Shown here: positions 1 through 64,000 of the stretch, one piece after another
Position numbering within the stretch: the stretch's first letter is position 1
Layout of the letters: every line of letters starts with the position of its first letter
Sequence record: NC_061441.1
DNA length: 64,000 nucleotides
Reading direction: 5' to 3' (one strand)
Made by a program: the position numbers and the translations under genes
Notes under the pieces: generated by a model
Database searches by the model: none
The model's input: only the letters and a program-made list of their open reading frames with translations
What the model was told of the DNA's origin: nothing

Positions 1-415
1 CTGCGAAGATATCAGCAAAGATATTGCCGAACAGGTCCTGGAACGAACGTCCACCGCCCATAATGTCGTCTTTTGTGAAACGAACAGGCTGTCCAAGCGC
101 ATTCTGCTTATTGCAGTGCGTGGATTCCACTTCGTTTTGAGTACGTCCACCAGCACGGAAGTTCTCATCAGGGCGTGACGCTTTACCCTCTGCGCCTGGT
201 TTAGTGTTGCCGTTGCGCAGATCTGCATCGCCTTCAACAGCCTTATCTGGGTCGAACATGTCGTCCGCTGTCTCGCTTTGGTTAGCGTCAAACGGAATCT
301 TGCCCGTCAGCTTATTCGGGTCAGGCCAGCTCTTTGGAATATCAGAAGCAGGTTGCGCTTTGTTCGTCATATCGCCGTTAGCTTCGCTATTCAGGCTGAT
401 CATAATACGTGCCAT
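1..415 (-). CDS. Hypothetical protein, partial (runs off window start); MARIMISLNSE...
   Basis: ATG at 415 (minus) with GGAG RBS overlapping the stop of 425..1531; I translated it open to base 1. Confidence 0.75.
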   Translation of the reverse strand, partial: MARIMISLNSEANGDMTNKAQPASDIPKSWPDPNKLTGKIPFDANQSETADDMFDPDKAVEGDADLRNGNTKPGAEGKASRPDENFRAGGRTQNEVESTHCNKQNALGQPVRFTKDDIMGGGRSFQDLFGNIFADIFA

Positions 416-424
416 TCGAATCTC

Positions 425-1531
425 CTATCGGATTTTATAGCCTTTGAAAATGTTGTACGCAACTTCTTTGCGCTGTACAGGACGAGTGGTACACACCCAT
501 TCCCACTGATCGTTCTTGGCCGTGCGTTTCTTCGGTGCTTCCATTACTTTCAGCACGTAGTTTTTGAAAGGCACAACAAGAATGTCCTCCGGTTCCAGAG
601 GGCCACAACGTGCAGGCAGAACGACTGTGAGGTTGCCGACAGTCAGTTCCTGATCGTAGTTCAACACGTTGGCCTCTTCGCTGAGGTTACCTTTAACCGC
701 AGGCACACCTAAATCGAAGATGATTGTGGCGTGTGTGAAAGCCTCAACGCCTTTGACGCGCACAATCACATGCTTACCCCGCCACGGCTCCAGATTAGCA
801 GCAGTCAGCTCCTGTTCTACACCGTTAACAACCAGTACAGGGCGTGGGAATGCAGGCAGCAACTGTTCATTCAATCGTACCGAATAAGTCGCCTGCGTAA
901 AGTATTTTGGAATAAGCTGATCGAAATCAACGTGTCCGTCTTTACGTACCTGCCTGAATGTCGCAGGGCTGGTGGATTGATCGAGCGTATACGCCGTCAG
1001 TGTTTTGGCGTGATGGTGCGTCATGACGTTGTAGATAAAGCCTGTGCTGATAAAGCCAGGCACAATGCCCTGACGGAAGCAGATGCCGCAGTTCGCAACG
1101 TTACCTGCGTCCCATCCGTTCGACACTTCCTCGTCGCCGTTGCCCATGAGATCGGCAGCGCCCATTACAGCGTTCATGCCGTCGTCGATATCATCAAGGC
1201 TTACTGTTTGGCGTCCACCACCAAACATACCTTTCGATACTGGTGCGATCTTAACGTTCGCGTCCATTACAGATGATTCGCGGCCAATCGACTTCATGCC
1301 GCCCACCTGTTCGTCGAAGATATCGTTGTCCACTTTGTTGCAGCTACAGGTTAGACCCATCTTCGCTTTCTTGAAGATGACGATATCGGTCGCATCAACC
1401 TGTAACGCCTGTTCAACTTTCGACTGCACAACCTTCTGCACCGAGTCGAGGCGTTGCTGGACGCGTTCGGTTTCGTAGGTCTTATGGCGGTCGTAAGCAG
1501 TTCGCGGTCTTCCGCGTTCAATCCAGCTCAT
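425..1531 (-). CDS. Hypothetical protein, possible head-completion/neck virion protein
   Basis: 368 aa, RBS GAGGAG; CSC and CxxC-x-x-G motifs; beta-rich C-terminus. The structural role is a weak inference. Confidence 0.4.
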   Translation of the reverse strand: MSWIERGRPRTAYDRHKTYETERVQQRLDSVQKVVQSKVEQALQVDATDIVIFKKAKMGLTCSCNKVDNDIFDEQVGGMKSIGRESSVMDANVKIAPVSKGMFGGGRQTVSLDDIDDGMNAVMGAADLMGNGDEEVSNGWDAGNVANCGICFRQGIVPGFISTGFIYNVMTHHHAKTLTAYTLDQSTSPATFRQVRKDGHVDFDQLIPKYFTQATYSVRLNEQLLPAFPRPVLVVNGVEQELTAANLEPWRGKHVIVRVKGVEAFTHATIIFDLGVPAVKGNLSEEANVLNYDQELTVGNLTVVLPARCGPLEPEDILVVPFKNYVLKVMEAPKKRTAKNDQWEWVCTTRPVQRKEVAYNIFKGYKIR

Positions 1532-1629
1532 AATCGTTCTCCTCTGTGTGGCTTAAATTAGTGTACAAAATTTAGGACCTTGCCCCTAGTAAATACTTAT
1601 TTAGAGTACGTTAAAACACGGAGCCTTTT

Positions 1630-2178
1630 ATGCGTATTCTTTCAGGCGACCCGGGCAAAGTGAACTTCGCGTTGGCTGTTCAGGAATTTAAGGACAAACG
1701 CATTACAGTGCTCGGTACGCGGATGTTTCAACATCCTATCCAGAATCTGCACCACGACATGCGACAGCCCACCAAGGAGTTTTTGGCAGAGCTGGAACTG
1801 ATGTGGAAGCTATACGGACCATTCGATGCTATGTGCTTCGAACGCTTTCAGTCGCGTGGTCTAGGTGGTAACACGATTGAGGCTATCAGTCTCATGCTTG
1901 GTGTTATCTCGTTCTTCGCCCTCAAAAAGAAATGCCCACTCGATTTGATTACGGCTAGCCAGTGGAAGAACGCATTCAACCGCACAATGGACCTCAAAGG
2001 TTATTACGCACACTATAACCTGACGTCCAAAAAGAGTCGCAAAGCGATTCACGAATTTGATGCCAGCCTTATCGGCGTCTACACCTTCTATCGTCACTCA
2101 GGAATCAAACCGTTCGCCGGTTTCAACCGCGTTGTCGATGTGTACGTACCACGATTCCTGGGCGCACCTGTGTTGTGA
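1630..2178 (+). CDS. RuvC-like Holliday junction resolvase
   Basis: N-terminal ILSGDPG, central FERFQ and C-terminal HEFDA give the RNase H-fold D/E/D triad; 182 aa. Confidence 0.8.
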   Translation: MRILSGDPGKVNFALAVQEFKDKRITVLGTRMFQHPIQNLHHDMRQPTKEFLAELELMWKLYGPFDAMCFERFQSRGLGGNTIEAISLMLGVISFFALKKKCPLDLITASQWKNAFNRTMDLKGYYAHYNLTSKKSRKAIHEFDASLIGVYTFYRHSGIKPFAGFNRVVDVYVPRFLGAPVL

Positions 2179-2184
2179 GGACAT

Positions 2185-2550
2185 ATGGAACAAATTGAAC
2201 TGTTACGCGTAGTGAAAGAGATCCTCAGCGAATACGGCAAAGTTGAGTTTCTGGCGCAAGGTCATGTTGGTGTGAACACCGAGCACCGTGCAACCTATGA
2301 AACGTTAATCACTGTGACCTCTGATAGCGACACAACTTTCCCTGAAGCAGATTTCGGCGCTAAGATTGCGGCGCAGATTGACGAGTATCGTGTGGTTGGA
2401 TTCAAGCGCACCTACAACGAGCAGACCCGAGAGTTTGTGCTGCAACTGACCGACCCAATATTCACCTACCGTGACCCATTGGTGTGTCCAGCAAACGGCA
2501 AAACTCTGTACTCGGTTTCCGTAGGTTTCCCGTTCGTGTCCACCAATTAA
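2185..2550 (+). CDS. Hypothetical protein
   Basis: 121 aa ORF, GAGGA RBS. Confidence 0.75.
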   Translation: MEQIELLRVVKEILSEYGKVEFLAQGHVGVNTEHRATYETLITVTSDSDTTFPEADFGAKIAAQIDEYRVVGFKRTYNEQTREFVLQLTDPIFTYRDPLVCPANGKTLYSVSVGFPFVSTN

Positions 2551-2560
2551 TCTGTAAATA
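2549..2560 (+). promoter_or_regulatory. AATCTGTAAATA motif (candidate phage-sigma promoter)
   Basis: Exact 12-mer also at 7088(-), 13982 and 20233; here upstream of the ATG at 2597. Confidence 0.6.
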
Positions 2561-2596
2561 TCCTTACTTGGTTAACGCGCGTGTGGGATATTGAAA

Positions 2597-3280
2597 ATGG
2601 CGAAGTTGAAGAAAGAACGATCGGTCAAAGTCAGTGCTAAAAAGACTGTTGCCGTAAAAACAAAGAAAGCAAAAGCTAAGGCTATTCCTGTTCGTGTCGT
2701 TCAGGACACACGGCCTATTATCAATTGCCCTGAGATGGAAGAGAAGCCTCAACCATTTCGTTTTCGTGGTCAGTGCCCGATAGTGACCTGTCAGTATTGC
2801 ACACGCGAAACTCCGACAGGCTGCATGGCGCTTGACCGCAAAGAATCGGCCGACCGTTCAATCTCTAACAAGGAGATCGCTTATTATAAACGTGGCCTCT
2901 TTCCTGAACTTAAAGACATGGATCAGAAGCAACTGGACAGTACGATTCGACGCGCACAAAATCGTACCCGCAATGCTATCTGCCTTACTATGTTTATTGC
3001 CGGGATTGATGATTCTGATTGCGATAGGTCTTTTCAATATGTAGAAGGCCGCAGTCGTCTGGTCGATCAGGTACATAACTATCTGGTCCAAACGTTCAAT
3101 GATTACCGTCCGTGGATGCTCGCATACCTCGACGACGAAAAACGATTCGGCGACATGGTGGGTAAAATAACCAATTCCGACTTTAATTTAAAAGACGCAT
3201 TGCGTTTGACTCCTCGCAAGTATCAAATGTTCTGCCAGTCGCTACAAAATCTTAAACAATCTGGAGACTCTCATGAGTAA
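2597..3280 (+). CDS. Hypothetical protein, Lys-rich N-terminus and Cys cluster
   Basis: ORF track 2591..3280; ATG at 2597; CPIVTCQYC...C possible Zn site. Confidence 0.75.
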   Translation: MAKLKKERSVKVSAKKTVAVKTKKAKAKAIPVRVVQDTRPIINCPEMEEKPQPFRFRGQCPIVTCQYCTRETPTGCMALDRKESADRSISNKEIAYYKRGLFPELKDMDQKQLDSTIRRAQNRTRNAICLTMFIAGIDDSDCDRSFQYVEGRSRLVDQVHNYLVQTFNDYRPWMLAYLDDEKRFGDMVGKITNSDFNLKDALRLTPRKYQMFCQSLQNLKQSGDSHE

Positions 3281-5045
3281 CTTTATCTCCCTCGATCAGT
3301 ATCGCGCGATCATTCGTCGCAACGTCCTGAAAGAGCCTCAGATGCTGGTGGTCAATCAGACGCAGCCACTGGGTCAAATCTTTTTCCAATGCCCCGGCGA
3401 TAACTTCCAGATGAAGGATATCATTGTCCCGCCATCTCGTAACGCTATCGACCTGACGCAGCAAGCACCGCTGGAAAATCTGCTGGCCTGTAGCCAACTG
3501 AAAGCGCTGCTGCAAACGCAACGTCTGGTGTTGTTGAACCCAGAAGAAATGCCAAACCCCGGTGAAGGCATTCAGATGCCTCAGCTTTCTGTTCCACCAG
3601 TTGCTGGTGCCGTGTCGGTTGACGGCGTAACTATTCCTAACGCTACCGTGATTGTCGAGCAAAATGGTAACGTCTGGACTGGTACTTCAAACGGCAGCGG
3701 TGTGTTCACTGTTGACGTATCTGGCCTGCAGGAAGGTGTGTTCTCAATCACCATTACTGCTGATGGTTTCGTGCCTGCTCGTTACAACTTCAATGCTGGT
3801 GCGCAACCTCTGCAACCAATGCCTGCTCCTACAGTACACGCTGTCTTTAAAGAGACAACTGTATCGGGAACCACGGTTGCGAATGCTAATATCATCGTAT
3901 CGGTGCAGAGCAAAGAGTTTACAGGTCAGGCTGATGATCAGGGTGCGTTTAGCATTAACGTTGACCCACTGCCGTTTGACATTATTCACCTGACGATCAC
4001 TGCTGCTGGTTATCTGGATAACGTTGTCAATCACATGGTTGACTCTGTTCCTGGTCTGGCTCAGATTAACAGCGCACCGTTCCTGTCTACTGCGCTGGCA
4101 GGTAAGGCAAGTCCAGAAGCTGAAATCGAAATCATCATCACCGGCCAGTCCAATCAGTTCGTTACTGCTGCTGCAAACGGCGACTGGACTGCTGTTGTTG
4201 GTGCTGTTAAAGGTGAAGTCTCTATTCGTGTGCTTGAGAAAGACGGCTACGACGAAGCGACTGCTACCATGCAGCCTACCAAACTGCCTGCTCCTGTACT
4301 GGCTGTCGATAACGCTGATAGCATCGGCGAGAATCAAACTGTCTTCGGTGGACCTATCACTGGTCTGAGTGCAGAAGCGAATGACGTAGCGGTAACGCTG
4401 ACTGTTCAGGCTGGTCTGTACGAAGGTACTGTTGACCTGCAATCAAGCCACTGGTCTGTGACTGGTGTTGATGCAAAAGCGGGTGTGGGTTCTGTAGGTG
4501 TTGTGAATCTGACGTCGGCCTTCTATGAAGATGCCTCAACGTCGTTCAACATTCTGGAAGAGTTCGCGCAGCCTACTCTGCAACAAGCGCAAGATGGGCA
4601 GACTGCGGTAGTTGGTGATACTGTGGCTAGCGCTACAGTTAAGATCACAATGAACGGCGAAACCAAAACTGCGTCTTCAAACCCGCAGGGTGCGTTCTCT
4701 GTTGATGGATTTACTAACGTTGTGCCTGGCCAGATTCGTATCGAACTGTCACGCAACGGTTACCTGCCTGCGGACTTCAATGTCGCTCTGGCAGTGCAGG
4801 CTCTCGGCCAGCTTGATGCAAATCTGGCTGTCGGTGAAGACACAGTTGCTGGACAAGCGACTCCTGGTTCTACTGTCACCTTGACGCAGGGTAGCGTTGT
4901 TGGTGATGCTGTGGCTGACGCGTCAACGGGTGACTTCATCATCACTCTGTCTGGACCGCTGGTAGAAGGTACACCAGTAGAGTTGAAAGTACAACACGCG
5001 GGCTATGTTGATTACGTTGAAACGTTAACTGTTTCTGCACCTTAA
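3273..5045 (+). CDS. Ig-like/carboxypeptidase-regulatory-like repeat protein, probable virion decoration protein
   Basis: About six ~80-aa beta-rich repeats (V-x-G-x-T...A-T-V...G-x-F...GY) after a ~90-aa N-terminal module. Confidence 0.7.
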   Translation: MSNFISLDQYRAIIRRNVLKEPQMLVVNQTQPLGQIFFQCPGDNFQMKDIIVPPSRNAIDLTQQAPLENLLACSQLKALLQTQRLVLLNPEEMPNPGEGIQMPQLSVPPVAGAVSVDGVTIPNATVIVEQNGNVWTGTSNGSGVFTVDVSGLQEGVFSITITADGFVPARYNFNAGAQPLQPMPAPTVHAVFKETTVSGTTVANANIIVSVQSKEFTGQADDQGAFSINVDPLPFDIIHLTITAAGYLDNVVNHMVDSVPGLAQINSAPFLSTALAGKASPEAEIEIIITGQSNQFVTAAANGDWTAVVGAVKGEVSIRVLEKDGYDEATATMQPTKLPAPVLAVDNADSIGENQTVFGGPITGLSAEANDVAVTLTVQAGLYEGTVDLQSSHWSVTGVDAKAGVGSVGVVNLTSAFYEDASTSFNILEEFAQPTLQQAQDGQTAVVGDTVASATVKITMNGETKTASSNPQGAFSVDGFTNVVPGQIRIELSRNGYLPADFNVALAVQALGQLDANLAVGEDTVAGQATPGSTVTLTQGSVVGDAVADASTGDFIITLSGPLVEGTPVELKVQHAGYVDYVETLTVSAP

Positions 5046-5054
5046 TCTTACCTG

Positions 5055-5070
5055 AGGGGCTTCGGCCCCT
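5055..5070 (+). terminator. Hairpin AGGGGC-TTCG-GCCCCT (weak U-tract)
   Basis: Perfect 6-bp stem with UUCG loop just after the stop at 5045. Confidence 0.55.
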
Positions 5071-5097
5071 TAATGAAATGCAATTCGGAGATTTACC

Positions 5098-5751
5098 ATG
5101 TCAGATAAAGCAAGCACCAAAGTACAACCCATTACGCTCACCACTTACAACGAGCGTTACGGCCAGAACCCTGTCGCACCTATGTACGTTGCTAACCGTA
5201 CCGAGCCTCGCGGCAACGTAATGTTCAGCGCACAGGACGACATGGGACAGCCTGTTCCAGTTCTCGTACCTGCTACCTTCATCCCGATCGACCTGACTCA
5301 GCAAGCTACCAAAGAGAGCCTGTTGAAATCTACGCACCTGCGCCGCGCACTGCAACGAAACCAGCTGGTCATCATCGACACTGAAAGCGCTGAAAACTAT
5401 CTGCGTACCAGTTCTCTGGCTAAAGCGGAAATGCGTAACCTGAACAAAATGGGTAGCGCAATCGCTGCTGATCTGGGCGAAGAAGGCGGTGAGCTGGCTG
5501 CTATCGATCTGGGCGGCGCGTCTAAACGTAACGTGCAGTTTGAAGGCGGTACTCAGTATTCTGAAAACCAGTTTGTTAACGCATTCATCGTTCGTGCTGC
5601 CGAAGACAGCGAAGAATCTGACGACAACCTGCAACGTGAATTCCTGTCTCGCGGTATCAACCTGCCAGTCTCTGAGCTGAACATTCTGCGTGAGCACATC
5701 ACTCGCCCAGCAATCGTTGAGCTGATCATGCAGGCTCTGGAAGACGCGTAA
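5098..5751 (+). CDS. Hypothetical protein sharing its N-terminal module with 3273..5045
   Basis: 217 aa; IDLTQQA block shared with the upstream gene. Confidence 0.8.
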   Translation: MSDKASTKVQPITLTTYNERYGQNPVAPMYVANRTEPRGNVMFSAQDDMGQPVPVLVPATFIPIDLTQQATKESLLKSTHLRRALQRNQLVIIDTESAENYLRTSSLAKAEMRNLNKMGSAIAADLGEEGGELAAIDLGGASKRNVQFEGGTQYSENQFVNAFIVRAAEDSEESDDNLQREFLSRGINLPVSELNILREHITRPAIVELIMQALEDA

Positions 5752-5767
5752 TTTTAGTGCTACAGAC

Positions 5768-5808
5768 AAAAAAAAATGGGAGGCCCCGAAAGGAGTCTCC
5801 CATTTTTG
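5768..5808. terminator. Bidirectional intrinsic terminator
   Basis: A-run + ATGGGAGGC..GAAA..GTCTCCCAT + T-run between convergent genes. Confidence 0.85.
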
Positions 5809-5988
5809 TTACTGCTGCTTTTCCGCTTGCTGTCTTAAACGATCAAGGAATGCCGAACTTTCACCTGGCTTAATGTGTCTCGGTTCAACTTTGATGCGAT
5901 TGATCATACGCTGCATACGACGAATGCTTCGGCTACGCAGGTCTTCAATCGAGTGCTGCTTAAACTGCTTTCTGAATTTCAGAGCCAT
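5809..5988 (-). CDS. Small basic protein, 59 aa (MALKFRKQFKQHS...EKQQ), absent from the ORF track
   Basis: ATG two bases after the primase stop, AAGGA RBS, TAA at 5809-5811 just before the terminator. Confidence 0.7.
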   Translation of the reverse strand: MALKFRKQFKQHSIEDLRSRSIRRMQRMINRIKVEPRHIKPGESSAFLDRLRQQAEKQQ

Positions 5989-5989
5989 C

Positions 5990-7048
5990 TTACTTTCCTT
6001 TCTGTGTTATCGCTTTAGGTCTATTCCAGCCTAACGCTTTTGCTGGCATGATACACTTCTTACCGTGTATGTCTTTCAGCGTCATGCGAACTTCTTTGAT
6101 CAAGTTCATCGGTGCATTGTCTGGGTCGAGCTTAATCAGCTTACCATCTTCATCATACTCACGCGGTAGCTTGAAGTGTTTGACAGGTACTGGAGAGTTC
6201 TTTTCAAACTCCGCCTTTATTTTATTGCGCAGTAGCTTCCCGCCACCATCGTTATCAGTCATCGTGTAGACAACACTCACGCCTAACATCTCAAGCGTTC
6301 TGCGTTTCGTTTCCCCGAACTGCTCTGCACCGAGTACAGCCAACGCAGGAATCCCATATGACAACAACGCCAGAGCATCACGAGGACCTTCGACGAGAAC
6401 AACATAGCGCAACTTGTATTTCTTCAAACACTCTTTAACTAACGGCAGAGGGAACAGGCCTTTCTCTTTCGCCCAATCACCATTCGAGTTCACATAGCTT
6501 GTGCCGTTCATCTGTTTGCGCAGATACGCAGCGATACCACCTATGTATTTCGTACCGTGCTTACATGGAAAGAAGCAGACGTTACTGCCTGTACGTTGCG
6601 CGTTAAGCAAACCCCCAGCAGCCTGAACGAGCGCTCCTGGATATCCACGCCATTCAACATCGAGAGGCCATTCCATGTAGCTGTTACGTCCGAGTGCTTT
6701 CATCAATAAACCGACAGAAGCATACGTGCCAATCTTATTGCCTATCTGCTCATACGTTTTGAACAACGCACTTAGGCTGTTTGTGTTAGCGTCTTTCAGC
6801 GCCCAGCCTTTGATCTCTTGCAGCTTCGCGTGTGCTGCTAACTTGTTCCAGCCACCCTTCTCACCGCAACCGAAGCAGTGAAAGAATCCTAAAGGAATCT
6901 CCATCCCAACAGAAGTGTAAATACCACAACTAGGCGTCTTATCACTATGAAACGGACAGCACACCATAACAGTGTCACCGTTATATTTCTTGTCGCCTGG
7001 CAATTTGCCAATCTCGTCAAGTATTATCTGATGAACGTCTTCTGCCAT
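5990..7048 (-). CDS. DNA primase (DnaG type)
   Basis: CHC2 zinc finger CCPFHSDKTPSC...HCFGC; TOPRIM VVLVEGPRDAL and TDNDGGG. Confidence 0.92.
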   Translation of the reverse strand: MAEDVHQIILDEIGKLPGDKKYNGDTVMVCCPFHSDKTPSCGIYTSVGMEIPLGFFHCFGCGEKGGWNKLAAHAKLQEIKGWALKDANTNSLSALFKTYEQIGNKIGTYASVGLLMKALGRNSYMEWPLDVEWRGYPGALVQAAGGLLNAQRTGSNVCFFPCKHGTKYIGGIAAYLRKQMNGTSYVNSNGDWAKEKGLFPLPLVKECLKKYKLRYVVLVEGPRDALALLSYGIPALAVLGAEQFGETKRRTLEMLGVSVVYTMTDNDGGGKLLRNKIKAEFEKNSPVPVKHFKLPREYDEDGKLIKLDPDNAPMNLIKEVRMTLKDIHGKKCIMPAKALGWNRPKAITQKGK

Positions 7049-7087
7049 ACCATCCTCTATTCGTATCGTAATTTCAGCATATACGCA

Positions 7088-7099
7088 TATTTACAGATT
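7088..7099 (-). promoter_or_regulatory. AATCTGTAAATA motif on the minus strand, upstream of primase
   Basis: Reverse complement of tatttacagatt; oriented with the primase gene, 40 nt upstream. Confidence 0.6.
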
Positions 7100-7112
7100 A
7101 AGGACAGCCAGA

Positions 7113-7448
7113 ATGGGTAATCCACATCGCTATGTGCATACGGCACAGCGCCGCTTCTATGGCAAACACTGGGTTAGCTTTTGTGATCTGATTCGTGTTG
7201 AACCGCAAAAGTACGGCGCATTCAATAGTCAGGATGATATGATCGGTCTGACGCTGCCGAAAGATTTTGATGTGGCCGAGGCAACAAAGAGCCTGCGCCA
7301 GATTTATGTGACGACTGACGAGAACGTAGAAGTACGCTGCTACCTGTTTGGTACTCGCTACTATAAGTTCGTATTCTTCGAGCAAACAATTGCCGTGAGC
7401 GAGGACACTGATGAGAACGTTAGCAAATATACCCGCCCGAGTGAATGA
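7113..7448 (+). CDS. Hypothetical protein
   Basis: 111 aa, AAGGA RBS. Confidence 0.7.
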   Translation: MGNPHRYVHTAQRRFYGKHWVSFCDLIRVEPQKYGAFNSQDDMIGLTLPKDFDVAEATKSLRQIYVTTDENVEVRCYLFGTRYYKFVFFEQTIAVSEDTDENVSKYTRPSE

Positions 7449-8496
7449 TACTCGCGGCCTGTCTCGCATCGGAAAAATGATTGATGCGGCTCTTGACGTA
7501 AAGAACCAAGAGAAGCGTTGGCCGAAGAAGCGCGTCAGTCCGTCCATGTTTCCTATCTGCCCGATTCAAGAAACAGCGAAACTGATTTACCAGAAGCACA
7601 ATAACTGCATGACCGGAGAGTCTGGTACGTTGCTGAACATCTTTGCGAAAGCAGGGACAGGGATGCACGAATCATTGCAGAATGCTCTGGGACACAGTGG
7701 TCAGATGGTTGGTCACTGGAAATGTACGAATGAAAAATGCGTCGAGTACCCGAAAACCAAAGGCAAGACAGTCGATGGTGAGTACGTCAAAGGCAAATAC
7801 ACGCGAACTCGAAGCACGAACAATCGTTGTCCGTCGTGCGATCAGCCTATGGCTTATGCAGAACTCAAAGTCCTGTACAAGTCACTCAAGGGTTACGTCG
7901 ATGGACTGATTGATAATCTGGACGGCACGTACAGTCTGATAGATTTGAAATCGACTATGGTGACCAAAGCTGCTGACGGAACCTTCTTCGTTAAGTATCA
8001 CCGCTTCCAGATCGCGACCTACGCATACCTGCTGAAAAAGCGTTACGGCTATAACATCGTGGACTATACCCTCGTCTACGTGCCACGCGACAACCCGAAG
8101 AAGTTTGTCGAGAAGACCTTTGTGTTTGACGAGGCAGAGTCGAAACGCGCCAAAGACTTTATGATGGAACAAATACGCGCATGGGATGCTGCGGTAAAAT
8201 CGGCTCGCACTGGCGACCTGCTGCCTGCTATTAAACGGAAGCCGTGCAAAAGCGCCGAGTATTATTGGGACGAGTTCCATGGATATGATACATGCCCTTT
8301 TGTTGACTATTGCTTTATTCAATCACACATGATTGACTTCATGAAGAAGTTAGAGCAGCGAATCATGGCCAACCCCGATCTTACTTATATGGAAATCGTA
8401 AGCACAGGTCGGAAAACTCAACAACAAGGTCTGCTGCCGGACAAGAAGCCAAAGTCTCAACGTCCGAAGCATATCGTAAAAACATTTGAGCTATGA
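7411..8496 (+). CDS. Cas4-like PD-(D/E)XK exonuclease (start uncertain: 7441 GTG or 7477 ATG)
   Basis: SPSMFPIC, GTGMHE, GYVDGLID, LIDLKS, QIATY and C-terminal PC...CPFVDYC (split 4Fe-4S-type Cys); extra C...CPSC insert. Confidence 0.8.
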   Translation: MRTLANIPARVNDTRGLSRIGKMIDAALDVKNQEKRWPKKRVSPSMFPICPIQETAKLIYQKHNNCMTGESGTLLNIFAKAGTGMHESLQNALGHSGQMVGHWKCTNEKCVEYPKTKGKTVDGEYVKGKYTRTRSTNNRCPSCDQPMAYAELKVLYKSLKGYVDGLIDNLDGTYSLIDLKSTMVTKAADGTFFVKYHRFQIATYAYLLKKRYGYNIVDYTLVYVPRDNPKKFVEKTFVFDEAESKRAKDFMMEQIRAWDAAVKSARTGDLLPAIKRKPCKSAEYYWDEFHGYDTCPFVDYCFIQSHMIDFMKKLEQRIMANPDLTYMEIVSTGRKTQQQGLLPDKKPKSQRPKHIVKTFEL

Positions 8497-8903
8497 GCAT
8501 ACAAAAAGATTATGAACGTTCAATGCGCCGACTTAAGGAGTCTGTCTATCGCAAAGAAAAACTCGGTTACGTTGCGCCGAGATGCGTTGATGTTGTTCTC
8601 TCAAAAGTGAGACCGCCTGAACAGGTAGCGTCGAGGAAGTATCTGGTCATGCTGATGCTATTCAGTCAGACCTGCGAACAACTCGGTGCTACCTTGACGA
8701 TGCGTGAACAACTCGTGGTCAAGATGGCTATCCTTAGTCGGAAGCACCCAACGCCAGACATTCAGCGCAAAATTCGCAGACTGGATGAACTGGTAATAAG
8801 TCAGGACAAAAACATTGAGGGTCAGCTTTTGTTGCTTGAGTATCGAGCGCAGATTCTGATTGATATCCTCGACGGTAAAGAACCCAACTCCAGATATACT
8901 TGA
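8493..8903 (+). CDS. Hypothetical protein
   Basis: 136 aa, ATGA overlap with the previous stop. Confidence 0.7.
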   Translation: MSIQKDYERSMRRLKESVYRKEKLGYVAPRCVDVVLSKVRPPEQVASRKYLVMLMLFSQTCEQLGATLTMREQLVVKMAILSRKHPTPDIQRKIRRLDELVISQDKNIEGQLLLLEYRAQILIDILDGKEPNSRYT

Positions 8904-8910
8904 GGTACTC

Positions 8911-9390
8911 ATGGAAATTTATGTAAGCCTGAGTCAGGATAGCACGGACAAGAACCGTAGCAAAGTCACAAGCCCAGAATCCACCACTGGTCGTGTTGAC
9001 GTGTCCGAATATGCTTCGCTTGAAAAGAAGCTGCGCCTGACCGAAGAGGCGAAAGACAAAGAGAAGTTAGCTCAAAAGGCTGGTGGCGGTGATTCTGTAA
9101 AGGGTAAGAAAGGCGCTAAAAAAGATAGCGCAAAGCCCAAGGATGACGACACTGATACGGACGAAGACCCTACATTAGATGATGAAGGTGACGCAGATGA
9201 TTCAGATGACGCTTCCGATACAGATGGAGACGACTCCGATGGAGACTCTAAAGGTAAGAAGTCACGAAAGAAACCTGACGACTCTGGAGCAGCGGACGAT
9301 GCGGACGCAGAAGACCCTGACGCAGACGAATCCGAAGGTGATGACGGGGATGCAGATGCTGAAAGCACTGATGACGAGGACATCGAATAG
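8911..9390 (+). CDS. Disordered Lys/Asp-rich protein (MEIYVSLSQD...)
   Basis: GAGG RBS before ATG 8911; poly-acidic C-terminal half. Confidence 0.75.
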   Translation: MEIYVSLSQDSTDKNRSKVTSPESTTGRVDVSEYASLEKKLRLTEEAKDKEKLAQKAGGGDSVKGKKGAKKDSAKPKDDDTDTDEDPTLDDEGDADDSDDASDTDGDDSDGDSKGKKSRKKPDDSGAADDADAEDPDADESEGDDGDADAESTDDEDIE

Positions 9391-9886
9391 CGATCCCGTC
9401 GATGTGCCGAAGACGCATGATGCAATGATCGAAGTGCTGATTGCTATTCGGTACATGTGCACCAAGCGCATGATCTTCCCTGTCGTGATTGCTAACATTG
9501 AACGGCGTAATGATTATCTGGTGATGAACAAACTCACCTTTAGCATGAAGCCTGGTAAATTCCTGACTGCTATTCAGGATAGCAACTGCCCTGTAAACGT
9601 GTGCTGGCTCATGCGAGCCTTCACACGCACCGCTCTGCATTTCGGTCTGATGCCTGTGATTGCAGACAGAAGTGGCGACTTTCAACCTTTAGTTAGTCGC
9701 TACTTCACGCAGGACGATCCAGATTTTGCTTACCGTCGTCATTACGACATTCGTTACATGAGCCAGCTCACTGATATCCGTAAGCCGCGCCTGTATCTGC
9801 TTAATGGAGTTAATTATGGCGTACAAGTCACTCGCCAAGAAACCGAAGAAGTCGAAAGCCGCCAAAGAGGCAGAGACTCGGAATAA
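9371..9886 (+). CDS. Hypothetical protein (start 9371 or 9425)
   Basis: Globular-looking part of track ORF 9179..9886. Confidence 0.6.
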   Translation: MTRTSNSDPVDVPKTHDAMIEVLIAIRYMCTKRMIFPVVIANIERRNDYLVMNKLTFSMKPGKFLTAIQDSNCPVNVCWLMRAFTRTALHFGLMPVIADRSGDFQPLVSRYFTQDDPDFAYRRHYDIRYMSQLTDIRKPRLYLLNGVNYGVQVTRQETEEVESRQRGRDSE

Positions 9887-10472
9887 GGCACACAAGCAAG
9901 CGCGTCGTGGTAAACTTGCTCAGGCAGTGAAAACAATCAGCACTGCCCTCAAGAAATCTCGACGCATGACGAAAGGTGAGAAACGTGCAATTCAGTTGCA
10001 GCCGTTCAAACCCCAAGTCGTACCGCAGCCGCCTAAAACTCCGCTCATGGAGAAAGGTCTTTCGTTGAACGCGCTGATTAAGTCTACGCCGCGTCTGATG
10101 AAAGAGAACGCTATGGAATGTTATGTCAATGGCGTGAAGCGCGGCAAGACGAACAAAGGCCTGCCGATGATTATGGCAAACGTTCGTCACAAAGATCCAC
10201 TGCGTCCTAATAAAACAGTGCGCATTCACAAGCCGATGATCATCGGTCTGGATGATCCGTACAAGCCTATTTCAAAACAAAAGCGTGTGCTGGTCAGTTG
10301 TCCCTGCGAGAACTTTGTGTTCATGTGGGAGTATGCGAACACCGAACATGGTTGTGCGCGAATTATTTACGGTAACGGCGAGCCACCAGACTTCACTAAC
10401 CCCGGTCACGCACCTGGTCTGTGTAAGCACCTGATGGCCTTAGCTGATCAAGTCAAACGAAACGGAGATTAA
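9816..10472 (+). CDS. SWIM zinc-finger protein with basic N-terminus
   Basis: VSCPCENF...GLCKHL fits CxC-n-CxH; GGAG RBS. Confidence 0.75.
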   Translation: MAYKSLAKKPKKSKAAKEAETRNKAHKQARRGKLAQAVKTISTALKKSRRMTKGEKRAIQLQPFKPQVVPQPPKTPLMEKGLSLNALIKSTPRLMKENAMECYVNGVKRGKTNKGLPMIMANVRHKDPLRPNKTVRIHKPMIIGLDDPYKPISKQKRVLVSCPCENFVFMWEYANTEHGCARIIYGNGEPPDFTNPGHAPGLCKHLMALADQVKRNGD

Positions 10473-10477
10473 TCCGA

Positions 10478-10759
10478 ATGTTCTTTAACAATCCGGCACC
10501 AGGCGTTATCCCTAACTATCCGATTGTGCATTCAATCAATGAGATGCACCGTCGTGTGGCTGAACTCAACGGCGAACTGATCGCTGCTGGCTGCACTGTC
10601 GTAGAGTCGTGCGGCGAGATGCTGATCGAGGTCCCTAAGGGCGCATCTGCGAAAGTTGACGATATCATCCAACGTCATCAGGATATGTTCAAAGGTCCTG
10701 TCCTCAGCCGCCCGGGTCGCTTGCAGATTGGAGGCGAAGATGCAGAAGCAGAAGTTTAA
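10478..10759 (+). CDS. Hypothetical protein
   Basis: 93 aa ORF in operon. Confidence 0.65.
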   Translation: MFFNNPAPGVIPNYPIVHSINEMHRRVAELNGELIAAGCTVVESCGEMLIEVPKGASAKVDDIIQRHQDMFKGPVLSRPGRLQIGGEDAEAEV

Positions 10760-11171
10760 CCCAGCGATCAATAGCGTGTCGCTTCACTACGGACCGCTTA
10801 TCGTTCACGGCCATGCGCAAGATAGCGCATTGAATAACGTTGTGCACCGCACGTTGCTGAACGAACTCAATCGCACCTGCGAAGATATGTTCAACAAGAT
10901 GGCATGTGTCCCTGCTGCCGCTCCGACTTTTGAGTGTGAAGTCACTGACGGTAACACCATTCTCCAATCGCTCAAACAGTGGCAGGCAGTCATCGAAGGG
11001 CAGGCGCCTGCGAAAGAGTTTGAACCGTGCTCTATTCCAGACTGGATGCGTCCGAGTCTTTTGGCTAAGGGCATGACTGACGCGGAGATCGATAGCATCC
11101 TTATCACTGGTATCGAACCTTCGTGGGATGAAACGCCTGGCGTTGTCTTCCGTACGGTGACCATTCCTTAA
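10740..11171 (+). CDS. Hypothetical protein
   Basis: GGAGG RBS before ATG 10740. Confidence 0.65.
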   Translation: MQKQKFNPAINSVSLHYGPLIVHGHAQDSALNNVVHRTLLNELNRTCEDMFNKMACVPAAAPTFECEVTDGNTILQSLKQWQAVIEGQAPAKEFEPCSIPDWMRPSLLAKGMTDAEIDSILITGIEPSWDETPGVVFRTVTIP

Positions 11172-11386
11172 TGGCCTGTTCGGGTTGTGGCCGTCGTAGC
11201 TCTCGCATTAGTTACAACGGCAGTTCTGCTCCTCAGACAGTAATCGAAGAGGACGATACGTTAAGCGCTGCGCGTTTAACACCTCATGGCTGGGTACGCA
11301 CCTGCGTTAAGTGTGGTGCCGTTTCCGAGCCTTCACCCTTTGCAGAAAACATTGAAAAACCTTGTGACTGCAAAACAGACGAGTGA
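11171..11386 (+). CDS. Small Cys-rich protein
   Basis: CSGC, CVKC and CDC motifs; TAATG overlap. Confidence 0.65.
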   Translation: MACSGCGRRSSRISYNGSSAPQTVIEEDDTLSAARLTPHGWVRTCVKCGAVSEPSPFAENIEKPCDCKTDE

Positions 11387-12609
11387 TCAAGATGAGCAAT
11401 CTCGTTGGTACTGCTGTAGCTTTGGACCATTGTCGCTTCTACGTGGAGAACATGGTCAACATTCAATTCGGTAATGTTCTCGCTCCTGTTCCACCAGAAG
11501 TTCCGTACAACAAGCCGATCAACAGTCGTGTGCTGCATGGTATGATCAAACATACCGAACTCATGTTCGACAACTTCATTAGTCGCACTGACCTGCAATT
11601 CCCATACGCGCCGATTCTGTATCGTTTCCGTTCTATCTACGGCGTGTATGTTGGTCAATACGCCGATGACGTGCAGCCTGTTCGCGGCATCCGTCCTGTG
11701 TTGAAAGAACACCCGCGCAATCCTGTTCCTGTCAAAGCAGGCGGTGAGCCAGACAAAGAGTTTGCTTCGCGCTTCCTCAAGCATACGTCTGAACAGGTAC
11801 GTTCGTTCCTGTACATGGTGTGTCTCGATCAGTATGCGCGTGAGCAGACAGACGTATGGCTGCCTGCGCCTCCGTTTGACTTCGACCAGCCGACGAACAT
11901 TCATAACGAAAGCCCGATCGCGTTTACGACTACGCATGACGTTTTGGTCAATCACTTGATGGAAGCGATGTTGCAGACGTATAGCGATACTCTGGACATT
12001 CATGTGTCGCTGCGTGACTACGGTCTGACTGTGTTGTTCCCGCTGGTGGCTGAATGCCGCAACGTGATTTATGCCGCTTGGCCGATTACGCGCGAATCAT
12101 TCCGCACTCCTAAGTTTCTGGACGGCGGTGAGCACGTAGCGTTTGAAGATCTACCTGTTGATGACGACAAAGAGGTGTGGGAACCAATCCCGCCAATGGG
12201 ACCTACGTTCGAAAATCAGGCGGAGTGGGAAAAGGCTGTGACTGAAATTGCAGAGTCGTTCAAGCTGCAAGCATTCACGGATGACGGTGATTCATCGTTT
12301 ATCCTCAAGCCCGCTCTGTATGCTAGTGGTGATGACTTCCTGTTCTGGAACGAAGGTCCACTGACTGACAAGTCCATTTTCGATATCGCGGTCGTTCCTG
12401 TTGTAGGTCAGTCCTACACTGATCTCGAAGTGCTGTTGCGTAGCGTCGGCAAAACCATTCGTGAATACGCAGTAGCTCGTGAGTGTCACATCGTCGCCCG
12501 CTACATCGAACAGGAAGACCAAATCATCGGTGCACTGTTCCGTGTTCGTCGTAACATCGACTTCCCTAATTCGCCGCAAGAAGTAATGACTCACGTGGGG
12601 TTAGCATGA
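11383..12609 (+). CDS. Hypothetical protein; C-terminal half paralogous to 12606..13139
   Basis: 408 aa; CHIVARY...IIGALFRVRRNIDFP. Confidence 0.75.
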   Translation: MIKMSNLVGTAVALDHCRFYVENMVNIQFGNVLAPVPPEVPYNKPINSRVLHGMIKHTELMFDNFISRTDLQFPYAPILYRFRSIYGVYVGQYADDVQPVRGIRPVLKEHPRNPVPVKAGGEPDKEFASRFLKHTSEQVRSFLYMVCLDQYAREQTDVWLPAPPFDFDQPTNIHNESPIAFTTTHDVLVNHLMEAMLQTYSDTLDIHVSLRDYGLTVLFPLVAECRNVIYAAWPITRESFRTPKFLDGGEHVAFEDLPVDDDKEVWEPIPPMGPTFENQAEWEKAVTEIAESFKLQAFTDDGDSSFILKPALYASGDDFLFWNEGPLTDKSIFDIAVVPVVGQSYTDLEVLLRSVGKTIREYAVARECHIVARYIEQEDQIIGALFRVRRNIDFPNSPQEVMTHVGLA

Positions 12610-13139
12610 CAGATCAAGTAATCACATTCGAAGACCAGCAAAGCTGGGAAGACTTCGGTGAAGCTGTTCACAATGAGTTTTTGCTGAACACGATGACAGG
12701 TAGCAGTAGCGCCAGTCAGATCCCGAGTGTTGGTCCTAACGAAGGCGTGAAACATGCGCTGACCTATGCCAACATTCTTCGTGGTGAGCAGTCGCCTATC
12801 GTTGTGCTCGATTTGCTGATCGAAGAAGTTGCTTTGGCTGAGGGCGAGACTAGTCCTTTCGATGCTGATGGTCTTGAGCAGGCCGTGCGTAAAGTAGTGG
12901 CGTTGTATCAAGCGCGAGCGCGTGACCTCGACTGTCATATCACTGGTCAGTACCTGACAGATGATAACAAGGTCATCGGCGCATTGCTGCGTGTGTATCG
13001 CAATCAGGACTTCCCGTGTACTGGGCATCCTGAAATGCTGCACGGTAAACCAATCGGTATGTTCCACTGCGATAAGTGTCATGAGATGCAAGTCGCTGGT
13101 ACGTTCCATCTTCCCAAAGAGGAAACTCAAAATGGTTAA
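12606..13139 (+). CDS. Hypothetical protein with C-terminal Cys/His cluster
   Basis: 177 aa; CHITGQY...VIGALLRVYRNQDFP; C..H..H...HCxxCH tail. Confidence 0.75.
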   Translation: MTDQVITFEDQQSWEDFGEAVHNEFLLNTMTGSSSASQIPSVGPNEGVKHALTYANILRGEQSPIVVLDLLIEEVALAEGETSPFDADGLEQAVRKVVALYQARARDLDCHITGQYLTDDNKVIGALLRVYRNQDFPCTGHPEMLHGKPIGMFHCDKCHEMQVAGTFHLPKEETQNG

Positions 13140-13599
13140 AGGTGGGTTGTGGCGTGTCTTCCCTGACTACGACTCGGAAGCATTGCTGATGAAGCTCGGC
13201 GCCGCTATCGGTATCGAGCACGACGAAGACGATGTGCCTGGAGAATTGCACGTTACTCTGGCTTACGACGAATCGAACCCTGACGTCAAGGCCGAGCAGA
13301 ACGATGCTGGTGAGTTCTTCGCTACCGTCAAATGTGCTAAGTTGTTTGGCGAAGGTCAAGATAGGATTCTGGTACTCGTACTTGAATCACCTGACCTGTG
13401 TGCAGAACATGATCGCATCCACGCATGTGGTGCCGCCCAGTTCGCATTCAAGCCGTACCGCCCTCACGTCACGCTGTTGAAGTCTGCCAAAGACAGCCAA
13501 GCTGAACATCTCAATCAGATCATTCAGCACCCAGGCCGTCCTCCAATCACTCTGCGCTTCATTGAAGAAGATCGCAAGGTGCTGGAGAAGCGTAACTAA
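13132..13599 (+). CDS. 2H phosphoesterase, Acb1 (T4 gp57B)-like anti-CBASS nuclease
   Basis: Two HxT motifs (LHVTLAY, PHVTLL); LVLVLESPDL..EH...GA....Y.PHVTL parallels the recalled T4 57B sequence; GAGGA RBS. Confidence 0.8.
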   Translation: MVKGGLWRVFPDYDSEALLMKLGAAIGIEHDEDDVPGELHVTLAYDESNPDVKAEQNDAGEFFATVKCAKLFGEGQDRILVLVLESPDLCAEHDRIHACGAAQFAFKPYRPHVTLLKSAKDSQAEHLNQIIQHPGRPPITLRFIEEDRKVLEKRN

Positions 13600-13604
13600 A
13601 TCCT

Positions 13605-13630
13605 AGCGGTGGCCATGTGCTGCCGCTTTT
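13605..13630 (+). terminator. Intrinsic terminator
   Basis: AGCGGTGGC-CATGT-GCTGCCGCT-TTT. Confidence 0.7.
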
Positions 13631-13650
13631 GTCGTTCTGGAGATATTTCT

Positions 13651-13980
13651 ATGGAAATGATGGTAAGTCTTAGTCACGAAATTCGCGTGGAGAAACAGGA
13701 CAACACTGCGAACGAAGCGCAGACTCAAGGTCCTACTGACGCGCAGCAACGCGCTCTTGATCTCGAAGACCAGCGCCGCATTGCGGAAGAATACGGTATC
13801 GACGCTCCCAAGGAAGAGATTGAAGAAAAGGAGAAGGAACGTATCGAGCGTGAGAAAGAAAAAGAAGAGGAGAATCGCGTTAGACCACCAGCAGACCTTG
13901 GGCAGCGCAAGCCTATCGAAGACAAAGATGTTACCGCTACAGATATCCAAAATGAGCACGATAACCTGACGAAGATCTAG
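13651..13980 (+). CDS. Charged, disordered protein (MEMMVSLSHE...)
   Basis: GGAG RBS; E/K/R-rich. Confidence 0.7.
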   Translation: MEMMVSLSHEIRVEKQDNTANEAQTQGPTDAQQRALDLEDQRRIAEEYGIDAPKEEIEEKEKERIEREKEKEEENRVRPPADLGQRKPIEDKDVTATDIQNEHDNLTKI

Positions 13981-13981
13981 G

Positions 13982-13993
13982 AATCTGTAAATA
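13982..13993 (+). promoter_or_regulatory. AATCTGTAAATA motif upstream of the sigma gene
   Basis: Exact intergenic copy. Confidence 0.6.
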
Positions 13994-14025
13994 AGAGTCA
14001 AAGCAACTAACAGGTGTATTTGACC

Positions 14026-15063
14026 ATGAACAATAAGTCGAATCTCACGGGCGGTCAGATAGAAAGCGTCATGGACACCATGTTGCATGACTGCCTCCGT
14101 GAGATTGTTGAGAACACGGATATCTTCGATATCCAATTGACCTACTTGTTGGGTCTGGTTACGTCAAATAAAAAGCGAAAGCCATACAACGCAGAAACGC
14201 GTGAACGAGCTATCAGCCTTCTGATTAAAGCGCTCTCTGTACCGCGTGACCAGAAGATGGTTTTCATTCAGGAACTTAAAATGGAGCGTAACTTCATTTA
14301 TGTCTTCCTGGAAAATGTAATTAAGCGGTACTACTCGGTGTATGTCGATTTGTACCGTGCATTCATCACGACGCAAGATCCAATCAAGCGCGTGGCGTAT
14401 TCAAAACGACTGGACGTGTATGTGAAGATGTTTGGTGCTGAGTCTCGCTCCAAGCTGTTTGTGGCGTTGTGTCGTTTGAATGACCTACTGCCGCAGTTCA
14501 TGGAATACTTCCACTCGGTAGTTGCTGACTTCTATCGTCTGTGCAGCAAGCAGACCAAATTCTATGTTGATACCAATCGTGGTAAACTCTACGACAGCAA
14601 AGACGTGCGCCAGAACTTCCTGCGTAACGTTATCATTGCAATCAACAAGTATGACTCATCGCGTGGTGCGATAGTCAGTTATACGAAGTGGTGGATTCTG
14701 AACGCTCAAACCTGTAGTAGCAGCGAGCACGAATACGGCATCGCCTACACTATTCCCCAGACTCAACGTAAGAAACTGGCGACAGGTGAAGATACCACTT
14801 CTCTAAATTTCTCGGTAAGTCTCGATACTCCAGCCAATGAATCTGATGAAGGTGCGGACGCGTCCCTACATCAAAAGGTGAGTGACCATCATCACCTGGA
14901 AGATCACGTTGATAGTGAAAGACGTACCGAAAAACTGAGACTGCTTATTAAGCGCGTTGACCCTCTCGGTGTTGCTCGACTAACGATGGACGTTGGCGAG
15001 GAGTTCGATAAGTTTGAACTCGACCTCATGCGTAAACATATGCAAGCTCAAGGGCTAGCCTAA
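14026..15063 (+). CDS. Phage RNA polymerase sigma70-like factor
   Basis: Region-2-like DVRQNF...IIAINKYDSSRG..VSYTKWWILNA; SLDTP region-3-like motif. Confidence 0.75.
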   Translation: MNNKSNLTGGQIESVMDTMLHDCLREIVENTDIFDIQLTYLLGLVTSNKKRKPYNAETRERAISLLIKALSVPRDQKMVFIQELKMERNFIYVFLENVIKRYYSVYVDLYRAFITTQDPIKRVAYSKRLDVYVKMFGAESRSKLFVALCRLNDLLPQFMEYFHSVVADFYRLCSKQTKFYVDTNRGKLYDSKDVRQNFLRNVIIAINKYDSSRGAIVSYTKWWILNAQTCSSSEHEYGIAYTIPQTQRKKLATGEDTTSLNFSVSLDTPANESDEGADASLHQKVSDHHHLEDHVDSERRTEKLRLLIKRVDPLGVARLTMDVGEEFDKFELDLMRKHMQAQGLA

Positions 15064-15074
15064 AACTGTAAACA
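15063..15074 (+). promoter_or_regulatory. Variant motif AAACTGTAAACA upstream of the SSB gene
   Basis: 2 mismatches to AATCTGTAAATA, intergenic. Confidence 0.45.
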
Positions 15075-15112
15075 GTGCATATCATAGCACAACTCAATAT
15101 TGAGGAAATATA

Positions 15113-16381
<1,269 letters not shown>

Positions 16382-16391
16382 TTCGCAACAC

Positions 16392-16420
16392 GGGGTAGCT
16401 TAGGCTGCCCCTTCTTTTCT
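16392..16420 (+). terminator. Intrinsic terminator
   Basis: GGGGTAGC-TTAG-GCTGCCCC-TTCTTTT. Confidence 0.8.
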
Positions 16421-16439
16421 CAATCTGGACTATCCCACA

Positions 16440-18971
16440 ATGGCGAAAACGAACAACAAGGCTGAGAAGAAGGCCGAGAAGAAAGCTAAAGTCAAAGCTC
16501 TGAAAAGCGGAGAAAAGGCAGTAGCTTCTGATGATATCGGCGGCGTTGAAATTCAAGGCTTCGACCTCGCAAGTTTGATGGACGATGTGCTTGACGGCAT
16601 CGAAAAGAAAACGAAAGTAAGTTCGCAGGATGCAGCGCGACACGCACCGCGTATCTCAACAGGCTGTCTGGCGCTTGACATGTATTTGTCTGGCGGTATC
16701 GTACCTGGCGGTTGGTACACATTCAGCGGCGGTGAGCAGTCATGTAAGTCAACAATGACCATGAGCATTATGGCGAGCCTGATTCGTCTGAAATACTCTG
16801 GCATTAGCGTAGTGTTCGACTACGAAGGTTCAACCGATGCCGAGTACGTTGCTGGTCAGTTGAAAACGTTCGGCGTTAAGGTCGACCCGAAAACTATCTT
16901 CGGTGTGCGTGACGATAAAGACGGTAGCTGGATCGTTAAGCCTAAGATCCGTTACTACGCACCAGACAACGGTGAGCGCTTCTTCGATTATATGTCGATG
17001 CTGCGTCGTCGTCTGCCTGACAAAATCGTTGAGAAAGACGGCACCGCGTATTACATCTTTGAGAACAACAAAGAGAACGCGAAGAAGCTGGCAGGCAAGT
17101 ACGATAAGAAATGGTTCAGCCGTAACAACCAGTTCAAAGTACCTGCGCCAGACGGCCACATGCAGGCGATGGTTATCGTTGACTCCTATCCTGCGATGAT
17201 GCCAGATCAGGTCGATGACGATGACGGCTCGAAAGCAATGGCGCTGCAAGCGCGTATGTTCTCTGACGGCATCAAACGTTTCCGTGGCGGTATGCGTCGT
17301 AAGATGATGACTATCGTTGGCGTTAACCAGTTGCGTCAGAAGCCAGCAGTAATGTTCGGCAGCCCGGAGTATGAGCCTGGTGGTGATGCGTTGAAGTTCT
17401 ATTGCTTCGACCGTGACACTCTGATTCGTACTGACCACGGCGTATTGACTGCACCGCAGATTAAAGCGCTGATGGACGAAGGCAAAGAAGTTGCCGTTGA
17501 GTCGTTCGATGGTTATCAGAAAATCAACGGCGCATGGCTTGTCAATGACGCTCCGTTCCCGTTCGAACTGAATGCTGGTGGTCATGTGTATGTTGGCTCG
17601 GCCGAACATCGCCAGTTCACGTTCATGCACGATCTGACTGCCGAAGGTACTCCAGTTCTGCGTCCTGAATGGAACACGCTGAATCAACTGGCGCAGTACC
17701 CAGAGCAGAAAGGTCAGTACGCTGGTCTGCGTGTACCACCAGTTAAGGAACTGAAAGAGAATGTTCCTGACGCCTTCGATGAAGCCTCACAACTGGTAAG
17801 CAATCTGCTTGGAAACTGCGACCCTGTTAGCAAGCAACTGCCGCTGGTGACTCACGGTGATACCACCTACGCTGCAAACTGTCTGTTCATCGACACTGTG
17901 GGCGAAGACACCGACACTGGTTCGTTCTCGTTCTGGGTAGAGAAGTTACTGGCCATCGGCGTATTTGCTTACGCTGACGAAAGCGGTATCTGGATTCCAG
18001 GTCTGAACAAACACGAACTGGAAGCGGCTGTAGCGCAGGACGAACTCGGTGCGTTTGCTGGTATCAGTTTTGAAGCGACCTGTCGTCAACGTCAGACTCA
18101 AATGCTGACCGTGATTGTCGATCACTTCCCTGAGCTGGTACGTTACGTTCTCGACTATCAGTTGCAGACGGGCGAAGACAAAATCTACCTGGCGCCTGAG
18201 AACGACTTCGCACAAGCGCTTGACCTGATTCTGCACAAAGAGATCGCTGGTTACGACGACTACTATGACCTGCTGATGTTCCAGCTGGCGTATGTCGATG
18301 ACTGGTACAACTTCGATTCCTCAATTCTGCCTGTGCCGTTTACGCTTCGTGCGCTCAACGAACAGCGTGAGTTCTGGGACGTGAACGTTGAAGAAACGTC
18401 GGTAGTAATCACCAACGGCTTCGTCAGTCACAACAGCGACGTGCGTGTGCGACTGGCTTCTCGTGCGGTACCAGAAGGCTGGCCGAAACTGAAAGATGCT
18501 CCTGGCATCGTCGGTGAGAAGTCGGTAACAGTTGAAGGAGGTACTGACCGCTATCGCTTCATCGCTGCTAAGACCATCAAGAACAAGATGGGCGGCATCC
18601 CTAACCAGCAGACGTGGTTACGTTTGTGGGAAGCTGACGGTAACGGTGAAGCTCGCGGTTTCGACCCAGTGTTCGATACGTGGCACTACCTGAAAACTCT
18701 GGGTCTGGTCAATGGTAGCCGTAAGTCGTTCAAGCTGAAAGCTCCGTGCCCGCTCGCATCTGATGTTAAGATGGATTGGGATGACTTCCGTACACTCATC
18801 AACGGCAGCAAAGAACAAGTTGTTGGCGTGTGTAAGAAACTGAAAGTCAAACCTGCGGGCCTGCGTCTGTGGTGCTTCAAGTTCGTTCAGTCCACTAAGG
18901 GCAACGAAATGTTGAAGAACGCAATCAGTAAGTCTGCCAAGAAGTCTGATGACGACGACGGCGACGAGTAA
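16440..18971 (+). CDS. recA: RecA/UvsX recombinase containing an intein
   Basis: ISTGCLALD..LSGG, Walker A GGEQSCKST, VIVDS, VNQLRQ, PGGDALKFY|SDVR, KTIKNK; 843 aa, 499 aa after splicing. Confidence 0.92.
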   Translation: MAKTNNKAEKKAEKKAKVKALKSGEKAVASDDIGGVEIQGFDLASLMDDVLDGIEKKTKVSSQDAARHAPRISTGCLALDMYLSGGIVPGGWYTFSGGEQSCKSTMTMSIMASLIRLKYSGISVVFDYEGSTDAEYVAGQLKTFGVKVDPKTIFGVRDDKDGSWIVKPKIRYYAPDNGERFFDYMSMLRRRLPDKIVEKDGTAYYIFENNKENAKKLAGKYDKKWFSRNNQFKVPAPDGHMQAMVIVDSYPAMMPDQVDDDDGSKAMALQARMFSDGIKRFRGGMRRKMMTIVGVNQLRQKPAVMFGSPEYEPGGDALKFYCFDRDTLIRTDHGVLTAPQIKALMDEGKEVAVESFDGYQKINGAWLVNDAPFPFELNAGGHVYVGSAEHRQFTFMHDLTAEGTPVLRPEWNTLNQLAQYPEQKGQYAGLRVPPVKELKENVPDAFDEASQLVSNLLGNCDPVSKQLPLVTHGDTTYAANCLFIDTVGEDTDTGSFSFWVEKLLAIGVFAYADESGIWIPGLNKHELEAAVAQDELGAFAGISFEATCRQRQTQMLTVIVDHFPELVRYVLDYQLQTGEDKIYLAPENDFAQALDLILHKEIAGYDDYYDLLMFQLAYVDDWYNFDSSILPVPFTLRALNEQREFWDVNVEETSVVITNGFVSHNSDVRVRLASRAVPEGWPKLKDAPGIVGEKSVTVEGGTDRYRFIAAKTIKNKMGGIPNQQTWLRLWEADGNGEARGFDPVFDTWHYLKTLGLVNGSRKSFKLKAPCPLASDVKMDWDDFRTLINGSKEQVVGVCKKLKVKPAGLRLWCFKFVQSTKGNEMLKNAISKSAKKSDDDDGDE
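17403..18434 (+). mobile_element. Intein (344 aa) in recA
   Basis: Starts with Cys (CFDRDTLI) after ALKFY; block B SAEH; block F FWDVNV; ends SHN followed by Ser; extein motif KFY-SDVR is restored on removal. Confidence 0.92.
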
Positions 18972-18977
18972 TAAATA

Positions 18978-19003
18978 GGCGGGCTTCGGCTCGCCCTTTC
19001 TTT
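18978..19003 (+). terminator. Intrinsic terminator
   Basis: GGCGGGC-TTCG-GCTCGCC-CTTTCTTT. Confidence 0.75.
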
Positions 19004-19013
19004 GGAGAAAGAA

Positions 19014-19442
19014 ATGCGCACTCAAATCTATACGGCTGATATCGTCAATCTGGAAACAGTGGTCGTTGACGAAGAAGGTCAAGAGACACGCAGTCCGACA
19101 ATCGTTCCTAATCTCGAAGGCGAACGTGATCTGACTGTTAGCACTCTCGGTACTATCATGGCTACCGTGACCGCTGAACCAAATCCTGACGCTCGCATGA
19201 TCGTTCTGGTGTCACGCGCTCTGTTCCCTGCTTTCGCAGACCCTGAAGGTGACCTGTTCGATATCTTCGATCCGATCGAACGTGTTGCTGATGTTGTTGC
19301 TGGAAACGTCGGCAGCATTCTCGGTATGCAGGTAGTAATCAACGATAAGTCCGACGACAACGTTCTGGCTATCGCTGATGTTCTTGATACCGAAGCTGGC
19401 GTTACTATTCGCACCTTCGGCGCTGCGCTCGTTCGCGCGTAA
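19014..19442 (+). CDS. Hypothetical acidic protein
   Basis: GGAG RBS, 142 aa. Confidence 0.75.
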   Translation: MRTQIYTADIVNLETVVVDEEGQETRSPTIVPNLEGERDLTVSTLGTIMATVTAEPNPDARMIVLVSRALFPAFADPEGDLFDIFDPIERVADVVAGNVGSILGMQVVINDKSDDNVLAIADVLDTEAGVTIRTFGAALVRA

Positions 19443-19448
19443 GTAAAC

Positions 19449-19476
19449 TTGTGCGGGATAATGCTTTCCCGCACAA
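19449..19476. other. Perfect 10-bp inverted repeat (hairpin without U-tract)
   Basis: TTGTGCGGGA-N8-TCCCGCACAA. Confidence 0.7.
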
Positions 19477-19483
19477 TCCCTCT

Positions 19484-19536
19484 CTCGATAGGCAATACGC
19501 CACGAGAAAACAAACCACTCGATAGGCAATACGCCA
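19484..19536 (+). repeat. 19-bp perfect direct repeat CTCGATAGGCAATACGCCA x2
   Basis: Copies at 19484-19502 and 19518-19536; the second abuts the GGAG RBS of 19547. Confidence 0.9.
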
Positions 19537-19546
19537 GGAGTAATGT

Positions 19547-20248
19547 ATGAAAAAGATTCAACACGTAACACTTCCGACCGATGCACTCAACGGACTCATT
19601 CATGGCTATTACCACCATAGCAAAACCACTGATGAATTTTGCAGATCGTTGATCTATATTGACGTTACCGACCGCAGCGCCTCAGATGCGCTGTATGCTA
19701 TATTGAAACGTGAGCCGACAAAAGGCATTGTCCCTATGGGATATGATTGCTTACGAGAAGCACGTGGGCACACTGCTCCAGCACAACTCGCAATCGTATT
19801 GTCCAACAACCTGTTGCATATAGATAATACGAAGATGGCTGGAGGCGTACAGGCCATCTTTAACGCTCTGGCCAGAACCACGCACACCAACGATACTCAA
19901 ATAACTGTGTACGGCGAGCCTGGAGTAAGTAAGATTCTCAACATAATGCGCGACATTCAATATAAAGAATATATTAACGCGCCTGAATCCGACATTGTGC
20001 TTGGCGACTTTAACCTTGAGTCGAACATGACTATAGACCATTTCGTTCACATGGCTATCGATCCTAAGTTCGAAGAAGCTATCCGCAATTCTCCTGCCAC
20101 AGAATTTAAACTGGGCAGCAGTTTCATGTTCATGCACCCAGATGAATTGACTAAGGTTGTACGCATGGTCCGCCGTTGCAGTAAAATCTGCATCATGCAC
20201 CCTGACATTCATCGCTATTACTTTGAGAACGTAATCTGTAAATACTAA
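19547..20248 (+). CDS. Hypothetical protein, paralogue of 21398..22165
   Basis: 233 aa; collinear motifs with 21398..22165. Confidence 0.75.
   Translation: MKKIQHVTLPTDALNGLIHGYYHHSKTTDEFCRSLIYIDVTDRSASDALYAILKREPTKGIVPMGYDCLREARGHTAPAQLAIVLSNNLLHIDNTKMAGGVQAIFNALARTTHTNDTQITVYGEPGVSKILNIMRDIQYKEYINAPESDIVLGDFNLESNMTIDHFVHMAIDPKFEEAIRNSPATEFKLGSSFMFMHPDELTKVVRMVRRCSKICIMHPDIHRYYFENVICKY
20233..20244 (+). promoter_or_regulatory. AATCTGTAAATA motif at the end of 19547..20248
   Basis: Exact copy upstream of the AcrVA2-like gene. Confidence 0.5.
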
Positions 20249-20296
20249 TCACCAAACCGAACACATTGCTGTGTGTAGTCTAGCCCGACTTGGGCA

Positions 20297-20327
20297 GGGG
20301 AGAGCCGGATGGCCTCCCCATTTTTTT
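20297..20327 (+). terminator. Intrinsic terminator in the leader of the AcrVA2-like gene
   Basis: GGGGAG-A-GCC-GGAT-GGC-CTCCCC-A-T7. Confidence 0.8.
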
Positions 20328-20350
20328 ATCTACACACTGCGGAGAACAGT

Positions 20351-21352
20351 ATGTCTAAAACGAAGTCAACTCCACAGACCTTCCTCGACCTATTCTTAAA
20401 GGATGTTAAGCTCTTTCTGCCAAGGTTCGACAAAGGACTGGACGCGTACTTATTGAAGTGCAAAGGCAAGCCGGGTCCTTATGGCGTATCGCTTCATCAA
20501 TACATGAAGTGGCTAAATCCTGTAGCGCGACTTCCTGCCAACGCAAGCGAAGTGTCTATCATCACATCAGGCTACCTGCATTACTTTTGGCAACTCGCTA
20601 AACCTAACTTTGTGTTGGAGCCTGTGCTTGTCAATCATTTGGTTGAGTCTGTGTTGCCTGACGAACTCCCGGCTGAGATTCTTCAACGTCTGCCTTACTG
20701 GAGTCAGTGGATTACGTTGCCTCTGCATCTGGTAAGCAAAGACAATATTCTGGATCTGGACTTCGATGGTGCTTTCGTTGGGTATACATCAATCGACAAC
20801 AGACCTGCGCTTGTCCTTGCGGCACCGTTTGTTTCCAACAATCAAAACATGCGCTCGAACGACTTCACACCGTTCGTTACATCGCATGTATTTCTTGATG
20901 CTCCTGTACGTCCAGAGTTTTTGGTAAGGAACAGCCACATACTCAACGTTGATGCAGACGCAATGAGCAAAGAAGCATACACCGTATTGATAATGAACAT
21001 TCACCACTTCCTGGTGAAAGTGATCAACTGTGTCATGTATATCTGCTCGCAACAGGAAGCACTGTATCAGGAAGGTCATTCTCAACCTAAGCCGCAGCGT
21101 CTAGGTAAGAGCTATCGCATCACGCCACCGAAAGATGATCGCATGATCACGGTGGGCGCCGAGATGACCAAGATACTCAAAGACTTCGAAGCAGAAGTCG
21201 AATCGTGTGCTCGCGCTTTCAATGGGCGTAAGCCGCATATACGAAAAGCGCACTACCACCACTTCTGGACAGGACCGAAAGTAGGAGTTCGTACCCTTGT
21301 CTGTAAGTGGTTGCCACCAAGTATTGTTCGCGGCACCATCGTAGAGCAATAA
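20351..21352 (+). CDS. AcrVA2/FinQ-family protein
   Basis: LPDELPAEILQRLPYW and C-terminal RKPHIRKAHYHHFWTGP...KWLPP match recalled AcrVA2 (LPDDTPTSIFLNLPDW; RPHIRRGHWHGYWQG...RWQP); GGAG RBS. Confidence 0.75.
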   Translation: MSKTKSTPQTFLDLFLKDVKLFLPRFDKGLDAYLLKCKGKPGPYGVSLHQYMKWLNPVARLPANASEVSIITSGYLHYFWQLAKPNFVLEPVLVNHLVESVLPDELPAEILQRLPYWSQWITLPLHLVSKDNILDLDFDGAFVGYTSIDNRPALVLAAPFVSNNQNMRSNDFTPFVTSHVFLDAPVRPEFLVRNSHILNVDADAMSKEAYTVLIMNIHHFLVKVINCVMYICSQQEALYQEGHSQPKPQRLGKSYRITPPKDDRMITVGAEMTKILKDFEAEVESCARAFNGRKPHIRKAHYHHFWTGPKVGVRTLVCKWLPPSIVRGTIVEQ

Positions 21353-21397
21353 CTTTTATCTCAACTCCACGTATGGGCGTTATGCCCGGAGGCTATT

Positions 21398-22165
21398 ATG
21401 AAATCTCGTGTACAACATGCGTATATTCCTGATATGGAATCGTTTGACCCTTACGTCCGCTCTCTGTGCCATATGGCGCGAGCACTGGACACACCGAACT
21501 CTAACTACGGTAAGTTGAAACGTGTCGTGATCATCGGTACGTCGAAGCGTGTGGTTGAGGCATACGTTAAGCAGTTACTCAACACAAACACGCTGCCGCA
21601 CACTCTCATTTGTTTTGGCGTAGACGAACCGCCTATCAGTCACCGTGATTATACCTACGCTGGCGCCCACGTTGTGCTGATGCACGATCTGACCTACGTT
21701 GATAGCGGCACAATGGACAAGGTCGCCACGCGTGTGATTGAAATCATCGACAGCCTCAAACAGAAGCCTGGCGAAACAGAACTTAAAAATTCCGAGCTGT
21801 CTATGGTGTATTCGAATCCTCTGCTGTGGCGATCCATTATCGACTACGGTGCTTCCGTTTCTCTGCGCATGAATGGTAGCAATATTGAATACCGTAGCGG
21901 TCTGGTGTCGTCTATTGGCTTCGATGCGTTGTTACGTTGTGAAAGCAATGCAGACTACCATGAACTTCGCGCTGATAAGATTACGATCGGTCTGGAGTTC
22001 TTCTGCGTACACACGGACTACCTGCTGTCAAAAGTACACAACCTGCTGTGGTCGCTCGCTTGTGACGACTGCAAATTCAAAAAGACGCACCGTATTATCT
22101 TCCATGAAGACTTCCGACGCTTATTCTTCGAAGAATATCTCTTGAGGGACTTCCAGGGCTTTTAA
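21398..22165 (+). CDS. Hypothetical protein, paralogue of 19547..20248
   Basis: 255 aa, GGAGG RBS. Confidence 0.75.
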   Translation: MKSRVQHAYIPDMESFDPYVRSLCHMARALDTPNSNYGKLKRVVIIGTSKRVVEAYVKQLLNTNTLPHTLICFGVDEPPISHRDYTYAGAHVVLMHDLTYVDSGTMDKVATRVIEIIDSLKQKPGETELKNSELSMVYSNPLLWRSIIDYGASVSLRMNGSNIEYRSGLVSSIGFDALLRCESNADYHELRADKITIGLEFFCVHTDYLLSKVHNLLWSLACDDCKFKKTHRIIFHEDFRRLFFEEYLLRDFQGF

Positions 22166-22196
22166 GATTATTCTTAGCCTGCTCTCTAATTTCAAT

Positions 22197-22499
22197 ATGT
22201 TGGCAAGTAGTGCTGACATATCGTTATTGGAGAATAACATGTGCGAACGTAGCCATTTGCGGTTGAAGTACCTCGCACGGTCATCTGGCTGGTGCAATAA
22301 TAAAGTAAACGCTTGTAGTGAGCGGAAGGCGAAGAATGTACAATGCGAAGAATTTTTGGCTGCGACCAAAGATTGCCGCAGCGAACAGAAGTCGTCCAGT
22401 GTTGTTTCATTCTTCAAAGGTCATGAGCTGGTTGGTCAGGCTATATGGCATGAGATAGAGGGGGACAGCACACTTCAATTCCGGTTGCTACTTGCTTAA
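22197..22499 (+). CDS. Possible hypothetical protein (start perhaps ~22238 after GGAG)
   Basis: Fills the gap before a terminator; no motif. Confidence 0.45.
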   Translation: MLASSADISLLENNMCERSHLRLKYLARSSGWCNNKVNACSERKAKNVQCEEFLAATKDCRSEQKSSSVVSFFKGHELVGQAIWHEIEGDSTLQFRLLLA

Positions 22500-22505
22500 C
22501 GACAG

Positions 22506-22546
22506 AGGGCCTTTCAGAGTAATATCTGGTGGGCCCTTTCTTCTTT
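22506..22546 (+). terminator. Intrinsic terminator
   Basis: AGGGCCT...CAGA-GTAATA-TCTG...GGGCCCT-TTCTTCTTT. Confidence 0.65.
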
Positions 22547-22597
22547 CTATGCTAATTTTTAACGTCATTACACACCAACCGACTTCGGGGTATCACT

Positions 22598-24286
22598 ATG
22601 TCTTTGATTAAGATCGAAGGCGTCCAATCATTATCTGCGCCTACCAAAGCCCAGAAAGACGCCGCAATTTATATGTTTGGTTCTAAGGGCCATTCAATCG
22701 TCGCCGTACTCGACAAGTTCAGTCGTGTAAAAGAACTGCGTACTGCCCACATTGACGGTCTGCTCAAGCTGATGAAAGAAGGTGAAGATGACGAGATCGT
22801 CAAGTTCACTGCATCGGCTGCTGGTAAGAAATCTCTGGCTGCGGCCAAGCAATTCGCTACAGCCAAAACTCTGGCTATGTCCATCAAAGCGCTGAAACTG
22901 ATTCGCGTTCCGATGAAGTGGATCGCTGGTCACTCTGATGCAGCAGCGGCCCGTATCACCGAGACGAAAGAAATTCGCGCTCGTAAGACTGCTGGCAACA
23001 AGCCAGAGAAGCCAATCAAACTCGATAATCCTCATGCGCCAGAAGCGACAACGGCCGAACAGACCAAGCAGAACTCTGCCTTGAGCAAAATCTACAAGCT
23101 GCCTAAAAACGGCAATGGTTATGACAATAAACTGTCTCCGCAGTGGAACGCCCTGATTAAAACAATCAACACTACCTTCAAAGGGATGTTCGCTGCCAAG
23201 TGGATCAAAGCCGAAGGTGCTATTCGCATCACGCCTAAAGGTCCTGGGTATCGCTCAATCCCTGAAGCCTTCTTGGGTGCTATCCCTGAAGACAATAGCT
23301 GGCAGATGTATACCGTGTCACCGCGCGGGCAGGTTGAAGGCTACGCTATCGGCAATCAACTGACTATGGCTTCTGTTGCTATATTCATGCGTGACTTCAT
23401 GGCGACCAAGAAGACTCCTGATGTTGCAGCCATCAATAAGATGGTTGCTGGCGCTACTGCGTTCAACACAGAAGTCCTGCACACCGAAGAGAACAGCCCA
23501 GAACTGAAAGAACTGGGTGATGCTCAACGCAAGCTGGACGCAGAAGGTGTAGCAAAAGGCGCCATCAACTCTGTTACCAAGATCACTTCGGCTAACGTGT
23601 CTAAGATTACACGTGGAGCGCAGATTAAGATCGAAGAACAGTTGAACAGCAAGCTGGGGAATGTTCTGTATAACGCAAACTTCCGTGAGAAAGGCACCTA
23701 CCCAGCGCTCGATGGTTACCTGTTTGAAATGACTCAGGCGACTAAGCATAGCGGTTCGGGCAACAAGTACGCAGCGTTCGCACTGATTCCTCCTCAGAAA
23801 GGTACTCAACTTGCAGGTCAGACTTGGCGTGTAGCGGCATTTAACATGGGCCGCCAGACTGCCACTGACCTGATTGATATCGGTGCTAAGTTCTCTCTGG
23901 CGAAAGTGAAGTCTGCTATCAAACAGATTGACGGCGTTTCTTCTGCAAAGTACACACCGTCAGGTAAGTCGCCTGACTCTTTGGTGGATGAAATCGCAGA
24001 AACCCCTGCTCGTAAAATCGCAGCAATGCCTTTACAGGGACGCGAAGAATACTTCAACGCCCTGAACGCTGTCATTCAGCGTAACATGCCTCACGCAAAC
24101 GTGATTGTGTCTTCTGATGGCCTGACGATAACAAAAGGCAGTAAGATGCACACCGTGAGCCTGACTGATAAAGGCTGGTTCATTAAGACTGGCGCCACAG
24201 GCAAACCAAAACGTATCGGCGTAACGTTCGATATTGTTGACCTGCTCGGCATGATCGACAAGAGCATTCTCAAACCTAAAGCGTAA
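22598..24286 (+). CDS. Large Lys/Ala-rich hypothetical protein, possibly virion-internal
   Basis: 562 aa monocistron between two terminators. Confidence 0.75.
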   Translation: MSLIKIEGVQSLSAPTKAQKDAAIYMFGSKGHSIVAVLDKFSRVKELRTAHIDGLLKLMKEGEDDEIVKFTASAAGKKSLAAAKQFATAKTLAMSIKALKLIRVPMKWIAGHSDAAAARITETKEIRARKTAGNKPEKPIKLDNPHAPEATTAEQTKQNSALSKIYKLPKNGNGYDNKLSPQWNALIKTINTTFKGMFAAKWIKAEGAIRITPKGPGYRSIPEAFLGAIPEDNSWQMYTVSPRGQVEGYAIGNQLTMASVAIFMRDFMATKKTPDVAAINKMVAGATAFNTEVLHTEENSPELKELGDAQRKLDAEGVAKGAINSVTKITSANVSKITRGAQIKIEEQLNSKLGNVLYNANFREKGTYPALDGYLFEMTQATKHSGSGNKYAAFALIPPQKGTQLAGQTWRVAAFNMGRQTATDLIDIGAKFSLAKVKSAIKQIDGVSSAKYTPSGKSPDSLVDEIAETPARKIAAMPLQGREEYFNALNAVIQRNMPHANVIVSSDGLTITKGSKMHTVSLTDKGWFIKTGATGKPKRIGVTFDIVDLLGMIDKSILKPKA

Positions 24287-24288
24287 TC

Positions 24289-24317
24289 AAAAGGGGTGGC
24301 TTCGGCTGCCCCTTTTT
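24289..24317 (+). terminator. Intrinsic terminator (A-run/T-run flanked)
   Basis: AAAAGGGGTGGC-TTCG-GCTGCCCCTTTTT. Confidence 0.85.
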
Positions 24318-24344
24318 GCGTCTATATGCGCCACAAATCTGATG

Positions 24345-24403
24345 AACTCTGCACATAATAGGATGAAATCGCCATGTACGCGCCCGTGCGCCCGTGATAC
24401 AAT
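24345..24403 (+). promoter_or_regulatory. Early promoter cassette P1
   Basis: AACTCTGCACATAATAGGATGAAATCG; TG-A-TACAAT begins 37 nt after the GG; hairpin 24413-24429. Confidence 0.75.
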
Positions 24404-24440
24404 ACACGTAGACGCTACATGTCGTAGCGCATACAACTAC

Positions 24441-24460
24441 TGCCGAGGGGCACACAATGA
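24441..24460 (+). repeat. 20-nt leader/RBS TGCCGAGGGGCACACAATGA, repeated at 24913-24932
   Basis: Identical translation-initiation regions on two adjacent genes. Confidence 0.85.
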
Positions 24461-24831
24461 CTGCTATCAAATTTGATTCTGTTTACGACATTCTTACCGA
24501 GATGGACGAATGCGCCAGAGATGTTGACTTCACCAAGACTCTTGGCTTCGACCCAATCAAAGTAGAAATTCTGCAATGCGGTCTGCAAGAAGATCTCGGC
24601 GTGTACGCGTGTTTGCCGAACGCCACAAACATTCTGATTGCCGATTCGACTGACCTGTTCTCTGAGCACCTTAAAGGTGACGGCGAAATCACAGTCTGCC
24701 GAATCTTAACGCCTAACGGCGAGATGTTCGATGAGCCAGAAGTCGAAGTCAAACAGCTTGGCACGTTCAATGATTTTGATTCAGCTTATGCTGCATGGTT
24801 AGCGGCGATTAACGAAGAAATCGACAAATAA
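24457..24831 (+). CDS. Acidic hypothetical protein
   Basis: 124 aa, D/E-rich. Confidence 0.8.
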   Translation: MTAIKFDSVYDILTEMDECARDVDFTKTLGFDPIKVEILQCGLQEDLGVYACLPNATNILIADSTDLFSEHLKGDGEITVCRILTPNGEMFDEPEVEVKQLGTFNDFDSAYAAWLAAINEEIDK

Positions 24832-24876
24832 TAGGTCAAAAGCGCTGTAGCAATGCAGCGCTATTTATCGTACTAT
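24825..24876 (+). promoter_or_regulatory. Early promoter cassette P2
   Basis: CAAATAATAGGTCAAAAGCG; TACTAT 37 nt after the GG; hairpin GCGC-AATGAT-GCGC. Confidence 0.6.
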
Positions 24877-24928
24877 GTAATCTCTGGCGCAATGATGCGC
24901 ACATACAACACTTGCCGAGGGGCACACA

Positions 24929-25630
24929 ATGAAAGCAGCAAACTTTGACGTAGCATTTAACGCGAAAGACGAAGCAACCTTAAACGCATACGCAGCGAAA
25001 ATTCTCGAAGCGCTTAACGCTCTGGGGCGTTATGACCTGAAGATCAATATCATCTTCGGCACTGACCCGTTCGGCGAACGCCCTGATTTTGTGAATGACC
25101 CGAACGGTTTTCGCGTTACACAGAACGGCGAAGAAATTTTTGATATCTACACGCCGACAGAAAAACAGATTGAAGGCGATGCGTCAGATGCTTTCATCTA
25201 CGCTTCATGGGCCGACGGCGAAGCGCCGTGGGGTAAAGACGTGTCAGACAATGACATTGCAGAAATCGCCGAACACCTGAACGCTGCAATCCCGCGTGTC
25301 GGCCGTGTGTTCAACGAATCTGATCGTCAGATGCTGCAAAAACTCGCCGACACTTTGAACGCTCGTATGGATCGTACCGATGCGCGAGTGATCGTAACGA
25401 ACGGTGCCGAAGACGATCTGATTCTTATGGTAGTTGGCTATGACGCCGAAGAAGATGAAGTCAGTGATGAATACGGCTTCTTCTTGAGCCTGCCGTACAC
25501 AGATGAAGACGGCACCGACGAGAAATACAGTCTGCACTACGCTGGCTATCCCGGCGTGAACGACCACTCATATAGCTCTGCTGACCTCGACGAAATTTCA
25601 GAAGAAATCGAGTCACTCGACCTGCTCTAA
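24929..25630 (+). CDS. Very acidic hypothetical protein
   Basis: 233 aa, D/E-rich throughout. Confidence 0.8.
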   Translation: MKAANFDVAFNAKDEATLNAYAAKILEALNALGRYDLKINIIFGTDPFGERPDFVNDPNGFRVTQNGEEIFDIYTPTEKQIEGDASDAFIYASWADGEAPWGKDVSDNDIAEIAEHLNAAIPRVGRVFNESDRQMLQKLADTLNARMDRTDARVIVTNGAEDDLILMVVGYDAEEDEVSDEYGFFLSLPYTDEDGTDEKYSLHYAGYPGVNDHSYSSADLDEISEEIESLDLL

Positions 25631-25692
25631 TCACTAACTAACTGCGGGGTTACGGCCCCGCTTACTTCACAATCTAATTGAGAGAACATGCC

Positions 25693-26307
25693 ATGAACCT
25701 TATCAATACTTTCTTCGTCAAACGCTCTTACGCTTCTCTGGCCGCAGGTAACTTTGCAATCGACGCCAAGCACGTACAAGAGCTGGTGGAATGTGAGTGT
25801 ATGATCGTACACGTAGACACCGGCCACCGTAATGCGTTCGCATTAAAGAACATCTCTATCACGCCTATCGACGAACACAACGTTCGCATTACGTTCGACC
25901 CGCTGACCGACGCACACGCGATGCCTGTGACTGTCATGCCGAAAGATCTGAAAGGTAGCATTGAAGTCTACGGCATGTATGTAGAAGACCTGAAAGACGT
26001 GCCACGTTTCAGCGTGTCGAATGACGCATCAGGCAACAATCCAAATCTGCTGTCACTTGATCTCGAAAGCCGCCAGCGCTTCGTTCAATACTTCGGTGGC
26101 ATGTGTACGCTGACTGACCTGTGCCTGACGCTGCATGAGAAAGGCATTCACGTTGTCGATATCCACAACAACGTTAAGCAGCACGATCACGGCGTTGGCG
26201 TTTTCACTCAGCGTTATCGCACCGCATTCGAACTGAACAAAGACAATGGCGTTAAGCGCCACAACGACGACTATCCTGTTTTGGCGCGCATGACCGTTTT
26301 AATGTAA
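25693..26307 (+). CDS. Hypothetical protein
   Basis: Track ORF 25678..26307; ATG 25693 after GAGAG. Confidence 0.75.
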   Translation: MNLINTFFVKRSYASLAAGNFAIDAKHVQELVECECMIVHVDTGHRNAFALKNISITPIDEHNVRITFDPLTDAHAMPVTVMPKDLKGSIEVYGMYVEDLKDVPRFSVSNDASGNNPNLLSLDLESRQRFVQYFGGMCTLTDLCLTLHEKGIHVVDIHNNVKQHDHGVGVFTQRYRTAFELNKDNGVKRHNDDYPVLARMTVLM

Positions 26308-26355
26308 ACACACCTTGCCTCGCATACCGCGGGGCTTTTCTATTTGGAGAATGCT

Positions 26356-26616
26356 ATGTACCACTATACGCGTGAAGAACTGGAAGAAATGAACTGCATC
26401 GAACTGGACCAGCTTGCAAACGAGCGCGGTCTGCTGGAAGATAAAGACGATGACGACGATCTGGACAATGACCTGCTCATCGGCATGATTCTTGACGACC
26501 AGAACGAACAGCAACTGGCAGACGAAGAAGCCGAAGATAAGCAACGCGCCGAAGATGATCGCGACCCACGTATTAATCGCCGTGACGGCCAAGACGGTTC
26601 AGACGACTATTGCTGA
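26356..26616 (+). CDS. Small acidic protein with Rho_N/HeH-like module
   Basis: LEEMNCIELDQLANERGL...DLLIGMIL. Confidence 0.65.
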   Translation: MYHYTREELEEMNCIELDQLANERGLLEDKDDDDDLDNDLLIGMILDDQNEQQLADEEAEDKQRAEDDRDPRINRRDGQDGSDDYC

Positions 26617-26673
26617 TTAAGTAAACCAAGAGGCTGCCAGCGCTGGTGGCCTCACTCACAAGAAGGAGCAATA

Positions 26674-27021
26674 ATGAAGCGCAAAGTAATATTGATAGAC
26701 ACGGCAGAGTTTCACAACCAACCCATCTCGTTTCCATCGATCATTGATTTTGACGGCATAGACACGGTGGTGTTTGTTGTGAAGTCAAATGGTGAGCACG
26801 GAGGCATTGATTATCTTGGTGCGTACTGTGCAACACAAATGACAGTTGGCTATACGAAAGCGCCTATGGCGCAGACGTTGAACATCGACGAATATGGCGT
26901 TGTGCCTCTCGAAGATGATATGAAGGCCAAGCTACTCCACACCAACCAGTACGTTGACGAAGTGCCTGAGCAACATCAAAGCATCTACAGCACGAAGACT
27001 GAAATCCTCTTCGCTGAGTAA
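26674..27021 (+). CDS. Hypothetical protein
   Basis: AAGGAG RBS, 115 aa. Confidence 0.75.
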   Translation: MKRKVILIDTAEFHNQPISFPSIIDFDGIDTVVFVVKSNGEHGGIDYLGAYCATQMTVGYTKAPMAQTLNIDEYGVVPLEDDMKAKLLHTNQYVDEVPEQHQSIYSTKTEILFAE

Positions 27022-27025
27022 CCAC

Positions 27026-27054
27026 AAGGGCTGCCATTATTGGTGGCCCTTTTT
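27026..27054 (+). terminator. Intrinsic terminator; related hairpin at 26630-26653
   Basis: AAGGGCTGCCA-TTAT-TGGTGGCCCTT-TTT. Confidence 0.8.
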
Positions 27055-27056
27055 CA

Positions 27057-27068
27057 TTTCTGTAAATA
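27057..27068 (+). promoter_or_regulatory. Variant motif TTTCTGTAAATA upstream of 27099
   Basis: Core CTGTAAATA, intergenic. Confidence 0.5.
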
Positions 27069-27098
27069 CCTCGTACATTCACTGATGCGAGAAACACA

Positions 27099-27470
27099 AT
27101 GCGCCGCTTTCTGACAGTCTTCAATGTCACTCAACAGGAGTTTGACGAACTACGCTTCTACCGCCACAAGCTCAACATCGTAACCACTTTGCGCCGCACT
27201 CACGGCATACTGCTGGTGGTACGTGAGACAGGCCGTGTGTTCAATGCCTCAACCGCCCTGTATCAACAAGCCGAAGAATACGACTTGCGCCGCGTAGACT
27301 TCACTGGTCCTGTCGAAGTGACCAAAGAGTTAGGCGAACGCTTCTCTGAACTCAAGCAGGCAATCGCAAACAACCGGCAGGATAAAAGCATCAACTACTT
27401 TGGCCGCACTCTCTCGCTCGACGAAACTCAAGAGCGATTGTACGCCACTAAACTGGAGATACTCGTATGA
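27099..27470 (+). CDS. Hypothetical protein
   Basis: 123 aa ORF. Confidence 0.7.
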   Translation: MRRFLTVFNVTQQEFDELRFYRHKLNIVTTLRRTHGILLVVRETGRVFNASTALYQQAEEYDLRRVDFTGPVEVTKELGERFSELKQAIANNRQDKSINYFGRTLSLDETQERLYATKLEILV

Positions 27471-27709
27471 CAACAATCGGTGCCTCGCTTGGTGCTCGCT
27501 TCGCTGCCACATCTTCGGAGCGTTGTTCTTCCCGCAAGAAAGCCAAGCCGCGCAACAAGACGCTGACTGCCGCAACAACTGCCGACATTCATAGCGCTGT
27601 CGAACGCCTGGCAATCAAGCTGGACACAACACGCTCGAACGTAATCGAGATCGCACTCAAAGAACTGTGCGCGAAACATGGCATAGCGATAGGCGATACC
27701 GATGAGTAA
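27467..27709 (+). CDS. Ribbon-helix-helix (CopG/Arc-like) DNA-binding protein
   Basis: TLTAATTADIHSAVERLAIKLDTTRSNVIEIALKEL fits the strand-helix-helix pattern. Confidence 0.65.
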   Translation: MTTIGASLGARFAATSSERCSSRKKAKPRNKTLTAATTADIHSAVERLAIKLDTTRSNVIEIALKELCAKHGIAIGDTDE

Positions 27710-28049
27710 CTTTATCTACTGTAGGCTGTACGGCGTTCAACATCGCCTGAATGTAGAAGGCATCGACTTCTCACAACAGACCGTATCGTATATGGTATCT
27801 GCCTCTGATGTGCTGCGCATGATGCCGCGCATTCAGGTAGGTGCGGCCTATGACACGTACACGCCATACAATGTGCTTAAGGCAGGACGTGCTGACTTCA
27901 AGATCAAAAAGATTGAGAAGATAAGCGCCGACGAGTGGCGCTATTCGTTTGTTGATTATGCTGATAGACCGTTCAACACAATTCTTAAACGGAGGTCGTA
28001 TGTCGATAGGACTAGTGAAAGTCGTCGGCTTAAAAGACAAAGCGCCTAA
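27702..28049 (+). CDS. Hypothetical protein
   Basis: 115 aa, overlapping start. Confidence 0.65.
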   Translation: MSNFIYCRLYGVQHRLNVEGIDFSQQTVSYMVSASDVLRMMPRIQVGAAYDTYTPYNVLKAGRADFKIKKIEKISADEWRYSFVDYADRPFNTILKRRSYVDRTSESRRLKRQSA

Positions 28050-28632
28050 GGGATTTGATTTAGATATCTGCCCTGTGTCGCGTGATGACGATTGGTGGTC
28101 ATTGAGTCCATTCTACCTAGGGCCTTGTCGTACACCGAGCGGCATTATGTTCCACAACATGGAGAACATGTGGCAGTATAGCAAGGTGTACGAAGAACAC
28201 CTAGTCAACTCGAATGATTTGTTTCATGGTGAAGTATCTGCCGAGTGGTGGGAATGGCATTTGAAAGGCAGTACAACCGAACAGGCGCATCGCTATCCAG
28301 CGGGGAAGGGTCGAAAGGCCCTGTTCTCGAAATGGGGCGACTTGCGCCTTTCGTACATTCCCGCACGAAAACAAATCTACGTGCCCGAATATGCGAAGCT
28401 GGTAATCCACAAGCCGAAGTTTAAACGCCTGCTTAAGGATTATAAGAAAGGTGCCAAGATAGTCCTCAGAGATTATGACACCTACGATATTCAAAAGGCC
28501 TATCCAGATTCTCGTAGTCCGTGGCTGTCGGCCATTCAAAACGAGAACGCAAAATTCGGCCATGCGTTTGTCATTGCATTGGCCTTGATGTTCCACGAAC
28601 GACCACTATGGTACAATCAATGGGTAATCTGA
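28000..28632 (+). CDS. NADAR-like (putative ADP-ribosyl hydrolase-related) protein
   Basis: LSPF...F.NMENMWQYSK resembles the NADAR LSNF...F...E...Q..K motif; GGAGG RBS before ATG 28000. Confidence 0.5.
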   Translation: MSIGLVKVVGLKDKAPKGFDLDICPVSRDDDWWSLSPFYLGPCRTPSGIMFHNMENMWQYSKVYEEHLVNSNDLFHGEVSAEWWEWHLKGSTTEQAHRYPAGKGRKALFSKWGDLRLSYIPARKQIYVPEYAKLVIHKPKFKRLLKDYKKGAKIVLRDYDTYDIQKAYPDSRSPWLSAIQNENAKFGHAFVIALALMFHERPLWYNQWVI

Positions 28633-28940
28633 CCAGATACGTAGCCTGCATTGAGTTGTCTACGCGCGAAGGAAATATGAATCTGCCGATTCTACCTCGC
28701 TGTGAACTACAAGCATTTGTTCTTGACGGACACACGCAAACTAAAGTGCCTATCAAACTTAATGTCACAAACGTCATCAATGTGATGGGCAAAACGTGTG
28801 GTAGTCTGCAATGGTTTGATTGTGTGAATCTGCTCATATGGTCATCGTTTGAGCCAGGCAGGTTCACGCTGTATATTGAACGTGCTTGCAAAACAGACGA
28901 GACTACAGACGACCAGCAATCTGCTGAACTCTGCAAATAA
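28620..28940 (+). CDS. Hypothetical protein
   Basis: Part of track ORF 28521..28940; ends ...AELCK within promoter cassette P3. Confidence 0.55.
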   Translation: MGNLTRYVACIELSTREGNMNLPILPRCELQAFVLDGHTQTKVPIKLNVTNVINVMGKTCGSLQWFDCVNLLIWSSFEPGRFTLYIERACKTDETTDDQQSAELCK

Positions 28941-28986
28941 TAGGCTGAAATAGCCATTCAGTCAGATACGCTTCCTATGCTATACT
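28927..28986 (+). promoter_or_regulatory. Early promoter cassette P3
   Basis: AACTCTGCAAATAATAGGCTGAAATAG; TG-C-TATACT at 38 nt; hairpin TGAGC-GCAGT-GCTCA. Confidence 0.8.
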
Positions 28987-29031
28987 ATACGTGAGCGCAG
29001 TGCTCATAAAACTAACGCTGAGGAGCGTATC

Positions 29032-29481
29032 ATGACTACTTTATCTATCGTTGATTTGAAGACCCCTGCGGAATTTACTACCCACCTGACTTTCGGTCAC
29101 ATGGAAGAACTGCGAGCCAGCCTTGAGCGCGCCTTGAATCGTTCTGATCTCGAGGTGTATGTTGAATGCGATTCGAACTACACACTCGAAGAAGCAAACA
29201 CCGACGGCCCTGACCAGCTGGTGGGCGATCATGAATGTATTAACGTTCACGTTCGTTATGCGGGAATGTCGTTCGATGAAGCGACGGCGAAAGGCGTGTG
29301 GGATATTTTACTGCAAACCCCGCACGAAGATAATAGCATGTCCGAGTGGTCTAACTCATACATCATGTATGTGGCCGATGAAAACCTCGACGCGCTGGAA
29401 GAAGTGACGATAGAAAACGGGAATCCTCGTATGATGGAAACTCTCGTTGATCGTATTAACTACTGGCTGCCAAAACTCTAA
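29032..29481 (+). CDS. Acidic hypothetical protein
   Basis: CTGAGGAG RBS, 149 aa. Confidence 0.8.
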   Translation: MTTLSIVDLKTPAEFTTHLTFGHMEELRASLERALNRSDLEVYVECDSNYTLEEANTDGPDQLVGDHECINVHVRYAGMSFDEATAKGVWDILLQTPHEDNSMSEWSNSYIMYVADENLDALEEVTIENGNPRMMETLVDRINYWLPKL

Positions 29482-29483
29482 GC

Positions 29484-29522
29484 GATTTGTGAAGGGCATT
29501 TGCGAGTGCCCTTTGAAAATCA
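29484..29522 (+). repeat. Intergenic interrupted hairpin, copy 1
   Basis: GATTT-GTG-AAGGGCATT-TGCG-AGTGCCCTT-TGA-AAATC; copy 2 at 29866-29906. Confidence 0.85.
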
Positions 29523-29547
29523 AACACCATAAGCTGAGGAGCTTAAC

Positions 29548-29865
29548 ATGTCATCTTCTACTACTCTGACTTTCATCTTCCCAGAAATGACCACTCTGGA
29601 AGTATCTATCGGTAATGGCATTGTGCCTGCGTATCTGGGTCTCGCAGAAAATAGAGACATAACATTCAGCGACGTTAAGGCGCTGCGTCTGATGGGTGAC
29701 TCAAACATCGTGGGTGCCATGTCACGCTTCGACCAGTCGATGTTGAATCTGCTGATCGACCGTCACATGTCACATGAGAATGTTCGCTGCCGTGACGCCA
29801 TCGACGCGGGCACCGAGCACTTCCCGTCTACTTGTCTTTATCTGAAAGTAGCGCACCACCGCTAA
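29548..29865 (+). CDS. Hypothetical protein
   Basis: CTGAGGAG RBS. Confidence 0.75.
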   Translation: MSSSTTLTFIFPEMTTLEVSIGNGIVPAYLGLAENRDITFSDVKALRLMGDSNIVGAMSRFDQSMLNLLIDRHMSHENVRCRDAIDAGTEHFPSTCLYLKVAHHR

Positions 29866-29906
29866 GATTTGTGAAGGGCATTCCAACGAGTGCCCTTTGA
29901 AAATCA
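29866..29906 (+). repeat. Intergenic interrupted hairpin, copy 2
   Basis: Same arms as copy 1, different loop (CCAACG). Confidence 0.85.
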
Positions 29907-29930
29907 CAACCTGTTCTGAGGAGAACAACA

Positions 29931-30284
29931 ATGCCAGCAACTGAACTGCCTATCGACGCTCGCGCTTTTGACGACCTGAGCAATAACAACTTCCTGCAAG
30001 TGTGCAACGCGATCTCTTTCTGCGTGTCTCGCGGTGACCTTGAGTTTCGTCATCATATCAAAGGTCGCCACATCGACGTTGCGTATCGCGCTGGTGGTAA
30101 CAACGTTTTTGGTATCAGCACCGTTCGCATCCTGATGCCGTCCGAAGTCCTGCGTGAAGATATCGTAGAAGACTTCGAGATCATTCACGGCGATGCAGTC
30201 ATTCAGATTGAACGCCAGAAAGATTCGTTCTCGACGTTGCAACGTATCGCAGGTGCAGTCGAAGCGTGTATGCCTAAACGGTGA
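29931..30284 (+). CDS. Hypothetical protein
   Basis: CTGAGGAG RBS. Confidence 0.75.
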   Translation: MPATELPIDARAFDDLSNNNFLQVCNAISFCVSRGDLEFRHHIKGRHIDVAYRAGGNNVFGISTVRILMPSEVLREDIVEDFEIIHGDAVIQIERQKDSFSTLQRIAGAVEACMPKR

Positions 30285-30349
30285 TTGTTGCTCGCAGGTT
30301 CTTACGAGAGCCTGCTGTCAACATAACCCCATAAGCTGAGGAGCTTAAC

Positions 30350-30757
30350 ATGAAACAATATCCACAACGCGGCCGTGTGTACACGCTGAAAGAAATCGAA
30401 AACGAACTGGAACTGCGTGACAGTCCGTTTCTGCGTTTCTGCCCGCAGAAAGTTCGTCTGCTGGGCGAGAAAGAAGCAGGCATTCAGGTAATCCAGCAAT
30501 CGCATATCGCCAACCTGTCTGACGTTGAAGGTTGGGCAGACACCGAGTGGTCATATGTGCGCGAGACCGAAGAGTGGATTCCGCTTTTCCGTGCAGTTGA
30601 CGACGCTGAGATTGAGGCGCTCTGCGTTATCGAGCCTGACACGTCTGAGTTTCGTTCATGTGATGGTATGTTCATCTACCCGAAAGGCGCGGTGTGCAAG
30701 CAGTACACGCCTTATGACAAAAAGATTCACGGCGAACTGCTGGTGGCAGTAGAATAA
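30350..30757 (+). CDS. Hypothetical protein
   Basis: Leader CCATAAGCTGAGGAGCTTAACATG identical to that of 29548. Confidence 0.8.
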   Translation: MKQYPQRGRVYTLKEIENELELRDSPFLRFCPQKVRLLGEKEAGIQVIQQSHIANLSDVEGWADTEWSYVRETEEWIPLFRAVDDAEIEALCVIEPDTSEFRSCDGMFIYPKGAVCKQYTPYDKKIHGELLVAVE

Positions 30758-30816
30758 CAAAAACAGGGACGCTCACGAAGGTGTGCGCGTCCCATTTCTC
30801 ATTTAAGGACAAATCT

Positions 30817-31326
30817 ATGATTCCCGAAATCACCCACATCTTCAACGTAATGATGACCAGCCTGAAAGACGTTCGCAGTGTTGAGCGTCTGCATCTCATT
30901 AACAAGAGTGCCGTGCGCTTTCATCTCAAAGGCAAACATTTCGACGTGCGTGGTCAGTACCCGCTGTTCTCTGTCCACGAAATCGAAGGCTCCACTATGG
31001 CTTACTCACGGGCAGCCAAAGAGATTGAATCCCAACTCAATGGTGAACCTATCGAAGAAGTCGAAGATAACACGCATGACGCAGCACTGGACGATGTGCT
31101 GATCGCTCATGTTGACAACATGGCCGAAGATCGTGTTCGCGCATACAACGAAGAATGCGGCGGCCCTGACTTAGACCCAATCAATATGCAGCGCACTTGG
31201 CTAAAGACCCACTTCCTGCATATAGGCCACAACACGCCTGACCTGTTAGAGACTGTGCTCTACATGGAAGGGAAAGAACGGAGAGAAGAACTGGCGAAAG
31301 CCATTAAGGGGGTATTATGTTTTTAG
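30817..31326 (+). CDS. Hypothetical protein
   Basis: AAGGA RBS before ATG 30817. Confidence 0.75.
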   Translation: MIPEITHIFNVMMTSLKDVRSVERLHLINKSAVRFHLKGKHFDVRGQYPLFSVHEIEGSTMAYSRAAKEIESQLNGEPIEEVEDNTHDAALDDVLIAHVDNMAEDRVRAYNEECGGPDLDPINMQRTWLKTHFLHIGHNTPDLLETVLYMEGKERREELAKAIKGVLCF

Positions 31327-31598
31327 CGTGGTTTAAATATCGGCGCGCCAAGAAACGTAACGAGTTCATGGCAGAAGTCGTATCTGCAATAGCAAAACTG
31401 AATCAGCGTGATCGCGACCTGTTGTGTCGTGCAATCAGTTTGCCTGCAACTGCTGACGGTCTGTTTGCGTTAACTAACATGCCGCGTAAAGAGCTGGCTG
31501 CACAATGCAATCAGTATTACGCCCATGTGTCGGGCAATAAATGGAACGTGTACGATGCGTTCTGCAAAGTCATTCATACCGCAAGAAAAGGAAAGTAA
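31317..31598 (+). CDS. Hypothetical protein
   Basis: 93 aa, overlapping start. Confidence 0.7.
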   Translation: MFLAWFKYRRAKKRNEFMAEVVSAIAKLNQRDRDLLCRAISLPATADGLFALTNMPRKELAAQCNQYYAHVSGNKWNVYDAFCKVIHTARKGK

Positions 31599-31600
31599 CC

Positions 31601-32041
31601 ATGAACGAAATAGATATTCTGATCCGTGAGTTCTCTCGGGCGTATCTGAAAGCAGAAGCATCACCTTTCGGTAACGTCGCATATCACGTACAAGACCAAA
31701 CAGACGGCCTGAAAAACATTGCACTCTATCTGCGTTTTCGTTCTGGTCCGCAAGCTCTTTGGCAGCGACCGTGTTTGGTGCTCGCCACAATTGATGTTCG
31801 TGACTCGGGTAAAGGTACATTCAGTGAGTTGCTTCGTCGCACAAAAGACCTGTGCCGCGAACGTGACTGGATTCTTCAAATTGAAAACGTCCTGACACCG
31901 CAGTTCAGGAAGTTCTTGCAGCGTGGTGGCTTCAAGCCGTTCGGTGTAGACAAAGACGTACCGTTCGGCAGTCTCTATTGGTTCTACGACGAGACAATCC
32001 CTCAGCAATGTGCGATGTACCCAGAGAGGGCACACCCATGA
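31601..32041 (+). CDS. GNAT-like acetyltransferase
   Basis: LATIDVRDSGKGTFSELL (motif A-like), LQIENV..PQF..FLQRGGF (motif B-like). Confidence 0.6.
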   Translation: MNEIDILIREFSRAYLKAEASPFGNVAYHVQDQTDGLKNIALYLRFRSGPQALWQRPCLVLATIDVRDSGKGTFSELLRRTKDLCRERDWILQIENVLTPQFRKFLQRGGFKPFGVDKDVPFGSLYWFYDETIPQQCAMYPERAHP

Positions 32042-32478
32042 TTAACTGGCCTGTAGTTCTCTGTGGATTCTTTCCACTGATCGCTTGCTATATAACAATT
32101 CCGTGGTTCCGTGCTGCTGTTAACCGTAGACTGACGTTCAAGCCGTTCGACTATGATGCGCTTGACGAGATACTGACTGACGGCATGCCTGAGAAGTTGA
32201 CGATCTCCTGTCTACAGGCTACGTACCGCGTCAACTCACCTGCGCATTCGCATATTGATATTTACGCACACAAGGACAATGTTGCTGTTGTTCGAATGTT
32301 GGTGGACCCTAACTTCCCGATAGCACGTTGTTTCCATGACGTGTTGAACGCGAACATAAACGCATTCGCTGTGAAGTCACATAGACCACCGACACTCATA
32401 ATCAATCAGTGTCTCTATCCTGTTGTTGAGTATGAGTACGACGATACGTACCTGTTGATTTACCTTAAACATAAGTAA
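32038..32478 (+). CDS. Membrane-anchored hypothetical protein
   Basis: N-terminal hydrophobic stretch. Confidence 0.65.
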   Translation: MINWPVVLCGFFPLIACYITIPWFRAAVNRRLTFKPFDYDALDEILTDGMPEKLTISCLQATYRVNSPAHSHIDIYAHKDNVAVVRMLVDPNFPIARCFHDVLNANINAFAVKSHRPPTLIINQCLYPVVEYEYDDTYLLIYLKHK

Positions 32479-32487
32479 GGGACTATC

Positions 32488-32787
32488 ATGGTCACCCAAC
32501 AACAACTATCAGAGTTTGCGCGACTGCCTACACTGCACCGTAAAGTGATACTTCGCAGTATGCAGGTTGAGATGTTGGGTGCCTTGCCTGAGCTTACTGA
32601 CATTGTGCGTGAAATGCTTTATCGTGCAATTGTCGTGGATGTGGCTCAAGCAGAAATGGCACTCCTTGCTGCCCGTCAAATGTGTGACAACAAAGACGTC
32701 CGTAGAAGTATTGACGATCTGCTGCAATTCGTTGCTCGTCTTCATGACGTTGCAACTGATAACTTTCTTTCTGGAGATTTACTATGA
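32488..32787 (+). CDS. Hypothetical protein
   Basis: 99 aa, AAGGGA RBS. Confidence 0.7.
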   Translation: MVTQQQLSEFARLPTLHRKVILRSMQVEMLGALPELTDIVREMLYRAIVVDVAQAEMALLAARQMCDNKDVRRSIDDLLQFVARLHDVATDNFLSGDLL

Positions 32788-33848
32788 ATAAGACCGTTGG
32801 CCTGATGATTGATGAAGACGTAATGAACTGGCTGGACATGCTGCTTGCGGGCGAACTGAGCAACGTCTTAGGTGCGTTGAACAATATCGTGTATGCCCGC
32901 CGTCAGGAGCTGTCTGTTGAACGTCTGACCGAAGACGAAGACATTGGTGCGCTCTCTCATAAAGAGCTGGAGATCATTCTGCGCTACGCCGCTCCTAATC
33001 ATGAGTACGATACGACGGTGCTGTCGAACGAACAACTGCTTCGTCTGGCGATGGATGCACAAGGGATCATCTCGTACACACTGCCATGCCATTGCTCTCC
33101 TATCATGGTTAAACGTGCTTTCGCTAACGGCAACGTGTGCTCACTGCTTGGCAGTTTTTCGAATCGTGCTGATATCGTCATGGCTGTACATCACTGGGAA
33201 TGTGGTCTGTCCAACATCTCGCTCGACGGTGTGACTGGTAACGACGAACGCCCAGACGAACAAGGCATGTACCTGTGCTACGATGAGCACAAGCAAGTTC
33301 GTTATGGCCGACTGTTCAAGAACGCCAACGACGGCTGGACATTCAGCGAGTATTATTCTGCTGGTGGATCTACTACGTGGCTTGAAGCGAGTCCAAACAA
33401 TGCGCTTGATGGTGACGACCTGCCGATCAGCCTGCTGACTAACTGGGTATTCGTTGTTCCAGATCGTTCGCCGTCTATTCTCAAACCTGCTGAGGGATTC
33501 AAGCGTCTGTCCGACACACAACGCATCTTCCTGTATCTGCGTAGCCTGAGTCCTCACGTTAAAGCTGAGATCGTCGCACACTTCGACGGCGTTCTGGACA
33601 ATCGATCATTCACCTCTGTCGATCAGATTGGTCGCCTGACTGAAAAAGACTGGCGCGATGCTGCGATTGCTATCGGTGAAGAAGAAAGTGGCCAAGAAGG
33701 TCCTCACTACTGGGATGATCGTAGTGCGTGGGCTTGCTTCGTCGCTGTGCTCAACTCTCTGTGCTTCGACATGGACACACGCGACTTCCAACCGCAGTAT
33801 GAGTACCAGGCCAACGACGACACTATGGAAGAAGACAACAATGGCTAA
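32784..33848 (+). CDS. Multi-domain hypothetical protein
   Basis: 354 aa; IGALSHKELEIIL...NEQLLRLAM is a possible HeH-like segment. Confidence 0.75.
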   Translation: MNKTVGLMIDEDVMNWLDMLLAGELSNVLGALNNIVYARRQELSVERLTEDEDIGALSHKELEIILRYAAPNHEYDTTVLSNEQLLRLAMDAQGIISYTLPCHCSPIMVKRAFANGNVCSLLGSFSNRADIVMAVHHWECGLSNISLDGVTGNDERPDEQGMYLCYDEHKQVRYGRLFKNANDGWTFSEYYSAGGSTTWLEASPNNALDGDDLPISLLTNWVFVVPDRSPSILKPAEGFKRLSDTQRIFLYLRSLSPHVKAEIVAHFDGVLDNRSFTSVDQIGRLTEKDWRDAAIAIGEEESGQEGPHYWDDRSAWACFVAVLNSLCFDMDTRDFQPQYEYQANDDTMEEDNNG

Positions 33849-34374
33849 ATCACTCGGCGTATACATGACTTACATTCTGCGTCACAAGCCGCAGGATATC
33901 GGAATCGCAATGGACACCCAGGGTTGGGTGTCTGTTCTGGACTTCTTGCAGAAAGCAAAGTATGTCAAACAGGTCACTCTCGAAATGCTGATTGCAGAAG
34001 TTGAGGCGGACGAGAAAGGCCGTTTCGAGTTCAACTCTAACCGCTCCAAGATTCGTTGTGTGCAAGGCCATTCGGTTGAGAACGTTATTCTGCATCTTGA
34101 ACCGTTCACTGACCTTGCGCCTTTGTATCACGGTACGGCAGATAAGAACGTGGCATCAATCATGCACGAAGGTATCACGAAGCGGAAACGCAAACACGTC
34201 CACATCAGCCGTGAAATAGAAACAGCCGAGAACGTTGGTCGTCGTCACGGTGCACCTGTTGTGTTTCAGATTGATACACAGGCAATGATCACTCACGGCT
34301 ATAAGTTCTACCGAGCCGAGAATGGAGTCATCCTGACCGATCACGTACCGTCCAGATATATCAAGTTGGTGTGA
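33841..34374 (+). CDS. kptA: RNA 2'-phosphotransferase (Tpt1/KptA)
   Basis: ILRH, GRF, IRCVQGHS (Arg-His-Arg-Arg tetrad), LYHGT, HVHIS, GRRHG. Confidence 0.92.
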   Translation: MAKSLGVYMTYILRHKPQDIGIAMDTQGWVSVLDFLQKAKYVKQVTLEMLIAEVEADEKGRFEFNSNRSKIRCVQGHSVENVILHLEPFTDLAPLYHGTADKNVASIMHEGITKRKRKHVHISREIETAENVGRRHGAPVVFQIDTQAMITHGYKFYRAENGVILTDHVPSRYIKLV

Positions 34375-34375
34375 T

Positions 34376-34777
34376 ATGGAAAAGACGTACATGACACATT
34401 GGGGATCGCGCTACGTGCGGTCCTCCTCCGGCAAGTGGTATTCAGTTCATGGACGTGAAGGTACTTGGGTAACTAATCGCTACGGTACCTCATTCTATCG
34501 TAGCGGTTCAGAGGTATGGCGGGACATAACTCTTGCCGACCGAGAGTCATTAGAACGCGAATTACTCAAACGCACCCGCAATGACTTCAAGGAAAATAAG
34601 CTCAAGTATAACCACTGGGGCAAAGTGGTGTTGACCATAGCTCGCCAGTCAGAAGATGAAAAGAATGAGCACACGGCAGAACTTGCTGTGATGCTTGAAG
34701 CGCTTAGACAGACTTTCTATGGACAGAAGGTACAGCAACTAAGCACAATTCTGGATGAAATAGCCGTTAAAGACTAA
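34376..34777 (+). CDS. Hypothetical protein
   Basis: 133 aa. Confidence 0.7.
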   Translation: MEKTYMTHWGSRYVRSSSGKWYSVHGREGTWVTNRYGTSFYRSGSEVWRDITLADRESLERELLKRTRNDFKENKLKYNHWGKVVLTIARQSEDEKNEHTAELAVMLEALRQTFYGQKVQQLSTILDEIAVKD

Positions 34778-34795
34778 GCTCGTTTGTGATATAAT
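34748..34795 (+). promoter_or_regulatory. Early promoter cassette P4
   Basis: ATTCTGGATGAAATAG; TG-A-TATAAT 37 nt after the GG. Confidence 0.7.
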
Positions 34796-34838
34796 AGAGA
34801 TCAACGCTAGACACTCGTTTAGCTACTTACATGAGGAT

Positions 34839-35180
34839 ATGTATATGAAAAAGTCAAAAGTTAAAGCAGAAGTTGTTGCACCTACTATCGAAGGTCGTTC
34901 ATTCACGTTATATAACGCCTCGCCTGTTCCCGAATTGTCCGTAACACCGTTTGCAGGCCGTGATGCGTTTTTACCTCTACTGCGTAAAGTTCAGGATGCT
35001 GCTCAACTGGAGCGTATTCGTGGTATGTCCTGTTGTCCGTACTGCCGTGAAACAATGATGTTAGGCGAGTACACCAAAGACAACTGGCTGTGGTCATATT
35101 CATATCAGCACATGATCGAACACCACAACGTAACGCCGTCCGCAGAATTTATTGCATACGTCGAAGCCGCTTCTAAATAA
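34839..35180 (+). CDS. Hypothetical protein with CxxC/His cluster
   Basis: RGMSCCPYC...W.W...HMIEHHNV.P..EF. Confidence 0.75.
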   Translation: MYMKKSKVKAEVVAPTIEGRSFTLYNASPVPELSVTPFAGRDAFLPLLRKVQDAAQLERIRGMSCCPYCRETMMLGEYTKDNWLWSYSYQHMIEHHNVTPSAEFIAYVEAASK

Positions 35181-35200
35181 TCCGAACTGCACCATAGGAC

Positions 35201-36727
35201 ATGAACATGAAAAAGATTAAACACACTTTCCGCCTGACCGATTTGGTACACATCGCAAAACTTCCTGCAGGTATGTCCAAATTCCACGAAGGCTCGGATG
35301 CTATTGTTGTCGGCCGCAACGAAGATAGCGACCAATATATTCTGCACGTTAAAAACGTTGGTGAGCTTTCGTGGTACGAAGGTAAATCACTGACGTTGAT
35401 CAGTCACAACAACGGCGAACTGCTTGACCAGTGGGAAGCAGGTGACTACGGTCGTGATAAGAAAAAGAAACGCAAGATCCCAAAAGAACTGCGTAACTTC
35501 ACGGCTATCTTGCCTGTGACCTGCAACGCCGATTGTTCGTTCTGCCCTGAGAAAGAAATGGAGCAGAAAGCCAACCAGAAAGAATGGCAAGATGGTTTGA
35601 TTGCAGAGATCAAACGCATGTACAAGAAAACGAAGTTCGACCACGTATCAATCAGCGGCGGCGAACCGACGTTGCGTACAAAGTTCCTGTTCGAAACGAT
35701 CGACCGTATTCAGAAAGAAACGCCGATCAAGAAAGTCGGTCTGACTTCTAACGGTCAGTTCCTTGAGAAACCAAACAGTACGTTCGACTTCTTAGACCGT
35801 AACACTACGCCTGAGATGACCAGCAAGCTGTCGCATCTGAATATCAGTATGCACTCGTTCAACCGCGACCTTGCGAACAAGATCATGGGCGTGAACTACA
35901 AACAGACTCTGGAAGATTTAGTTCGCTTCCGCCGTCAGCTCGGCCGTGACGTTAGCTTCCACATTAACTTCGTGATCAATGACCAGACTGGTTCGATTAC
36001 GGAAGAGTTCAAGAGGGCCGCAAACTTCATGCGCGCCAATCCATTTATCGACGTTGTGTTCCGTGTTGATTACAACGACGTTGAACTGTCGAAAGCTCTG
36101 CGTGACTACGCTATGGAATATGAAGCGTGGCAGGAAGCAAGTCGCATCGCTGTGGCTACTCGCAAGAAGTGCAAAGTGAAAGAGCCTCGCGCACCTCACA
36201 TTGTTCAGAAGTTTGATCGCTTCTTCGGCGGCCAGAATCTCGATGACGTTGAAAGCGCTTGGACTACAGGTTGCCCGTCGTGCTTCACTCATGCGTCGAA
36301 CCCTATCAATAACAGCCGCGCATATCTGAAAGCGTCTTCCTACGAACCTAATGAAGACGAAGCGGAGTACACTGAGCTGGTGTATCACATGGACGGTGCT
36401 CTGTATTGGGACTGGACTCGTAATGACCCTGTACCAGCTCCGCGTAGCAAGCGTTTTGACTTCGAGATGAAAGAAGAAGAAGACAAGGCGTGGGAACATG
36501 GTTCTGTGGCCGAAGCGATTAACGCGAATCGCTGTTCATTTGGACCTGCTGCACCGCATCACTGCTCTTACGATTCTACTGGCACAACGGTCGCACCGAA
36601 AGCTGCGAAGAAACCTAAGAAAGTGACACCCGCCAAGAAAACGAAGAAGGTGGGTGGAAAAGTTTCGAGCGTTCCTGGTGCTGCTCCTGGTGTTTGTGGC
36701 TACGGCAATAGTCGTTGTGGCTATTAA
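35201..36727 (+). CDS. Radical SAM protein with N-terminal accessory domain and Cys-aromatic tail
   Basis: CNADCSFC (CxxxCxxC), SISGGEPT, TSNG, NISMH; GCPSC. Confidence 0.88.
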   Translation: MNMKKIKHTFRLTDLVHIAKLPAGMSKFHEGSDAIVVGRNEDSDQYILHVKNVGELSWYEGKSLTLISHNNGELLDQWEAGDYGRDKKKKRKIPKELRNFTAILPVTCNADCSFCPEKEMEQKANQKEWQDGLIAEIKRMYKKTKFDHVSISGGEPTLRTKFLFETIDRIQKETPIKKVGLTSNGQFLEKPNSTFDFLDRNTTPEMTSKLSHLNISMHSFNRDLANKIMGVNYKQTLEDLVRFRRQLGRDVSFHINFVINDQTGSITEEFKRAANFMRANPFIDVVFRVDYNDVELSKALRDYAMEYEAWQEASRIAVATRKKCKVKEPRAPHIVQKFDRFFGGQNLDDVESAWTTGCPSCFTHASNPINNSRAYLKASSYEPNEDEAEYTELVYHMDGALYWDWTRNDPVPAPRSKRFDFEMKEEEDKAWEHGSVAEAINANRCSFGPAAPHHCSYDSTGTTVAPKAAKKPKKVTPAKKTKKVGGKVSSVPGAAPGVCGYGNSRCGY

Positions 36728-36739
36728 GAGGAAAATGAA

Positions 36740-37102
36740 ATGAATGAACGTCGCAACTATTACTATGACAGTCCGTTCTACTACGGACTGATCACTTGGC
36801 GTAAACGCCTATTCATCGTCGTGGCCTTCTTTGTCTTCATCGTGATGTTCCATGCAGACAAGCCGCACGTATCAAACCATCAGTGGGTGTGGACAGCAAT
36901 CATCTTCGGCCTGTTGTTCGCTCTCTGTTATATCAAGCTGCGTGTGTACGAAACGTATTTGCTTGAAGCAATGGGTCCGCTGGACAACAACACCATTATC
37001 GGTAGTTTGTCGTTTGATCGTCTTGAACGCCAGCATGAAGTCTGGTACGAAAAGAAGTTTGGTCACAAGCCACCTAAGACTAACACATGGAGCATCGACT
37101 AA
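36740..37102 (+). CDS. Two-TM membrane protein
   Basis: Two hydrophobic helices. Confidence 0.75.
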   Translation: MNERRNYYYDSPFYYGLITWRKRLFIVVAFFVFIVMFHADKPHVSNHQWVWTAIIFGLLFALCYIKLRVYETYLLEAMGPLDNNTIIGSLSFDRLERQHEVWYEKKFGHKPPKTNTWSID

Positions 37103-37479
37103 TGGCACTCATGTTTACTGAACGGCATCGCAAGCAGTTCGGCCGCGATAGCAGTGACCCGCAGTATCATGGCGATGCGTGTGAAGCTGTTTATAATCAC
37201 GGCATGGAATTGTTGCGTGAGCATAAGCGTCTGACGTTGCTCATTGGTGCGAAGCGTAGAACACGCATGGGATGTAAAGCGCCTCTGACTAAACGTTCAC
37301 GCAAACAGTGGATTGAAGATAAGACACTGGCGAACGAAGACACTCGACCGATTGCTGTACTGATTGCTCGCTTTAAAGAAGTGGCTGTGCTGTTAAAGCT
37401 GGCGCGAATGAACTATACCGACCTGCATACTCGTCGTCACGGCTTTACTCGTCCTAGCTACTTCCACTGGAGAGACTAA
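37102..37479 (+). CDS. Basic hypothetical protein
   Basis: TAATG overlap. Confidence 0.7.
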   Translation: MALMFTERHRKQFGRDSSDPQYHGDACEAVYNHGMELLREHKRLTLLIGAKRRTRMGCKAPLTKRSRKQWIEDKTLANEDTRPIAVLIARFKEVAVLLKLARMNYTDLHTRRHGFTRPSYFHWRD

Positions 37480-37480
37480 C

Positions 37481-38053
37481 ATGGAAAAGAAATTCTGCAA
37501 ACTGGCACACATCGGTGCTGACGTGATTATGCCTGCTATCCTGTACGCATTGAACGAAAAGATGCAGGCAGGCGTCAAAGTAGATCTGGCCGAAGCGTAT
37601 ACGTTGTTGAACGATACACAGGCTGTGTATCTTACGCTGGCAAGCGGTCAGCCTGATCGCTATTACGATCAACTCACGCCAACCATTCGAGCGCTTCTGG
37701 AGAAGTATGAAATACAATGGGCCCTCGACCGAGACACGTTGACTAAATACTGTCAATCGTATATGGAGAGCAAAGGCTTCACTCCTGTTGAAGACGGTGT
37801 GTACTCATATCCAGAAGTTGTTGCGTATAACAATTACGACCGCGTGTTCCTACGTTCGTTGATTGGTGTTGCAGACTACAATCTGCTGGAAGCTGCAATC
37901 CAGGAAGAGATGGACGTTGTGTCCGAGATGGACGAGATTGATAAGAAACTCGACCGTGTAGAAGATGGCTGTTGTTCTGAATGCGGCAAAGAACTTGAAC
38001 CCGATATTGAAGGTCCGTTCATGTGCCTAGAATGTGACGATGACGGAGAATAA
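37481..38053 (+). CDS. Hypothetical protein with C-terminal zinc ribbon
   Basis: CSEC...CLEC. Confidence 0.75.
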   Translation: MEKKFCKLAHIGADVIMPAILYALNEKMQAGVKVDLAEAYTLLNDTQAVYLTLASGQPDRYYDQLTPTIRALLEKYEIQWALDRDTLTKYCQSYMESKGFTPVEDGVYSYPEVVAYNNYDRVFLRSLIGVADYNLLEAAIQEEMDVVSEMDEIDKKLDRVEDGCCSECGKELEPDIEGPFMCLECDDDGE

Positions 38054-38055
38054 AA

Positions 38056-38319
38056 ATGGCTGTAGGCTTTGTAAAAGATGATGGCGTTAATGACACCATC
38101 GAAGCTAACCTGAATAACGAGATTGATCGCGCCCGTGCTGAACTGCTAGGCAAAGGCACCACGCACTGCATCAACCCTGACTGTGGCGCAGAGATTCCAC
38201 TGATGCGCCGTGTCGCTATGCCGAATGCTCGTTACTGTGTGGCCTGTCAATCAAGCCACGATGGTTCGGCTGTTAGCCACTACAATCGTCGCGGTTCAAA
38301 AGATTCTCAACTGAGGTAG
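38056..38319 (+). CDS. DksA/TraR C4 zinc-finger protein, YbiI-like
   Basis: G(F)..DD.V..., C..(P)DCG.EIP..RR.A.P....CV.CQ, C-terminus YNRRGSKDSQLR as recalled for E. coli YbiI. Confidence 0.9.
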   Translation: MAVGFVKDDGVNDTIEANLNNEIDRARAELLGKGTTHCINPDCGAEIPLMRRVAMPNARYCVACQSSHDGSAVSHYNRRGSKDSQLR

Positions 38320-38321
38320 TT

Positions 38322-38546
38322 ATGAATATTAAAGCTAACCCTGAAGTGACATACATGCTTGAAGGCTTCTTCCCTGATAGAAACATCTGGGTGATCATTC
38401 ATTCAGATCTTAAAGAAAAGGTTGATATCTCTGAGTTGTTAGATCAGTTGAAGATTGACCCGAAGTGTCCACGTAGTCCTGCCACTGCGTTTCGTATGGT
38501 GCAGGTAACACGCGACGTTGTTCAATTCATGGAGGTTGTTAAATGA
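38322..38546 (+). CDS. Hypothetical protein
   Basis: 74 aa, GAGG RBS. Confidence 0.7.
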   Translation: MNIKANPEVTYMLEGFFPDRNIWVIIHSDLKEKVDISELLDQLKIDPKCPRSPATAFRMVQVTRDVVQFMEVVK

Positions 38547-38686
38547 ATGATGAAGAACGTAAAGAACCATACTCACGCTGTACTGACTGCCGTACGCCTC
38601 TAGCAGAGGATGAAGTGTACGGCGAGTGGGATGACCTGTGCGAGAATTGCTGTGCTGACCGTGAAGATGAAGGGGAGTCTACATAA
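38543..38686 (+). CDS. 47-aa acidic C4 zinc-ribbon protein, absent from the ORF track
   Basis: MNDEERKEPYSRCTDC...LCENC...; ATGA and TAATG overlaps on both sides; GGAGG RBS. Confidence 0.75.
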   Translation: MNDEERKEPYSRCTDCRTPLAEDEVYGEWDDLCENCCADREDEGEST

Positions 38687-39003
38687 TGCTGCGTAAACTT
38701 TGGGTAGCTTTGGGATTCAAATTCCCTACTGTGGCCGACGCCATGCGTAAGCGTCAGGCCTGCACACGCGTTGGCTATAAGAGCTACTGCGTTATGAATC
38801 GTGCTGGATTCGCAGAAGCATTTACTCACCACCTGCATGAGTATCGTGATTCCAGCCCTTCGCTGGCTGTGCTCAATAAACACAAGCATGAAGAAGTAGC
38901 GGCCAAGGCACAGCGTATGGACTATCCGTGCGTTGTTGTTTTTGCTGACGATGGCTTCTCTGCAATTGCAATTGATGCGCCTACCATGGAGCGCCACGTA
39001 TGA
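38686..39003 (+). CDS. Hypothetical protein
   Basis: 105 aa. Confidence 0.7.
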   Translation: MLRKLWVALGFKFPTVADAMRKRQACTRVGYKSYCVMNRAGFAEAFTHHLHEYRDSSPSLAVLNKHKHEEVAAKAQRMDYPCVVVFADDGFSAIAIDAPTMERHV

Positions 39004-39353
39004 AACTCAAAAACACACCACGCTGGCTGTGGCTGTACGTTAAACAACTCTACTTAATGTGTCTGTTGCTTAAGGATGAATATGACCTTATCCGACTGGA
39101 GCATGAGTCAGAAGTTCTTGACGCTCTGCAAAGATTGACCGAACGGGACATGGCTAATAGCACAGATATAGGTGTACGCGTTCTGTTGTTCTTTAAGGAA
39201 CACAAGAAACCACGTAGCGCAAAATATAACCTGCCTTACTTGTGGCCTAAGCGCGACCTAATTCGTTTGTTCAACCAGAATGGTGTTGCAGTAGGCCCCG
39301 TGCCGAACTACTTTGTAGCACTCCATCAACTCGTCGATAAGGGCTTCAAGTGA
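39000..39353 (+). CDS. Hypothetical protein
   Basis: 117 aa, ATGA overlap. Confidence 0.7.
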   Translation: MKLKNTPRWLWLYVKQLYLMCLLLKDEYDLIRLEHESEVLDALQRLTERDMANSTDIGVRVLLFFKEHKKPRSAKYNLPYLWPKRDLIRLFNQNGVAVGPVPNYFVALHQLVDKGFK

Positions 39354-39688
39354 TGAAGACAGTAATCTGTTCTGTAAATGCTGTACACGGTAAACGTGTG
39401 CTGCCAATCTTCTTTCAAGAGGAAGAAGAAAAGTTTTATATAGGCAGTGACTTCTGGAAAAGTCTGAACCTGCGCGACGACCTGTTCATTGAACCCCAAA
39501 CAGAGCAAGTCCTCCACAATGACGAGCGCGTGAATCGTACCGAGTTCATTCGTGTCTCTACCGTGCGTGATGTTATTCATGCGCTGCATCGTTGTCGCAA
39601 TTATATCCGCTACTTTGAGTATATCTCCGACGAGGAAATTGACAGCCTCGCCGAAGCACTCGAACATTGGGAAAAACCAGAGGACTAA
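39350..39688 (+). CDS. Hypothetical protein
   Basis: 112 aa. Confidence 0.7.
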   Translation: MMKTVICSVNAVHGKRVLPIFFQEEEEKFYIGSDFWKSLNLRDDLFIEPQTEQVLHNDERVNRTEFIRVSTVRDVIHALHRCRNYIRYFEYISDEEIDSLAEALEHWEKPED

Positions 39689-39690
39689 CC

Positions 39691-40314
39691 ATGAACACCA
39701 CAATTCAATTTCTCATGGATGAGAACGAGATAGAAGATGCACTCACCTCGTATCACACTGACCCTACCGATGAAAATAAACGCCGTGTGATTGAAACGAT
39801 TTTGAGTGAGTCTAAACACGCACCAAAACCAGACATTGAACCTGAGGCGCATCGCATTATATTTGTGCCGTCCGTAACTACACTTAGAAGTGAGCCTGCT
39901 GTTACGCAATATGCTTCTTTCAGCGGTGAGATTGACAAGATGCTTATGGCCACTGCTAAATTGGCTAAGCGCGTTGTAGACAAAATTCATGAAGCAGGTA
40001 GTTCCGCTGTGTTTGTTCGCTTCGATCCAGAAGAATGGTATTCTTATCGCATTCCTATTCTTTGGGGATTCTACGATCTGGCGTTAGAAGCGAAAACGCT
40101 GGACGGGATTGATTCATCCATGCGCGACCTCATGCGCAAGGTAGGCAATCTGCCTTTCGATGAAGATGTTGAAGACTTCTACGGAAGAATAAATCGTTAT
40201 GTGACTGAGGGGGAGCATGAAGGCTGTCTGCGCTCCATCACTCAAATGGTGGACACTAAGTTCACGCGCAACTTACCTCAAACCGAAACCGAAGAAGAAG
40301 GTGAAGAAGAATGA
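39691..40314 (+). CDS. Hypothetical protein
   Basis: GAGGA RBS. Confidence 0.75.
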   Translation: MNTTIQFLMDENEIEDALTSYHTDPTDENKRRVIETILSESKHAPKPDIEPEAHRIIFVPSVTTLRSEPAVTQYASFSGEIDKMLMATAKLAKRVVDKIHEAGSSAVFVRFDPEEWYSYRIPILWGFYDLALEAKTLDGIDSSMRDLMRKVGNLPFDEDVEDFYGRINRYVTEGEHEGCLRSITQMVDTKFTRNLPQTETEEEGEEE

Positions 40315-40682
40315 TTAGACAAATGCCTAGGCAGATCTCGACCAAAGACTTTAGCTACTCTATTGATGGCTTTGCGGCAAAAGTCAATCTCGAAAACTAC
40401 ACGGCAATCGTTCGTGGTAAGTGGCGTTTGCTTCGTGGTACAGACACAAGCGGTAACTTCACGATCGTACTCATCGGTCCGTATGCAGTGTCGCCTGACC
40501 TGACGGGTTATCAGATTCTCGTTGCTGCTGGTTATCAGCCTGTTGACGCAATGCAAGCGCTTGGTCTTGACCACAATCACCTGCGCACCATGCAGAAAGA
40601 ACACCGTAAGCGCGTAGCTCAATCGAAAGCAGCACCGCGCCGGGGCAACACTAATTCACTCGACGATCTCCAGGGGAAGTAA
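40311..40682 (+). CDS. Hypothetical protein
   Basis: 123 aa, ATGA overlap. Confidence 0.7.
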   Translation: MIRQMPRQISTKDFSYSIDGFAAKVNLENYTAIVRGKWRLLRGTDTSGNFTIVLIGPYAVSPDLTGYQILVAAGYQPVDAMQALGLDHNHLRTMQKEHRKRVAQSKAAPRRGNTNSLDDLQGK

Positions 40683-40683
40683 C

Positions 40684-41427
40684 ATGAAACAGTTATTCGT
40701 AGGCAGTCACCCAAACACCGTTCGCTTTTCTGACCTCGACGGTCGTGACCGTATCTGTGAGATTCGTGCCATGATCGCTGACGCGTATCGCATGTTGCGT
40801 GATTCTATTGGTGAACAGGCGAAGAACGAAACGAATACTTTCCACGGTCCGTGGCTTGTGTTTCGTAATCTCATGAACGATCACCCTGCTGCCTGTCTGG
40901 AAGAGTTCCGCCACGCCTCTATCTACTTCGATGCAGATACCGAAGGTAAGGTGACTGAGATTGCTGACCTGATTGAACAGCACATCGAACTGACTCGCCA
41001 ATCGATCTGTTTGAAAGGCGCTAATCAACATCAGGCCGATGCAATGATTGGCATTGCAAGCACTGGTGGACGAATCGAAACGACTGTTATGCAGGGTCTG
41101 GGCAAAACACGCCAGAACAACCCGCACCGCACTTTAGCAGAAGACCTGCGTAAGTACCTCAACACGTTCAAAGATCATGATGGTACCTTTGAATTGTGTA
41201 CGTTGTTGACTAAGCTCTACGGTAAACCGTCGTTCGACACGTATGCTGATAGTACGGTAGATGAGATGTTTGACGAAACGTGTCAGGCAATTCAAAGTGC
41301 GAATGAGCCTATCGACCAGGTATATGATATGGTGTGTCGTGCAATCCTTTCGTTCGGTCTGCCTGCTATGCCCGCAGACAGTGATGGCCAGGCGGCTGAT
41401 GATGAAAACTTTGCTCTCCGCGGTTAA
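40684..41427 (+). CDS. Hypothetical protein
   Basis: 247 aa. Confidence 0.75.
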   Translation: MKQLFVGSHPNTVRFSDLDGRDRICEIRAMIADAYRMLRDSIGEQAKNETNTFHGPWLVFRNLMNDHPAACLEEFRHASIYFDADTEGKVTEIADLIEQHIELTRQSICLKGANQHQADAMIGIASTGGRIETTVMQGLGKTRQNNPHRTLAEDLRKYLNTFKDHDGTFELCTLLTKLYGKPSFDTYADSTVDEMFDETCQAIQSANEPIDQVYDMVCRAILSFGLPAMPADSDGQAADDENFALRG

Positions 41428-41605
41428 AATCTATTGGCGTGAAGCGATGATACTGGCTGTGCTTGTGGTCATCGCTGTCGCTCTCCCTTTCTTAGAAGTG
41501 CGCAACCCAGTTCTGGTGATGCTTGTTGCTGTCATCGTTGCTGCGTACTTCATTGCTACTTGGGCATGTAAGCCTGTATACGGATCAGACGATGAAAAAG
41601 AATGA
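41399..41605 (+). CDS. Small two-TM membrane protein
   Basis: MILAVLVVIAVALPFL and VLVMLVAVIVAAYFIATW. Confidence 0.65.
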   Translation: MMKTLLSAVKIYWREAMILAVLVVIAVALPFLEVRNPVLVMLVAVIVAAYFIATWACKPVYGSDDEKE

Positions 41606-42143
41606 AATCAAACTGAGTGCCGCAGACATTGCAGCAGGTATCATCTGCATTAACGAAGCTCTGGCCAAACACGGCCTGTCGTGTGCAGAAGGTGATGTTG
41701 GTTACGAAACAGTGTACACCGATGATCACGGTGAAACACAGGGAGGCTGGTACGCCGAGTTCGATAAGAAGTCCCGCGACAAGCTGCGTGAATCAAAACA
41801 GGTGTCATGGCGTAATTGCGGTATGCTTAGTGGCGACACGATTGATAGCATTCTACGCACAATCGACAGTCTCAAGTTCCGCAACCATGCTAAAGAGCCT
41901 ACGCCGTTGCAGTTGAAAATGGCGGAGAATGTTAAGAGCAAGGTCGAAGCAACTAAGGCAGCGCTTGAAGTGTACAACTCGGCAGCGCCTCTTTCTGACT
42001 CTGACCTGCGTTTGTGTATCGAGCACTTCCGTACTCTGGATAAAGCTGTGCAGGCAGACCCGATGCTTGCTCTGTGTAAGCTACATGTAACACTCAATCT
42101 CGAAACACTCTTAGGCTACAAAGAAGCACGTAAGCGTAAGTAA
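41592..42143 (+). CDS. Hypothetical protein
   Basis: Track ORF 41523..42143; likely start 41592. Confidence 0.7.
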   Translation: MKKNEIKLSAADIAAGIICINEALAKHGLSCAEGDVGYETVYTDDHGETQGGWYAEFDKKSRDKLRESKQVSWRNCGMLSGDTIDSILRTIDSLKFRNHAKEPTPLQLKMAENVKSKVEATKAALEVYNSAAPLSDSDLRLCIEHFRTLDKAVQADPMLALCKLHVTLNLETLLGYKEARKRK

Positions 42144-42198
42144 CCAATCAGGGAGGTCCTTAGCGGGATCTCCCTATGTCATTTCTGGAGCATTTCTC

Positions 42199-43179
42199 AT
42201 GCGTTTTGGTTTCGCCTGCAAATTGCTTGACGCAAACAACAAACAACCATTCACGAATAAGAGCCTTAGCTATAAACATTTCTCTGCGCTGTCTGCTACT
42301 GACCAACATGCAAAACTTCTGGACGTTGTTACGCACAACCTGACTTCGTTGCTCAACATGATTAAACACGTTGGCCGACTGCGTACAGACCTACGTATGT
42401 TTCGAATCACCAGTGAGTTGCTTCCACTCTACACTCACCCTAAAGTGTTTCACATGTACATGCGCCATGACGTTGTTACTCTTACTGAGTCGCTACTCGC
42501 CTTGTGTGGTGAAGCGGCTCGACGCCATGACGTGCGATTATCATTTCACCCAGGTCAGTTCACGGTACTCGCATCTGACCGACCTGATGTTGTCCAGAAC
42601 TCAATAGCCGAACTTGAGTACCATGCGTACTGTGCATATCACATGGGATATGGTCGCCGCTTCCAAGACTTCAAAATCAATATTCACCTTAGCGGTAGAC
42701 TTGGTGCTTCTGGTTTCAGACAAGCGCATTCGAAACTTTCTGATCGCTGCCGAAACATGTTGACCGTAGAGAACGACGAAATCACTTCCAGCCTCGAAGA
42801 TGTTTTGTGTCTGGCAGACATATGCCCGATTGTCCTCGACATTCATCATCACTGGGTAATGACCAACGAATACATACAACCGACCGACGATCGTGTTCAG
42901 CGTGTCATTGATTCTTGGCGCGGCGTAAGACCAGTAGCGCATTACTCTGTGTCGAAGCCTGAGTTCGTACCGTCGCGCGGACTCCCTGATCAGAACAAGC
43001 TGTCCGCTAATCGAATGCAGTTACGTGCTCATGCTGATTACTACCACAACGAAGACGTAAACGAGTGGGCCACTAGTTTCACTGATTTTGACCTTATGTG
43101 TGAGTCAAAAGCGAAAAATAGGGCTAGACTGAAACTGGCGTGTTTTAGCGTCAACTCTGCAAATAATTGGACAAAATGA
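42199..43179 (+). CDS. uvsE: UV damage endonuclease (UvsE/UVDE)
   Basis: FGFACK, FRITSELLP, RLSFHPGQF, VENDE, VLDIHHHW, HYS, AHADY, MCESKAK. Confidence 0.93.
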   Translation: MRFGFACKLLDANNKQPFTNKSLSYKHFSALSATDQHAKLLDVVTHNLTSLLNMIKHVGRLRTDLRMFRITSELLPLYTHPKVFHMYMRHDVVTLTESLLALCGEAARRHDVRLSFHPGQFTVLASDRPDVVQNSIAELEYHAYCAYHMGYGRRFQDFKINIHLSGRLGASGFRQAHSKLSDRCRNMLTVENDEITSSLEDVLCLADICPIVLDIHHHWVMTNEYIQPTDDRVQRVIDSWRGVRPVAHYSVSKPEFVPSRGLPDQNKLSANRMQLRAHADYYHNEDVNEWATSFTDFDLMCESKAKNRARLKLACFSVNSANNWTK

Positions 43180-43212
43180 GGCTTGTTTACGAAGGTAGCC
43201 CTGTGATACACT
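43153..43212 (+). promoter_or_regulatory. Early promoter cassette P5
   Basis: AACTCTGCAAATAATTGGACAAAATG; TTGTTT-18-TACACT; hairpin GAGCG-TTAT-CGCTC. Confidence 0.75.
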
Positions 43213-43264
43213 AGATATGAGCGTTATCGCTCGTATAACTAGACTGACACAAGGAAATAAGACA

Positions 43265-43567
43265 ATGTTCAATACTACTACCATCGTAAAGAAATCTGGT
43301 GCTGCAAACGCTACCAATCATTCGTTCGGTATTACAGGTATCACGCCAACCAATCGCATCTCCTGCATCTGGCCTGGCGCTCTGGAAGTTCCGGCTGACA
43401 TTAAACGTTGGTGCCGTGCTAACGAAATCATGAATGACCTTGACGCTTACATGCGTGTTCGTTTTAAAGGTCGTCGTGCTGATATCCTGAACTTGGTTGC
43501 TCGTCATCTGGCGCCAAACAATCCTGAACTGGCTGTGCGTATTCTTGCAACTATCACTGAGGCCTAA
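43265..43567 (+). CDS. Hypothetical protein
   Basis: AAGGA RBS, ATG 43265. Confidence 0.75.
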   Translation: MFNTTTIVKKSGAANATNHSFGITGITPTNRISCIWPGALEVPADIKRWCRANEIMNDLDAYMRVRFKGRRADILNLVARHLAPNNPELAVRILATITEA

Positions 43568-43568
43568 A

Positions 43569-43832
43569 ATGAAAGTCCAATCTATGGAAGCTGTTTACGG
43601 TGCTACAAACACCAACACTCCGCTTGTGGAGAAACGCGGCTTTCGTTCTGTCGAATCGAAGTACGTCGATGGAACGGAGGTTAGATTACAACGGTTGTCG
43701 CATGACATACATGAACGTCAGGTGGTGGGCTACGATCAATTTGGTCGGGCAGTGTACGGAACATATGTACCACCATCTACGTTCGAAGTGCGTGACAGCA
43801 AGGAAAGCGAACCGAATAAGACGGCGCCCTAG
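43569..43832 (+). CDS. Hypothetical protein
   Basis: GAGG RBS, ATG 43569. Confidence 0.7.
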   Translation: MKVQSMEAVYGATNTNTPLVEKRGFRSVESKYVDGTEVRLQRLSHDIHERQVVGYDQFGRAVYGTYVPPSTFEVRDSKESEPNKTAP

Positions 43833-43890
43833 CAAGCTCACAACCAGAAGCCATAGAATAACAAACAATAAATTCATGCGCTGACCTATC

Positions 43891-44283
43891 GTGGGGTGTC
43901 TTAAAATGATCGTTATATGTAATAGCTCGAAAGAATTTTCAGCCGACCGTTTGGCTCATGGCGACGCATTTGTTTTTGGGAAGACTCGCATGTTGTTACG
44001 TGCGGACTTCATCGTCCTGACAGACAAAAACAATGCGGTATTCGTAATACGCAAATCTGATGTTGTTTGGTCTCCCGAGCTTACGGGCGCAACGCATGTG
44101 ATTAAAATCCGGGCGTATGCCCAGGTTAGGCCGTTTGAACTCAACGCAGCATGTCCGCAGTTTAACAGTCGTGTGTTCGGAACAATCGCGTTTCGTAACC
44201 CACACTTTGAGCACCGTCTTGGTAGCTTGAAATATGTAGAGACAATCTTCGGAGGTTTACATGGCACGGTATCATGTGTTTAG
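43891..44283 (+). CDS. Hypothetical protein (start possibly 43906)
   Basis: 130 aa ORF. Confidence 0.6.
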   Translation: MGCLKMIVICNSSKEFSADRLAHGDAFVFGKTRMLLRADFIVLTDKNNAVFVIRKSDVVWSPELTGATHVIKIRAYAQVRPFELNAACPQFNSRVFGTIAFRNPHFEHRLGSLKYVETIFGGLHGTVSCV

Positions 44284-44512
44284 TGCGACTCATAAATACT
44301 ACGGTGAAGCATACGAAGGGACTTGGCTCAAAGAGATAACTCTTAACGGGCACCAAGTCCTCAACGCAGAGTTCCCTAACTTCGAGGCCGCGAAAGAATG
44401 CGCCGACAAGTTGCATGAGGTTTGCGATATTGGGTGGATCGTGTATAACGCTTTTTCTGAACGCGCTATGTACGATACCCGCACGGTACAAGGCGAGTCT
44501 GTAAAGAACTAA
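44261..44512 (+). CDS. Hypothetical protein
   Basis: GGAGG RBS. Confidence 0.7.
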   Translation: MARYHVFSATHKYYGEAYEGTWLKEITLNGHQVLNAEFPNFEAAKECADKLHEVCDIGWIVYNAFSERAMYDTRTVQGESVKN

Positions 44513-44585
44513 CAGGCCCGCCAGTTATCCCTAAACGTGATGCTCACGGGCGTCACACAAATTTTTCACAATACGAGGCTATAAA

Positions 44586-45095
44586 ATGAAATTCACCGCA
44601 ATCGCTATCGCACTGGTTATGTCTGCTTCCGCTTCCGCTGCAAACTATGTGGCACCAGCTCCTGCTGCTGGCATGAAATCTTCTGGTATGACTATCAGCG
44701 ACAAGCTGGACGATAGCTGCCAGAAGAAACTTAATCAGGCGATCGACCTGCGTCATTCAGTGATTGACTTCGCTGTATCGAAAGATGCAATCGACACTGT
44801 AGCCGCTTGGCCGCTTGTGTGTTCACCGACTGTTGAGTCTGCGTCGGTTACTGTTGAACGTATCGGCAGTGACATTACGATCACCTACGTCAATAACGAC
44901 AAGTCGCTGGCGAATCTTAGCCTCGTGTTGCAGCGCGTAGAATCCACTACAGAAGACGATGCACCAGCGTATCAGATCGTTCAGATTGGTGACCTGAATG
45001 CTATGGGCTATCAGGAACAAACTGACGTGAAAGACTGGCTGCTTGATTGTTATGCGGCTACTGTGCAGGACGACATGGCTGTAGTGAGGAACTGA
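44586..45095 (+). CDS. Secreted/periplasmic protein
   Basis: Signal peptide MKFTAIAIALVMSASASA; three Cys. Confidence 0.75.
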   Translation: MKFTAIAIALVMSASASAANYVAPAPAAGMKSSGMTISDKLDDSCQKKLNQAIDLRHSVIDFAVSKDAIDTVAAWPLVCSPTVESASVTVERIGSDITITYVNNDKSLANLSLVLQRVESTTEDDAPAYQIVQIGDLNAMGYQEQTDVKDWLLDCYAATVQDDMAVVRN

Positions 45096-45400
45096 TGAAA
45101 GGAAAGAAGTTAGACGTATTTTTGCAGCAACGCACGGCAATGAACAAAATCGCGTCCAGCCCGCAAGACTGGGAGACGTACAAAGATATGCTGTTGAACA
45201 TACGGCTTGCCGTTGCTGTTGACCCTCGACCTGATGCTGCTGTACGCCACTTAGCGCGTACATGGCACGCCGAAAAGAAATATGCGCTCCCTGTCTGTCA
45301 GGCTACGCTTCTGAAACTGATGACGTTGAAGAAAGCAAACCAAACGCTTGAAGAAATGATCGCGCTTTACATTGACCTTGAGGAAGGACCGAAGAAATGA
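45095..45400 (+). CDS. Hypothetical protein
   Basis: TGATG overlap, GAGGA RBS. Confidence 0.7.
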   Translation: MKGKKLDVFLQQRTAMNKIASSPQDWETYKDMLLNIRLAVAVDPRPDAAVRHLARTWHAEKKYALPVCQATLLKLMTLKKANQTLEEMIALYIDLEEGPKK

Positions 45401-46590
45401 CCGAAGCTGAAATGAACATCGACCACATTCGCAACGCCACGAAATCTATCTTCACTTCTGGCACCGTTCAGCAACGTGACGCTCTGCGTTCAATCGCTAA
45501 CACTGTACTTGCACCTAACGCCATGTTTGCGTGTGAAGTCGAGGCGCCTGATGTTGAAACCGCGTATCGTCTGCTGGAAGAAATCAAATTCACTGGCGAC
45601 GGCACTAACATGCTTCCGGCCGATGAAGTGTATGCGCTCGATTCCATTCTGAGTAAGAAGTGGAAGAAAGACTTCTTTGAAGCAGTGTGCAATATCGCAC
45701 TGACTATGTACAGCACCGACCCGGCTACTTCGGGTAAAGGCTTTTGGCCACGCAATCACGGCGAGTTCAATCAGTTGATCACTCGTGCTTTCGTCTGGGT
45801 CTTGGCTCAAGAAGGTCTGAAAAACGTATTGAAAGATCCGACTGTCGTTAGCCATACGCGTCTTGCTCAATTCATGATCGCAACTCAACTCGTAGGTAAA
45901 GACGAAGCGAACCTGCGTCACTTCACAACGTATCGTCCTTACCAGGACACTGGCGGCGTGAACTGCGACAACATTCTGCCTGAGTCTTATCTCGAACAGA
46001 TTCGCGCAGAACGCCGTGCAGGCCAGCCTCCAGAATATGAAGCGGCCAAGAGCATGTCGTTCTCTGACCTGGCCGATCTGTGTGAGCGCCTGAACGTCAT
46101 TGGTCCAGGTTCTACCAAACCAGTAACCTGTAATTGCCCTGTCGGTGAACTTTGCGAATGCGAAGAAGACGAATACCAGACGCGTGATGATTTTGACGAA
46201 GACCCGGAGGAGTTGCTGGAAGAGTTCTATCGTAAATTCGGCTTCCCTCACGATGAAGATGAAGACGAGCCCGAAGAAGAAATCTGGCGTGAAGGTATCT
46301 CGCTCATGGAAGTTGAGGTCGACCTGCCTACTGTGCGTCTGACTCTTCCAGAAGCCGGAGTCCGCAGAGACTCACGCATGAAAAAGCCGATGCAGAAATC
46401 TCGCCGTAACAAGATTCTGCTTACGGCTGAACAACAAATCTGGCACAAGGTTGACACTGACCCTGTGTCCGCAGATCGTCGCTTCGCTATCAGCCTCGTA
46501 TCTCGTCATACGTGCGGTGTTAGTCGCCCTGTCGCCACGCAGCGTGAAGCACTGGCAATCGCCGCTGCTTTAGCTGAACTCTGCAAGTAA
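45397..46590 (+). CDS. Hypothetical protein with acidic and Cys-containing region
   Basis: 397 aa; CNCPVGELCEC; ends ...AELCK within promoter cassette P6. Confidence 0.8.
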   Translation: MTEAEMNIDHIRNATKSIFTSGTVQQRDALRSIANTVLAPNAMFACEVEAPDVETAYRLLEEIKFTGDGTNMLPADEVYALDSILSKKWKKDFFEAVCNIALTMYSTDPATSGKGFWPRNHGEFNQLITRAFVWVLAQEGLKNVLKDPTVVSHTRLAQFMIATQLVGKDEANLRHFTTYRPYQDTGGVNCDNILPESYLEQIRAERRAGQPPEYEAAKSMSFSDLADLCERLNVIGPGSTKPVTCNCPVGELCECEEDEYQTRDDFDEDPEELLEEFYRKFGFPHDEDEDEPEEEIWREGISLMEVEVDLPTVRLTLPEAGVRRDSRMKKPMQKSRRNKILLTAEQQIWHKVDTDPVSADRRFAISLVSRHTCGVSRPVATQREALAIAAALAELCK

Positions 46591-46635
46591 CTGGTCAGAA
46601 TAGCGCTTCTTCGTGGGGCGCTTCTATGATATAAT
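46577..46635 (+). promoter_or_regulatory. Early promoter cassette P6
   Basis: AACTCTGCAAGTAACTGGTCAGAATAG; TG-A-TATAAT at 37 nt; hairpin AGAGC-AATATC-GCTCT. Confidence 0.8.
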
Positions 46636-46701
46636 CATAGATAGAGCAATATCGCTCTCAACGTTTTATCAACCATACGTTTAAACACGGGATTGTCATT
46701 T

Positions 46702-47004
46702 ATGTCACGCACTATTTCACGCAAGAAAGCCTTAGAGTTAATGTCCAAAACTTATAACGCCAAGCACCCTGAATATCTTCCACGCCTGATGGCCGAAGAT
46801 ATGGATTCGAAAGACCTGTTCGAATTCCGTGAAGATGTTGTTGCCCAGATTCGTGCTGGGAAAGATCCCGTTAAGGTTGTTGATGATATGATCGACAACG
46901 CAATTCGTGTGACTCTGGTTCGTCGTCGTTCGAGCAATGATTATAATCCGAAGATTGCCGACGTACTGACTGATGAAATTCGTGACCTGCTTCGTAACCT
47001 GTAA
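46702..47004 (+). CDS. Hypothetical protein
   Basis: First gene after P6. Confidence 0.75.
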   Translation: MSRTISRKKALELMSKTYNAKHPEYLPRLMAEDMDSKDLFEFREDVVAQIRAGKDPVKVVDDMIDNAIRVTLVRRRSSNDYNPKIADVLTDEIRDLLRNL

Positions 47005-47012
47005 GGAATAAA

Positions 47013-47564
47013 ATGAAAAGCTACGGTTACTTCTACATGTTGAACCATATCGCAATGGCCGTAGACGCACCCAACAAGGAAGTTGGGTTTAAATCAATGG
47101 TTGAACTGGATATGTTTAATCGCGCGTCTATTTTCACTCGACCTGATGCAGAGCCTCGTGCCGCGCAACTCGTCAAAGACCTGACTGCTGCTATCTACCC
47201 TGTCGGTGACTGTCACCCGACCGTAGAGCAACGCATGATGCTGGTGCAAGCGCTGCATGACCAAGAGCTGGAAAAGATTCTTGGTTCGATTCGTTTCTTC
47301 GTGCCGTTCGCATACACGAAAGAAGAACTGTGCGACACGTTCGGCTTCTTCGACAACGGTGATACGTTGAGCATTCCGTATTTTCTGCGTCACCACTTCA
47401 TGGACGACCAAGCAGTCTTCTATGACGGCAAGCTGACCAGCTTCGCGTATTCGTGTACGCACGGCGAAGTGTCGCAGACTGCCCGACAGTATGGCCTGTT
47501 CCCTGCATACGCTTACGGTAAGAACGACATACCTGAGCAATTCAAACATCTGCCTCTATTCTAG
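47013..47564 (+). CDS. Hypothetical protein
   Basis: AAGGA RBS, 183 aa. Confidence 0.75.
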   Translation: MKSYGYFYMLNHIAMAVDAPNKEVGFKSMVELDMFNRASIFTRPDAEPRAAQLVKDLTAAIYPVGDCHPTVEQRMMLVQALHDQELEKILGSIRFFVPFAYTKEELCDTFGFFDNGDTLSIPYFLRHHFMDDQAVFYDGKLTSFAYSCTHGEVSQTARQYGLFPAYAYGKNDIPEQFKHLPLF

Positions 47565-47572
47565 GAGACACT

Positions 47573-48037
47573 ATGGGAGTAGTTAAAGGCATAACCGCTA
47601 CCACGTTCCCTGCACGTGGGCGTGACGAGGGCCAGAAGATTGCTCTCAAGACTCGCTGGGGAATCTACCCAGCTGTTATCGTGCGTCAAGACAACGACAA
47701 TCCGTACAACGAGATTTGGAAGATCGATGCAAAGAATCTTCCTCGTCGTTACTTTACTGAGGTCGATGACCTGTTCGTGTCTCGCAAGTTCATTGAGAAC
47801 TATCCGAAGCTCTCGCCTATCTGCGAGAAAAGCGAGTACGAAGGCAAGTTCGTTGACGTTGTGTTTGACCATGACGTCCAGAACAAATGTGAAGGGATTG
47901 TCGTCACACATCGCAATGCTCTGCTGGTCATTCTGATAACGACAGGTCCGCATGAAGGTCGTTATGTCACAGGCAAAGAATGTCAGTACGCCGTGAAGCC
48001 GCGCACGGTTAAGGACCTGATCGATGAAAACGAATAA
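47573..48037 (+). CDS. Hypothetical protein, two beta-rich (SH3-like) halves
   Basis: EGQKIAL...AVIVRQD versus EGKFVDV...GIVVTH. Confidence 0.7.
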   Translation: MGVVKGITATTFPARGRDEGQKIALKTRWGIYPAVIVRQDNDNPYNEIWKIDAKNLPRRYFTEVDDLFVSRKFIENYPKLSPICEKSEYEGKFVDVVFDHDVQNKCEGIVVTHRNALLVILITTGPHEGRYVTGKECQYAVKPRTVKDLIDENE

Positions 48038-48305
48038 AGGTAATTTCCTTGAGCGCTTGAAGTCCGGCGAAACTTTTTACATGCACATTAGCGGTAAGAA
48101 GAAGGGCCAACCACGTCAAGGTGTTTCGTTAGGCCATGACGCTCGATACAAAGACCTGATGATGGCTATAGGTGGTGTGGCATTCACTCACGGGTATAAG
48201 AACGTTCAGGTATCATTTAGTCGCAACATCATGGCAGACGCTGATGGTGTTGTGGTGTTTCGTGTTAAACAATCAATCACTGTTAAAGAAGAAAGGACGT
48301 ACTAA
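48024..48305 (+). CDS. Hypothetical protein
   Basis: 93 aa. Confidence 0.7.
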   Translation: MKTNKGNFLERLKSGETFYMHISGKKKGQPRQGVSLGHDARYKDLMMAIGGVAFTHGYKNVQVSFSRNIMADADGVVVFRVKQSITVKEERTY

Positions 48306-48832
48306 TGCAATTCTTAATCAAGCCAGAAGATCGTTTCCCGAATTTCATCCCGCCTAAACGCGCTACAGCAAAAGCTGCGGGCTTCGACCTGTTCGCGCAG
48401 GAAGATATGATCATCACGGGCGACACCGTGCTGTTCGATCTGGGCTTCCGCACTAAAGTGCCAAAAGACCACGTTGCTATCATCTTCCCACGTAGCGGCC
48501 TGGGCGCTAAGTTCCAGGTGCAGTTGGCAAACACGAACGGTGTTATCGACGCAGACTACACTGGCATCTGGATGGCTGCTCTGCATCTCGGCGGTAAAGG
48601 TACGCAGGTGCAACAACTCGACTGGCTGAGTGCTGCATACGAGCAATCCAGCTTCACCGAAATCCCTGACATTGACGACGACGAAGATCAGAAAGCGTTG
48701 TTGATTAAACGCGGTGATGCGTTTGCACAGGTGTTGTTCTTCCCTGTGCCAGAAGTCGAAGTGGTTATCACGCACGAACCTCTGCCTGAAACAGATCGTG
48801 GTGACGGCGGCTTCGGTTCCACAACGAAGTGA
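48305..48832 (+). CDS. dut: Trimeric dUTPase
   Basis: AAGFDL, RSGLG, GVIDADYTG, AQVLF, RGDGGFGST (motifs I-V). Confidence 0.95.
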   Translation: MQFLIKPEDRFPNFIPPKRATAKAAGFDLFAQEDMIITGDTVLFDLGFRTKVPKDHVAIIFPRSGLGAKFQVQLANTNGVIDADYTGIWMAALHLGGKGTQVQQLDWLSAAYEQSSFTEIPDIDDDEDQKALLIKRGDAFAQVLFFPVPEVEVVITHEPLPETDRGDGGFGSTTK

Positions 48833-49044
48833 TTTACTTCTGGCTGATCTTCGCAGCGTACTACGTTGTCGGCATTGCCGTGTTTGTCCGTGACCTAAAA
48901 GAAACGTCCGACGATGTGATGCTGATGCGCCAGTTCAATGAAGAACTGAATCACATGACCAATCTTGAACTAGTTTGGGATGCGATAAAACTTTTGCTAT
49001 TCGTGGTGTTCATCCACATTCCTTGTTGGATTCTCCGCGTATAG
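48829..49044 (+). CDS. Small two-TM membrane protein
   Basis: Hydrophobic N- and C-terminal segments. Confidence 0.65.
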   Translation: MIYFWLIFAAYYVVGIAVFVRDLKETSDDVMLMRQFNEELNHMTNLELVWDAIKLLLFVVFIHIPCWILRV

Positions 49045-49102
49045 TGACGTTACTCACACGAGGAGCCTTACGTGGGCTCCTCATTATCGTAATATAAATG
49101 CT

Positions 49103-49417
49103 ATGGGAAAGAAAACTTATCTGCTGCCTCGCGAGCGCCCTAGCCCTCTGCCGAACTTACGTGCCTATCTCGCGTATCTCGCCCGGAAGCCTAACGCTAA
49201 CCGCGAAGTATTAGAAACGTATTGCAATCAGAGTCTGGCCCAAATGCGCCGTGAGCGGTTCTTTGTTGGTAAGCTCTTTGCCTATAAAGTGTATACGAAG
49301 TCGAACAAGCTCGCATACACGGTCGTATGGATTGACCCATACAACTATGACTGCCTTGTTCTGAATCACCAAAGGAGATGCGTAGAGTTTAAAAATTTAT
49401 ACGGCCTGCTTTTATAG
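49103..49417 (+). CDS. Basic hypothetical protein
   Basis: 104 aa. Confidence 0.6.
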   Translation: MGKKTYLLPRERPSPLPNLRAYLAYLARKPNANREVLETYCNQSLAQMRRERFFVGKLFAYKVYTKSNKLAYTVVWIDPYNYDCLVLNHQRRCVEFKNLYGLLL

Positions 49418-49454
49418 TTAGGTCCTAGCGCCTTCACACTAGGAGATTCTTCCA

Positions 49455-50135
49455 ATGATAACTGTTCTTAACAATCGTACCGACGAGGTAATGAAACGCC
49501 TAAACGTAGCAGTATGGGTTTGTGTTGCTTTCGCATTTGCTGTTTTAATCGCAGTGTTGAATACGCCCGCTAACGCCAGCATGTCTACAGGCCCTGACAA
49601 CGCCATTGATATGTCTTCAACCGTGTCACTCGATCCCTCCAATCGTGTGGCGACTAAATACAAGGAGATCGAAAAGGCAGTAGCAGTAAAAGACGAACGA
49701 AGGCCAAAACGCTATGTAACACGCGAGCGCCTCCGACAACTCTATGCGCACTTGCCCCATCCAACAGACCTTGGCAAGCAAATTGATTTGGCCGCAGAGA
49801 AGTACGGAGTAGACGCAAAACTCGTTCTCTCCATCTGCGTTTCCGAGTCGCATCTTCGTGCAAAGGTCAGAAACAAGTCTGGCGCAACTGGCTTATGTCA
49901 GATTATGCCAGACATGCACGGCCGTTCTGTTAAAGAACTTCTGGACTACCGAGTCAATGTTGATCAGGCAGCCCAAATCGTAGCGCTACTAAACAAGCAG
50001 TGTAAGGGGCGACGCGCTTGCGTCATTCAGGCTTACAACACTGGTTGGGGAGCATATTTAAAAGGTGTACGTTCACCACAATACTTAGCTAAAGTTCAGA
50101 CCGAGTATCGCCGCAAGCATACTCCTTCTTCCTAA
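49455..50135 (+). CDS. Lytic transglycosylase (SLT domain) with N-terminal membrane anchor
   Basis: AAEKYGVD..LVLSI..SES, GATGLCQIMP, AYNTG; TM segment near residues 16-35. Confidence 0.88.
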   Translation: MITVLNNRTDEVMKRLNVAVWVCVAFAFAVLIAVLNTPANASMSTGPDNAIDMSSTVSLDPSNRVATKYKEIEKAVAVKDERRPKRYVTRERLRQLYAHLPHPTDLGKQIDLAAEKYGVDAKLVLSICVSESHLRAKVRNKSGATGLCQIMPDMHGRSVKELLDYRVNVDQAAQIVALLNKQCKGRRACVIQAYNTGWGAYLKGVRSPQYLAKVQTEYRRKHTPSS

Positions 50136-50147
50136 GAGGATATAATA

Positions 50148-50798
50148 ATGAGCATCAATATCGCCGCGCTGTACAAAATGCAATTCCAGTTGTTGAAGCC
50201 GCTGTCTCCACGTCAAGAGTTTGCTCTCGTTGTGCTGCTCTCCGATGACCTGCGTGACGGTGATGTTAAAGCACTGGCAGAAGTAATCATCCGCGACTAC
50301 CCGCATGTAGGCCGTCTGTATGACGCGTTCGCTGCGGCTAATCAGTTTGAGAATGCGGTACCGTTCATCGTACCTGTGCTGAACTCCGAAGAAGTGACAG
50401 AAGAAATCTTCTGCATTCGTGACCACGCGCTTGTCGTTGCACCTGAACTGCGTGACCTTCTGAGTCAGGCTCTGGACCGTGTCGAACAGATGCGTGAAAG
50501 TCCTGATGAACTGCGTTTCTGCGAAGGCGCCAAGCCACTTCAACTTGGCTGGTTCATTGATTGTATGCTCGACGCATATAACTGCGGTGTGTTGCCTATG
50601 ATCGTGCGACCTACGAAAGACCAGCAAGCGATGCGTGATGACCGTCTGCTGTCTTTTGAAATGCTGCGTGATAGCAACATGTTCTCTGGAAGTCTTGACT
50701 TTACTAAGGCGCTACAGCCGAGCGAACGTGCTCGTGTTATCGCCCAGCAGTTGTTAGCACGTCTGCGCCATAACTCGCTGCGTGTGGTGACACAATAA
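50148..50798 (+). CDS. Hypothetical protein
   Basis: GAGGA RBS, 216 aa. Confidence 0.75.
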   Translation: MSINIAALYKMQFQLLKPLSPRQEFALVVLLSDDLRDGDVKALAEVIIRDYPHVGRLYDAFAAANQFENAVPFIVPVLNSEEVTEEIFCIRDHALVVAPELRDLLSQALDRVEQMRESPDELRFCEGAKPLQLGWFIDCMLDAYNCGVLPMIVRPTKDQQAMRDDRLLSFEMLRDSNMFSGSLDFTKALQPSERARVIAQQLLARLRHNSLRVVTQ

Positions 50799-50803
50799 AA
50801 CCC

Positions 50804-50834
50804 AACGGGAGACCTTAACTGGTTTCCCGTTTTT
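50804..50834 (+). terminator. Intrinsic terminator
   Basis: AACGGGAGACC-TTAACT-GGTTTCCCGTT-TTT. Confidence 0.8.
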
Positions 50835-50866
50835 CATTTCTGCGCAAATTTTTAAGGACTACCACA

Positions 50867-51808
50867 ATGACTAAAATGATCAACATGCCGTTCGCCACAT
50901 CTTCAATTCGTAGCTCTTTCTTCTCGGCCAAAGTTCGAGAACTCGATCTCCAGAACGTCTGGAGTCACGTTGTATCAAACAACAATCCACAATGGCACGG
51001 CGACCCGTTGCTGCACCACATGCACTATCATTCTACCGAGCACATGAAGCAAGTAACTGCTCTCGCTCTGTGGCTGCTGAACGAAGAAGCTGAACAGCCG
51101 TGGCAGTATGACTTGGGTGCGCTGCCGCTGGCTGTCGCGTGTATGTTCCACGATATGCACCACTCTCTTGGCCGCTTGAGCGATGCAGTCAACGTGCGTA
51201 ATGCACAAGACGCTTTCAAACAGTATGTGGCTGTGTGTGAAGACCAACGCATTATCGACCAGCAGGAAATCATTCTCGAACTGATAGGAGTTACGGAATT
51301 CCCGTACATGAAGAATCGTCAGCCGAAGAATCTGGTTGAGCGTTGCATTCGTGATGCGGATATTCTCTACGGTATGCAGGACGATGCGCTGGACGTTGTG
51401 ATGTTCGCACTACGCCGTGAGGTGAATCGTGCTGTGAACAAGCCAACACACTTCACGTCAGAACAATGGGCAGCAGGTCGTGTTGACTTCCTCATGTCTG
51501 TTGAGATGTATACGCCTACAGCAAACGCGATCATGGACTGGCTGTTGGCCCAAGACAACGATCACAATCATCAGTCTAAGATTGATAGCTGGATGCGGGA
51601 CAACATTATCTTCCGCGATACGTCAGCACACAAGCTCCAGGCCAATGACGTGTTGTTCATCGACACTGAGGCAGATAGTGCGCCGAAGCGCCGACTGATT
51701 GAGCGTGTTGAGTCAGTACACCCTTACATCAACTTCTATTTCCACGACGGCGAAGCTATCTCGCTGCGTGACGGCGAGAGCTGTGTCGTTTGCGAAAGAC
51801 GCAAATAA
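50867..51808 (+). CDS. HD-domain phosphohydrolase
   Basis: YHSTEH...ACMFHD..H...IRDAD; ~55-aa beta-rich C-terminal extension. Confidence 0.85.
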   Translation: MTKMINMPFATSSIRSSFFSAKVRELDLQNVWSHVVSNNNPQWHGDPLLHHMHYHSTEHMKQVTALALWLLNEEAEQPWQYDLGALPLAVACMFHDMHHSLGRLSDAVNVRNAQDAFKQYVAVCEDQRIIDQQEIILELIGVTEFPYMKNRQPKNLVERCIRDADILYGMQDDALDVVMFALRREVNRAVNKPTHFTSEQWAAGRVDFLMSVEMYTPTANAIMDWLLAQDNDHNHQSKIDSWMRDNIIFRDTSAHKLQANDVLFIDTEADSAPKRRLIERVESVHPYINFYFHDGEAISLRDGESCVVCERRK

Positions 51809-51852
51809 TAGGCTGAAATAGACGTATACGAACCACGTGCCTGTGATATAAT
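51801..51852 (+). promoter_or_regulatory. Early promoter cassette P7
   Basis: GCAAATAATAGGCTGAAATAG identical to 28933-28953; TG-A-TATAAT at 36 nt. Confidence 0.8.
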
Positions 51853-51884
51853 ACGCATAGGCACACATAATAGAGAGAACTCGA

Positions 51885-52589
51885 ATGAAATACTTGAAGC
51901 GCATTCATCCAGGTGTGGACGCAAGTCTGTTTGCGATTAACGGAATCGTAATACCGCTGGCTTTCTTCTACATGGGCGTCACCGTTCACGATCAGGAGCG
52001 CGGCGACAAAGAAATAAAAATCGGTGTGCGTATGAATCCACACGTACATACTGAGGCGCAATTACCTGGTGTGGATTACAGAACGTTTATTCCAGTGTTA
52101 GCCTGTGACCCATCTGATGATGAAGGCTTCCATACAGAGCTAGGTTACATTGACATTAAAAGTCGCTGTGTTGCCTTGCATCACCAGAAGCGAACGTATC
52201 TTGCGTATCTCGGTTCGTTGCCGGATGTTGCTGAGTCCGATATGCGTGACAAACGTTATGTATGTCCGATCGATATACGCCAAGTGCCATCACCAGTAAC
52301 CATGCCTCAACGTTTCCGCAACGTGCCACGCTATGGAGCAACGATTCGAACTGACTACCTACGTACTTCTGCACTCGATCAGATTGACGATGAAACGTGG
52401 GAAGCGCTACTCACCATTGACCACGCTAAAGGCACCACGTGGTCGCAGTTCTTAGACGCCGCAACGTCAGGGCGCTTCACGCCGCATGATGATCTGTCAG
52501 ATTGTCTGGAAAGTATCGACCAAGAATACATGCCTGAGCATATCTTCAAGCGTATTCGTATTGCTCAATTCGAGAAAAGAAGGAACTGA
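51885..52589 (+). CDS. Hypothetical protein
   Basis: 234 aa. Confidence 0.7.
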   Translation: MKYLKRIHPGVDASLFAINGIVIPLAFFYMGVTVHDQERGDKEIKIGVRMNPHVHTEAQLPGVDYRTFIPVLACDPSDDEGFHTELGYIDIKSRCVALHHQKRTYLAYLGSLPDVAESDMRDKRYVCPIDIRQVPSPVTMPQRFRNVPRYGATIRTDYLRTSALDQIDDETWEALLTIDHAKGTTWSQFLDAATSGRFTPHDDLSDCLESIDQEYMPEHIFKRIRIAQFEKRRN

Positions 52590-52591
52590 TC

Positions 52592-52822
52592 ATGATGCAC
52601 GATTTGTATAAGGTGAGTGCTATCCTGTTCTACACGCTAGGCGCTATGGCTTTCCTTGCACATATCGTAGGCTTCATGAAGAACTGGATGAAAATTCAGG
52701 AGATGCGCCAGAAGGCAAAAGCGAAAGCCGCTAAGGTGCGCTCTCCACTGCAAGACATTAAACGCCGTCTGCGTAAAGCAGAAGAACGCGCACGGCATCG
52801 CCCACGTAAACTGAGAGATTGA
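52592..52822 (+). CDS. Single-TM protein with basic tail
   Basis: AILFYTLGAMAFLAHIVGF then R/K-rich. Confidence 0.7.
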   Translation: MMHDLYKVSAILFYTLGAMAFLAHIVGFMKNWMKIQEMRQKAKAKAAKVRSPLQDIKRRLRKAEERARHRPRKLRD

Positions 52823-53133
52823 TTATGCCTACTATTAACCGCAACGATGATCTGGAAAAGAAAGTACAACGCGCCCTTGAAATCTGCTGGAATGAAACGG
52901 CAAAGAACAACGAAGGTCCAACTACCTACGCGTTCCTTGCTTCTTCGTTTGCTGCCGATGGAAAGAATTTGTTCGAAGGCGAGTTGAAGATGATCAACGT
53001 GATGCTGCGTGATGCAGTGAACATCAACATGTACGGTCGCCACGTTGCTACTGTGTACACAAGCAATAAAGGCTTCATGGTAGCATTCCAGCCTGTTGCT
53101 GACCTCGAAGATATTGTTGAACTGGAGTTATGA
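52819..53133 (+). CDS. Hypothetical protein
   Basis: 104 aa. Confidence 0.7.
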   Translation: MIMPTINRNDDLEKKVQRALEICWNETAKNNEGPTTYAFLASSFAADGKNLFEGELKMINVMLRDAVNINMYGRHVATVYTSNKGFMVAFQPVADLEDIVELEL

Positions 53134-53708
53134 TGGAACAGATTGATATGTTCGATACGCAGGGTGCGCATGAAATTTCTGAGTACGCAGAACTTGATCA
53201 AGACCGTTTGCATCCATCTGTGGTTACACGCAATGATCGCCGTGTGTTTGCTGCGTTTGGCGATCCTGTACTCAGTGAAGAATATCTCACTAAGTGGCCT
53301 AGTATGCGGCCAGGCAAATTGAAGTTTCGCAAGAAGCTGGTTATGGTCCAGGAGTTTGTGCTCGTCACGCACGACAAGCTCAAGGCGAGCCTGCTCAAGA
53401 AACAGGGCAACGTTCGACAGACAGGTAATATCGACCCGCAGTACCTGATCAATGTGTACAATCACACCGAGAAGGTAGCGTTGTTCATGCGTGACTTTGA
53501 AGACTTCATGGAACACTTCATGAATGCCGTTCACCTGTTTACGGTCGCAACTGTGTATGACGGTCGTCTGTTAATCTTTGCGGAGAACGGCGCTCCTGTT
53601 ATTACCTCAGAAGAAACGTTGGCGATGCTCACCGAAATCGAGCACTTCATCAACCGTAGTAAAGTGTATCGCGTACATTCACAAAACGCCATCTACCGTA
53701 CAATCTAA
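53130..53708 (+). CDS. Hypothetical protein
   Basis: 192 aa. Confidence 0.75.
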   Translation: MMEQIDMFDTQGAHEISEYAELDQDRLHPSVVTRNDRRVFAAFGDPVLSEEYLTKWPSMRPGKLKFRKKLVMVQEFVLVTHDKLKASLLKKQGNVRQTGNIDPQYLINVYNHTEKVALFMRDFEDFMEHFMNAVHLFTVATVYDGRLLIFAENGAPVITSEETLAMLTEIEHFINRSKVYRVHSQNAIYRTI

Positions 53709-53744
53709 CCTGAGCGCTTACGGGCGCTCTACTGGAGAAACATT

Positions 53745-55181
53745 ATGTCATTCGATCTTCGTCAAAACTTACTGCTTGTTCGTGACGCTGCCTTGACAGG
53801 TAAGCCGCTGTTTTATTTCTACAACGCCATGGGGCGTGAGATGGTTCTCACTGGCGATGTGCTGCGTGAAATCATTGATCGTCAGAAAGAAGGTACGCTC
53901 TGCACTAACACTTACTGGGGTTTCGCTTCTGACCCTACGCTGGAAGTTTGGTCGTTCGATGATAACAATGACCTAATGCTTCACCATCACGTAGGCAAGT
54001 CCTGCAAAACGTTCCTGCCTTATGAGATGATTGAGAGTGCGCATGAAGGCTTCAAGCCGATCAATGGTCTGTTCATTGAAGACAGTCTGCGCCGTATCAT
54101 CCGTATTCATCTCAAGGCAACGTGCCGTGAAGAACAAAAGATCACTTGGTTCGCCGATCTGCCTGAGCCTGAAATGCGTAGTATGTTGCTATCTCTCGGT
54201 GTTGGTCCTATGCGTGTATCGCGTGAAGACAAAGAAGGTCTGATCAAACTTCATGACCGCTGGCTCGAAGACTTCGACGACAAATACAAGTACACGCACA
54301 ACGCAATCGGCTTGGACGACAACGAAAAAATTCCTGCTGACTATCGCCCTGAACGCATTCGTGATCTTACGAAGCGTATGATGGCTAACGGTAAGACTCA
54401 GGAAATGATGGACCAAACTCTGAATGACCTGCTGCGTCAGTGTCGTATCAGAGGCGATATCCCACATCCTGGTCGTAACTTCAATCGCTACCAGTTGACA
54501 TGCTATTACGCAACGCATTTGATCTTTGCGCAAGATGCGAAAGAGAAAATGGTTGAACTGATTGATACTCCGCAATTCGTGGTCAACTTTATTTATGGTT
54601 GGTACCCGGACTACACATGGATTATGATCAACGAAGAAACGTTCGAGTACCAGCGGTCTCTGGTACGTGCCGCGCTGATCAGTTTGCAGAGTCATGTGCA
54701 AAATGAAGTTGGCGTATACAAGATCGATCATGGTATGGTTACGTTCGCAGATAACTTTGACCCACACGCAGACGAAGAACCAGAAGATGACGGTCGGGTG
54801 GATGACGAAGAAGACGAGATTGAAAATGAACCTGAGCAGGAACGTGTGCCGCGGCCACGTAAATTCCCGGTGATGTTGCATCATAACCGCATCGACCACG
54901 ATGTTATTCGTCGCTCTTTGGTTCAGATGAAGATCATTGCGAGCCAGAGCGCTCTCAATAAACTGTTTAAGAAAGACGGTTTGACCGTTGCCCAGCAACA
55001 CGCAGCATATCGTACAATGCTGAAAAATGTTGTTCTGGACCCAGCACGGGACGTACTGAGCAAGCTGTCTGATTCGTCTTTATGTGCGCTAGCCATGAGC
55101 CTGACTAAGCTGAAAGACGGTGATGGCTATCCTCGTGACAATGCGTACCTGAAAGAACTAATTAAACACGCGGTCAAGTGA
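53745..55181 (+). CDS. Large hypothetical protein with acidic linker
   Basis: 478 aa, GGAG RBS; VIRRSLVQMKII..SALNKL segment. Confidence 0.8.
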   Translation: MSFDLRQNLLLVRDAALTGKPLFYFYNAMGREMVLTGDVLREIIDRQKEGTLCTNTYWGFASDPTLEVWSFDDNNDLMLHHHVGKSCKTFLPYEMIESAHEGFKPINGLFIEDSLRRIIRIHLKATCREEQKITWFADLPEPEMRSMLLSLGVGPMRVSREDKEGLIKLHDRWLEDFDDKYKYTHNAIGLDDNEKIPADYRPERIRDLTKRMMANGKTQEMMDQTLNDLLRQCRIRGDIPHPGRNFNRYQLTCYYATHLIFAQDAKEKMVELIDTPQFVVNFIYGWYPDYTWIMINEETFEYQRSLVRAALISLQSHVQNEVGVYKIDHGMVTFADNFDPHADEEPEDDGRVDDEEDEIENEPEQERVPRPRKFPVMLHHNRIDHDVIRRSLVQMKIIASQSALNKLFKKDGLTVAQQHAAYRTMLKNVVLDPARDVLSKLSDSSLCALAMSLTKLKDGDGYPRDNAYLKELIKHAVK

Positions 55182-55215
55182 ATCGTAAACATACCTATCA
55201 TTGAAGGGAAACAAA

Positions 55216-55638
55216 ATGCAATTCGAACAAAACATTCTGGTAGTTAATCGTGTGGCTCTTATCATGGGCGATGACCTCGTAGCTAAATGGGGTGAGGCTG
55301 CAAACGCCAATCGTGATCAAGCTGCGTATGCGACCATCGTTATTCTGTCTCGTCTTCAACAAAAGGTTATTGCTGCCCTTGCTGCGGAAAACCCAGAAGC
55401 CTGTTGCCGTCCTGATTTGCTTTGGACCGACTACGGTTCAATCTCAACCTCAGGCCTGTTTGTCATTGCTTCCTCTGCGGACCGTGAAGTGTTGAATCAC
55501 TTCGAAGACCATGACTACCTGAATCATCTGCACACAATCAAACGTGTTGCTGAGGAGAATGGATTCACGTTAACCGTTACGCCAGTGAAGCACTTATTCC
55601 CATTCGCTAACACTGAAATTCCAGCTAACATGAAATGA
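55216..55638 (+). CDS. Hypothetical protein
   Basis: Track ORF 55201..55638; MQFEQ start after AAGGGA. Confidence 0.7.
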   Translation: MQFEQNILVVNRVALIMGDDLVAKWGEAANANRDQAAYATIVILSRLQQKVIAALAAENPEACCRPDLLWTDYGSISTSGLFVIASSADREVLNHFEDHDYLNHLHTIKRVAEENGFTLTVTPVKHLFPFANTEIPANMK

Positions 55639-55646
55639 GGTGACCT

Positions 55647-55946
55647 ATGCCACGCGAACAAATTCTGATGAATGACGTTGCTATCGTCCTGACCATGAGC
55701 GAACGTCGTGCGTTCTTGGGACCTAAAGCTGATGGCTTCGTGTACCTGCCGTCGAAAGAAGCTCTCACGAAGTTTGAGGCTCATATCAAACGTTATGGTA
55801 GTCGTGATGAGTATGCGTTCATTGAACACCGCGAACTGCACTCTTTGAACTCTGCTGGGATTGTGGCTATCGCTCACGCTGTCGAATCTGACTCCGAGCG
55901 CCCGTGGCTGTGGACGAAAGAAGACTTCCGCGTTAAGCTCTGGTAA
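55647..55946 (+). CDS. Hypothetical protein
   Basis: GAGGTG RBS. Confidence 0.75.
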   Translation: MPREQILMNDVAIVLTMSERRAFLGPKADGFVYLPSKEALTKFEAHIKRYGSRDEYAFIEHRELHSLNSAGIVAIAHAVESDSERPWLWTKEDFRVKLW

Positions 55947-55950
55947 GCAT

Positions 55951-55999
55951 AAAACTGGCTAAAATCGTGGTATCAATTTAAGCCCGACTGTGATATACT
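55951..55999 (+). promoter_or_regulatory. Early promoter cassette P8
   Basis: AAAACTGGCTAAAATCGTGG; TG-A-TATACT at 37 nt; hairpin 56001-56023. Confidence 0.8.
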
Positions 56000-56049
56000 A
56001 AAAGCGTAGCGATGCTGCGCTTTTTCACTTATGTCTGAGGAGACAACAA

Positions 56050-56514
56050 ATGATTGAAGAAATCAAACCCACCATGTCGGATATTGAATTGCAGGACCAG
56101 ATGATCGATGCGGCTGCCCAGAAGCTGATTGAACTGAAACCTGAATGGGTGGACGTTTGTGCGGCTGCACTTCGTTTATATCTGACCGTGTGTGAAGAAA
56201 TTGGCGGTCCTATTCCAGAACTGCGGTTCGTCCACAACTCCAAGCCATGCCGCCTTCAATTCAATTTGAAAGAGTCGGTGGAAGGTGCCGAGTTCGTGGC
56301 GAACGAAATCGACAAAGACAAGCAGATGGCTATTGTCGATGAGATGTTGAAAACTGCCGAAGCGTGTCCGAACGGCCACTCGATGTTGGACTTCGCTATT
56401 TGCTCTGGACGCCTGTTCATGATTGGTTATGATGGCCTTGCTGGTACGCTCGATAAGATTTGCTTCTGTGCCAACAAGAAAAACTATTCCATGACTCTGG
56501 TTAAAGGTGAATAA
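56050..56514 (+). CDS. Hypothetical protein
   Basis: CTGAGGAG RBS. Confidence 0.8.
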   Translation: MIEEIKPTMSDIELQDQMIDAAAQKLIELKPEWVDVCAAALRLYLTVCEEIGGPIPELRFVHNSKPCRLQFNLKESVEGAEFVANEIDKDKQMAIVDEMLKTAEACPNGHSMLDFAICSGRLFMIGYDGLAGTLDKICFCANKKNYSMTLVKGE

Positions 56515-57199
56515 CATGAAACCTGACTACACTCTGCTGAAACGTAGTAAGACGCACGAAGATGTTTTCGCTTTCGTGTTTGATGGCGAGTTGCTTGTTC
56601 AATTCAAAGCTGTCCAGTTGCATAAAGCTCTGACCGAAACGCTCAAAGCAAACTGCATCAATGAAGTCGATATCCTGTGGCGCGACGGTACGCGTACGGT
56701 CCAACAACTGGTTGTGCATCATACGCGTGAGTTCGTACAGTTCGACACTATCGTCCACAACTACAGCGTGTGCCTGATGCTTCGCGCACAAGGCGTTGGT
56801 CATTCGCTCGCTGTGCCTGTCGATGTTCGTTCTATGTATGATGCCGACGGCCCGATGATCAGTGAGATTCGCATTGATAGTGAAACAGTCGCTGATCTAA
56901 TGCGTCACATTAAAACCACGCCATACATTGATCCAGAAGAAGATGACGATGTTGGCGATATGGACGAAGATGATGATTGGGATGACGATGATCTCGATCC
57001 GACCGAGTTCCACGATATCGAAACAGAATCTATTGCCGATAACAAATTGCAGATTGGCGACTGGGGATATCGCGCCCACGACTGGGCGATCACTCTGACC
57101 GACGAACAGGTAGACCGCATTCACTTCCTCGAAGTCGGCATTGACCCTGACATTGAACTGCCTATTGCCGATGATGCTAAGAAGGACGCATTCTTCTAA
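56507..57199 (+). CDS. Hypothetical protein with acidic C-terminal half
   Basis: 230 aa. Confidence 0.75.
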   Translation: MNNMKPDYTLLKRSKTHEDVFAFVFDGELLVQFKAVQLHKALTETLKANCINEVDILWRDGTRTVQQLVVHHTREFVQFDTIVHNYSVCLMLRAQGVGHSLAVPVDVRSMYDADGPMISEIRIDSETVADLMRHIKTTPYIDPEEDDDVGDMDEDDDWDDDDLDPTEFHDIETESIADNKLQIGDWGYRAHDWAITLTDEQVDRIHFLEVGIDPDIELPIADDAKKDAFF

Positions 57200-57390
57200 T
57201 GAAAACGATCAACGAACAAGTCAACGAATTGAAACAGCGCGGCGTGCTTATCATCGAAGAACACCAGAAGCATACGCTGCCAGATTTGACCTTCACGCTT
57301 GACTGCATGTGTCTGCCTCATACGAAGCGTGAAGTAGAGACAACCACGCGCGGCCGCGTTGTTAAGATTCGCCTGACAAACATTCACTAA
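57199..57390 (+). CDS. Hypothetical protein
   Basis: TAATG overlap, 63 aa. Confidence 0.7.
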   Translation: MKTINEQVNELKQRGVLIIEEHQKHTLPDLTFTLDCMCLPHTKREVETTTRGRVVKIRLTNIH

Positions 57391-57534
57391 CTTTTGTGGT
57401 CTTGGCCCGCCCGTCCAGAAATGCTCACCCCCAATGAGGTGTCTCGCGCATAGGCATGACGGTCACCGGGTCCTTTTTAGAGCGCACTACAGAGTACGCT
57501 GTACAAAGTAAACAACAAAACAGGAGGCTGTTAT

Positions 57535-57879
57535 ATGCGTTTCACCGAAGTATCAAAAGACGCACAGGTTGCGTTAATGTCTAGCGCACTTGCGGGAGTA
57601 ATTGAGGCATTCACCCGCGAAGAAGATGATGAAGGCCGCAAGATTCTAGTTCTGGCCCTCAAGCAAGTCGGTCTGACGGTAGATGAGTTCAGCGCACTTA
57701 TCTCTGACTTGTCGCCAGAAGTTGAGCTTGAGATCGTTCGCGTTATGGAAGCTGCTGATGCCGAAGCGGATGAAGAAGACGCAGACAGCGAACTCGACAC
57801 GATGGAAGAGCGCCCAGGCAACCTGAACGATGCGCCGAACATTAATGCAGACGGCTGGGAGAATCTCAAAGATGAGTAG
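57535..57879 (+). CDS. Acidic hypothetical protein
   Basis: AGGAGG RBS. Confidence 0.8.
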   Translation: MRFTEVSKDAQVALMSSALAGVIEAFTREEDDEGRKILVLALKQVGLTVDEFSALISDLSPEVELEIVRVMEAADAEADEEDADSELDTMEERPGNLNDAPNINADGWENLKDE

Positions 57880-58075
57880 TCAAGATGATGTGAATGGTAG
57901 AATTGCTGCGGCCGACGAGCAACGTCAGAAAGAGCGTGAATCACGCTATGATGATTGGTCGATTGACGACCTGCGTGATGCTCTGCTTGAGAATGGTCTT
58001 GTATTTGACGGTGAAGACGTAGACGACTACAGCCGCGCAGACTGTATCAGACTGCTACTGGCTGATGGCTTCTAA
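57872..58075 (+). CDS. Small acidic protein with Rho_N/HeH-like module
   Basis: YDDWSIDDLRDALLENGL...SRADCIRLLL. Confidence 0.7.
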   Translation: MSSQDDVNGRIAAADEQRQKERESRYDDWSIDDLRDALLENGLVFDGEDVDDYSRADCIRLLLADGF

Positions 58076-58080
58076 GCACA

Positions 58081-58128
58081 AAACTGGACAAAATCGTGGT
58101 TGTCTCAAATAGCTGCCTGAACTATACT
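58081..58128 (+). promoter_or_regulatory. Early promoter cassette P9
   Basis: AAACTGGACAAAATCGTGG; TTGTCT-17-TATACT; 37 nt from the GG. Confidence 0.8.
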
Positions 58129-58176
58129 ATATAGACAGCGAGACAACTATCTCTCTGTATGCCTTTGTTATTGCTT

Positions 58177-58325
58177 GACCGTGCGTTTTTCGATTTTCCC
58201 GGACGCACGGTCCTTTTTAAAGTGGACTTCGCTGAGGTTCCTTTAAAAAGGGTTCGATACCCTTTGAGCGCGTCGGGCTTTACGCGGTTTCCGCCTTACG
58301 TGCTCTCATGCTAAACCGCAAAGGA
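58177..58325 (+). ncRNA. Candidate structured 5' leader/ncRNA (four hairpins plus alternative pairing)
   Basis: Stems 58177-58212, 58214-58249, 58247-58265 (TTCGATA loop), 58266-58305; GCGGTTT/AAACCGC next to the RBS. Confidence 0.5.
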
Positions 58326-58332
58326 AATTGAA

Positions 58333-59091
58333 ATGCCTACTACTTCACGTCCTAAGACAGAAGACAAGTTTTCCCGTGCTCGCGCCGCCAAAAACTCACC
58401 TGAGCGTCAGGCCGCGGCCACCAAGAAAACGCCACGAGGTCCTTCCTCGGTTCGTCCTAAATCAACGGCAGATCGTGAGCCTAAGATTCGTGACGAGGAG
58501 CGTGTGTACAATCTCGTACATGCAATTCTGAGCGCGTGGAAAGCTGATGTGGGACATGCCGAAAACACGGCAGCCTCTGCTGGTATCATCAAAGTGTCTC
58601 GCCGTAAAATTGAAGGCTCCTTGCGTGACCTCAAGAATACGCGCTTCACTAAAATCCCGACGCTCATTAATGACGTCCTCGTGTATAACGAAGTCTGCAA
58701 TGAGTTCGGGCAGTGGGTGTACGTTGAGCATGACAGTCCTGATTGGATTTTCGTGCGACTGCCGGATAACAGCACACCTGTGATTCGTGCTGATATCAGC
58801 TACGACAAGACAGGCAAAACTGCCGCATCTGTTTCAACTTCAAGCGAAGTTTTGCTGGAAGACTTGGACGAAGAAGAGGAAGATGAAATCCCTGAGAACG
58901 TCGAATATGACGACGAGGACGATTCTGATGTGAATGAAGAAGAGGACGACGAGGAGGAGTACCAGTCCTGGTCCCTCAGCCAACTTCAAAACTTTGCTAA
59001 GGCCGAAGGTTACATCGGCATCAAAGATGAAGGTTGGAACGACCGCCAGACGCTTCTTGCTCGCATCCTGAATAAGGGAGCAATCAAATGA
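58333..59091 (+). CDS. Hypothetical protein: basic N-terminus, acidic linker, C-terminal Rho_N/HeH-like module
   Basis: YQSWSLSQLQNFAKAEGY...RQTLLARIL; AAGGA RBS. Confidence 0.8.
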   Translation: MPTTSRPKTEDKFSRARAAKNSPERQAAATKKTPRGPSSVRPKSTADREPKIRDEERVYNLVHAILSAWKADVGHAENTAASAGIIKVSRRKIEGSLRDLKNTRFTKIPTLINDVLVYNEVCNEFGQWVYVEHDSPDWIFVRLPDNSTPVIRADISYDKTGKTAASVSTSSEVLLEDLDEEEEDEIPENVEYDDEDDSDVNEEEDDEEEYQSWSLSQLQNFAKAEGYIGIKDEGWNDRQTLLARILNKGAIK

Positions 59092-59537
59092 GTCTGACTA
59101 TTCGCTCTGCTGCCGAAACTGCTGCAATGATCATTGAAAACGTCACTCTCTACTCTCAAGAGAAGGGGCACGAATATCCGCTGCCGCGCTTTAAGATGCC
59201 CGACAATGCGATACGTCGAATCTCTGGTCATGCTCGCGTTCTGCCTGAAAGCTATATTGAGCAACTGTCTATCGAGCTGCAACAAATCGACTGGATGATG
59301 CTGCGGTATAACGCCGGCGAGTTCTTGTTCATGCACTACGATATCCCAAAGAACTGGACGCGACTGAGTGCGAAGCGTGTGGTCCCTAATGACGACCCTG
59401 CCGCTGAGTACGATACGTGGACGCTTCCTGAACTTCAGGGATTCGCTCAACGTAACGACTTTTTGCAGCCTGACGAAGAGGGCTTCAACGATAGAGCGTC
59501 ACTGATTCGCGCTATCATGCTAGGCGAGACCCATTGA
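59088..59537 (+). CDS. Hypothetical protein with C-terminal Rho_N/HeH-like module
   Basis: YDTWTLPELQGFAQRNDF...RASLIRAIM. Confidence 0.8.
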   Translation: MSLTIRSAAETAAMIIENVTLYSQEKGHEYPLPRFKMPDNAIRRISGHARVLPESYIEQLSIELQQIDWMMLRYNAGEFLFMHYDIPKNWTRLSAKRVVPNDDPAAEYDTWTLPELQGFAQRNDFLQPDEEGFNDRASLIRAIMLGETH

Positions 59538-59555
59538 GTAGGGGAAGATAATCGA

Positions 59556-59702
59556 ATGAACAAATCTAAGCGGGACGCAGAAGACCCCGACATTGCTAAA
59601 ATGCGCAAGCGTCTGGTAGATGCGAAAATCATCAAGCCAGAAGCTGCTGTGAAGCTGTCAAGCAATGACATTGTGAAGCTGTACACTTACTACAGCGTAT
59701 AA
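59556..59702 (+). CDS. 48-aa protein (MNKSKRDAED...YYSV), absent from the ORF track
   Basis: GGGGA RBS; KMRKRLVDAKII..EAAVKLSSNDIVKLY resembles the C-terminus of 59868..61457. Confidence 0.7.
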   Translation: MNKSKRDAEDPDIAKMRKRLVDAKIIKPEAAVKLSSNDIVKLYTYYSV

Positions 59703-59755
59703 GCAATAATGAGCAGGCAGTGAACGTGCTGCCTGCTATCTGCGAAGTATGCAGA

Positions 59756-59804
59756 AAACTGGACAAAATCGTGGTTGTTATCTGAAAGCAACCTATGCTA
59801 TACT
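59756..59804 (+). promoter_or_regulatory. Early promoter cassette P10
   Basis: AAAACTGGACAAAATCGTGG; TTGTTA-18-TATACT; hairpin GACGC-AATATC-GCGTC. Confidence 0.8.
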
Positions 59805-59867
59805 TAATGCAGACGCAATATCGCGTCGGCAAGCAAATCAAACAACAAATACTGAGGAGTATTAATC

Positions 59868-61457
59868 ATGGCACGTCTGGAAACTAACACTAACCTGGTT
59901 GGCAAAACTATCATCCTGCTGAACGGCACCAAATCTAAAATCGAAGATGCAATCGCGTCTGGCTATAAAGTGAAGGGCCAGTCAAAACGTATCGCCACCC
60001 GCTGCGTCATCAAAGAAGGTTCTCACTTCCGCGAAATTGAGCGCATGAACATGAGCCAGCTGGAAGATACTGGTGAAGGTTACGTTAAACTGAAAGATGC
60101 GAAAGCGTCTGGTAAGAAAGCTGGCGCGAAAGAGAAAGAGCCGAAAGCGTCTGGCAAGAAGACTGGCGGCAAAGCTACGGCCAAAGAGAAAGAGCCGAAA
60201 GTTCGCCGTAAGTCTTCTAAAGAGCAAGGCGATGAGTATCAGGCTCTGGCGAAAGAAATCATCAAAGGCGGCAAACGTGCTGCGCCAGTTGAAATCGACG
60301 AGATCGATGGCGACCTGACTGATACCGTTGCTCAACGTCTGGTAGACGTACTGAACAATACCGAAATCGCCAAGCTGTGCGCTGACAACAAAACGCCGAT
60401 CGCTAACGCCATCGAAGTTGCTTACGGCGCTGAGTTCGCACCTGAAACAAACGTCATGCAGATCACGCTGAGCCTGCAATACGCGAAGCCTGTTAAAACG
60501 CAGTCATCTTCTACGCTGGAAAACGCCGATGCAATCGCGGCCCGTGCTAAGAAAATGATCGCGCCGAAGCTGTCTAAGAAACTCGCTAAGGCGATTCGTG
60601 AAGCGTTCGGCCTGGAAGACGCCGCCGAGCTTGAAGCTGGTACCGTGTTGTTGTCTGACGGCGCTGAGTTCGTCTTCTGCGGCGAGAGCGCGAAGCACCT
60701 CGGCAAAGCGCTGCTGTATGTTGTAGAGACCGACAAGTTCAAATCTGTTGTAGGCTCTGCGCTGGCTGATTACGAAATTGGTCAGGAAGAAGAAGAGGAA
60801 GAAGAGGAAGACCTCGAGGAAGAGGAGTCTGAGGAAGAAGAAGAAGAGGAGGAGGAGGAGGAAGAAGAAGACGGCGAAGAAGACGACGGTGAGTCTGACG
60901 ATACTGAATACCAGTATGTGGCCGTGACCAAAGATCATACCAACATGATCAACAAGAAAGTCACCGCTAAGTATCACGCCGCGCTGGCTGAGCGCTTCAA
61001 CACAACCGAAGAAGCTCTGGTACCTGGCCTCGTGTTGACTGACGGCGAAACAACGTTCGCTTACCTGGGCTGTGATAGCAAAGGTGGTCTGCTGGTCATC
61101 GACGTTGAAGCTGAGGAGAACGAAGAAGACGTTCTGCTGTATAGCAAAGCCGATATCAAAGAACTGACCGACTTCAATCCTGTGCTGGATGACGTAGAAG
61201 GCGCTGCCGATGATGAAGGCGAAGAAGAAGACGGTGAAGAAGACGGTGAAGAAGAAGACGGTGAAGAAGATCTGGACGAAGAAGACGGCGAAGAGGAAGA
61301 AGACGACGAAGACTTCGACTTCGATGATGTTCCTGCCGTTGACCTGAAAGATCTGTCCGAAGACGAACTGCGTGACCGTGTCGTTGAAGCCGGCCTGACC
61401 ACCGTGCGTAAAGCTGACAAAATGAACGCGGCTCAACTGCGCAAGCTCCTGAAATAA
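59868..61457 (+). CDS. Large multi-domain protein with Lys-rich and Glu/Asp-rich IDRs
   Basis: 529 aa; KASGKK/KEKEPK repeats, poly-E tracts, terminal helix-pair module. Confidence 0.85.
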   Translation: MARLETNTNLVGKTIILLNGTKSKIEDAIASGYKVKGQSKRIATRCVIKEGSHFREIERMNMSQLEDTGEGYVKLKDAKASGKKAGAKEKEPKASGKKTGGKATAKEKEPKVRRKSSKEQGDEYQALAKEIIKGGKRAAPVEIDEIDGDLTDTVAQRLVDVLNNTEIAKLCADNKTPIANAIEVAYGAEFAPETNVMQITLSLQYAKPVKTQSSSTLENADAIAARAKKMIAPKLSKKLAKAIREAFGLEDAAELEAGTVLLSDGAEFVFCGESAKHLGKALLYVVETDKFKSVVGSALADYEIGQEEEEEEEEDLEEEESEEEEEEEEEEEEEDGEEDDGESDDTEYQYVAVTKDHTNMINKKVTAKYHAALAERFNTTEEALVPGLVLTDGETTFAYLGCDSKGGLLVIDVEAEENEEDVLLYSKADIKELTDFNPVLDDVEGAADDEGEEEDGEEDGEEEDGEEDLDEEDGEEEEDDEDFDFDDVPAVDLKDLSEDELRDRVVEAGLTTVRKADKMNAAQLRKLLK

Positions 61458-61482
61458 ACCTGTAGTATCGCAACACTGAATA

Positions 61483-61509
61483 ATGTACGCCTCAGACAGG
61501 GGCGTACAT
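61483..61509. other. Intergenic hairpin without U-tract
   Basis: ATGTACGCC-N9-GGCGTACAT. Confidence 0.6.
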
Positions 61510-61540
61510 CTGACAACTAAGCTGATTGAGGAATCACACT

Positions 61541-62791
61541 ATGTCAAACGCAAACAAAATTCTGCTTAACGCCCGTGTTCGTCGTACTGATGGCACCATC
61601 ACTTACATCAACAAAGTAAACGCTAACGGTTATAGCACCGACGCGAAAGGCCCGCAGATTCCTGTGAAGCGCATTGTGTTCGCAGGCAAAACGCTGAAAG
61701 AGATTGAACAGCCATTCGCAAAAGGCGAGTACGTGATTGTGCAGGGTGTCGCTGTGAAGTTGAACAAGCGCCAGCAACGTGAACTGGCTGATGGTACTCT
61801 CGACGAGAAAGCGCTGCGTCCTGAGTTTGGCCGTTTGGTTATCATCGACCCTGAAACAGGCAAAGCAACTGACGGCAAGAAAGTGAAGCCGAAAGCTGAC
61901 AAGAAAGACGGTGGCCTGAAAGCTACGCGCAAGCATAGCGGCGATACCAGCACGAAGAAAGAGCGCAAAGCTGAGAAGGCGAATCTGAAAGACGACCTTG
62001 ACTTCATTCAGTCTGACAAGATTGACCGTAAAGCCGAACTCGTCAAGCTCCTCGATGGCTCTATCGCTGACGCGAATACGAAAGAGCGCCGTAAGCAATT
62101 GTCCGAAGCGTTTGACATGGACTGGAAAGATCTTAAAAAGCACGGCGGTAAAGGTGTTGTCAAACATCTCGGCCGCAAGGCAGCACAAAGCGCCGTTGAC
62201 CGTCTGTCTGCTACGCTGACGCAAGACGCATTCATCAAACAAATGCCGACTGAGTTGAAGCGCCTGATTCAAGACCGTCGTCTGGTTCTGAATAAGCGTC
62301 AGATTGAAGCTGTACTCTCTGCATTGGGTCTGGACGTTAAGTTCTACGCCATCGCAATGCAAACGCTGCTGGGTAACCTGTCGCTCGCTGTAGACGACAC
62401 GGCCGTGAATCCCAAAGCAGGTAAGAAAGCAAAGAAGCGCAAACCAGCAAAGCCTGAGTATGCGTCTGATAAAGAAATAAAGCGCCGTATCAAAAAGATG
62501 AAAGTCAGTTTGATCATGCCTCCTAAGAGCGAAATCAAAACGGCTAAAGCTCACCTGAAACAAGCGAAAGCCATTCTCGCCGACAAGCTGGGTATCTCGG
62601 CGAAAGATATCAAGCGCGGTCTGATCGTGCATCATAAGAACGGCGTTGACTACATGTTCGTTGCGTGTGACCTGCGCGGACCAATCTTCATCGACAAAGA
62701 TGGTGATCCGTCTGTGTATACCTACGCCAACCTCGAATCGACTTTCGACTTCACGCTGGCGAAATCTTCTGAGCTGGATGAGGCTGTATGA
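61541..62791 (+). CDS. Basic protein paralogous (N- and C-terminal domains) to 59868..61457
   Basis: GAGGA RBS; DGT..YI..V...GY...I....V..G....EIE. Confidence 0.8.
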   Translation: MSNANKILLNARVRRTDGTITYINKVNANGYSTDAKGPQIPVKRIVFAGKTLKEIEQPFAKGEYVIVQGVAVKLNKRQQRELADGTLDEKALRPEFGRLVIIDPETGKATDGKKVKPKADKKDGGLKATRKHSGDTSTKKERKAEKANLKDDLDFIQSDKIDRKAELVKLLDGSIADANTKERRKQLSEAFDMDWKDLKKHGGKGVVKHLGRKAAQSAVDRLSATLTQDAFIKQMPTELKRLIQDRRLVLNKRQIEAVLSALGLDVKFYAIAMQTLLGNLSLAVDDTAVNPKAGKKAKKRKPAKPEYASDKEIKRRIKKMKVSLIMPPKSEIKTAKAHLKQAKAILADKLGISAKDIKRGLIVHHKNGVDYMFVACDLRGPIFIDKDGDPSVYTYANLESTFDFTLAKSSELDEAV

Positions 62792-63171
62792 CAAATAACG
62801 AAATACTCCTGTCTGGTATGTTTGCTCAACTGTATGCGCGGCTGGTAACGGCCGCAATACTGAAAACGCATGTGTTCTATTCTGACTTGGCCCCGATAGT
62901 ATTCGGCATCCAACTGTCCGAAGTGAGCACTGCGCAATATGACGCTCTGTGGGGTTTAGTAGCGACTTCTATGAGCGTCGATATCTCGCATGGAAGAGCA
63001 CCGCTTGCTGCGCTCTATGTGTCGCGGTCAACTGATGATAAGAAGCCGAGCCGCAAGTTCTTCCGTGAGTATCACAAGATTACAGGCAAGCATCTGTCGG
63101 ACAAAGAGTGGCAAGCACTCGTCCAGCAGGTGTACACTCAATACGAATCAAATCTCCGAGAGCCATCATGA
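62788..63171 (+). CDS. Hypothetical protein
   Basis: ATGA overlap, GAGG RBS. Confidence 0.7.
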   Translation: MTNNEILLSGMFAQLYARLVTAAILKTHVFYSDLAPIVFGIQLSEVSTAQYDALWGLVATSMSVDISHGRAPLAALYVSRSTDDKKPSRKFFREYHKITGKHLSDKEWQALVQQVYTQYESNLREPS

Positions 63172-63629
63172 AAAAAGCAAAGGTAGTAATTAGTCGTGGT
63201 GGATATCGACCGGCCTCCCACGAAGAAGCACAAAAGCTGGTGGTCGAAATGTTGTTAGCTTCAATCGGCGTTGACCCTACTATACTGAGCCAGCAAATGC
63301 TGTTGAACGTTGCGAACTATAACTTCCTGACGTCAATCGCAGATACAGGCAAAGCAAATAACGCGAACCAGACAACTCTGCATAAAACTGTAAAAGAACT
63401 TAATGCGTTTTGTAGATTGCACAAGATTCCGCTGGGCTTGCTAATTATGCCCCATACATCGGCTAGTGATTATGCTGGTGATGAGGTTGTAGCGATTCCG
63501 TGGGAGCATGTGCGTAAAAACACATTAAGCCAGAACGCTGTCAATTCCCTGTTCCAAACAGTCGAAGCTGATGGCTATCCGCAGTTTGTGACTGACGCGA
63601 AAACAGTAGAGGAATACAATGTTTTATGA
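63168..63629 (+). CDS. Hypothetical protein
   Basis: ATGA overlap at 63168. Confidence 0.7.
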   Translation: MKKAKVVISRGGYRPASHEEAQKLVVEMLLASIGVDPTILSQQMLLNVANYNFLTSIADTGKANNANQTTLHKTVKELNAFCRLHKIPLGLLIMPHTSASDYAGDEVVAIPWEHVRKNTLSQNAVNSLFQTVEADGYPQFVTDAKTVEEYNVL

Positions 63630-64000
63630 TCACGTATTCAACCACGACGAAAAGCTAACGCTCTTGTCGGTGGCTGAGTCTAAATTCCTGGTGCGGCTCG
63701 ACTGCCCTGATTACTTGAAGAAGTCGAAGCACTCAATTGAGATTCGCCACACTGTAACGAACCGCGGCGAGCAACGTCGAAGCGGTGTTGTGAATACAAC
63801 CTTTGTTCCGCGTATTCATACTGCAACCGTTCAGCGTTTGGTGCGTGAAGTTCGTGACAATGCTAACGTTAGTTCTGCGAACAGCCTAGCCGCGTTGTTC
63901 GAACTTGGCCTGGGTGTGCCTAAGCAAAAGGACATTGCAACGTACCTGCGAGACTACTCGCGTGATAACGATAAGAAGGGCGTGGGCATCAAATATATCC
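63619..64000 (+). CDS. Hypothetical protein, partial (runs off window end); MFYDHVFNHDEK...
   Basis: GAGGA RBS; I read the frame open to 64000. Confidence 0.7.
   Translation, partial: MFYDHVFNHDEKLTLLSVAESKFLVRLDCPDYLKKSKHSIEIRHTVTNRGEQRRSGVVNTTFVPRIHTATVQRLVREVRDNANVSSANSLAALFELGLGVPKQKDIATYLRDYSRDNDKKGVGIKYI

Follow-up and report, generated by a model that had tools for sequence, protein, structure and literature searches.

Does the cysteine-rich tail of a phage radical SAM enzyme serve as the enzyme's own substrate? The question is raised by MPK64_gp277 (hereafter gp277), a gene of the Erwinia jumbo phage pEa_SNUABM_16 that is annotated as 'hypothetical protein' and lies within the stretch of DNA analysed here (64,000 nucleotides; hereafter the window). 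Peptide modification by radical SAM enzymes has yielded many new cross-links and cofactors, and to our knowledge phages have so far furnished very few examples of RiPP-like chemistry. The original prediction, read from the window alone, proposed an enzyme that carries its own substrate. Part of this proposal stood, in that a Cys tail is conserved at the chain end and reappears elsewhere as an adjacent small open reading frame (ORF); the aromatic chemistry, the link to neighbouring genes and the likeness in domains to thioether maturases did not.

gp277 combines a radical SAM core with a disordered tail

The ORF proposed at 35201-36727 proved to be a real gene on the plus strand (to which all coordinates below refer), encoding 508 aa plus a stop; RefSeq places its start at window position 35207, as against 35201 in the ORF. 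A scan for promoters and terminators around gp277 gave no signal above that of shuffled sequences, and no tRNAs were found within the 64-kb window. AlphaFold2 (AF2), Pfam and motif analysis bore out the predicted N-terminal beta domain, radical SAM core and tail, and the protein was resolved into four parts: these three and, between core and tail, a beta subdomain with an invariant CxxC motif.

The N-terminal domain (residues 1-82; 35201-35446) and the core were both modelled with confidence by AF2. The former is a five-stranded domain (residues about 15-79) with strands at residues 15-68 and a helix at 72-79 (pLDDT 81-94), and a short basic linker joins it to the core (residues 83-95; 35447-35485; pLDDT <50 at residues 83-87). 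This domain is an accessory: it occurs only in the clade of Erwinia, Dickeya and Yersinia jumbo phages and in one further cluster (P0025), and relatives of 340-400 aa begin at the CX3CX2C motif, i.e., without it. A separate upstream gene in Rivsvirus pEa_SNUABM_5 was considered as its counterpart and rejected, as no similarity was found.

The radical SAM core (residues 96-345; 35486-36235), delimited by Pfam, invariant motifs and Foldseek, shows all the hallmarks of the superfamily, namely the CX3CX2C motif (C108/C112/C115; 35522-35545), a GGE motif (residues 153-155; 35657-35665) and a match to Pfam Radical_SAM (PF04055) of 52.5 bits over residues 106-263, against a gathering cut-off of 29.5; PF13353 was also matched. 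C108, C112, C115, G153, G154 and E155 are invariant in 57/57 sequences. C112-S-F within this motif happens to be the same triplet as one in the tail, a coincidence unrelated to the latter.

The core is followed by a family-specific C-terminal beta subdomain, defined by AF2 and conservation (residues 346-422; 36236-36466), which holds the core CxxC (C358 and C361; 36272-36283), listed in the original prediction as 'GCPSC', and an invariant anchor, D404-W405. Outside the SAM cluster, C358 and C361 are the only two core cysteines that are invariant in the 57 sequences, and the CxxC is found in all 109 wider-family representatives. When the N-terminal domain, the C-terminal subdomain and the tail were searched separately, Pfam returned no match at E up to 10. 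The remaining 86 residues (423-508; 36467-36724) form a tail that is disordered (pLDDT <50) and undocked in the AF2 model of the window protein; its placement was judged by pLDDT alone. P0154, a relative with a short tether, gave an intermediate tail confidence, with pLDDT values of 88, 67 and 56 in the last three blocks.

A cysteine motif is conserved at the chain end

The four Cys-small-aromatic triplets that had been noticed in the tail are indeed present, the last at the C-terminus: CSF (C445), CSY (C455), CGY (C499) and CGY (C506, the final three residues). They form two pairs of different standing. The first pair module (C445-S-F ... C455-S-Y; 36524-36568) is restricted to the closest sub-clade (the window protein, P0001, P0002 and P0024), and the terminal one (C499-G-Y ... 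C506-G-Y, then the C-terminus; 36692-36724) is the element conserved family-wide, with the C506 column invariant in 57/57 sequences. Between them lies a tether that inspection showed to be rich in Lys, Pro and Ala (36569-36691), in which no tandem DNA repeats were found.

Among 65 relatives spanning 29-100% identity, tails range from 45 to 174 residues, each with at least 2 Cys, and the linker is unalignable while the end motif is kept. The chain ends 0 or 2 residues past the last Cys in 58 of the 65, with 41 ending exactly in Cys-x-aromatic and 17 in Cys. At this family level the Cys-x-aromatic pattern exceeds chance: F, Y or W stands at +2 of 156 of the 237 tail cysteines, in regions with an aromatic content of 10.5%. 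A triceptide register (aromatic-x-x) was rejected upon tail inspection: two residues past the aromatic no conservation is seen, and the final aromatic residue is itself the C-terminus.

We then extended the comparison to the wider family. At E<1e-30 it numbers 104 cluster representatives (clustered at 50% identity), and at E<1e-10 about 500; virtually all of it lies on phage contigs, from jumbo, T4-like and other lineages. Its members are currently annotated as 'hypothetical' or, wrongly, as MoaA; full-text literature searches found no description or functional study of this phage family, one member being merely listed as 'radical SAM superfamily protein' in the Dickeya AD1 paper. Cys tails were present in 98 of 109 anchored representatives, and 88 of the 98 stop 0-2 residues past the last Cys, many in Cys itself. 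The check originally proposed, whether homologues conserve the tail, was thus borne out for a large family of phage proteins. Locally, the motif reads [GS][GS]-C-G, and the Cys mostly stand 5-9 apart; tails mostly hold 2 (49) or 4 (18) Cys, and the count of Cys units ranges between 2 and 10. Because the end motif in the wider family is Cys-Gly, and the aromatic residue is limited to the Erwinia/Dickeya/Yersinia clade, a Cys-to-aromatic cross-link, as originally envisaged, is not the family's conserved chemistry.

The frequency of glycine in these tails raises another reading, in which the terminal Arg-Cys-Gly-aromatic would host a glycyl radical made by the protein's own activase-like core. 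Gly is the commonest residue after a tail Cys, and the activases NrdG, PflA and YjjW, as well as Fer4_12, gave matches below threshold. Yet of the 220 tail Cys that do not themselves end the chain, only 109 are followed by Gly, the others by residues such as Ser, Asn, Arg and Asp, Pfam Gly_radical did not match the tail at E up to 10, the tail is disordered and not a folded radical domain, and many members end in Cys. We therefore regard a self-activating glycyl-radical module as very improbable.

Tail-less members have small neighbours carrying the motif

In family members that lack a tail, the motif was found in a neighbouring gene. At loci L007, L011, L012, L017, L031, L036, L094 and L102, an adjacent small ORF on the same strand ends in the Cys motif, and at L009 and L095 the motif is located at the neighbour's N-terminal end. 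Members of a distant tail-less subgroup have an upstream partner of about 100-185 aa that ends in Cys (L057, L065, L076, L080/L082, L087 and L090), the upstream partners at L073 and L086 having one terminal Cys; at L019, L024 and L096 no partner was visible. As a control, the strict motif was sought in all 752 small ORFs of loci L007-L036, where it occurred in eight, six of which are neighbours of the enzyme; within this set, no extra strict-motif small ORF was found at fused loci.

The split partners of 26-99 aa are built alike: an N-terminal part that looks, on visual inspection, like an amphipathic helix is followed by a basic linker, and the chain closes with the Cys motif; the smallest measure 26-29 aa (L031 and L102). 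In this they look like precursor peptides. NCBIfam matched no precursor family to the tails or split partners at E up to 10, L065 giving only a sub-threshold 'GCG_CRPN' hint. A cognate Cys-containing candidate precursor accompanies the enzyme, fused to it in most members and encoded by an adjacent ORF in tail-less ones, which, judged from sequence, is the layout of a maturase and its precursor peptide.

Because other phages encode the Cys motif as a separate gene beside the enzyme, we think it most likely that the tail of gp277 is a peptide partner or substrate built into the enzyme itself. The protein would then be an enzyme-substrate fusion, a reading to which we assign a probability of about 0.5; in its logic it would parallel borosin methyltransferases and the BURP cyclases of plants. 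According to passages in two papers, these combine a catalytic domain with their own C-terminal substrate peptide and exist in fused and split versions (PMC8429565, PMC12186524). The phage family likewise joins a catalytic domain and a putative core peptide within a single chain and has split counterparts elsewhere, but differs from borosin N-methyltransferases of the OphMA type, which perform SAM methyl transfer, and from the copper-based BURP-domain cyclases in that folds and chemistry are unrelated. Literature searches found no case in which a radical SAM enzyme is fused to its substrate.

Several features argue for the fusion: the Rosetta-stone pattern of tail-less members with Cys-ended neighbours, the retention of the tail motif while the tether diverges, the variable number of Cys units, as in repeat-core precursors, and the intermediate tail confidence of P0154. 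Against it, a fused substrate would entail single-turnover use, which is costly, the tail of the window protein is undocked, some partners have a single Cys, and L019, L024 and L096 appear partnerless.

Were the fusion reading correct, each family enzyme would work with a short peptide ending in the Cys motif, fused to the C-terminus through a long, fast-evolving flexible tether in most members, gp277 included, and encoded by a separate small gene beside the enzyme in others. The chain end with its Cys pair or pairs would enter the radical SAM active site, be it its own or that of a partner subunit, where the 5'-deoxyadenosyl radical would remove one of the peptide's hydrogen atoms and a modification centred on Cys would be introduced, the invariant core CxxC probably helping to hold the peptide thiols or a metal. 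Our preferred guess for this modification is a thioether-type ring closing the Cys pair, or a Cys and its +2 residue. As the fusion/fission pattern names the partner directly, the question is testable with one protein. With a core of about 250 aa and a peptide of 26-30 aa, the family offers a minimal system that suits the study of Cys-peptide handling by a radical SAM enzyme without a SPASM domain.

gp277 falls below the thresholds of known radical SAM families

When compared with MoaA, viperin, HxsC, SPASM, glycyl radical and MftA models, gp277 reached the threshold of no known family. The best NCBIfam match was HxsC (57.9 bits against a cut-off of 267.9), whose partner peptide carries a His-Xaa-Ser repeat, the partner motif here being Cys-based. 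MftA precursor models matched neither tails nor partners at E up to 10, and MftC was absent among the best 25 of 45 NCBIfam matches.

Three observations point to a MoaA-type GTP 3',8-cyclase or a viperin-like nucleotide dehydratase: the phage Y3 record labels its homologue 'GTP 3',8-cyclase MoaA', MoaA is the best PDB sequence match for the single protein (E 1.7e-4), and PADLOC pVip models match at E 1.7e-11. Over roughly the first two-thirds of the barrel, no solved structures or sequence profiles come closer than those of MoaA and viperin, which also share with the family a CN..C.FC-type cluster motif, GGE and TNG-like motifs. Nevertheless, that gp277 is either enzyme seems hardly credible. 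NCBIfam scores were 55.7, 53.6 and 47.6 bits for MoaA, against cut-offs of 231, 325 and 284, and 48.5 and 25.8 bits for viperin, against 180 and 450. The alignments cover just the generic N-terminal two-thirds of the barrel, those to viperin stopping near residue 263, without the C-terminal nucleotide-binding part, and TM-scores to MoaA, viperin and SuiB are about 0.5-0.66, normalised on a 276-aa family member. MoaA carries an auxiliary C-terminal [4Fe-4S] cluster on three conserved Cys and ends in Gly-Gly. In gp277 neither the third auxiliary-cluster Cys nor the Gly-Gly end was found, C358 and C361 being the only invariant Cys in the C-terminal part of the core and Cys-Gly-Tyr the end. Moreover, the C-terminal subdomain is different, and a Cys tail is absent from the MoaA and viperin families.

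A comparison with peptide-modifying enzymes cuts both ways for the fusion. HxsC, YydG/EpeE, SuiB and SkfB are among the best sub-threshold family and fold matches, in line with a peptide substrate; MoaA and viperin, which are nucleotide enzymes, match equally well, also sub-threshold. As in the RiPP maturases (SkfB and PapB among the sacti- and ranthipeptide synthases, SuiB, the epimerase YydG/EpeE, and HxsC), a radical SAM core stands beside, or is fused to, a short peptide in which a reactive residue recurs in a low-complexity end motif. Unlike in these maturases, enzyme and putative substrate usually share one chain, the family is phage-restricted, and scores lie far below cut-offs. The expected likeness to known thioether maturases also failed at the level of domains: SPASM/twitch clusters and an RRE, common to all characterised thioether-forming maturases, are missing. 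No SPASM domain was found in gp277 (Pfam, E up to 0.1), the CxxC being the only extra conserved Cys motif, and no RRE (PqqD-like) match was found by Pfam in residues 1-95 at E up to 10, a region that AF2 models as the five-strand beta domain.

Combining these observations, we tentatively suggest that this may be the first radical SAM family with a built-in substrate peptide, spread over many phage lineages, in which each molecule would act on the Cys motif at its own chain end, or at that of its neighbour, by way of a minimal two-Cys auxiliary site instead of SPASM, yielding a phage-made, Cys-derived cross-linked peptide or cofactor.

Flanking genes, RNA-repair neighbours and the role of the tail

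The original prediction also drew attention to the flanking genes, and both are as described: the preceding gene (gp276; 34839-35180) encodes a CxxC and a His cluster, and the following one (gp278; 36740-37102) two hydrophobic segments. Their link to the enzyme did not hold, synteny being confined to closely related jumbo phages. Homologues of gp276 occur in Ralstonia and Rhizobium phages, in records not matched by the enzyme, gp278 is syntenic solely within the closely related jumbo phages, and we rejected both as functional partners as they are absent from distant loci. When the ORFs surrounding five distant loci were compared all against all by BLAST, no neighbouring gene proved to be conserved. 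Since no other gene is conserved beside the enzyme in distant loci, the enzyme and its peptide would form a self-contained unit.

In four independent contexts (about 4 of 12 as a raw count), family members do have RNA-repair genes only a few genes away: Tpt1 near gp277 in the window and near the Y3 homologue, Rnl1 in L006, a Pnk-like gene and a ligase in L017, and Thg1 with phosphatases in L094. If the tail is a substrate, its Cys-derived product may act in host takeover or in the RNA-repair/counter-defence modules that often neighbour the family.

These neighbours also bear on the main alternative, which we consider less likely than the fusion: the tail would be an arm with a cofactor or catalytic role, and the true substrate something else, possibly a nucleotide or RNA. 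Together with the core CxxC, its Cys pair might make up an auxiliary Fe-S or Zn site; or the arm might swing in to act as a dithiol reductant or to carry sulfur or methyl groups. Given the invariance of the core CxxC (57/57, and present in 109/109) and the predominance of paired Cys in the tails, an auxiliary metal site, which the original prediction had named as its other option, stays a serious contender; the usual counts of 2 or 4 would suit metal ligands as well as a dithiol shuttle. Nucleoside triphosphates are the substrates of MoaA and viperin, both of which are among the closest folds and HMMs, and the Lys-rich tethers and the four RNA-repair contexts also speak for an arm, though these contexts make up only about 4 of the 12.

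There are precedents for such arms: Cys shuttle or carrier tails occur in ribonucleotide reductase, thioredoxin reductase and MerA, SoxY has a carrier arm, and RlmN a methyl-carrying Cys. As in the tails of ribonucleotide reductase, thioredoxin reductase, MerA and SoxY, a Cys or Cys pair here sits at the tip of a disordered arm. In those tails the arm visits a buried active site, and Cys number and spacing are fixed. In the phage family, by contrast, the number of Cys (1-10) and their spacing (4-12) vary far more, the motif can lie at the partner's N-terminal end (L009 and L095), and the module is separable: we know of no shuttle or carrier tail encoded as a separate gene of 26-99 aa, and a separate peptide of 26-29 aa (L031 and L102) seems ill suited to ligate a structural metal or to act as an obligate redox subunit. 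If this alternative were true, the radical SAM superfamily would include a cofactor arm of a new kind, made of tethered Cys.

Finally, the surroundings of two members bring up a non-catalytic tail, that is, a basic linker with a small Cys knuckle serving as a targeting, packaging or nucleic-acid-binding appendage, for instance for carrying enzyme or partner into the capsid. On a T4-like contig the peptide and enzyme genes sit between the prohead protease and scaffold genes, at L009 they adjoin the tail sheath gene, and the tethers are rich in Lys and Arg. We consider such an appendage improbable, as it leaves unexplained both the constant pairing of the motif with one enzyme family across very different genomic modules and the need for an extreme chain-end position, and the linkers of distant members are not basic.

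Architecture of gp277 and its C-terminal tail

The window matches Erwinia phage pEa_SNUABM_16 (NC_061441.1, an Alexandravirus of 266.8 kb) at 100% identity, a window position being equal to the record position minus 186000. In a long row of small genes, all on the same strand and without known function, lies MPK64_gp277 (gp277; 35201-36727, + strand), which by translation encodes 508 aa and in the record is a 'hypothetical protein' starting at 35207. The original prediction described it as a three-part radical SAM protein bearing four Cys-small-aromatic triplets, the last of them C-terminal, and translation, Pfam, the cysteine positions and AlphaFold2 all confirmed this. Residues 106-263 matched Radical_SAM with 52.5 bits (cut-off 29.5), and Fer4_12 was matched as well. 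The SAM-cluster cysteines are C108, C112 and C115, the other core cysteines being C324 and the C358/C361 pair ('GCPSC', hereafter the core CxxC). Those of the tail, C445, C455, C499 and C506, are followed by S-F, S-Y, G-Y and G-Y, respectively, residue 508 being the C-terminus. In the AlphaFold2 model (57-sequence alignment, mean pLDDT 80), the five-strand N-terminal domain, the core and a beta-rich C-terminal subdomain were all confident, and the tail (residues 423-508) had a pLDDT below 50. In P0154, a family member with a short tether, the last three blocks of the tail reached intermediate values (88, 67 and 56), a prediction that suggests some docking of the tail.

The N-terminal beta domain (35201-35446, + strand) is an accessory part of the close clade's proteins: besides this clade, a single further cluster (P0025) has it, and the proteins of other relatives begin at the cluster motif. 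Three BFVD matches, which cover only 77-102 model columns, were small stand-alone phage proteins of 102-186 aa, among them one of Klebsiella phage Miami; they are possible counterparts of this domain.

Conservation of the cysteine motif at the chain end

Using tblastn, we found the gp277 gene in 47 phage records, all of Erwinia, Dickeya or Yersinia jumbo phages, and in many of them the alignment ended near residue 410-430. A protein search returned 64 clusters, mostly on jumbo-phage-sized contigs. We expressed conservation as lists of invariant columns and as counts. Although the linker could not be aligned among close relatives, whose tails run for 45-174 residues past the invariant Asp-Trp anchor (D404-W405), the cysteine motif at the chain end was kept: every close relative had at least two cysteines there, and C506 was invariant in the 57-sequence alignment, together with C108, C112, C115, C358 and C361. 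An F, Y or W stood at +2 of 156 of the 237 tail cysteines, against an aromatic content of 10.5% in the same regions. The C-terminus was exactly Cys-x-aromatic in 41 of 65 proteins and Cys itself in 17; most proteins had four (26) or two (24) tail cysteines, with spacings peaking at 7-8. Distant fused members (P0046-P0054) lack the Lys-rich linker and have in common a short Leu-Leu-Gly-containing motif right after the core, possibly used for docking or recognition.

When 1.84 billion representatives were searched with a profile, the family grew to 104 proteins (E<1e-30) or 497 (E<1e-10); we counted tails in 109 representatives with a locatable anchor. The core CxxC was kept in all 109 and a cysteine past the anchor in 98; in 88 of these 98 the last cysteine lay 0-2 residues from the C-terminus, and 54 ended in Cys itself. 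Here, the local motif is [GS][GS]-C-G, with cysteine spacings mostly of 5-9. Therefore, the family-wide constant is a chain-end cysteine, in most cases one of a pair. The +2 aromatic is peculiar to the Erwinia-type clade, and a Cys-to-aromatic link cannot be the family-wide reaction.

A scan of one genome for each of 185,579 prokaryotic species yielded only seven true family members. All seven lay on MAG contigs (5-84 kb), and isolate genomes contained none. NCBI has a single bacterial record, a 40-kb Proteus mirabilis contig that carries phage head-tail joining and helicase genes.

The cysteine motif occurs fused to the enzyme or on a separate small ORF

Thirteen of 140 newly returned representatives end directly past the anchor. 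At loci with flanking DNA, the missing tail was found on a small ORF beside the tail-less enzyme and on the same strand: 79 aa, one gene downstream (L007); ending 12 nt ahead of the enzyme start (L011); 65 aa, 3 nt downstream (L012); 93 aa, upstream (L017); and 29, 57, 82 and 26 aa (L031, L036, L094 and L102, respectively). All eight of these split partners have a basic linker followed by the cysteine motif at the end, and most start, as read by eye, with an apparent amphipathic helix. At L009 and L095, the motif is at the neighbour's N-terminal end. In a more distant tail-less subgroup, an upstream partner of ~100-185 aa ends in Cys (L057, L065, L076, L080/L082, L087 and L090) or has a single terminal Cys (L073 and L086); by eye, the unaligned sequences of this subgroup's partners have an N-terminal motif in common. 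The L065 partner (3590-3901) gave a sub-threshold match to the NCBIfam 'GCG_CRPN prefix-to-repeats' domain (E 0.018, 15 bits, cut-off 24).

As a control, a strict end-motif rule picked out 8 of 752 small ORFs in L007-L036, six of them split partners. Loci with fused tails had no extra Cys-motif ORF, and no split partner was seen at the tail-less loci L019, L024 and L096. The survey leaves out L008 and L010, which are too short, and L030, which is without a readable intact enzyme ORF.

A chain-end module that is kept while its tether is free in length and sequence, and that accompanies a single enzyme family either in the same chain or as a neighbouring gene, is a dedicated partner of that enzyme. 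We put at roughly one in two the probability that it is a precursor-like substrate, following an enzyme-substrate fusion logic, which best fits the small split forms (down to 26 aa), the helix-linker-core layout and the variable number of cysteine units. To this extent the enzyme-precursor fusion of the original prediction is supported; the modification could be a thioether ring, a C-terminal modification or another reaction. The main rival reading, which we consider less likely, is that the tail is a cofactor arm, whose cysteine pair would join the invariant CxxC in forming a metal or Fe-S site, or would serve as a dithiol, sulfur or methyl carrier in a reaction on another substrate.

Comparison with known families

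Membership of a known small-molecule family, named at the outset as an outcome that would speak against a fusion, was not borne out, as all named NCBIfam models scored far under their cut-offs: HxsC 57.9 bits (cut-off 267.9), MoaA 55.7 (231), viperin 48.5 (180), and NrdG, PflA and YydG lower still. The Y3 homologue (Y3_274; 1507-2850 of the Erwinia phage Y3 locus) is annotated 'GTP 3',8-cyclase MoaA', a label that is an over-annotation, since MoaA models gave ~50 bits against cut-offs of 231-325. Sequence and profile searches of the PDB returned MoaA, YydG and viperin-like enzymes alone, with alignments confined to the first two-thirds of the barrel, its generic part. Foldseek matched MoaA, viperin, SuiB, BlsE, SkfB, EpeE and DesII, the best (MoaA, viperin and SuiB) at TM-scores of ~0.5-0.66, normalised on a 276-aa family member. 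Pfam gave no SPASM, RRE or Gly_radical match for gp277, NCBIfam no precursor-family match for tails or split partners, and the glycyl-radical, microcin B17 and mycofactocin precursor families in Pfam and NCBIfam were likewise unmatched by these sequences.

Borosins and BURP cyclases exist in both fused and split forms (PMC8429565, PMC12186524), the same logic of a substrate peptide fused to or split from its enzyme. Full-text searches turned up neither this family nor any substrate-fused radical SAM enzyme, and a comparative review of jumbo phages does not mention the family. If the substrate reading is true, the family is a case of the known modification of peptides by radical SAM enzymes, and it may realistically represent a new architectural principle for the superfamily.

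Genomic neighbours

Except for the peptide, no gene is conserved beside the enzyme across distant loci. The flanking genes are as first described, a small protein with a CxxC and a His cluster preceding (gp276; 34839-35180, + strand) and a 120-aa protein with two hydrophobic segments following (gp278; 36740-37102, + strand), but their synteny with the enzyme is only clade-level. Homologues of gp276 occur in Ralstonia phage phiRSL1 and Rhizobium phages, in records unmatched by the radical SAM gene, and gp276 is therefore an independent small zinc-finger-like family. gp278 follows the enzyme in 46 records, every one from an Erwinia, Dickeya or Yersinia jumbo phage of the same group; distant loci lack it there. 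Just downstream in the window are small ORFs with paired CxxC, zinc-ribbon-like by eye (37481-38053, 38056-38319 and 38543-38686, all + strand); in pEa_SNUABM_5, the enzyme is directly followed by a gene with the annotation DksA-like zinc finger.

The only recognisable neighbour of gp277 is a Tpt1/KptA RNA 2'-phosphotransferase two genes upstream (33850-34374, + strand; Pfam E 2.3e-44). In four independent contexts, genes of the RNA-repair type are no more than a few genes away from a family member: Tpt1/KptA, here and in Y3 (L093 495-1040); a T4-type RNA ligase 1 (L006 7708-8847); a polynucleotide-kinase-like gene with a ligase (L017 4958-5476); and two phosphatases (Metallophos and DSPc) plus Thg1 flanking the enzyme-peptide pair (L094 580-1955 and 3018-3728). 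Given these neighbours and the MoaA/viperin-like core, the other substrate of a cofactor arm could be a nucleotide or RNA. The association, a lead rather than a result, may reflect a functional link or no more than a common region of accessory genes. Eight loci (L037-L040, L044, L046, L071 and L083) also have a Thg1 homologue within ~1-4 kb of the matched radical SAM stretch. Most of them represent a related radical SAM subgroup of gut phages (23-26% identity to the tail-less set), and in this subgroup we found no tail with the Cys motif and no neighbouring ORF ending in Cys.

Enzyme contexts vary, and include a head-morphogenesis module (portal, prohead protease, peptide, enzyme, scaffold), tail sheath and nucleotide metabolism. 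On the T4-like JGI contig of P0189, the prohead protease (Peptidase_S77) and scaffold (T4_CASP) genes enclose the enzyme gene and a 74-aa gene ending in the Cys motif, with the portal gene upstream of this stretch. At L009 (21-3303), the enzyme-peptide pair is directly followed by the genes for tail sheath and tube.

Follow-up and report, generated by a model that had tools for sequence, protein, structure and literature searches.

The roughly 198-nt region that separates a predicted sigma-70-like promoter from the start codon at position 58333 is a previously undescribed RNA element, which lies outside all Rfam families and carries a pseudoknot beside its Shine–Dalgarno (SD) sequence. It spans 58135–58332 (+) of the window, the whole 64-kb stretch of DNA that we analyzed, which comes from the Erwinia jumbo phage pEa_SNUABM_16 (Alexandravirus). 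We favor, at a probability of about 0.5, a cis-acting element that controls translation of the operon behind it, perhaps with added attenuation at its terminator-like hairpin (H1). The original prediction of a controlling RNA survives in part: comparison of homologues supports a conserved, strand-specific 5′-leader structure in cis to the gene cluster at 58333, and speaks against a free-standing non-coding RNA or a tRNA. The four predicted hairpins (H1–H4) and a loop-to-tail pairing were each recovered where they had been placed. Whereas T4-like and lambdoid phages have provided well-known examples of structured cis-regulatory leaders, such leaders are, to our knowledge, almost uncharted in jumbo phages, most early genes of which are annotated as 'hypothetical'. 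The leader adds a new RNA family outside Rfam, in which a covariation-supported pseudoknot is joined to a ribosome-binding site; provided that the predicted control holds, it might also serve as a compact, portable expression-control module for engineering Erwinia, Dickeya, and Yersinia phages and for biocontrol.

Genomic setting and conservation

Promoter P9 (58080–58128, +) was recognized by a consensus scan, from which its activity is predicted. It comprises an upstream motif, AAAACTGGACAAAAT (58080–94), a −35 element TTGTCT (58100–05), and a −10 element TATACT (58123–28) after a 17-nt spacer. The upstream motif is kept in homologous phages, and recurs within the window with −35 and −10 elements at 59755–59804 and in looser copies near 43163 and 55951. 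These three further promoters of the same family (~43163, ~55951, and 59755) have 5′ hairpins analogous to the first hairpin of the leader (H0) and leaders of ~50–65 nt, in agreement with the earlier remark that other cassettes have short leaders. A BLAST search matched two places per record; the second was the common promoter motif at 59755 and not another copy of the leader.

The downstream operon (58333–59702, +), as delimited by ORFs and GenBank CDSs, starts with the gene for a 252-aa protein (58333–59091, +), continues through an ATGA overlap into that for a 149-aa protein (59088–59537, +), and ends with a 48-aa ORF (59556–59702, +) ahead of the promoter at 59755. The products carry basic tails at the N-terminus, and their C-termini are HeH-like; they resemble small nucleic-acid-binding proteins without a metabolic or transport link. 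AlphaFold modeled the 58333 protein with a pLDDT of 75.8 and a confidently folded core domain that gave weak winged-helix-like hints. Foldseek returned no match to this protein at E < 0.07, a PDB sequence search returned none, and matches to Pfam and PHROGs were weak; no RNA-binding fold was recognizable in these sequence and predicted-structure comparisons. Homologues of the operon were always found 3′ of the leader. In Yersinia phage fHe-Yen9-02 (hereafter Yen9-02), the module made of H4 and the pseudoknot occupies the syntenic site, but no similarity to the 58333 product could be detected in the protein that follows (E = 2).

The leader folded with a minimum free energy (MFE) of −74.9 kcal/mol, compared with −53.3 ± 4.8 kcal/mol for shuffled sequences (z = −4.46; 0 of 200 shuffles as good). 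Over 17 homologues, 94.9% of alignment cells were paired, against 35–56% in slid controls, and 17 pairs were double-changed, against 5.1 in shuffles. Compensatory changes occurred in every hairpin from H0 to H4 across 17–29 related phages. G·U pairs were found on the + strand only (196/227, 201/222, and 150/162), which identifies the conserved molecule as RNA of the transcribed strand; together with two independent C-to-U changes that make wobble pairs, they also favor RNA over a DNA-level palindrome or operator. Sequence identity from H3 to the SD reached 75–95% where that of the coding sequence was 50–72%, and the spacing between pseudoknot, SD, and AUG was invariant among aligned homologues. 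Comparison with homologues, which had been proposed as one check on this element, yielded both covariation and conservation. We rejected a long-range helix, CCUUUGU/GCAAAGG, that appears in the single-sequence MFE fold and is not conserved across homologues, as well as a leader-peptide ORF (58159–58314) that is likewise not conserved and is interrupted in the S17-type leader by a stop after four codons.

The module was found once per genome stretch searched, always directly 5′ of a start codon; covariance models R1 and R2 detected a single copy in the 64-kb window, and likewise a single copy in the 50 kb searched from Yen9-02. In Dickeya phage JA11 and in Yen9-02 the leader modules stand apart, and the homologous module of H1, U-run, and H2 lies directly after a stop codon, without a recognizable promoter. 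Scans of IMG/VR, JGI metagenomes, and GTDB genomes found nothing outside the phage group, except for a phage contig in a Raoultibacter MAG, and the phylogenetic range is narrow: a single group of enterobacterial jumbo phages. Contigs from wastewater metatranscriptomes span the leaders of relatives; these libraries may contain DNA, and the contigs are uninformative on ends.

Hairpins H0 to H3

H0 (58135–58158, +; ACAG-GAGA/UCUC-CUGU) begins at the predicted transcription start site and is present in the MFE fold, with 84.9% of cells paired and three double-changed pairs in the 17 homologues. The linker between H0 and H1 is the least conserved part of the leader (53–76% identity), its sequence differing by lineage. 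It holds an extra anti-SD-like CCUUUG (58162–58167, +) in some lineages only: the copy in the window paired with the SD at P ~1.0 in the ensemble computed without pseudoknots, and it is missing from S17, AD1, S13, and others. An Hfq-type trans-acting small RNA running from P9 to the terminator-like H1 was rejected, as the linker seed is not conserved and the U-run has merely 4–5 U.

H1 and its C-UUUUU tract (58177–58218, +) resemble an intrinsic terminator. A 10-bp GC-rich stem (58177–58186/58203–58212) encloses a 16-nt loop, and C-UUUUU follows at 58213–58218. Six of nine pairs covaried in the 17 homologues, and UCCUUUUU, within this element, was almost invariant among 29. At −18.1 kcal/mol, the hairpin falls within the range of the canonical terminators of this phage; it escaped a terminator scan that admits loops of 3–8 nt, a limit that its 16-nt loop exceeds. 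From its sequence, H1 with its five U looks like a leaky terminator. In lambda PR′-tR′ and the associated 6S RNA, too, a GC-rich hairpin with a U-run stands within ~80 nt of a promoter and before the genes. The phage leader differs from lambda in the 16-nt loop, in that the hairpin of relatives comes after a gene and not after a promoter, and in that its terminator is putative.

H2 (58219–58244, +) consists of a base, AAAG/CUUU (58219–22/58241–44), and a 7-bp apical stem (58224–30/58234–40). These two helices were 100% and 95% paired in the covariation alignment of 17 homologues, with A-U to C-G changes in the base. The helix can be extended to 58211–58252, where the U-run and CC after H1 pair with an A-run and GG. 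The 9-bp register first proposed for H2, UUUUUAAAG/CUUUAAAAA, corresponds to this extended alternative, which competes with H3; a hairpin at this place is confirmed, with the shorter base and apical stem as its covarying form.

H3 (58247–58265, +) mimics the T-arm of tRNA. Its strands, AAAGGG (58247–52) and CCCUUU (58260–65), form a 6-bp stem around the loop UUCGAUA (58253–59), an exact match to GUUCNANNC, and the proposed T-loop identity was thereby borne out. The full T-arm motif, that is, a 5–6-bp stem, a closing G53-C61 pair, and a U54-U55-C56-R57-A58-N-N loop, is present at 58247–58265. The stem was 99% paired, and several phages have GAG/CUC in place of GGG/CCC. Position R57 varied between G and A; the loop reads UUCAAUA in S3 and GUCGAUA in L042, and the S34 group has replaced it altogether. 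H3 thus shares the exact GUUCNANNC loop and 6-bp stem with the T-arm of tRNA and with the T-arm-like mRNA stem-loops on which TruB, Pus4, and TRUB1 act, but it lies inside an mRNA leader, the rest of a tRNA is absent, and its strands double as an SD decoy (5′ AAAGG, an SD look-alike) and an anti-SD (3′ CCUUUG). An exact T-arm within the mRNA of a bacterial virus is unusual, and offers a direct handle on whether phage mRNAs are modified or regulated by the enzymes that modify tRNA. In S30 and phB78, from which H4, the pseudoknot, and the downstream genes are all deleted, the T-arm has decayed; its loss alongside the genes fits a role in cis. No T-arm was found in the leaders of JA11 or Yen9-02. 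Since the S34 group dispenses with the T-loop, and since H1–H3 are missing before the pseudoknot modules of JA11 and Yen9-02, the T-arm is not essential to the function of the pseudoknot.

A pseudoknot beside the SD

H4 (58266–58305, +) is a long hairpin with a lower stem (58266–73/58298–305), an upper stem (58275–78/58293–96), and a nearly invariant 14-nt loop, UUUACGCGGUUUYC. Its stem is well supported by covariation: 6 of 13 pairs were double-changed in 18 sequences, and it is wholly re-coded in JA11 and Yen9-02. Within the loop lies GCGGUUU (58284–58290, +), which pairs across loop 3, UCAUGCU (58306–58312, +), with AAACCGC (58313–58319, +). The alignments show that the UCA of loop 3 is kept even in Yen9-02 and JA11. 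The 3′ strand adjoins the SD region, CAAAGGAAAU (58319–58335, +), which includes AAGGA at 58321–25 and the AUG at 58333 and consists of invariant columns. Covariance-model matches scored 80–101 bits, with a single match per genome.

All seven pairs of the loop-to-tail helix formed in all 18–19 sequences (100% paired). In JA11 the strands read GGGGUUU/AAAUCCC, and JA11 and JA29 share one double change (C-G to G-C); JA11 also permits the register AUUUACG/CGUAAAU, and its compensatory change alone is therefore not decisive. The re-coding in Yen9-02, to CAGACUU/AAGUCUG, is the stronger evidence: four of seven pairs were double-changed and the strands remain perfectly complementary. A loop-to-tail helix of seven Watson–Crick pairs arose in only 1.2–4% of shuffles for each of three lineages. 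We conclude that GCGGUUU/AAACCGC, predicted as a pairing adjacent to the ribosome-binding site, is a real H-type pseudoknot, as judged from loop-to-tail pairing preserved through compensatory change. Energetically, its strands were largely unpaired in ensembles computed without pseudoknots (P ~0.13–0.2), and the duplex is worth −8.5 kcal/mol. H4 stacks to ~12 layers, a long span for a 7-nt loop 3. The pseudoknot leaves the SD uncovered, and its effect on initiation could accordingly be positive, negative, or nil. Three further pairings were rejected: a mini-hairpin, GCGG/CCGC, in the H4 loop is broken in type-B lineages; a second pseudoknot register, GUUUCC/GGAAAU, is weak (−1.4 kcal/mol) and varies by lineage; and a pairing of GAUUUCC in the H1 loop with the SD is likewise weak (−4.3 kcal/mol) and variable.

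Candidate modes of action

We postulate that the leader acts in cis on the operon at 58333–59702, chiefly at translation initiation, and that this operon would be an early one transcribed by host RNA polymerase. The leader is assembled from separable modules: H0; H1 with its U-run, then H2; the T-arm H3; and H4 with the 7-bp pseudoknot immediately 5′ of the SD. In a presumed ON state, the short H2, the T-arm, and H4 with its pseudoknot would coexist, with SD and AUG free. In a presumed OFF state, the U-run and CC after H1 would zip onto the A-run and GG as the extended H2, thereby freeing CCUUUG to pair with the CAAAGG that overlaps the SD. If a conserved partner, such as a ligand, a protein of the host, or the ribosome, reads the leader, it would most likely do so at the pseudoknot, whose loops (UUUAC and UCA) are invariant.

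The pairings that such a switch would use are conserved. CAAAGG (58319–24) is complementary to CCUUUG of the T-arm (58261–66), with 97.7% of cells paired in 29 sequences, and the extended H2 helix was 95.7% paired in the same number, being essentially invariant with one compensatory change and three mismatches. In an alignment of 29 phages, 96.5% of cells allowed the two competing helices (58211–18:58245–52 and 58261–66:58319–24); their strings are invariant, U/A-rich, and of low complexity, and slid controls reached 78%. Pairing of the SD with the 3′ strand of the T-arm had P 0.8–0.9 in the pseudoknot-free ensemble of several lineages, and the predicted partners of the SD varied by lineage. 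Folds constrained to ON or OFF differed by −5 to +5 kcal/mol, a near-equality that is not proof of a switch. Conserved without covariation, the competing helices could be a device that hides the SD.

A bolder proposal is that the leader represents a riboregulator of a new class, whose moving part is a copy of the T-arm that hides an anti-SD. Host factors that clamp or modify T-arms (TruB, TrmA, or other binders of the tRNA elbow), or a ligand of the invariant, triple-helix-like pseudoknot, would then decide whether the SD is exposed. We regard this as improbable on present evidence; were it true, the phage would time its early operon by reading the state of host tRNA and the translation machinery.

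Among the alternatives to translational control, the one that survives best, although we think it unlikely, is passive architecture: H1 and its five U would be the terminator or insulator of the upstream unit, and the other hairpins and the pseudoknot would merely stabilize the mRNA, for example against attack of RNase E at the 5′ end. The energy and U-run of H1, which are like those of the canonical terminators of this phage, fit this reading, as do the position of H1, U-run, and H2 in JA11 and Yen9-02 (directly after a stop codon, promoter not recognizable), the generic occurrence of a 5′ hairpin in P9-family leaders, and the absence of covariation support for the alternative helices. However, the promoter in the window lies upstream of H1, and strong termination there would shut off the very operon that the promoter serves; the pseudoknot loops and the SD spacing are more invariant across genera than a stabilizer needs; and the T-arm decays once the genes are lost.

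Less likely again is a special case of translational control, in which an early protein of the phage, whether the basic-tailed one encoded first in the operon or a different one, binds H4 and the pseudoknot as an operator and represses translation. Gp32 of T4 autogenously represses translation at its own leader pseudoknot. By analogy, the phage leader may be likened to the T4 gene 32 leader and to the E. coli rpsO (S15) operator, which likewise place an H-type pseudoknot close to the ribosome-binding site of a 5′ leader, conserved among related phages and acting in cis on initiation. The likeness has bounds: the pseudoknot is 0–1 nt from the SD here and ~40 nt upstream of it there, stem 1, of ~12 bp, is longer than usual, the loops stay constant from genus to genus although the downstream protein changes, and that protein is neither ssDNA-binding nor ribosomal. 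The basic N-terminal tails, the HeH-like C-termini, and the weak winged-helix-like hints in the core are compatible with an operator. The suggestion that the 58333 and 59088 proteins bind the leader is nevertheless weakened by the dissimilar protein behind the Yen9-02 module despite kept synteny, and by the lack of a recognizable RNA-binding fold in the 58333 protein. Moreover, conservation of the RNA far exceeds that of any neighboring protein, which points to a conserved partner, probably of the host.

We assign a low probability to a new riboswitch, in which H4 and the pseudoknot, possibly as a triple helix in which U-rich loop 1 lies along the stem 2 U-A pairs, would bind a small molecule or ion and set the accessibility of the SD. 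Compact pseudoknots that adjoin the SD are found in the preQ1-II, SAM-II, and fluoride riboswitches. As in these and in SAM-V, the 3′ strand of the phage pseudoknot lies by the SD and a U-rich loop is placed for an A-U groove; as in SD-proximal riboswitches, SD, anti-SD, and anti-anti-SD helices compete. Invariant loop nucleotides, conservation above that of the proteins, and mutually exclusive helices as a possible expression platform agree with this reading. Unlike those riboswitches, the leader precedes no metabolic genes, its SD is outside the pseudoknot, and no Rfam family matches it. In a cmscan comparison with 4227 families, Rfam 15 gave no match at the gathering score in the window and no relevant match, even at E ≤ 10, in 57000–59500 or in five homologous loci. 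The narrow phylogenetic range and the lack of a metabolic or transport link in the downstream genes also count against it.

To the same low degree, we consider that a tRNA-like stable RNA might be released, for example by RNase P or RNase E, and act in trans, as a decoy for, or substrate of, host enzymes that recognize T-arms or defenses that target tRNA, or that it serves as a processing signal for the mRNA 5′ end. T-arm-like isolated stem-loops are substrates of E. coli TruB in vitro, an exact T-arm being the best kind (PMC13492117). An AU-rich single strand 3′ of H1 could be an RNase E site, and ARAGORN called a 95-nt 'tRNA-Glu' in pEa_SNUABM_13. This was the sole tRNA call in 32 homologous loci; ARAGORN found no tRNA in the window and no tmRNA, standard or permuted, in the window or homologous loci, and the Rfam tRNA model (RF00005) gave no match at either E ≤ 10 or E ≤ 5. 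An acceptor-like stem for a cloverleaf, UGCUUGA/UUGAGCG, was rejected as weak and not conserved. The S34 group has exchanged its T-loop, that of L042 is mutated, the T-arm is missing from JA11 and Yen9-02, and its loss with the genes fits a cis role instead. TYMV and BMV tRNA-like structures and tmRNA also unite a T-arm and a pseudoknot in a single RNA domain, but they are 3′-terminal, aminoacylatable, and mimic an acceptor, whereas the phage leader is 5′ in the mRNA of a DNA phage and has no acceptor or CCA end. With no tRNA or tmRNA call, no Rfam match, and fixed spacing to SD and AUG, we reject tRNA, tmRNA, and free non-coding RNA as identities of the leader.

It is very unlikely that H2, H3, and H4 work in the manner of put or nut sites and render RNA polymerase resistant to termination throughout the operon. 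The hairpins are contiguous (0–2-nt linkers) and lie just 3′ of a putative early promoter, and UGCUCU in the 3′ strand of H4 presumably resembles the start of a boxA. Against this, the sole terminator-like element, H1, is upstream of H2–H4, further boxA or boxB features are absent, and the invariant coupling to SD and AUG argues for translation.

Finally, a tRNA gene or pseudogene is almost certainly the wrong description: GenBank annotates a tRNA-Glu(ttc) in pEa_SNUABM_13, in line with the ARAGORN call in that phage only, but in this 95-nt prediction the 'D stem' has 7 bp and the anticodon stem is poor, the 31 other homologues gave no call, the Rfam tRNA model did not match at E ≤ 5, and covariation backs the H1–H4 fold instead. 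The annotation is a false positive, to which the T-arm gave rise. The leader thereby exposes annotation errors, among them this tRNA-Glu and the spurious small ORFs that the Yoloswag and fHe-Yen9-02 annotations place over it.

A long leader behind a member of a predicted promoter family

The window matches Erwinia phage pEa_SNUABM_16 (MZ443782, Alexandravirus, 266.8 kb) with 100% identity, window position 58076 being record position 244076, and all genes surrounding the leader are annotated as 'hypothetical'. The upstream gene stops at 58073–58075 and the next start codon is at 58333; the 257 nt between them carry no annotation. A sigma-70-like promoter was detected computationally on the plus strand at 58100–58128 (TTGTCT, 17 nt, TATACT), and the motif AAAACTGGACAAAAT stands 5' of its -35 element. 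The same arrangement of motif, -35 and -10 (58080–58128 at the leader) was found again at 59755–59804, with looser versions at about 43163–43210 and about 55951–56000, the family having TATACT-like -10 elements; the shared motif might serve as a UP element or bind a phage factor. At the other promoters of this family, the leader is made up of a 5' hairpin and a ribosome-binding site (SD) and measures 50–65 nt, versus about 198 nt for the leader under study (58135–58332). The cassette is therefore exceptional, as the original prediction remarked when it described the other leaders as short.

Covariation of the fold and of a pseudoknot at the SD

All the pairings first proposed are present in the sequence. 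The minimum free energy of the leader is -74.9 kcal/mol, versus -53.3 ± 4.8 kcal/mol in dinucleotide shuffles (z = -4.46; 0 of 200 shuffles equal it). Homologous leaders were gathered from GenBank phages (Alexandravirus species, Yoloswag, Rivsvirus pEa_SNUABM_5 and the SNUABM_13/34 group), from IMG/VR, and from contigs coding for homologues of the downstream protein. RNAalifold on 17 distinct sequences recovered hairpins H1, H2, H3 and H4, with 14 pairs preserved by double changes. When an explicit structure comprising H0–H4 and the pseudoknot was imposed, 94.9% of cells were paired, compared with only 35–56% for control structures shifted by 1–3 columns. Conservation and covariation in homologous regions, the check suggested at the outset, were thus found: 17 pairs are changed on both sides versus 5.1 ± 1.7 in shuffles, none of 500 shuffles reaching 17. 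Since the conserved G.U pairs at columns 196/227, 201/222 and 150/162 would become C.A if read on the opposite strand, the structure belongs to plus-strand RNA, the direction in which the promoter reads. Identity to seven to ten divergent homologues is 75–95% from H3 to the SD, 48–76% across H0–H2 and 50–72% in the coding sequence, and identity of the 252-aa protein encoded from 58333 drops to 34–60% among homologues.

Covariation marks the H4 stem, with 6 of its 13 pairs double-changed, while UUUACGCGGUUUYC in the H4 loop and UCAU..UAAAYCGCAAAGGAAAU in the tail are near-invariant. GCGGUUU in the loop (58284–58290) and AAACCGC just 5' of the SD (58313–58319) are paired in 100% of cells. Two further lineages carry this pseudoknot. 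One comprises JA11 and JA29, Salmondvirus phages of Dickeya reached by tblastn with the downstream protein as query; GGGGUUU faces AAAUCCC in them, so that relative to the window one C-G pair is swapped to G-C and one pair is G.U. The other is Yersinia phage fHe-Yen9-02, which a covariance model built on the H4-pseudoknot-SD module matched over the full length of the model (E = 4e-4). There, a 14-bp stem of sequence unlike that of the window carries the loop UUUAU-CAGACUU-C, followed by the tail UCAUCGAC-AAGUCUG-UGAG...AUG, and CAGACUU/AAGUCUG gives seven Watson-Crick pairs; at four of these, both bases differ from those in the window. Shuffles of each of the three lineages yield a loop-to-tail helix with seven or more Watson-Crick pairs in only 1.2–4% of cases. 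Support for the pseudoknot comes mostly from fHe-Yen9-02, because JA11 permits a second register. In all three lineages loop 1 starts with UUUA and loop 3 with UCA, stem 2 has U-A pairs next to the junction, and the SD follows stem 2 by 0–2 nt. Triple-helix pseudoknots, an established topology, likewise place a U-rich loop 1 beside U-A pairs, and by analogy the leader pseudoknot may be of this type.

The leader is a real and new cis-acting RNA of an enterobacterial jumbo phage group, absent from Rfam (no family reached its threshold anywhere in the window), and its core is a covariation-backed pseudoknot welded to the ribosome-binding site. In Alexandravirus-like phages this core is joined by a copy of the T-arm and a hairpin resembling a terminator.

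The terminator-like hairpin, the T-arm and their distribution

H1 (10 bp, -18.1 kcal/mol, followed by C-UUUUU) is comparable to canonical terminators of the genome at 5803, 16415, 20321, 24313, 27050 and 50830. The first of these (5776–5828, both strands) is bidirectional, with UGGGAG..CUCCCA between an A-run and a U-run; the others are compact GGGG...CCCC-UUUU terminators. A terminator scan of the window did not flag H1 because its loop is 16 nt. Given its energy and U-run, and UCCUUUUU near-invariant among homologues in this region, termination or attenuation at H1 is plausible from sequence.

H3 (58247–58265, plus strand; AAAGGG-UUCGAUA-CCCUUU) combines a 6-bp stem with a loop that fits GUUCNANNC exactly. 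Covariation turns the stem into GAG/CUC in SNUABM_35 and three other homologues (L041, L042, L044); loop position 57 is G or A, a variation also seen in tRNAs, and position 54 is G in L042. In the SNUABM_34 group the loop is exchanged and AAAGG/CCUUU retained. As E. coli TruB can modify consensus stem-loops in isolation, those with a 6-bp stem fastest (PMC13492117), H3 is a plausible candidate substrate.

Only leaders that join two modules have the T-arm, namely those of Alexandravirus, Yoloswag, Rivsvirus and metagenomic sequences related to them. In JA11 and JA29, only a promoter, 5' hairpin, H4/pseudoknot and SD precede the homologous gene; one gene upstream lie an H1-like hairpin with loop GGAUUUCCC, a U-run and an H2-like hairpin. 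In fHe-Yen9-02, the H1/U-run/H2 module follows gene 210, and the H4/pseudoknot module lies about 1.6 kb beyond it, before gene 215. Gene 215 has no detectable similarity to the 58333 protein; it holds a syntenic position, the gene directly after it being homologous to the one at 59868 in the window (41% identity, E = 6e-89). The strongest rival, a passive terminator plus stabiliser, draws on these relatives, where an H1-type hairpin after a gene may simply close off the unit upstream.

The H1 loop motif (GGAUUUCCC / GAUUUUCCC; window 58187–58202, L051 220–300, L053 405–475) recurs across genera (JA11, fHe-Yen9-02, L047, the window) despite differing stems, and could be a protein site or a kissing-loop site. 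In pEa_SNUABM_30 (L015 590–720) and phB78 (L017 710–840), H4, the pseudoknot and three genes are deleted, which joins a degenerate T-arm (decayed loops UUCUAUACU and UAGAUACU) directly to the region at about 59727 in the window; promoter, H0, H1 and H2 are kept.

Access to the SD and the rival readings

Complementary words recur along the plus strand: CCUUU after H1 (58212–58216), CCUUUG in the T-arm 3' strand (58261–58266) and, in some lineages only, in the linker (58162–58167), with partners AAAGG in the T-arm 5' strand (58247–58251) and CAAAGG at the SD (58319–58324). They allow an extended H2 (58211–58218 with 58245–58252) and an anti-SD helix (58261–58266 with 58319–58324). Both are possible in 96.5% of cells (29 phages), versus up to 78% for slid controls, a level due to low sequence complexity; the helices are near-invariant, with one compensatory change (SNUABM_35) and three mismatches. 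Among homologues, the energy difference between constrained folds that form the T-arm and free the SD and those that place the T-arm 3' strand on the SD ranges from -5 to +5 kcal/mol. In pseudoknot-free ensembles, the SD sits on the T-arm 3' strand with P 0.8–0.9 in S17, L037, L042 and S34, and has different partners in other lineages; both pseudoknot strands are mostly free, and their duplex is worth -8.5 kcal/mol. These data would fit an SD/anti-SD/anti-anti-SD design in which the T-arm would act as anti-anti-SD. Translational control, possibly with attenuation at H1, is the function we consider most likely, with a probability of about one half; as its trigger, a conserved component of the host is more probable than the downstream protein.

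An operator for a phage protein ranks second among the rivals. The N-terminus of the 252-aa product is basic and disordered, and its alpha/beta core (residues 54–173) is well folded (pLDDT about 90). An acidic linker is also present, as is a helix-extended-helix-like module at the C-terminus with a weak Ish1/HeH-type Pfam match (E = 0.028). The protein had no PDB sequence match, and Foldseek gave nothing significant beyond weak winged-helix-like hints. The 149-aa product has a homologue in fHe-Yen9-02 (gene 211) and falls into a PHROG whose function is unknown. Searches of Pfam, PHROG, PDB and Foldseek identified no RNA-binding repressor among the downstream products. By alignment, the 48-aa ORF (59556–59702; MNKSKRDAEDPDIAKMRKRLVDAKIIKPEAAVKL...) is the fused C-terminus of 58333-type proteins in P0017, P0024, P0029, P0042 and others; further relatives have an HeH-like tail or none, and the sequences indicate that tails are shuffled as modules within the cluster. 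A 529-aa protein (59868–61457) that contains long poly-Glu/Asp tracts and, at its C-terminus, an HeH-like motif is conserved in fHe-Yen9-02 (41% identity; PHROG 33433, function unknown).

A riboswitch ranks third, and a released tRNA-like RNA fourth. The latter could appeal to pEa_SNUABM_13, where GenBank gives a 95-nt tRNA-Glu(ttc) (L002 1606–1700; MZ475891 241695–241789) and ARAGORN makes the same call. That stretch is the leader homologue, H1–H3 plus the start of H4, and the call is built from the T-arm, the D-loop-like H1 loop and chance acceptor pairing; ARAGORN-type prediction has almost certainly produced a false positive here. ARAGORN called nothing in the window, nor at any of 31 further homologous loci, the Rfam tRNA model had no match even at E <= 5, and covariation backs the H1–H4 fold, not a cloverleaf; a tRNA was rejected. 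A put-like element comes last.

Small coding sequences are annotated over the leader in Yoloswag (gp311, L003 1458–1655) and fHe-Yen9-02 (gene 214 and the upstream start codon of gene 215; L054 496–588 and 563–598). They are not conserved, and the true gene 215 start is likely the ATG at L054 599 (MPAINPRN...). Leader and gene also occur on a 14-kb contig of an actinobacterial MAG (L042, JAVWLC010000023.1, 'MAG: Raoultibacter sp.'), most likely a mis-binned jumbo-phage contig. A 266-kb contig in a Salmonella enterica Infantis assembly (L041, GCA_007314735.1), a complete Alexandravirus-like genome in size, suggests a relative infecting or contaminating Salmonella cultures.
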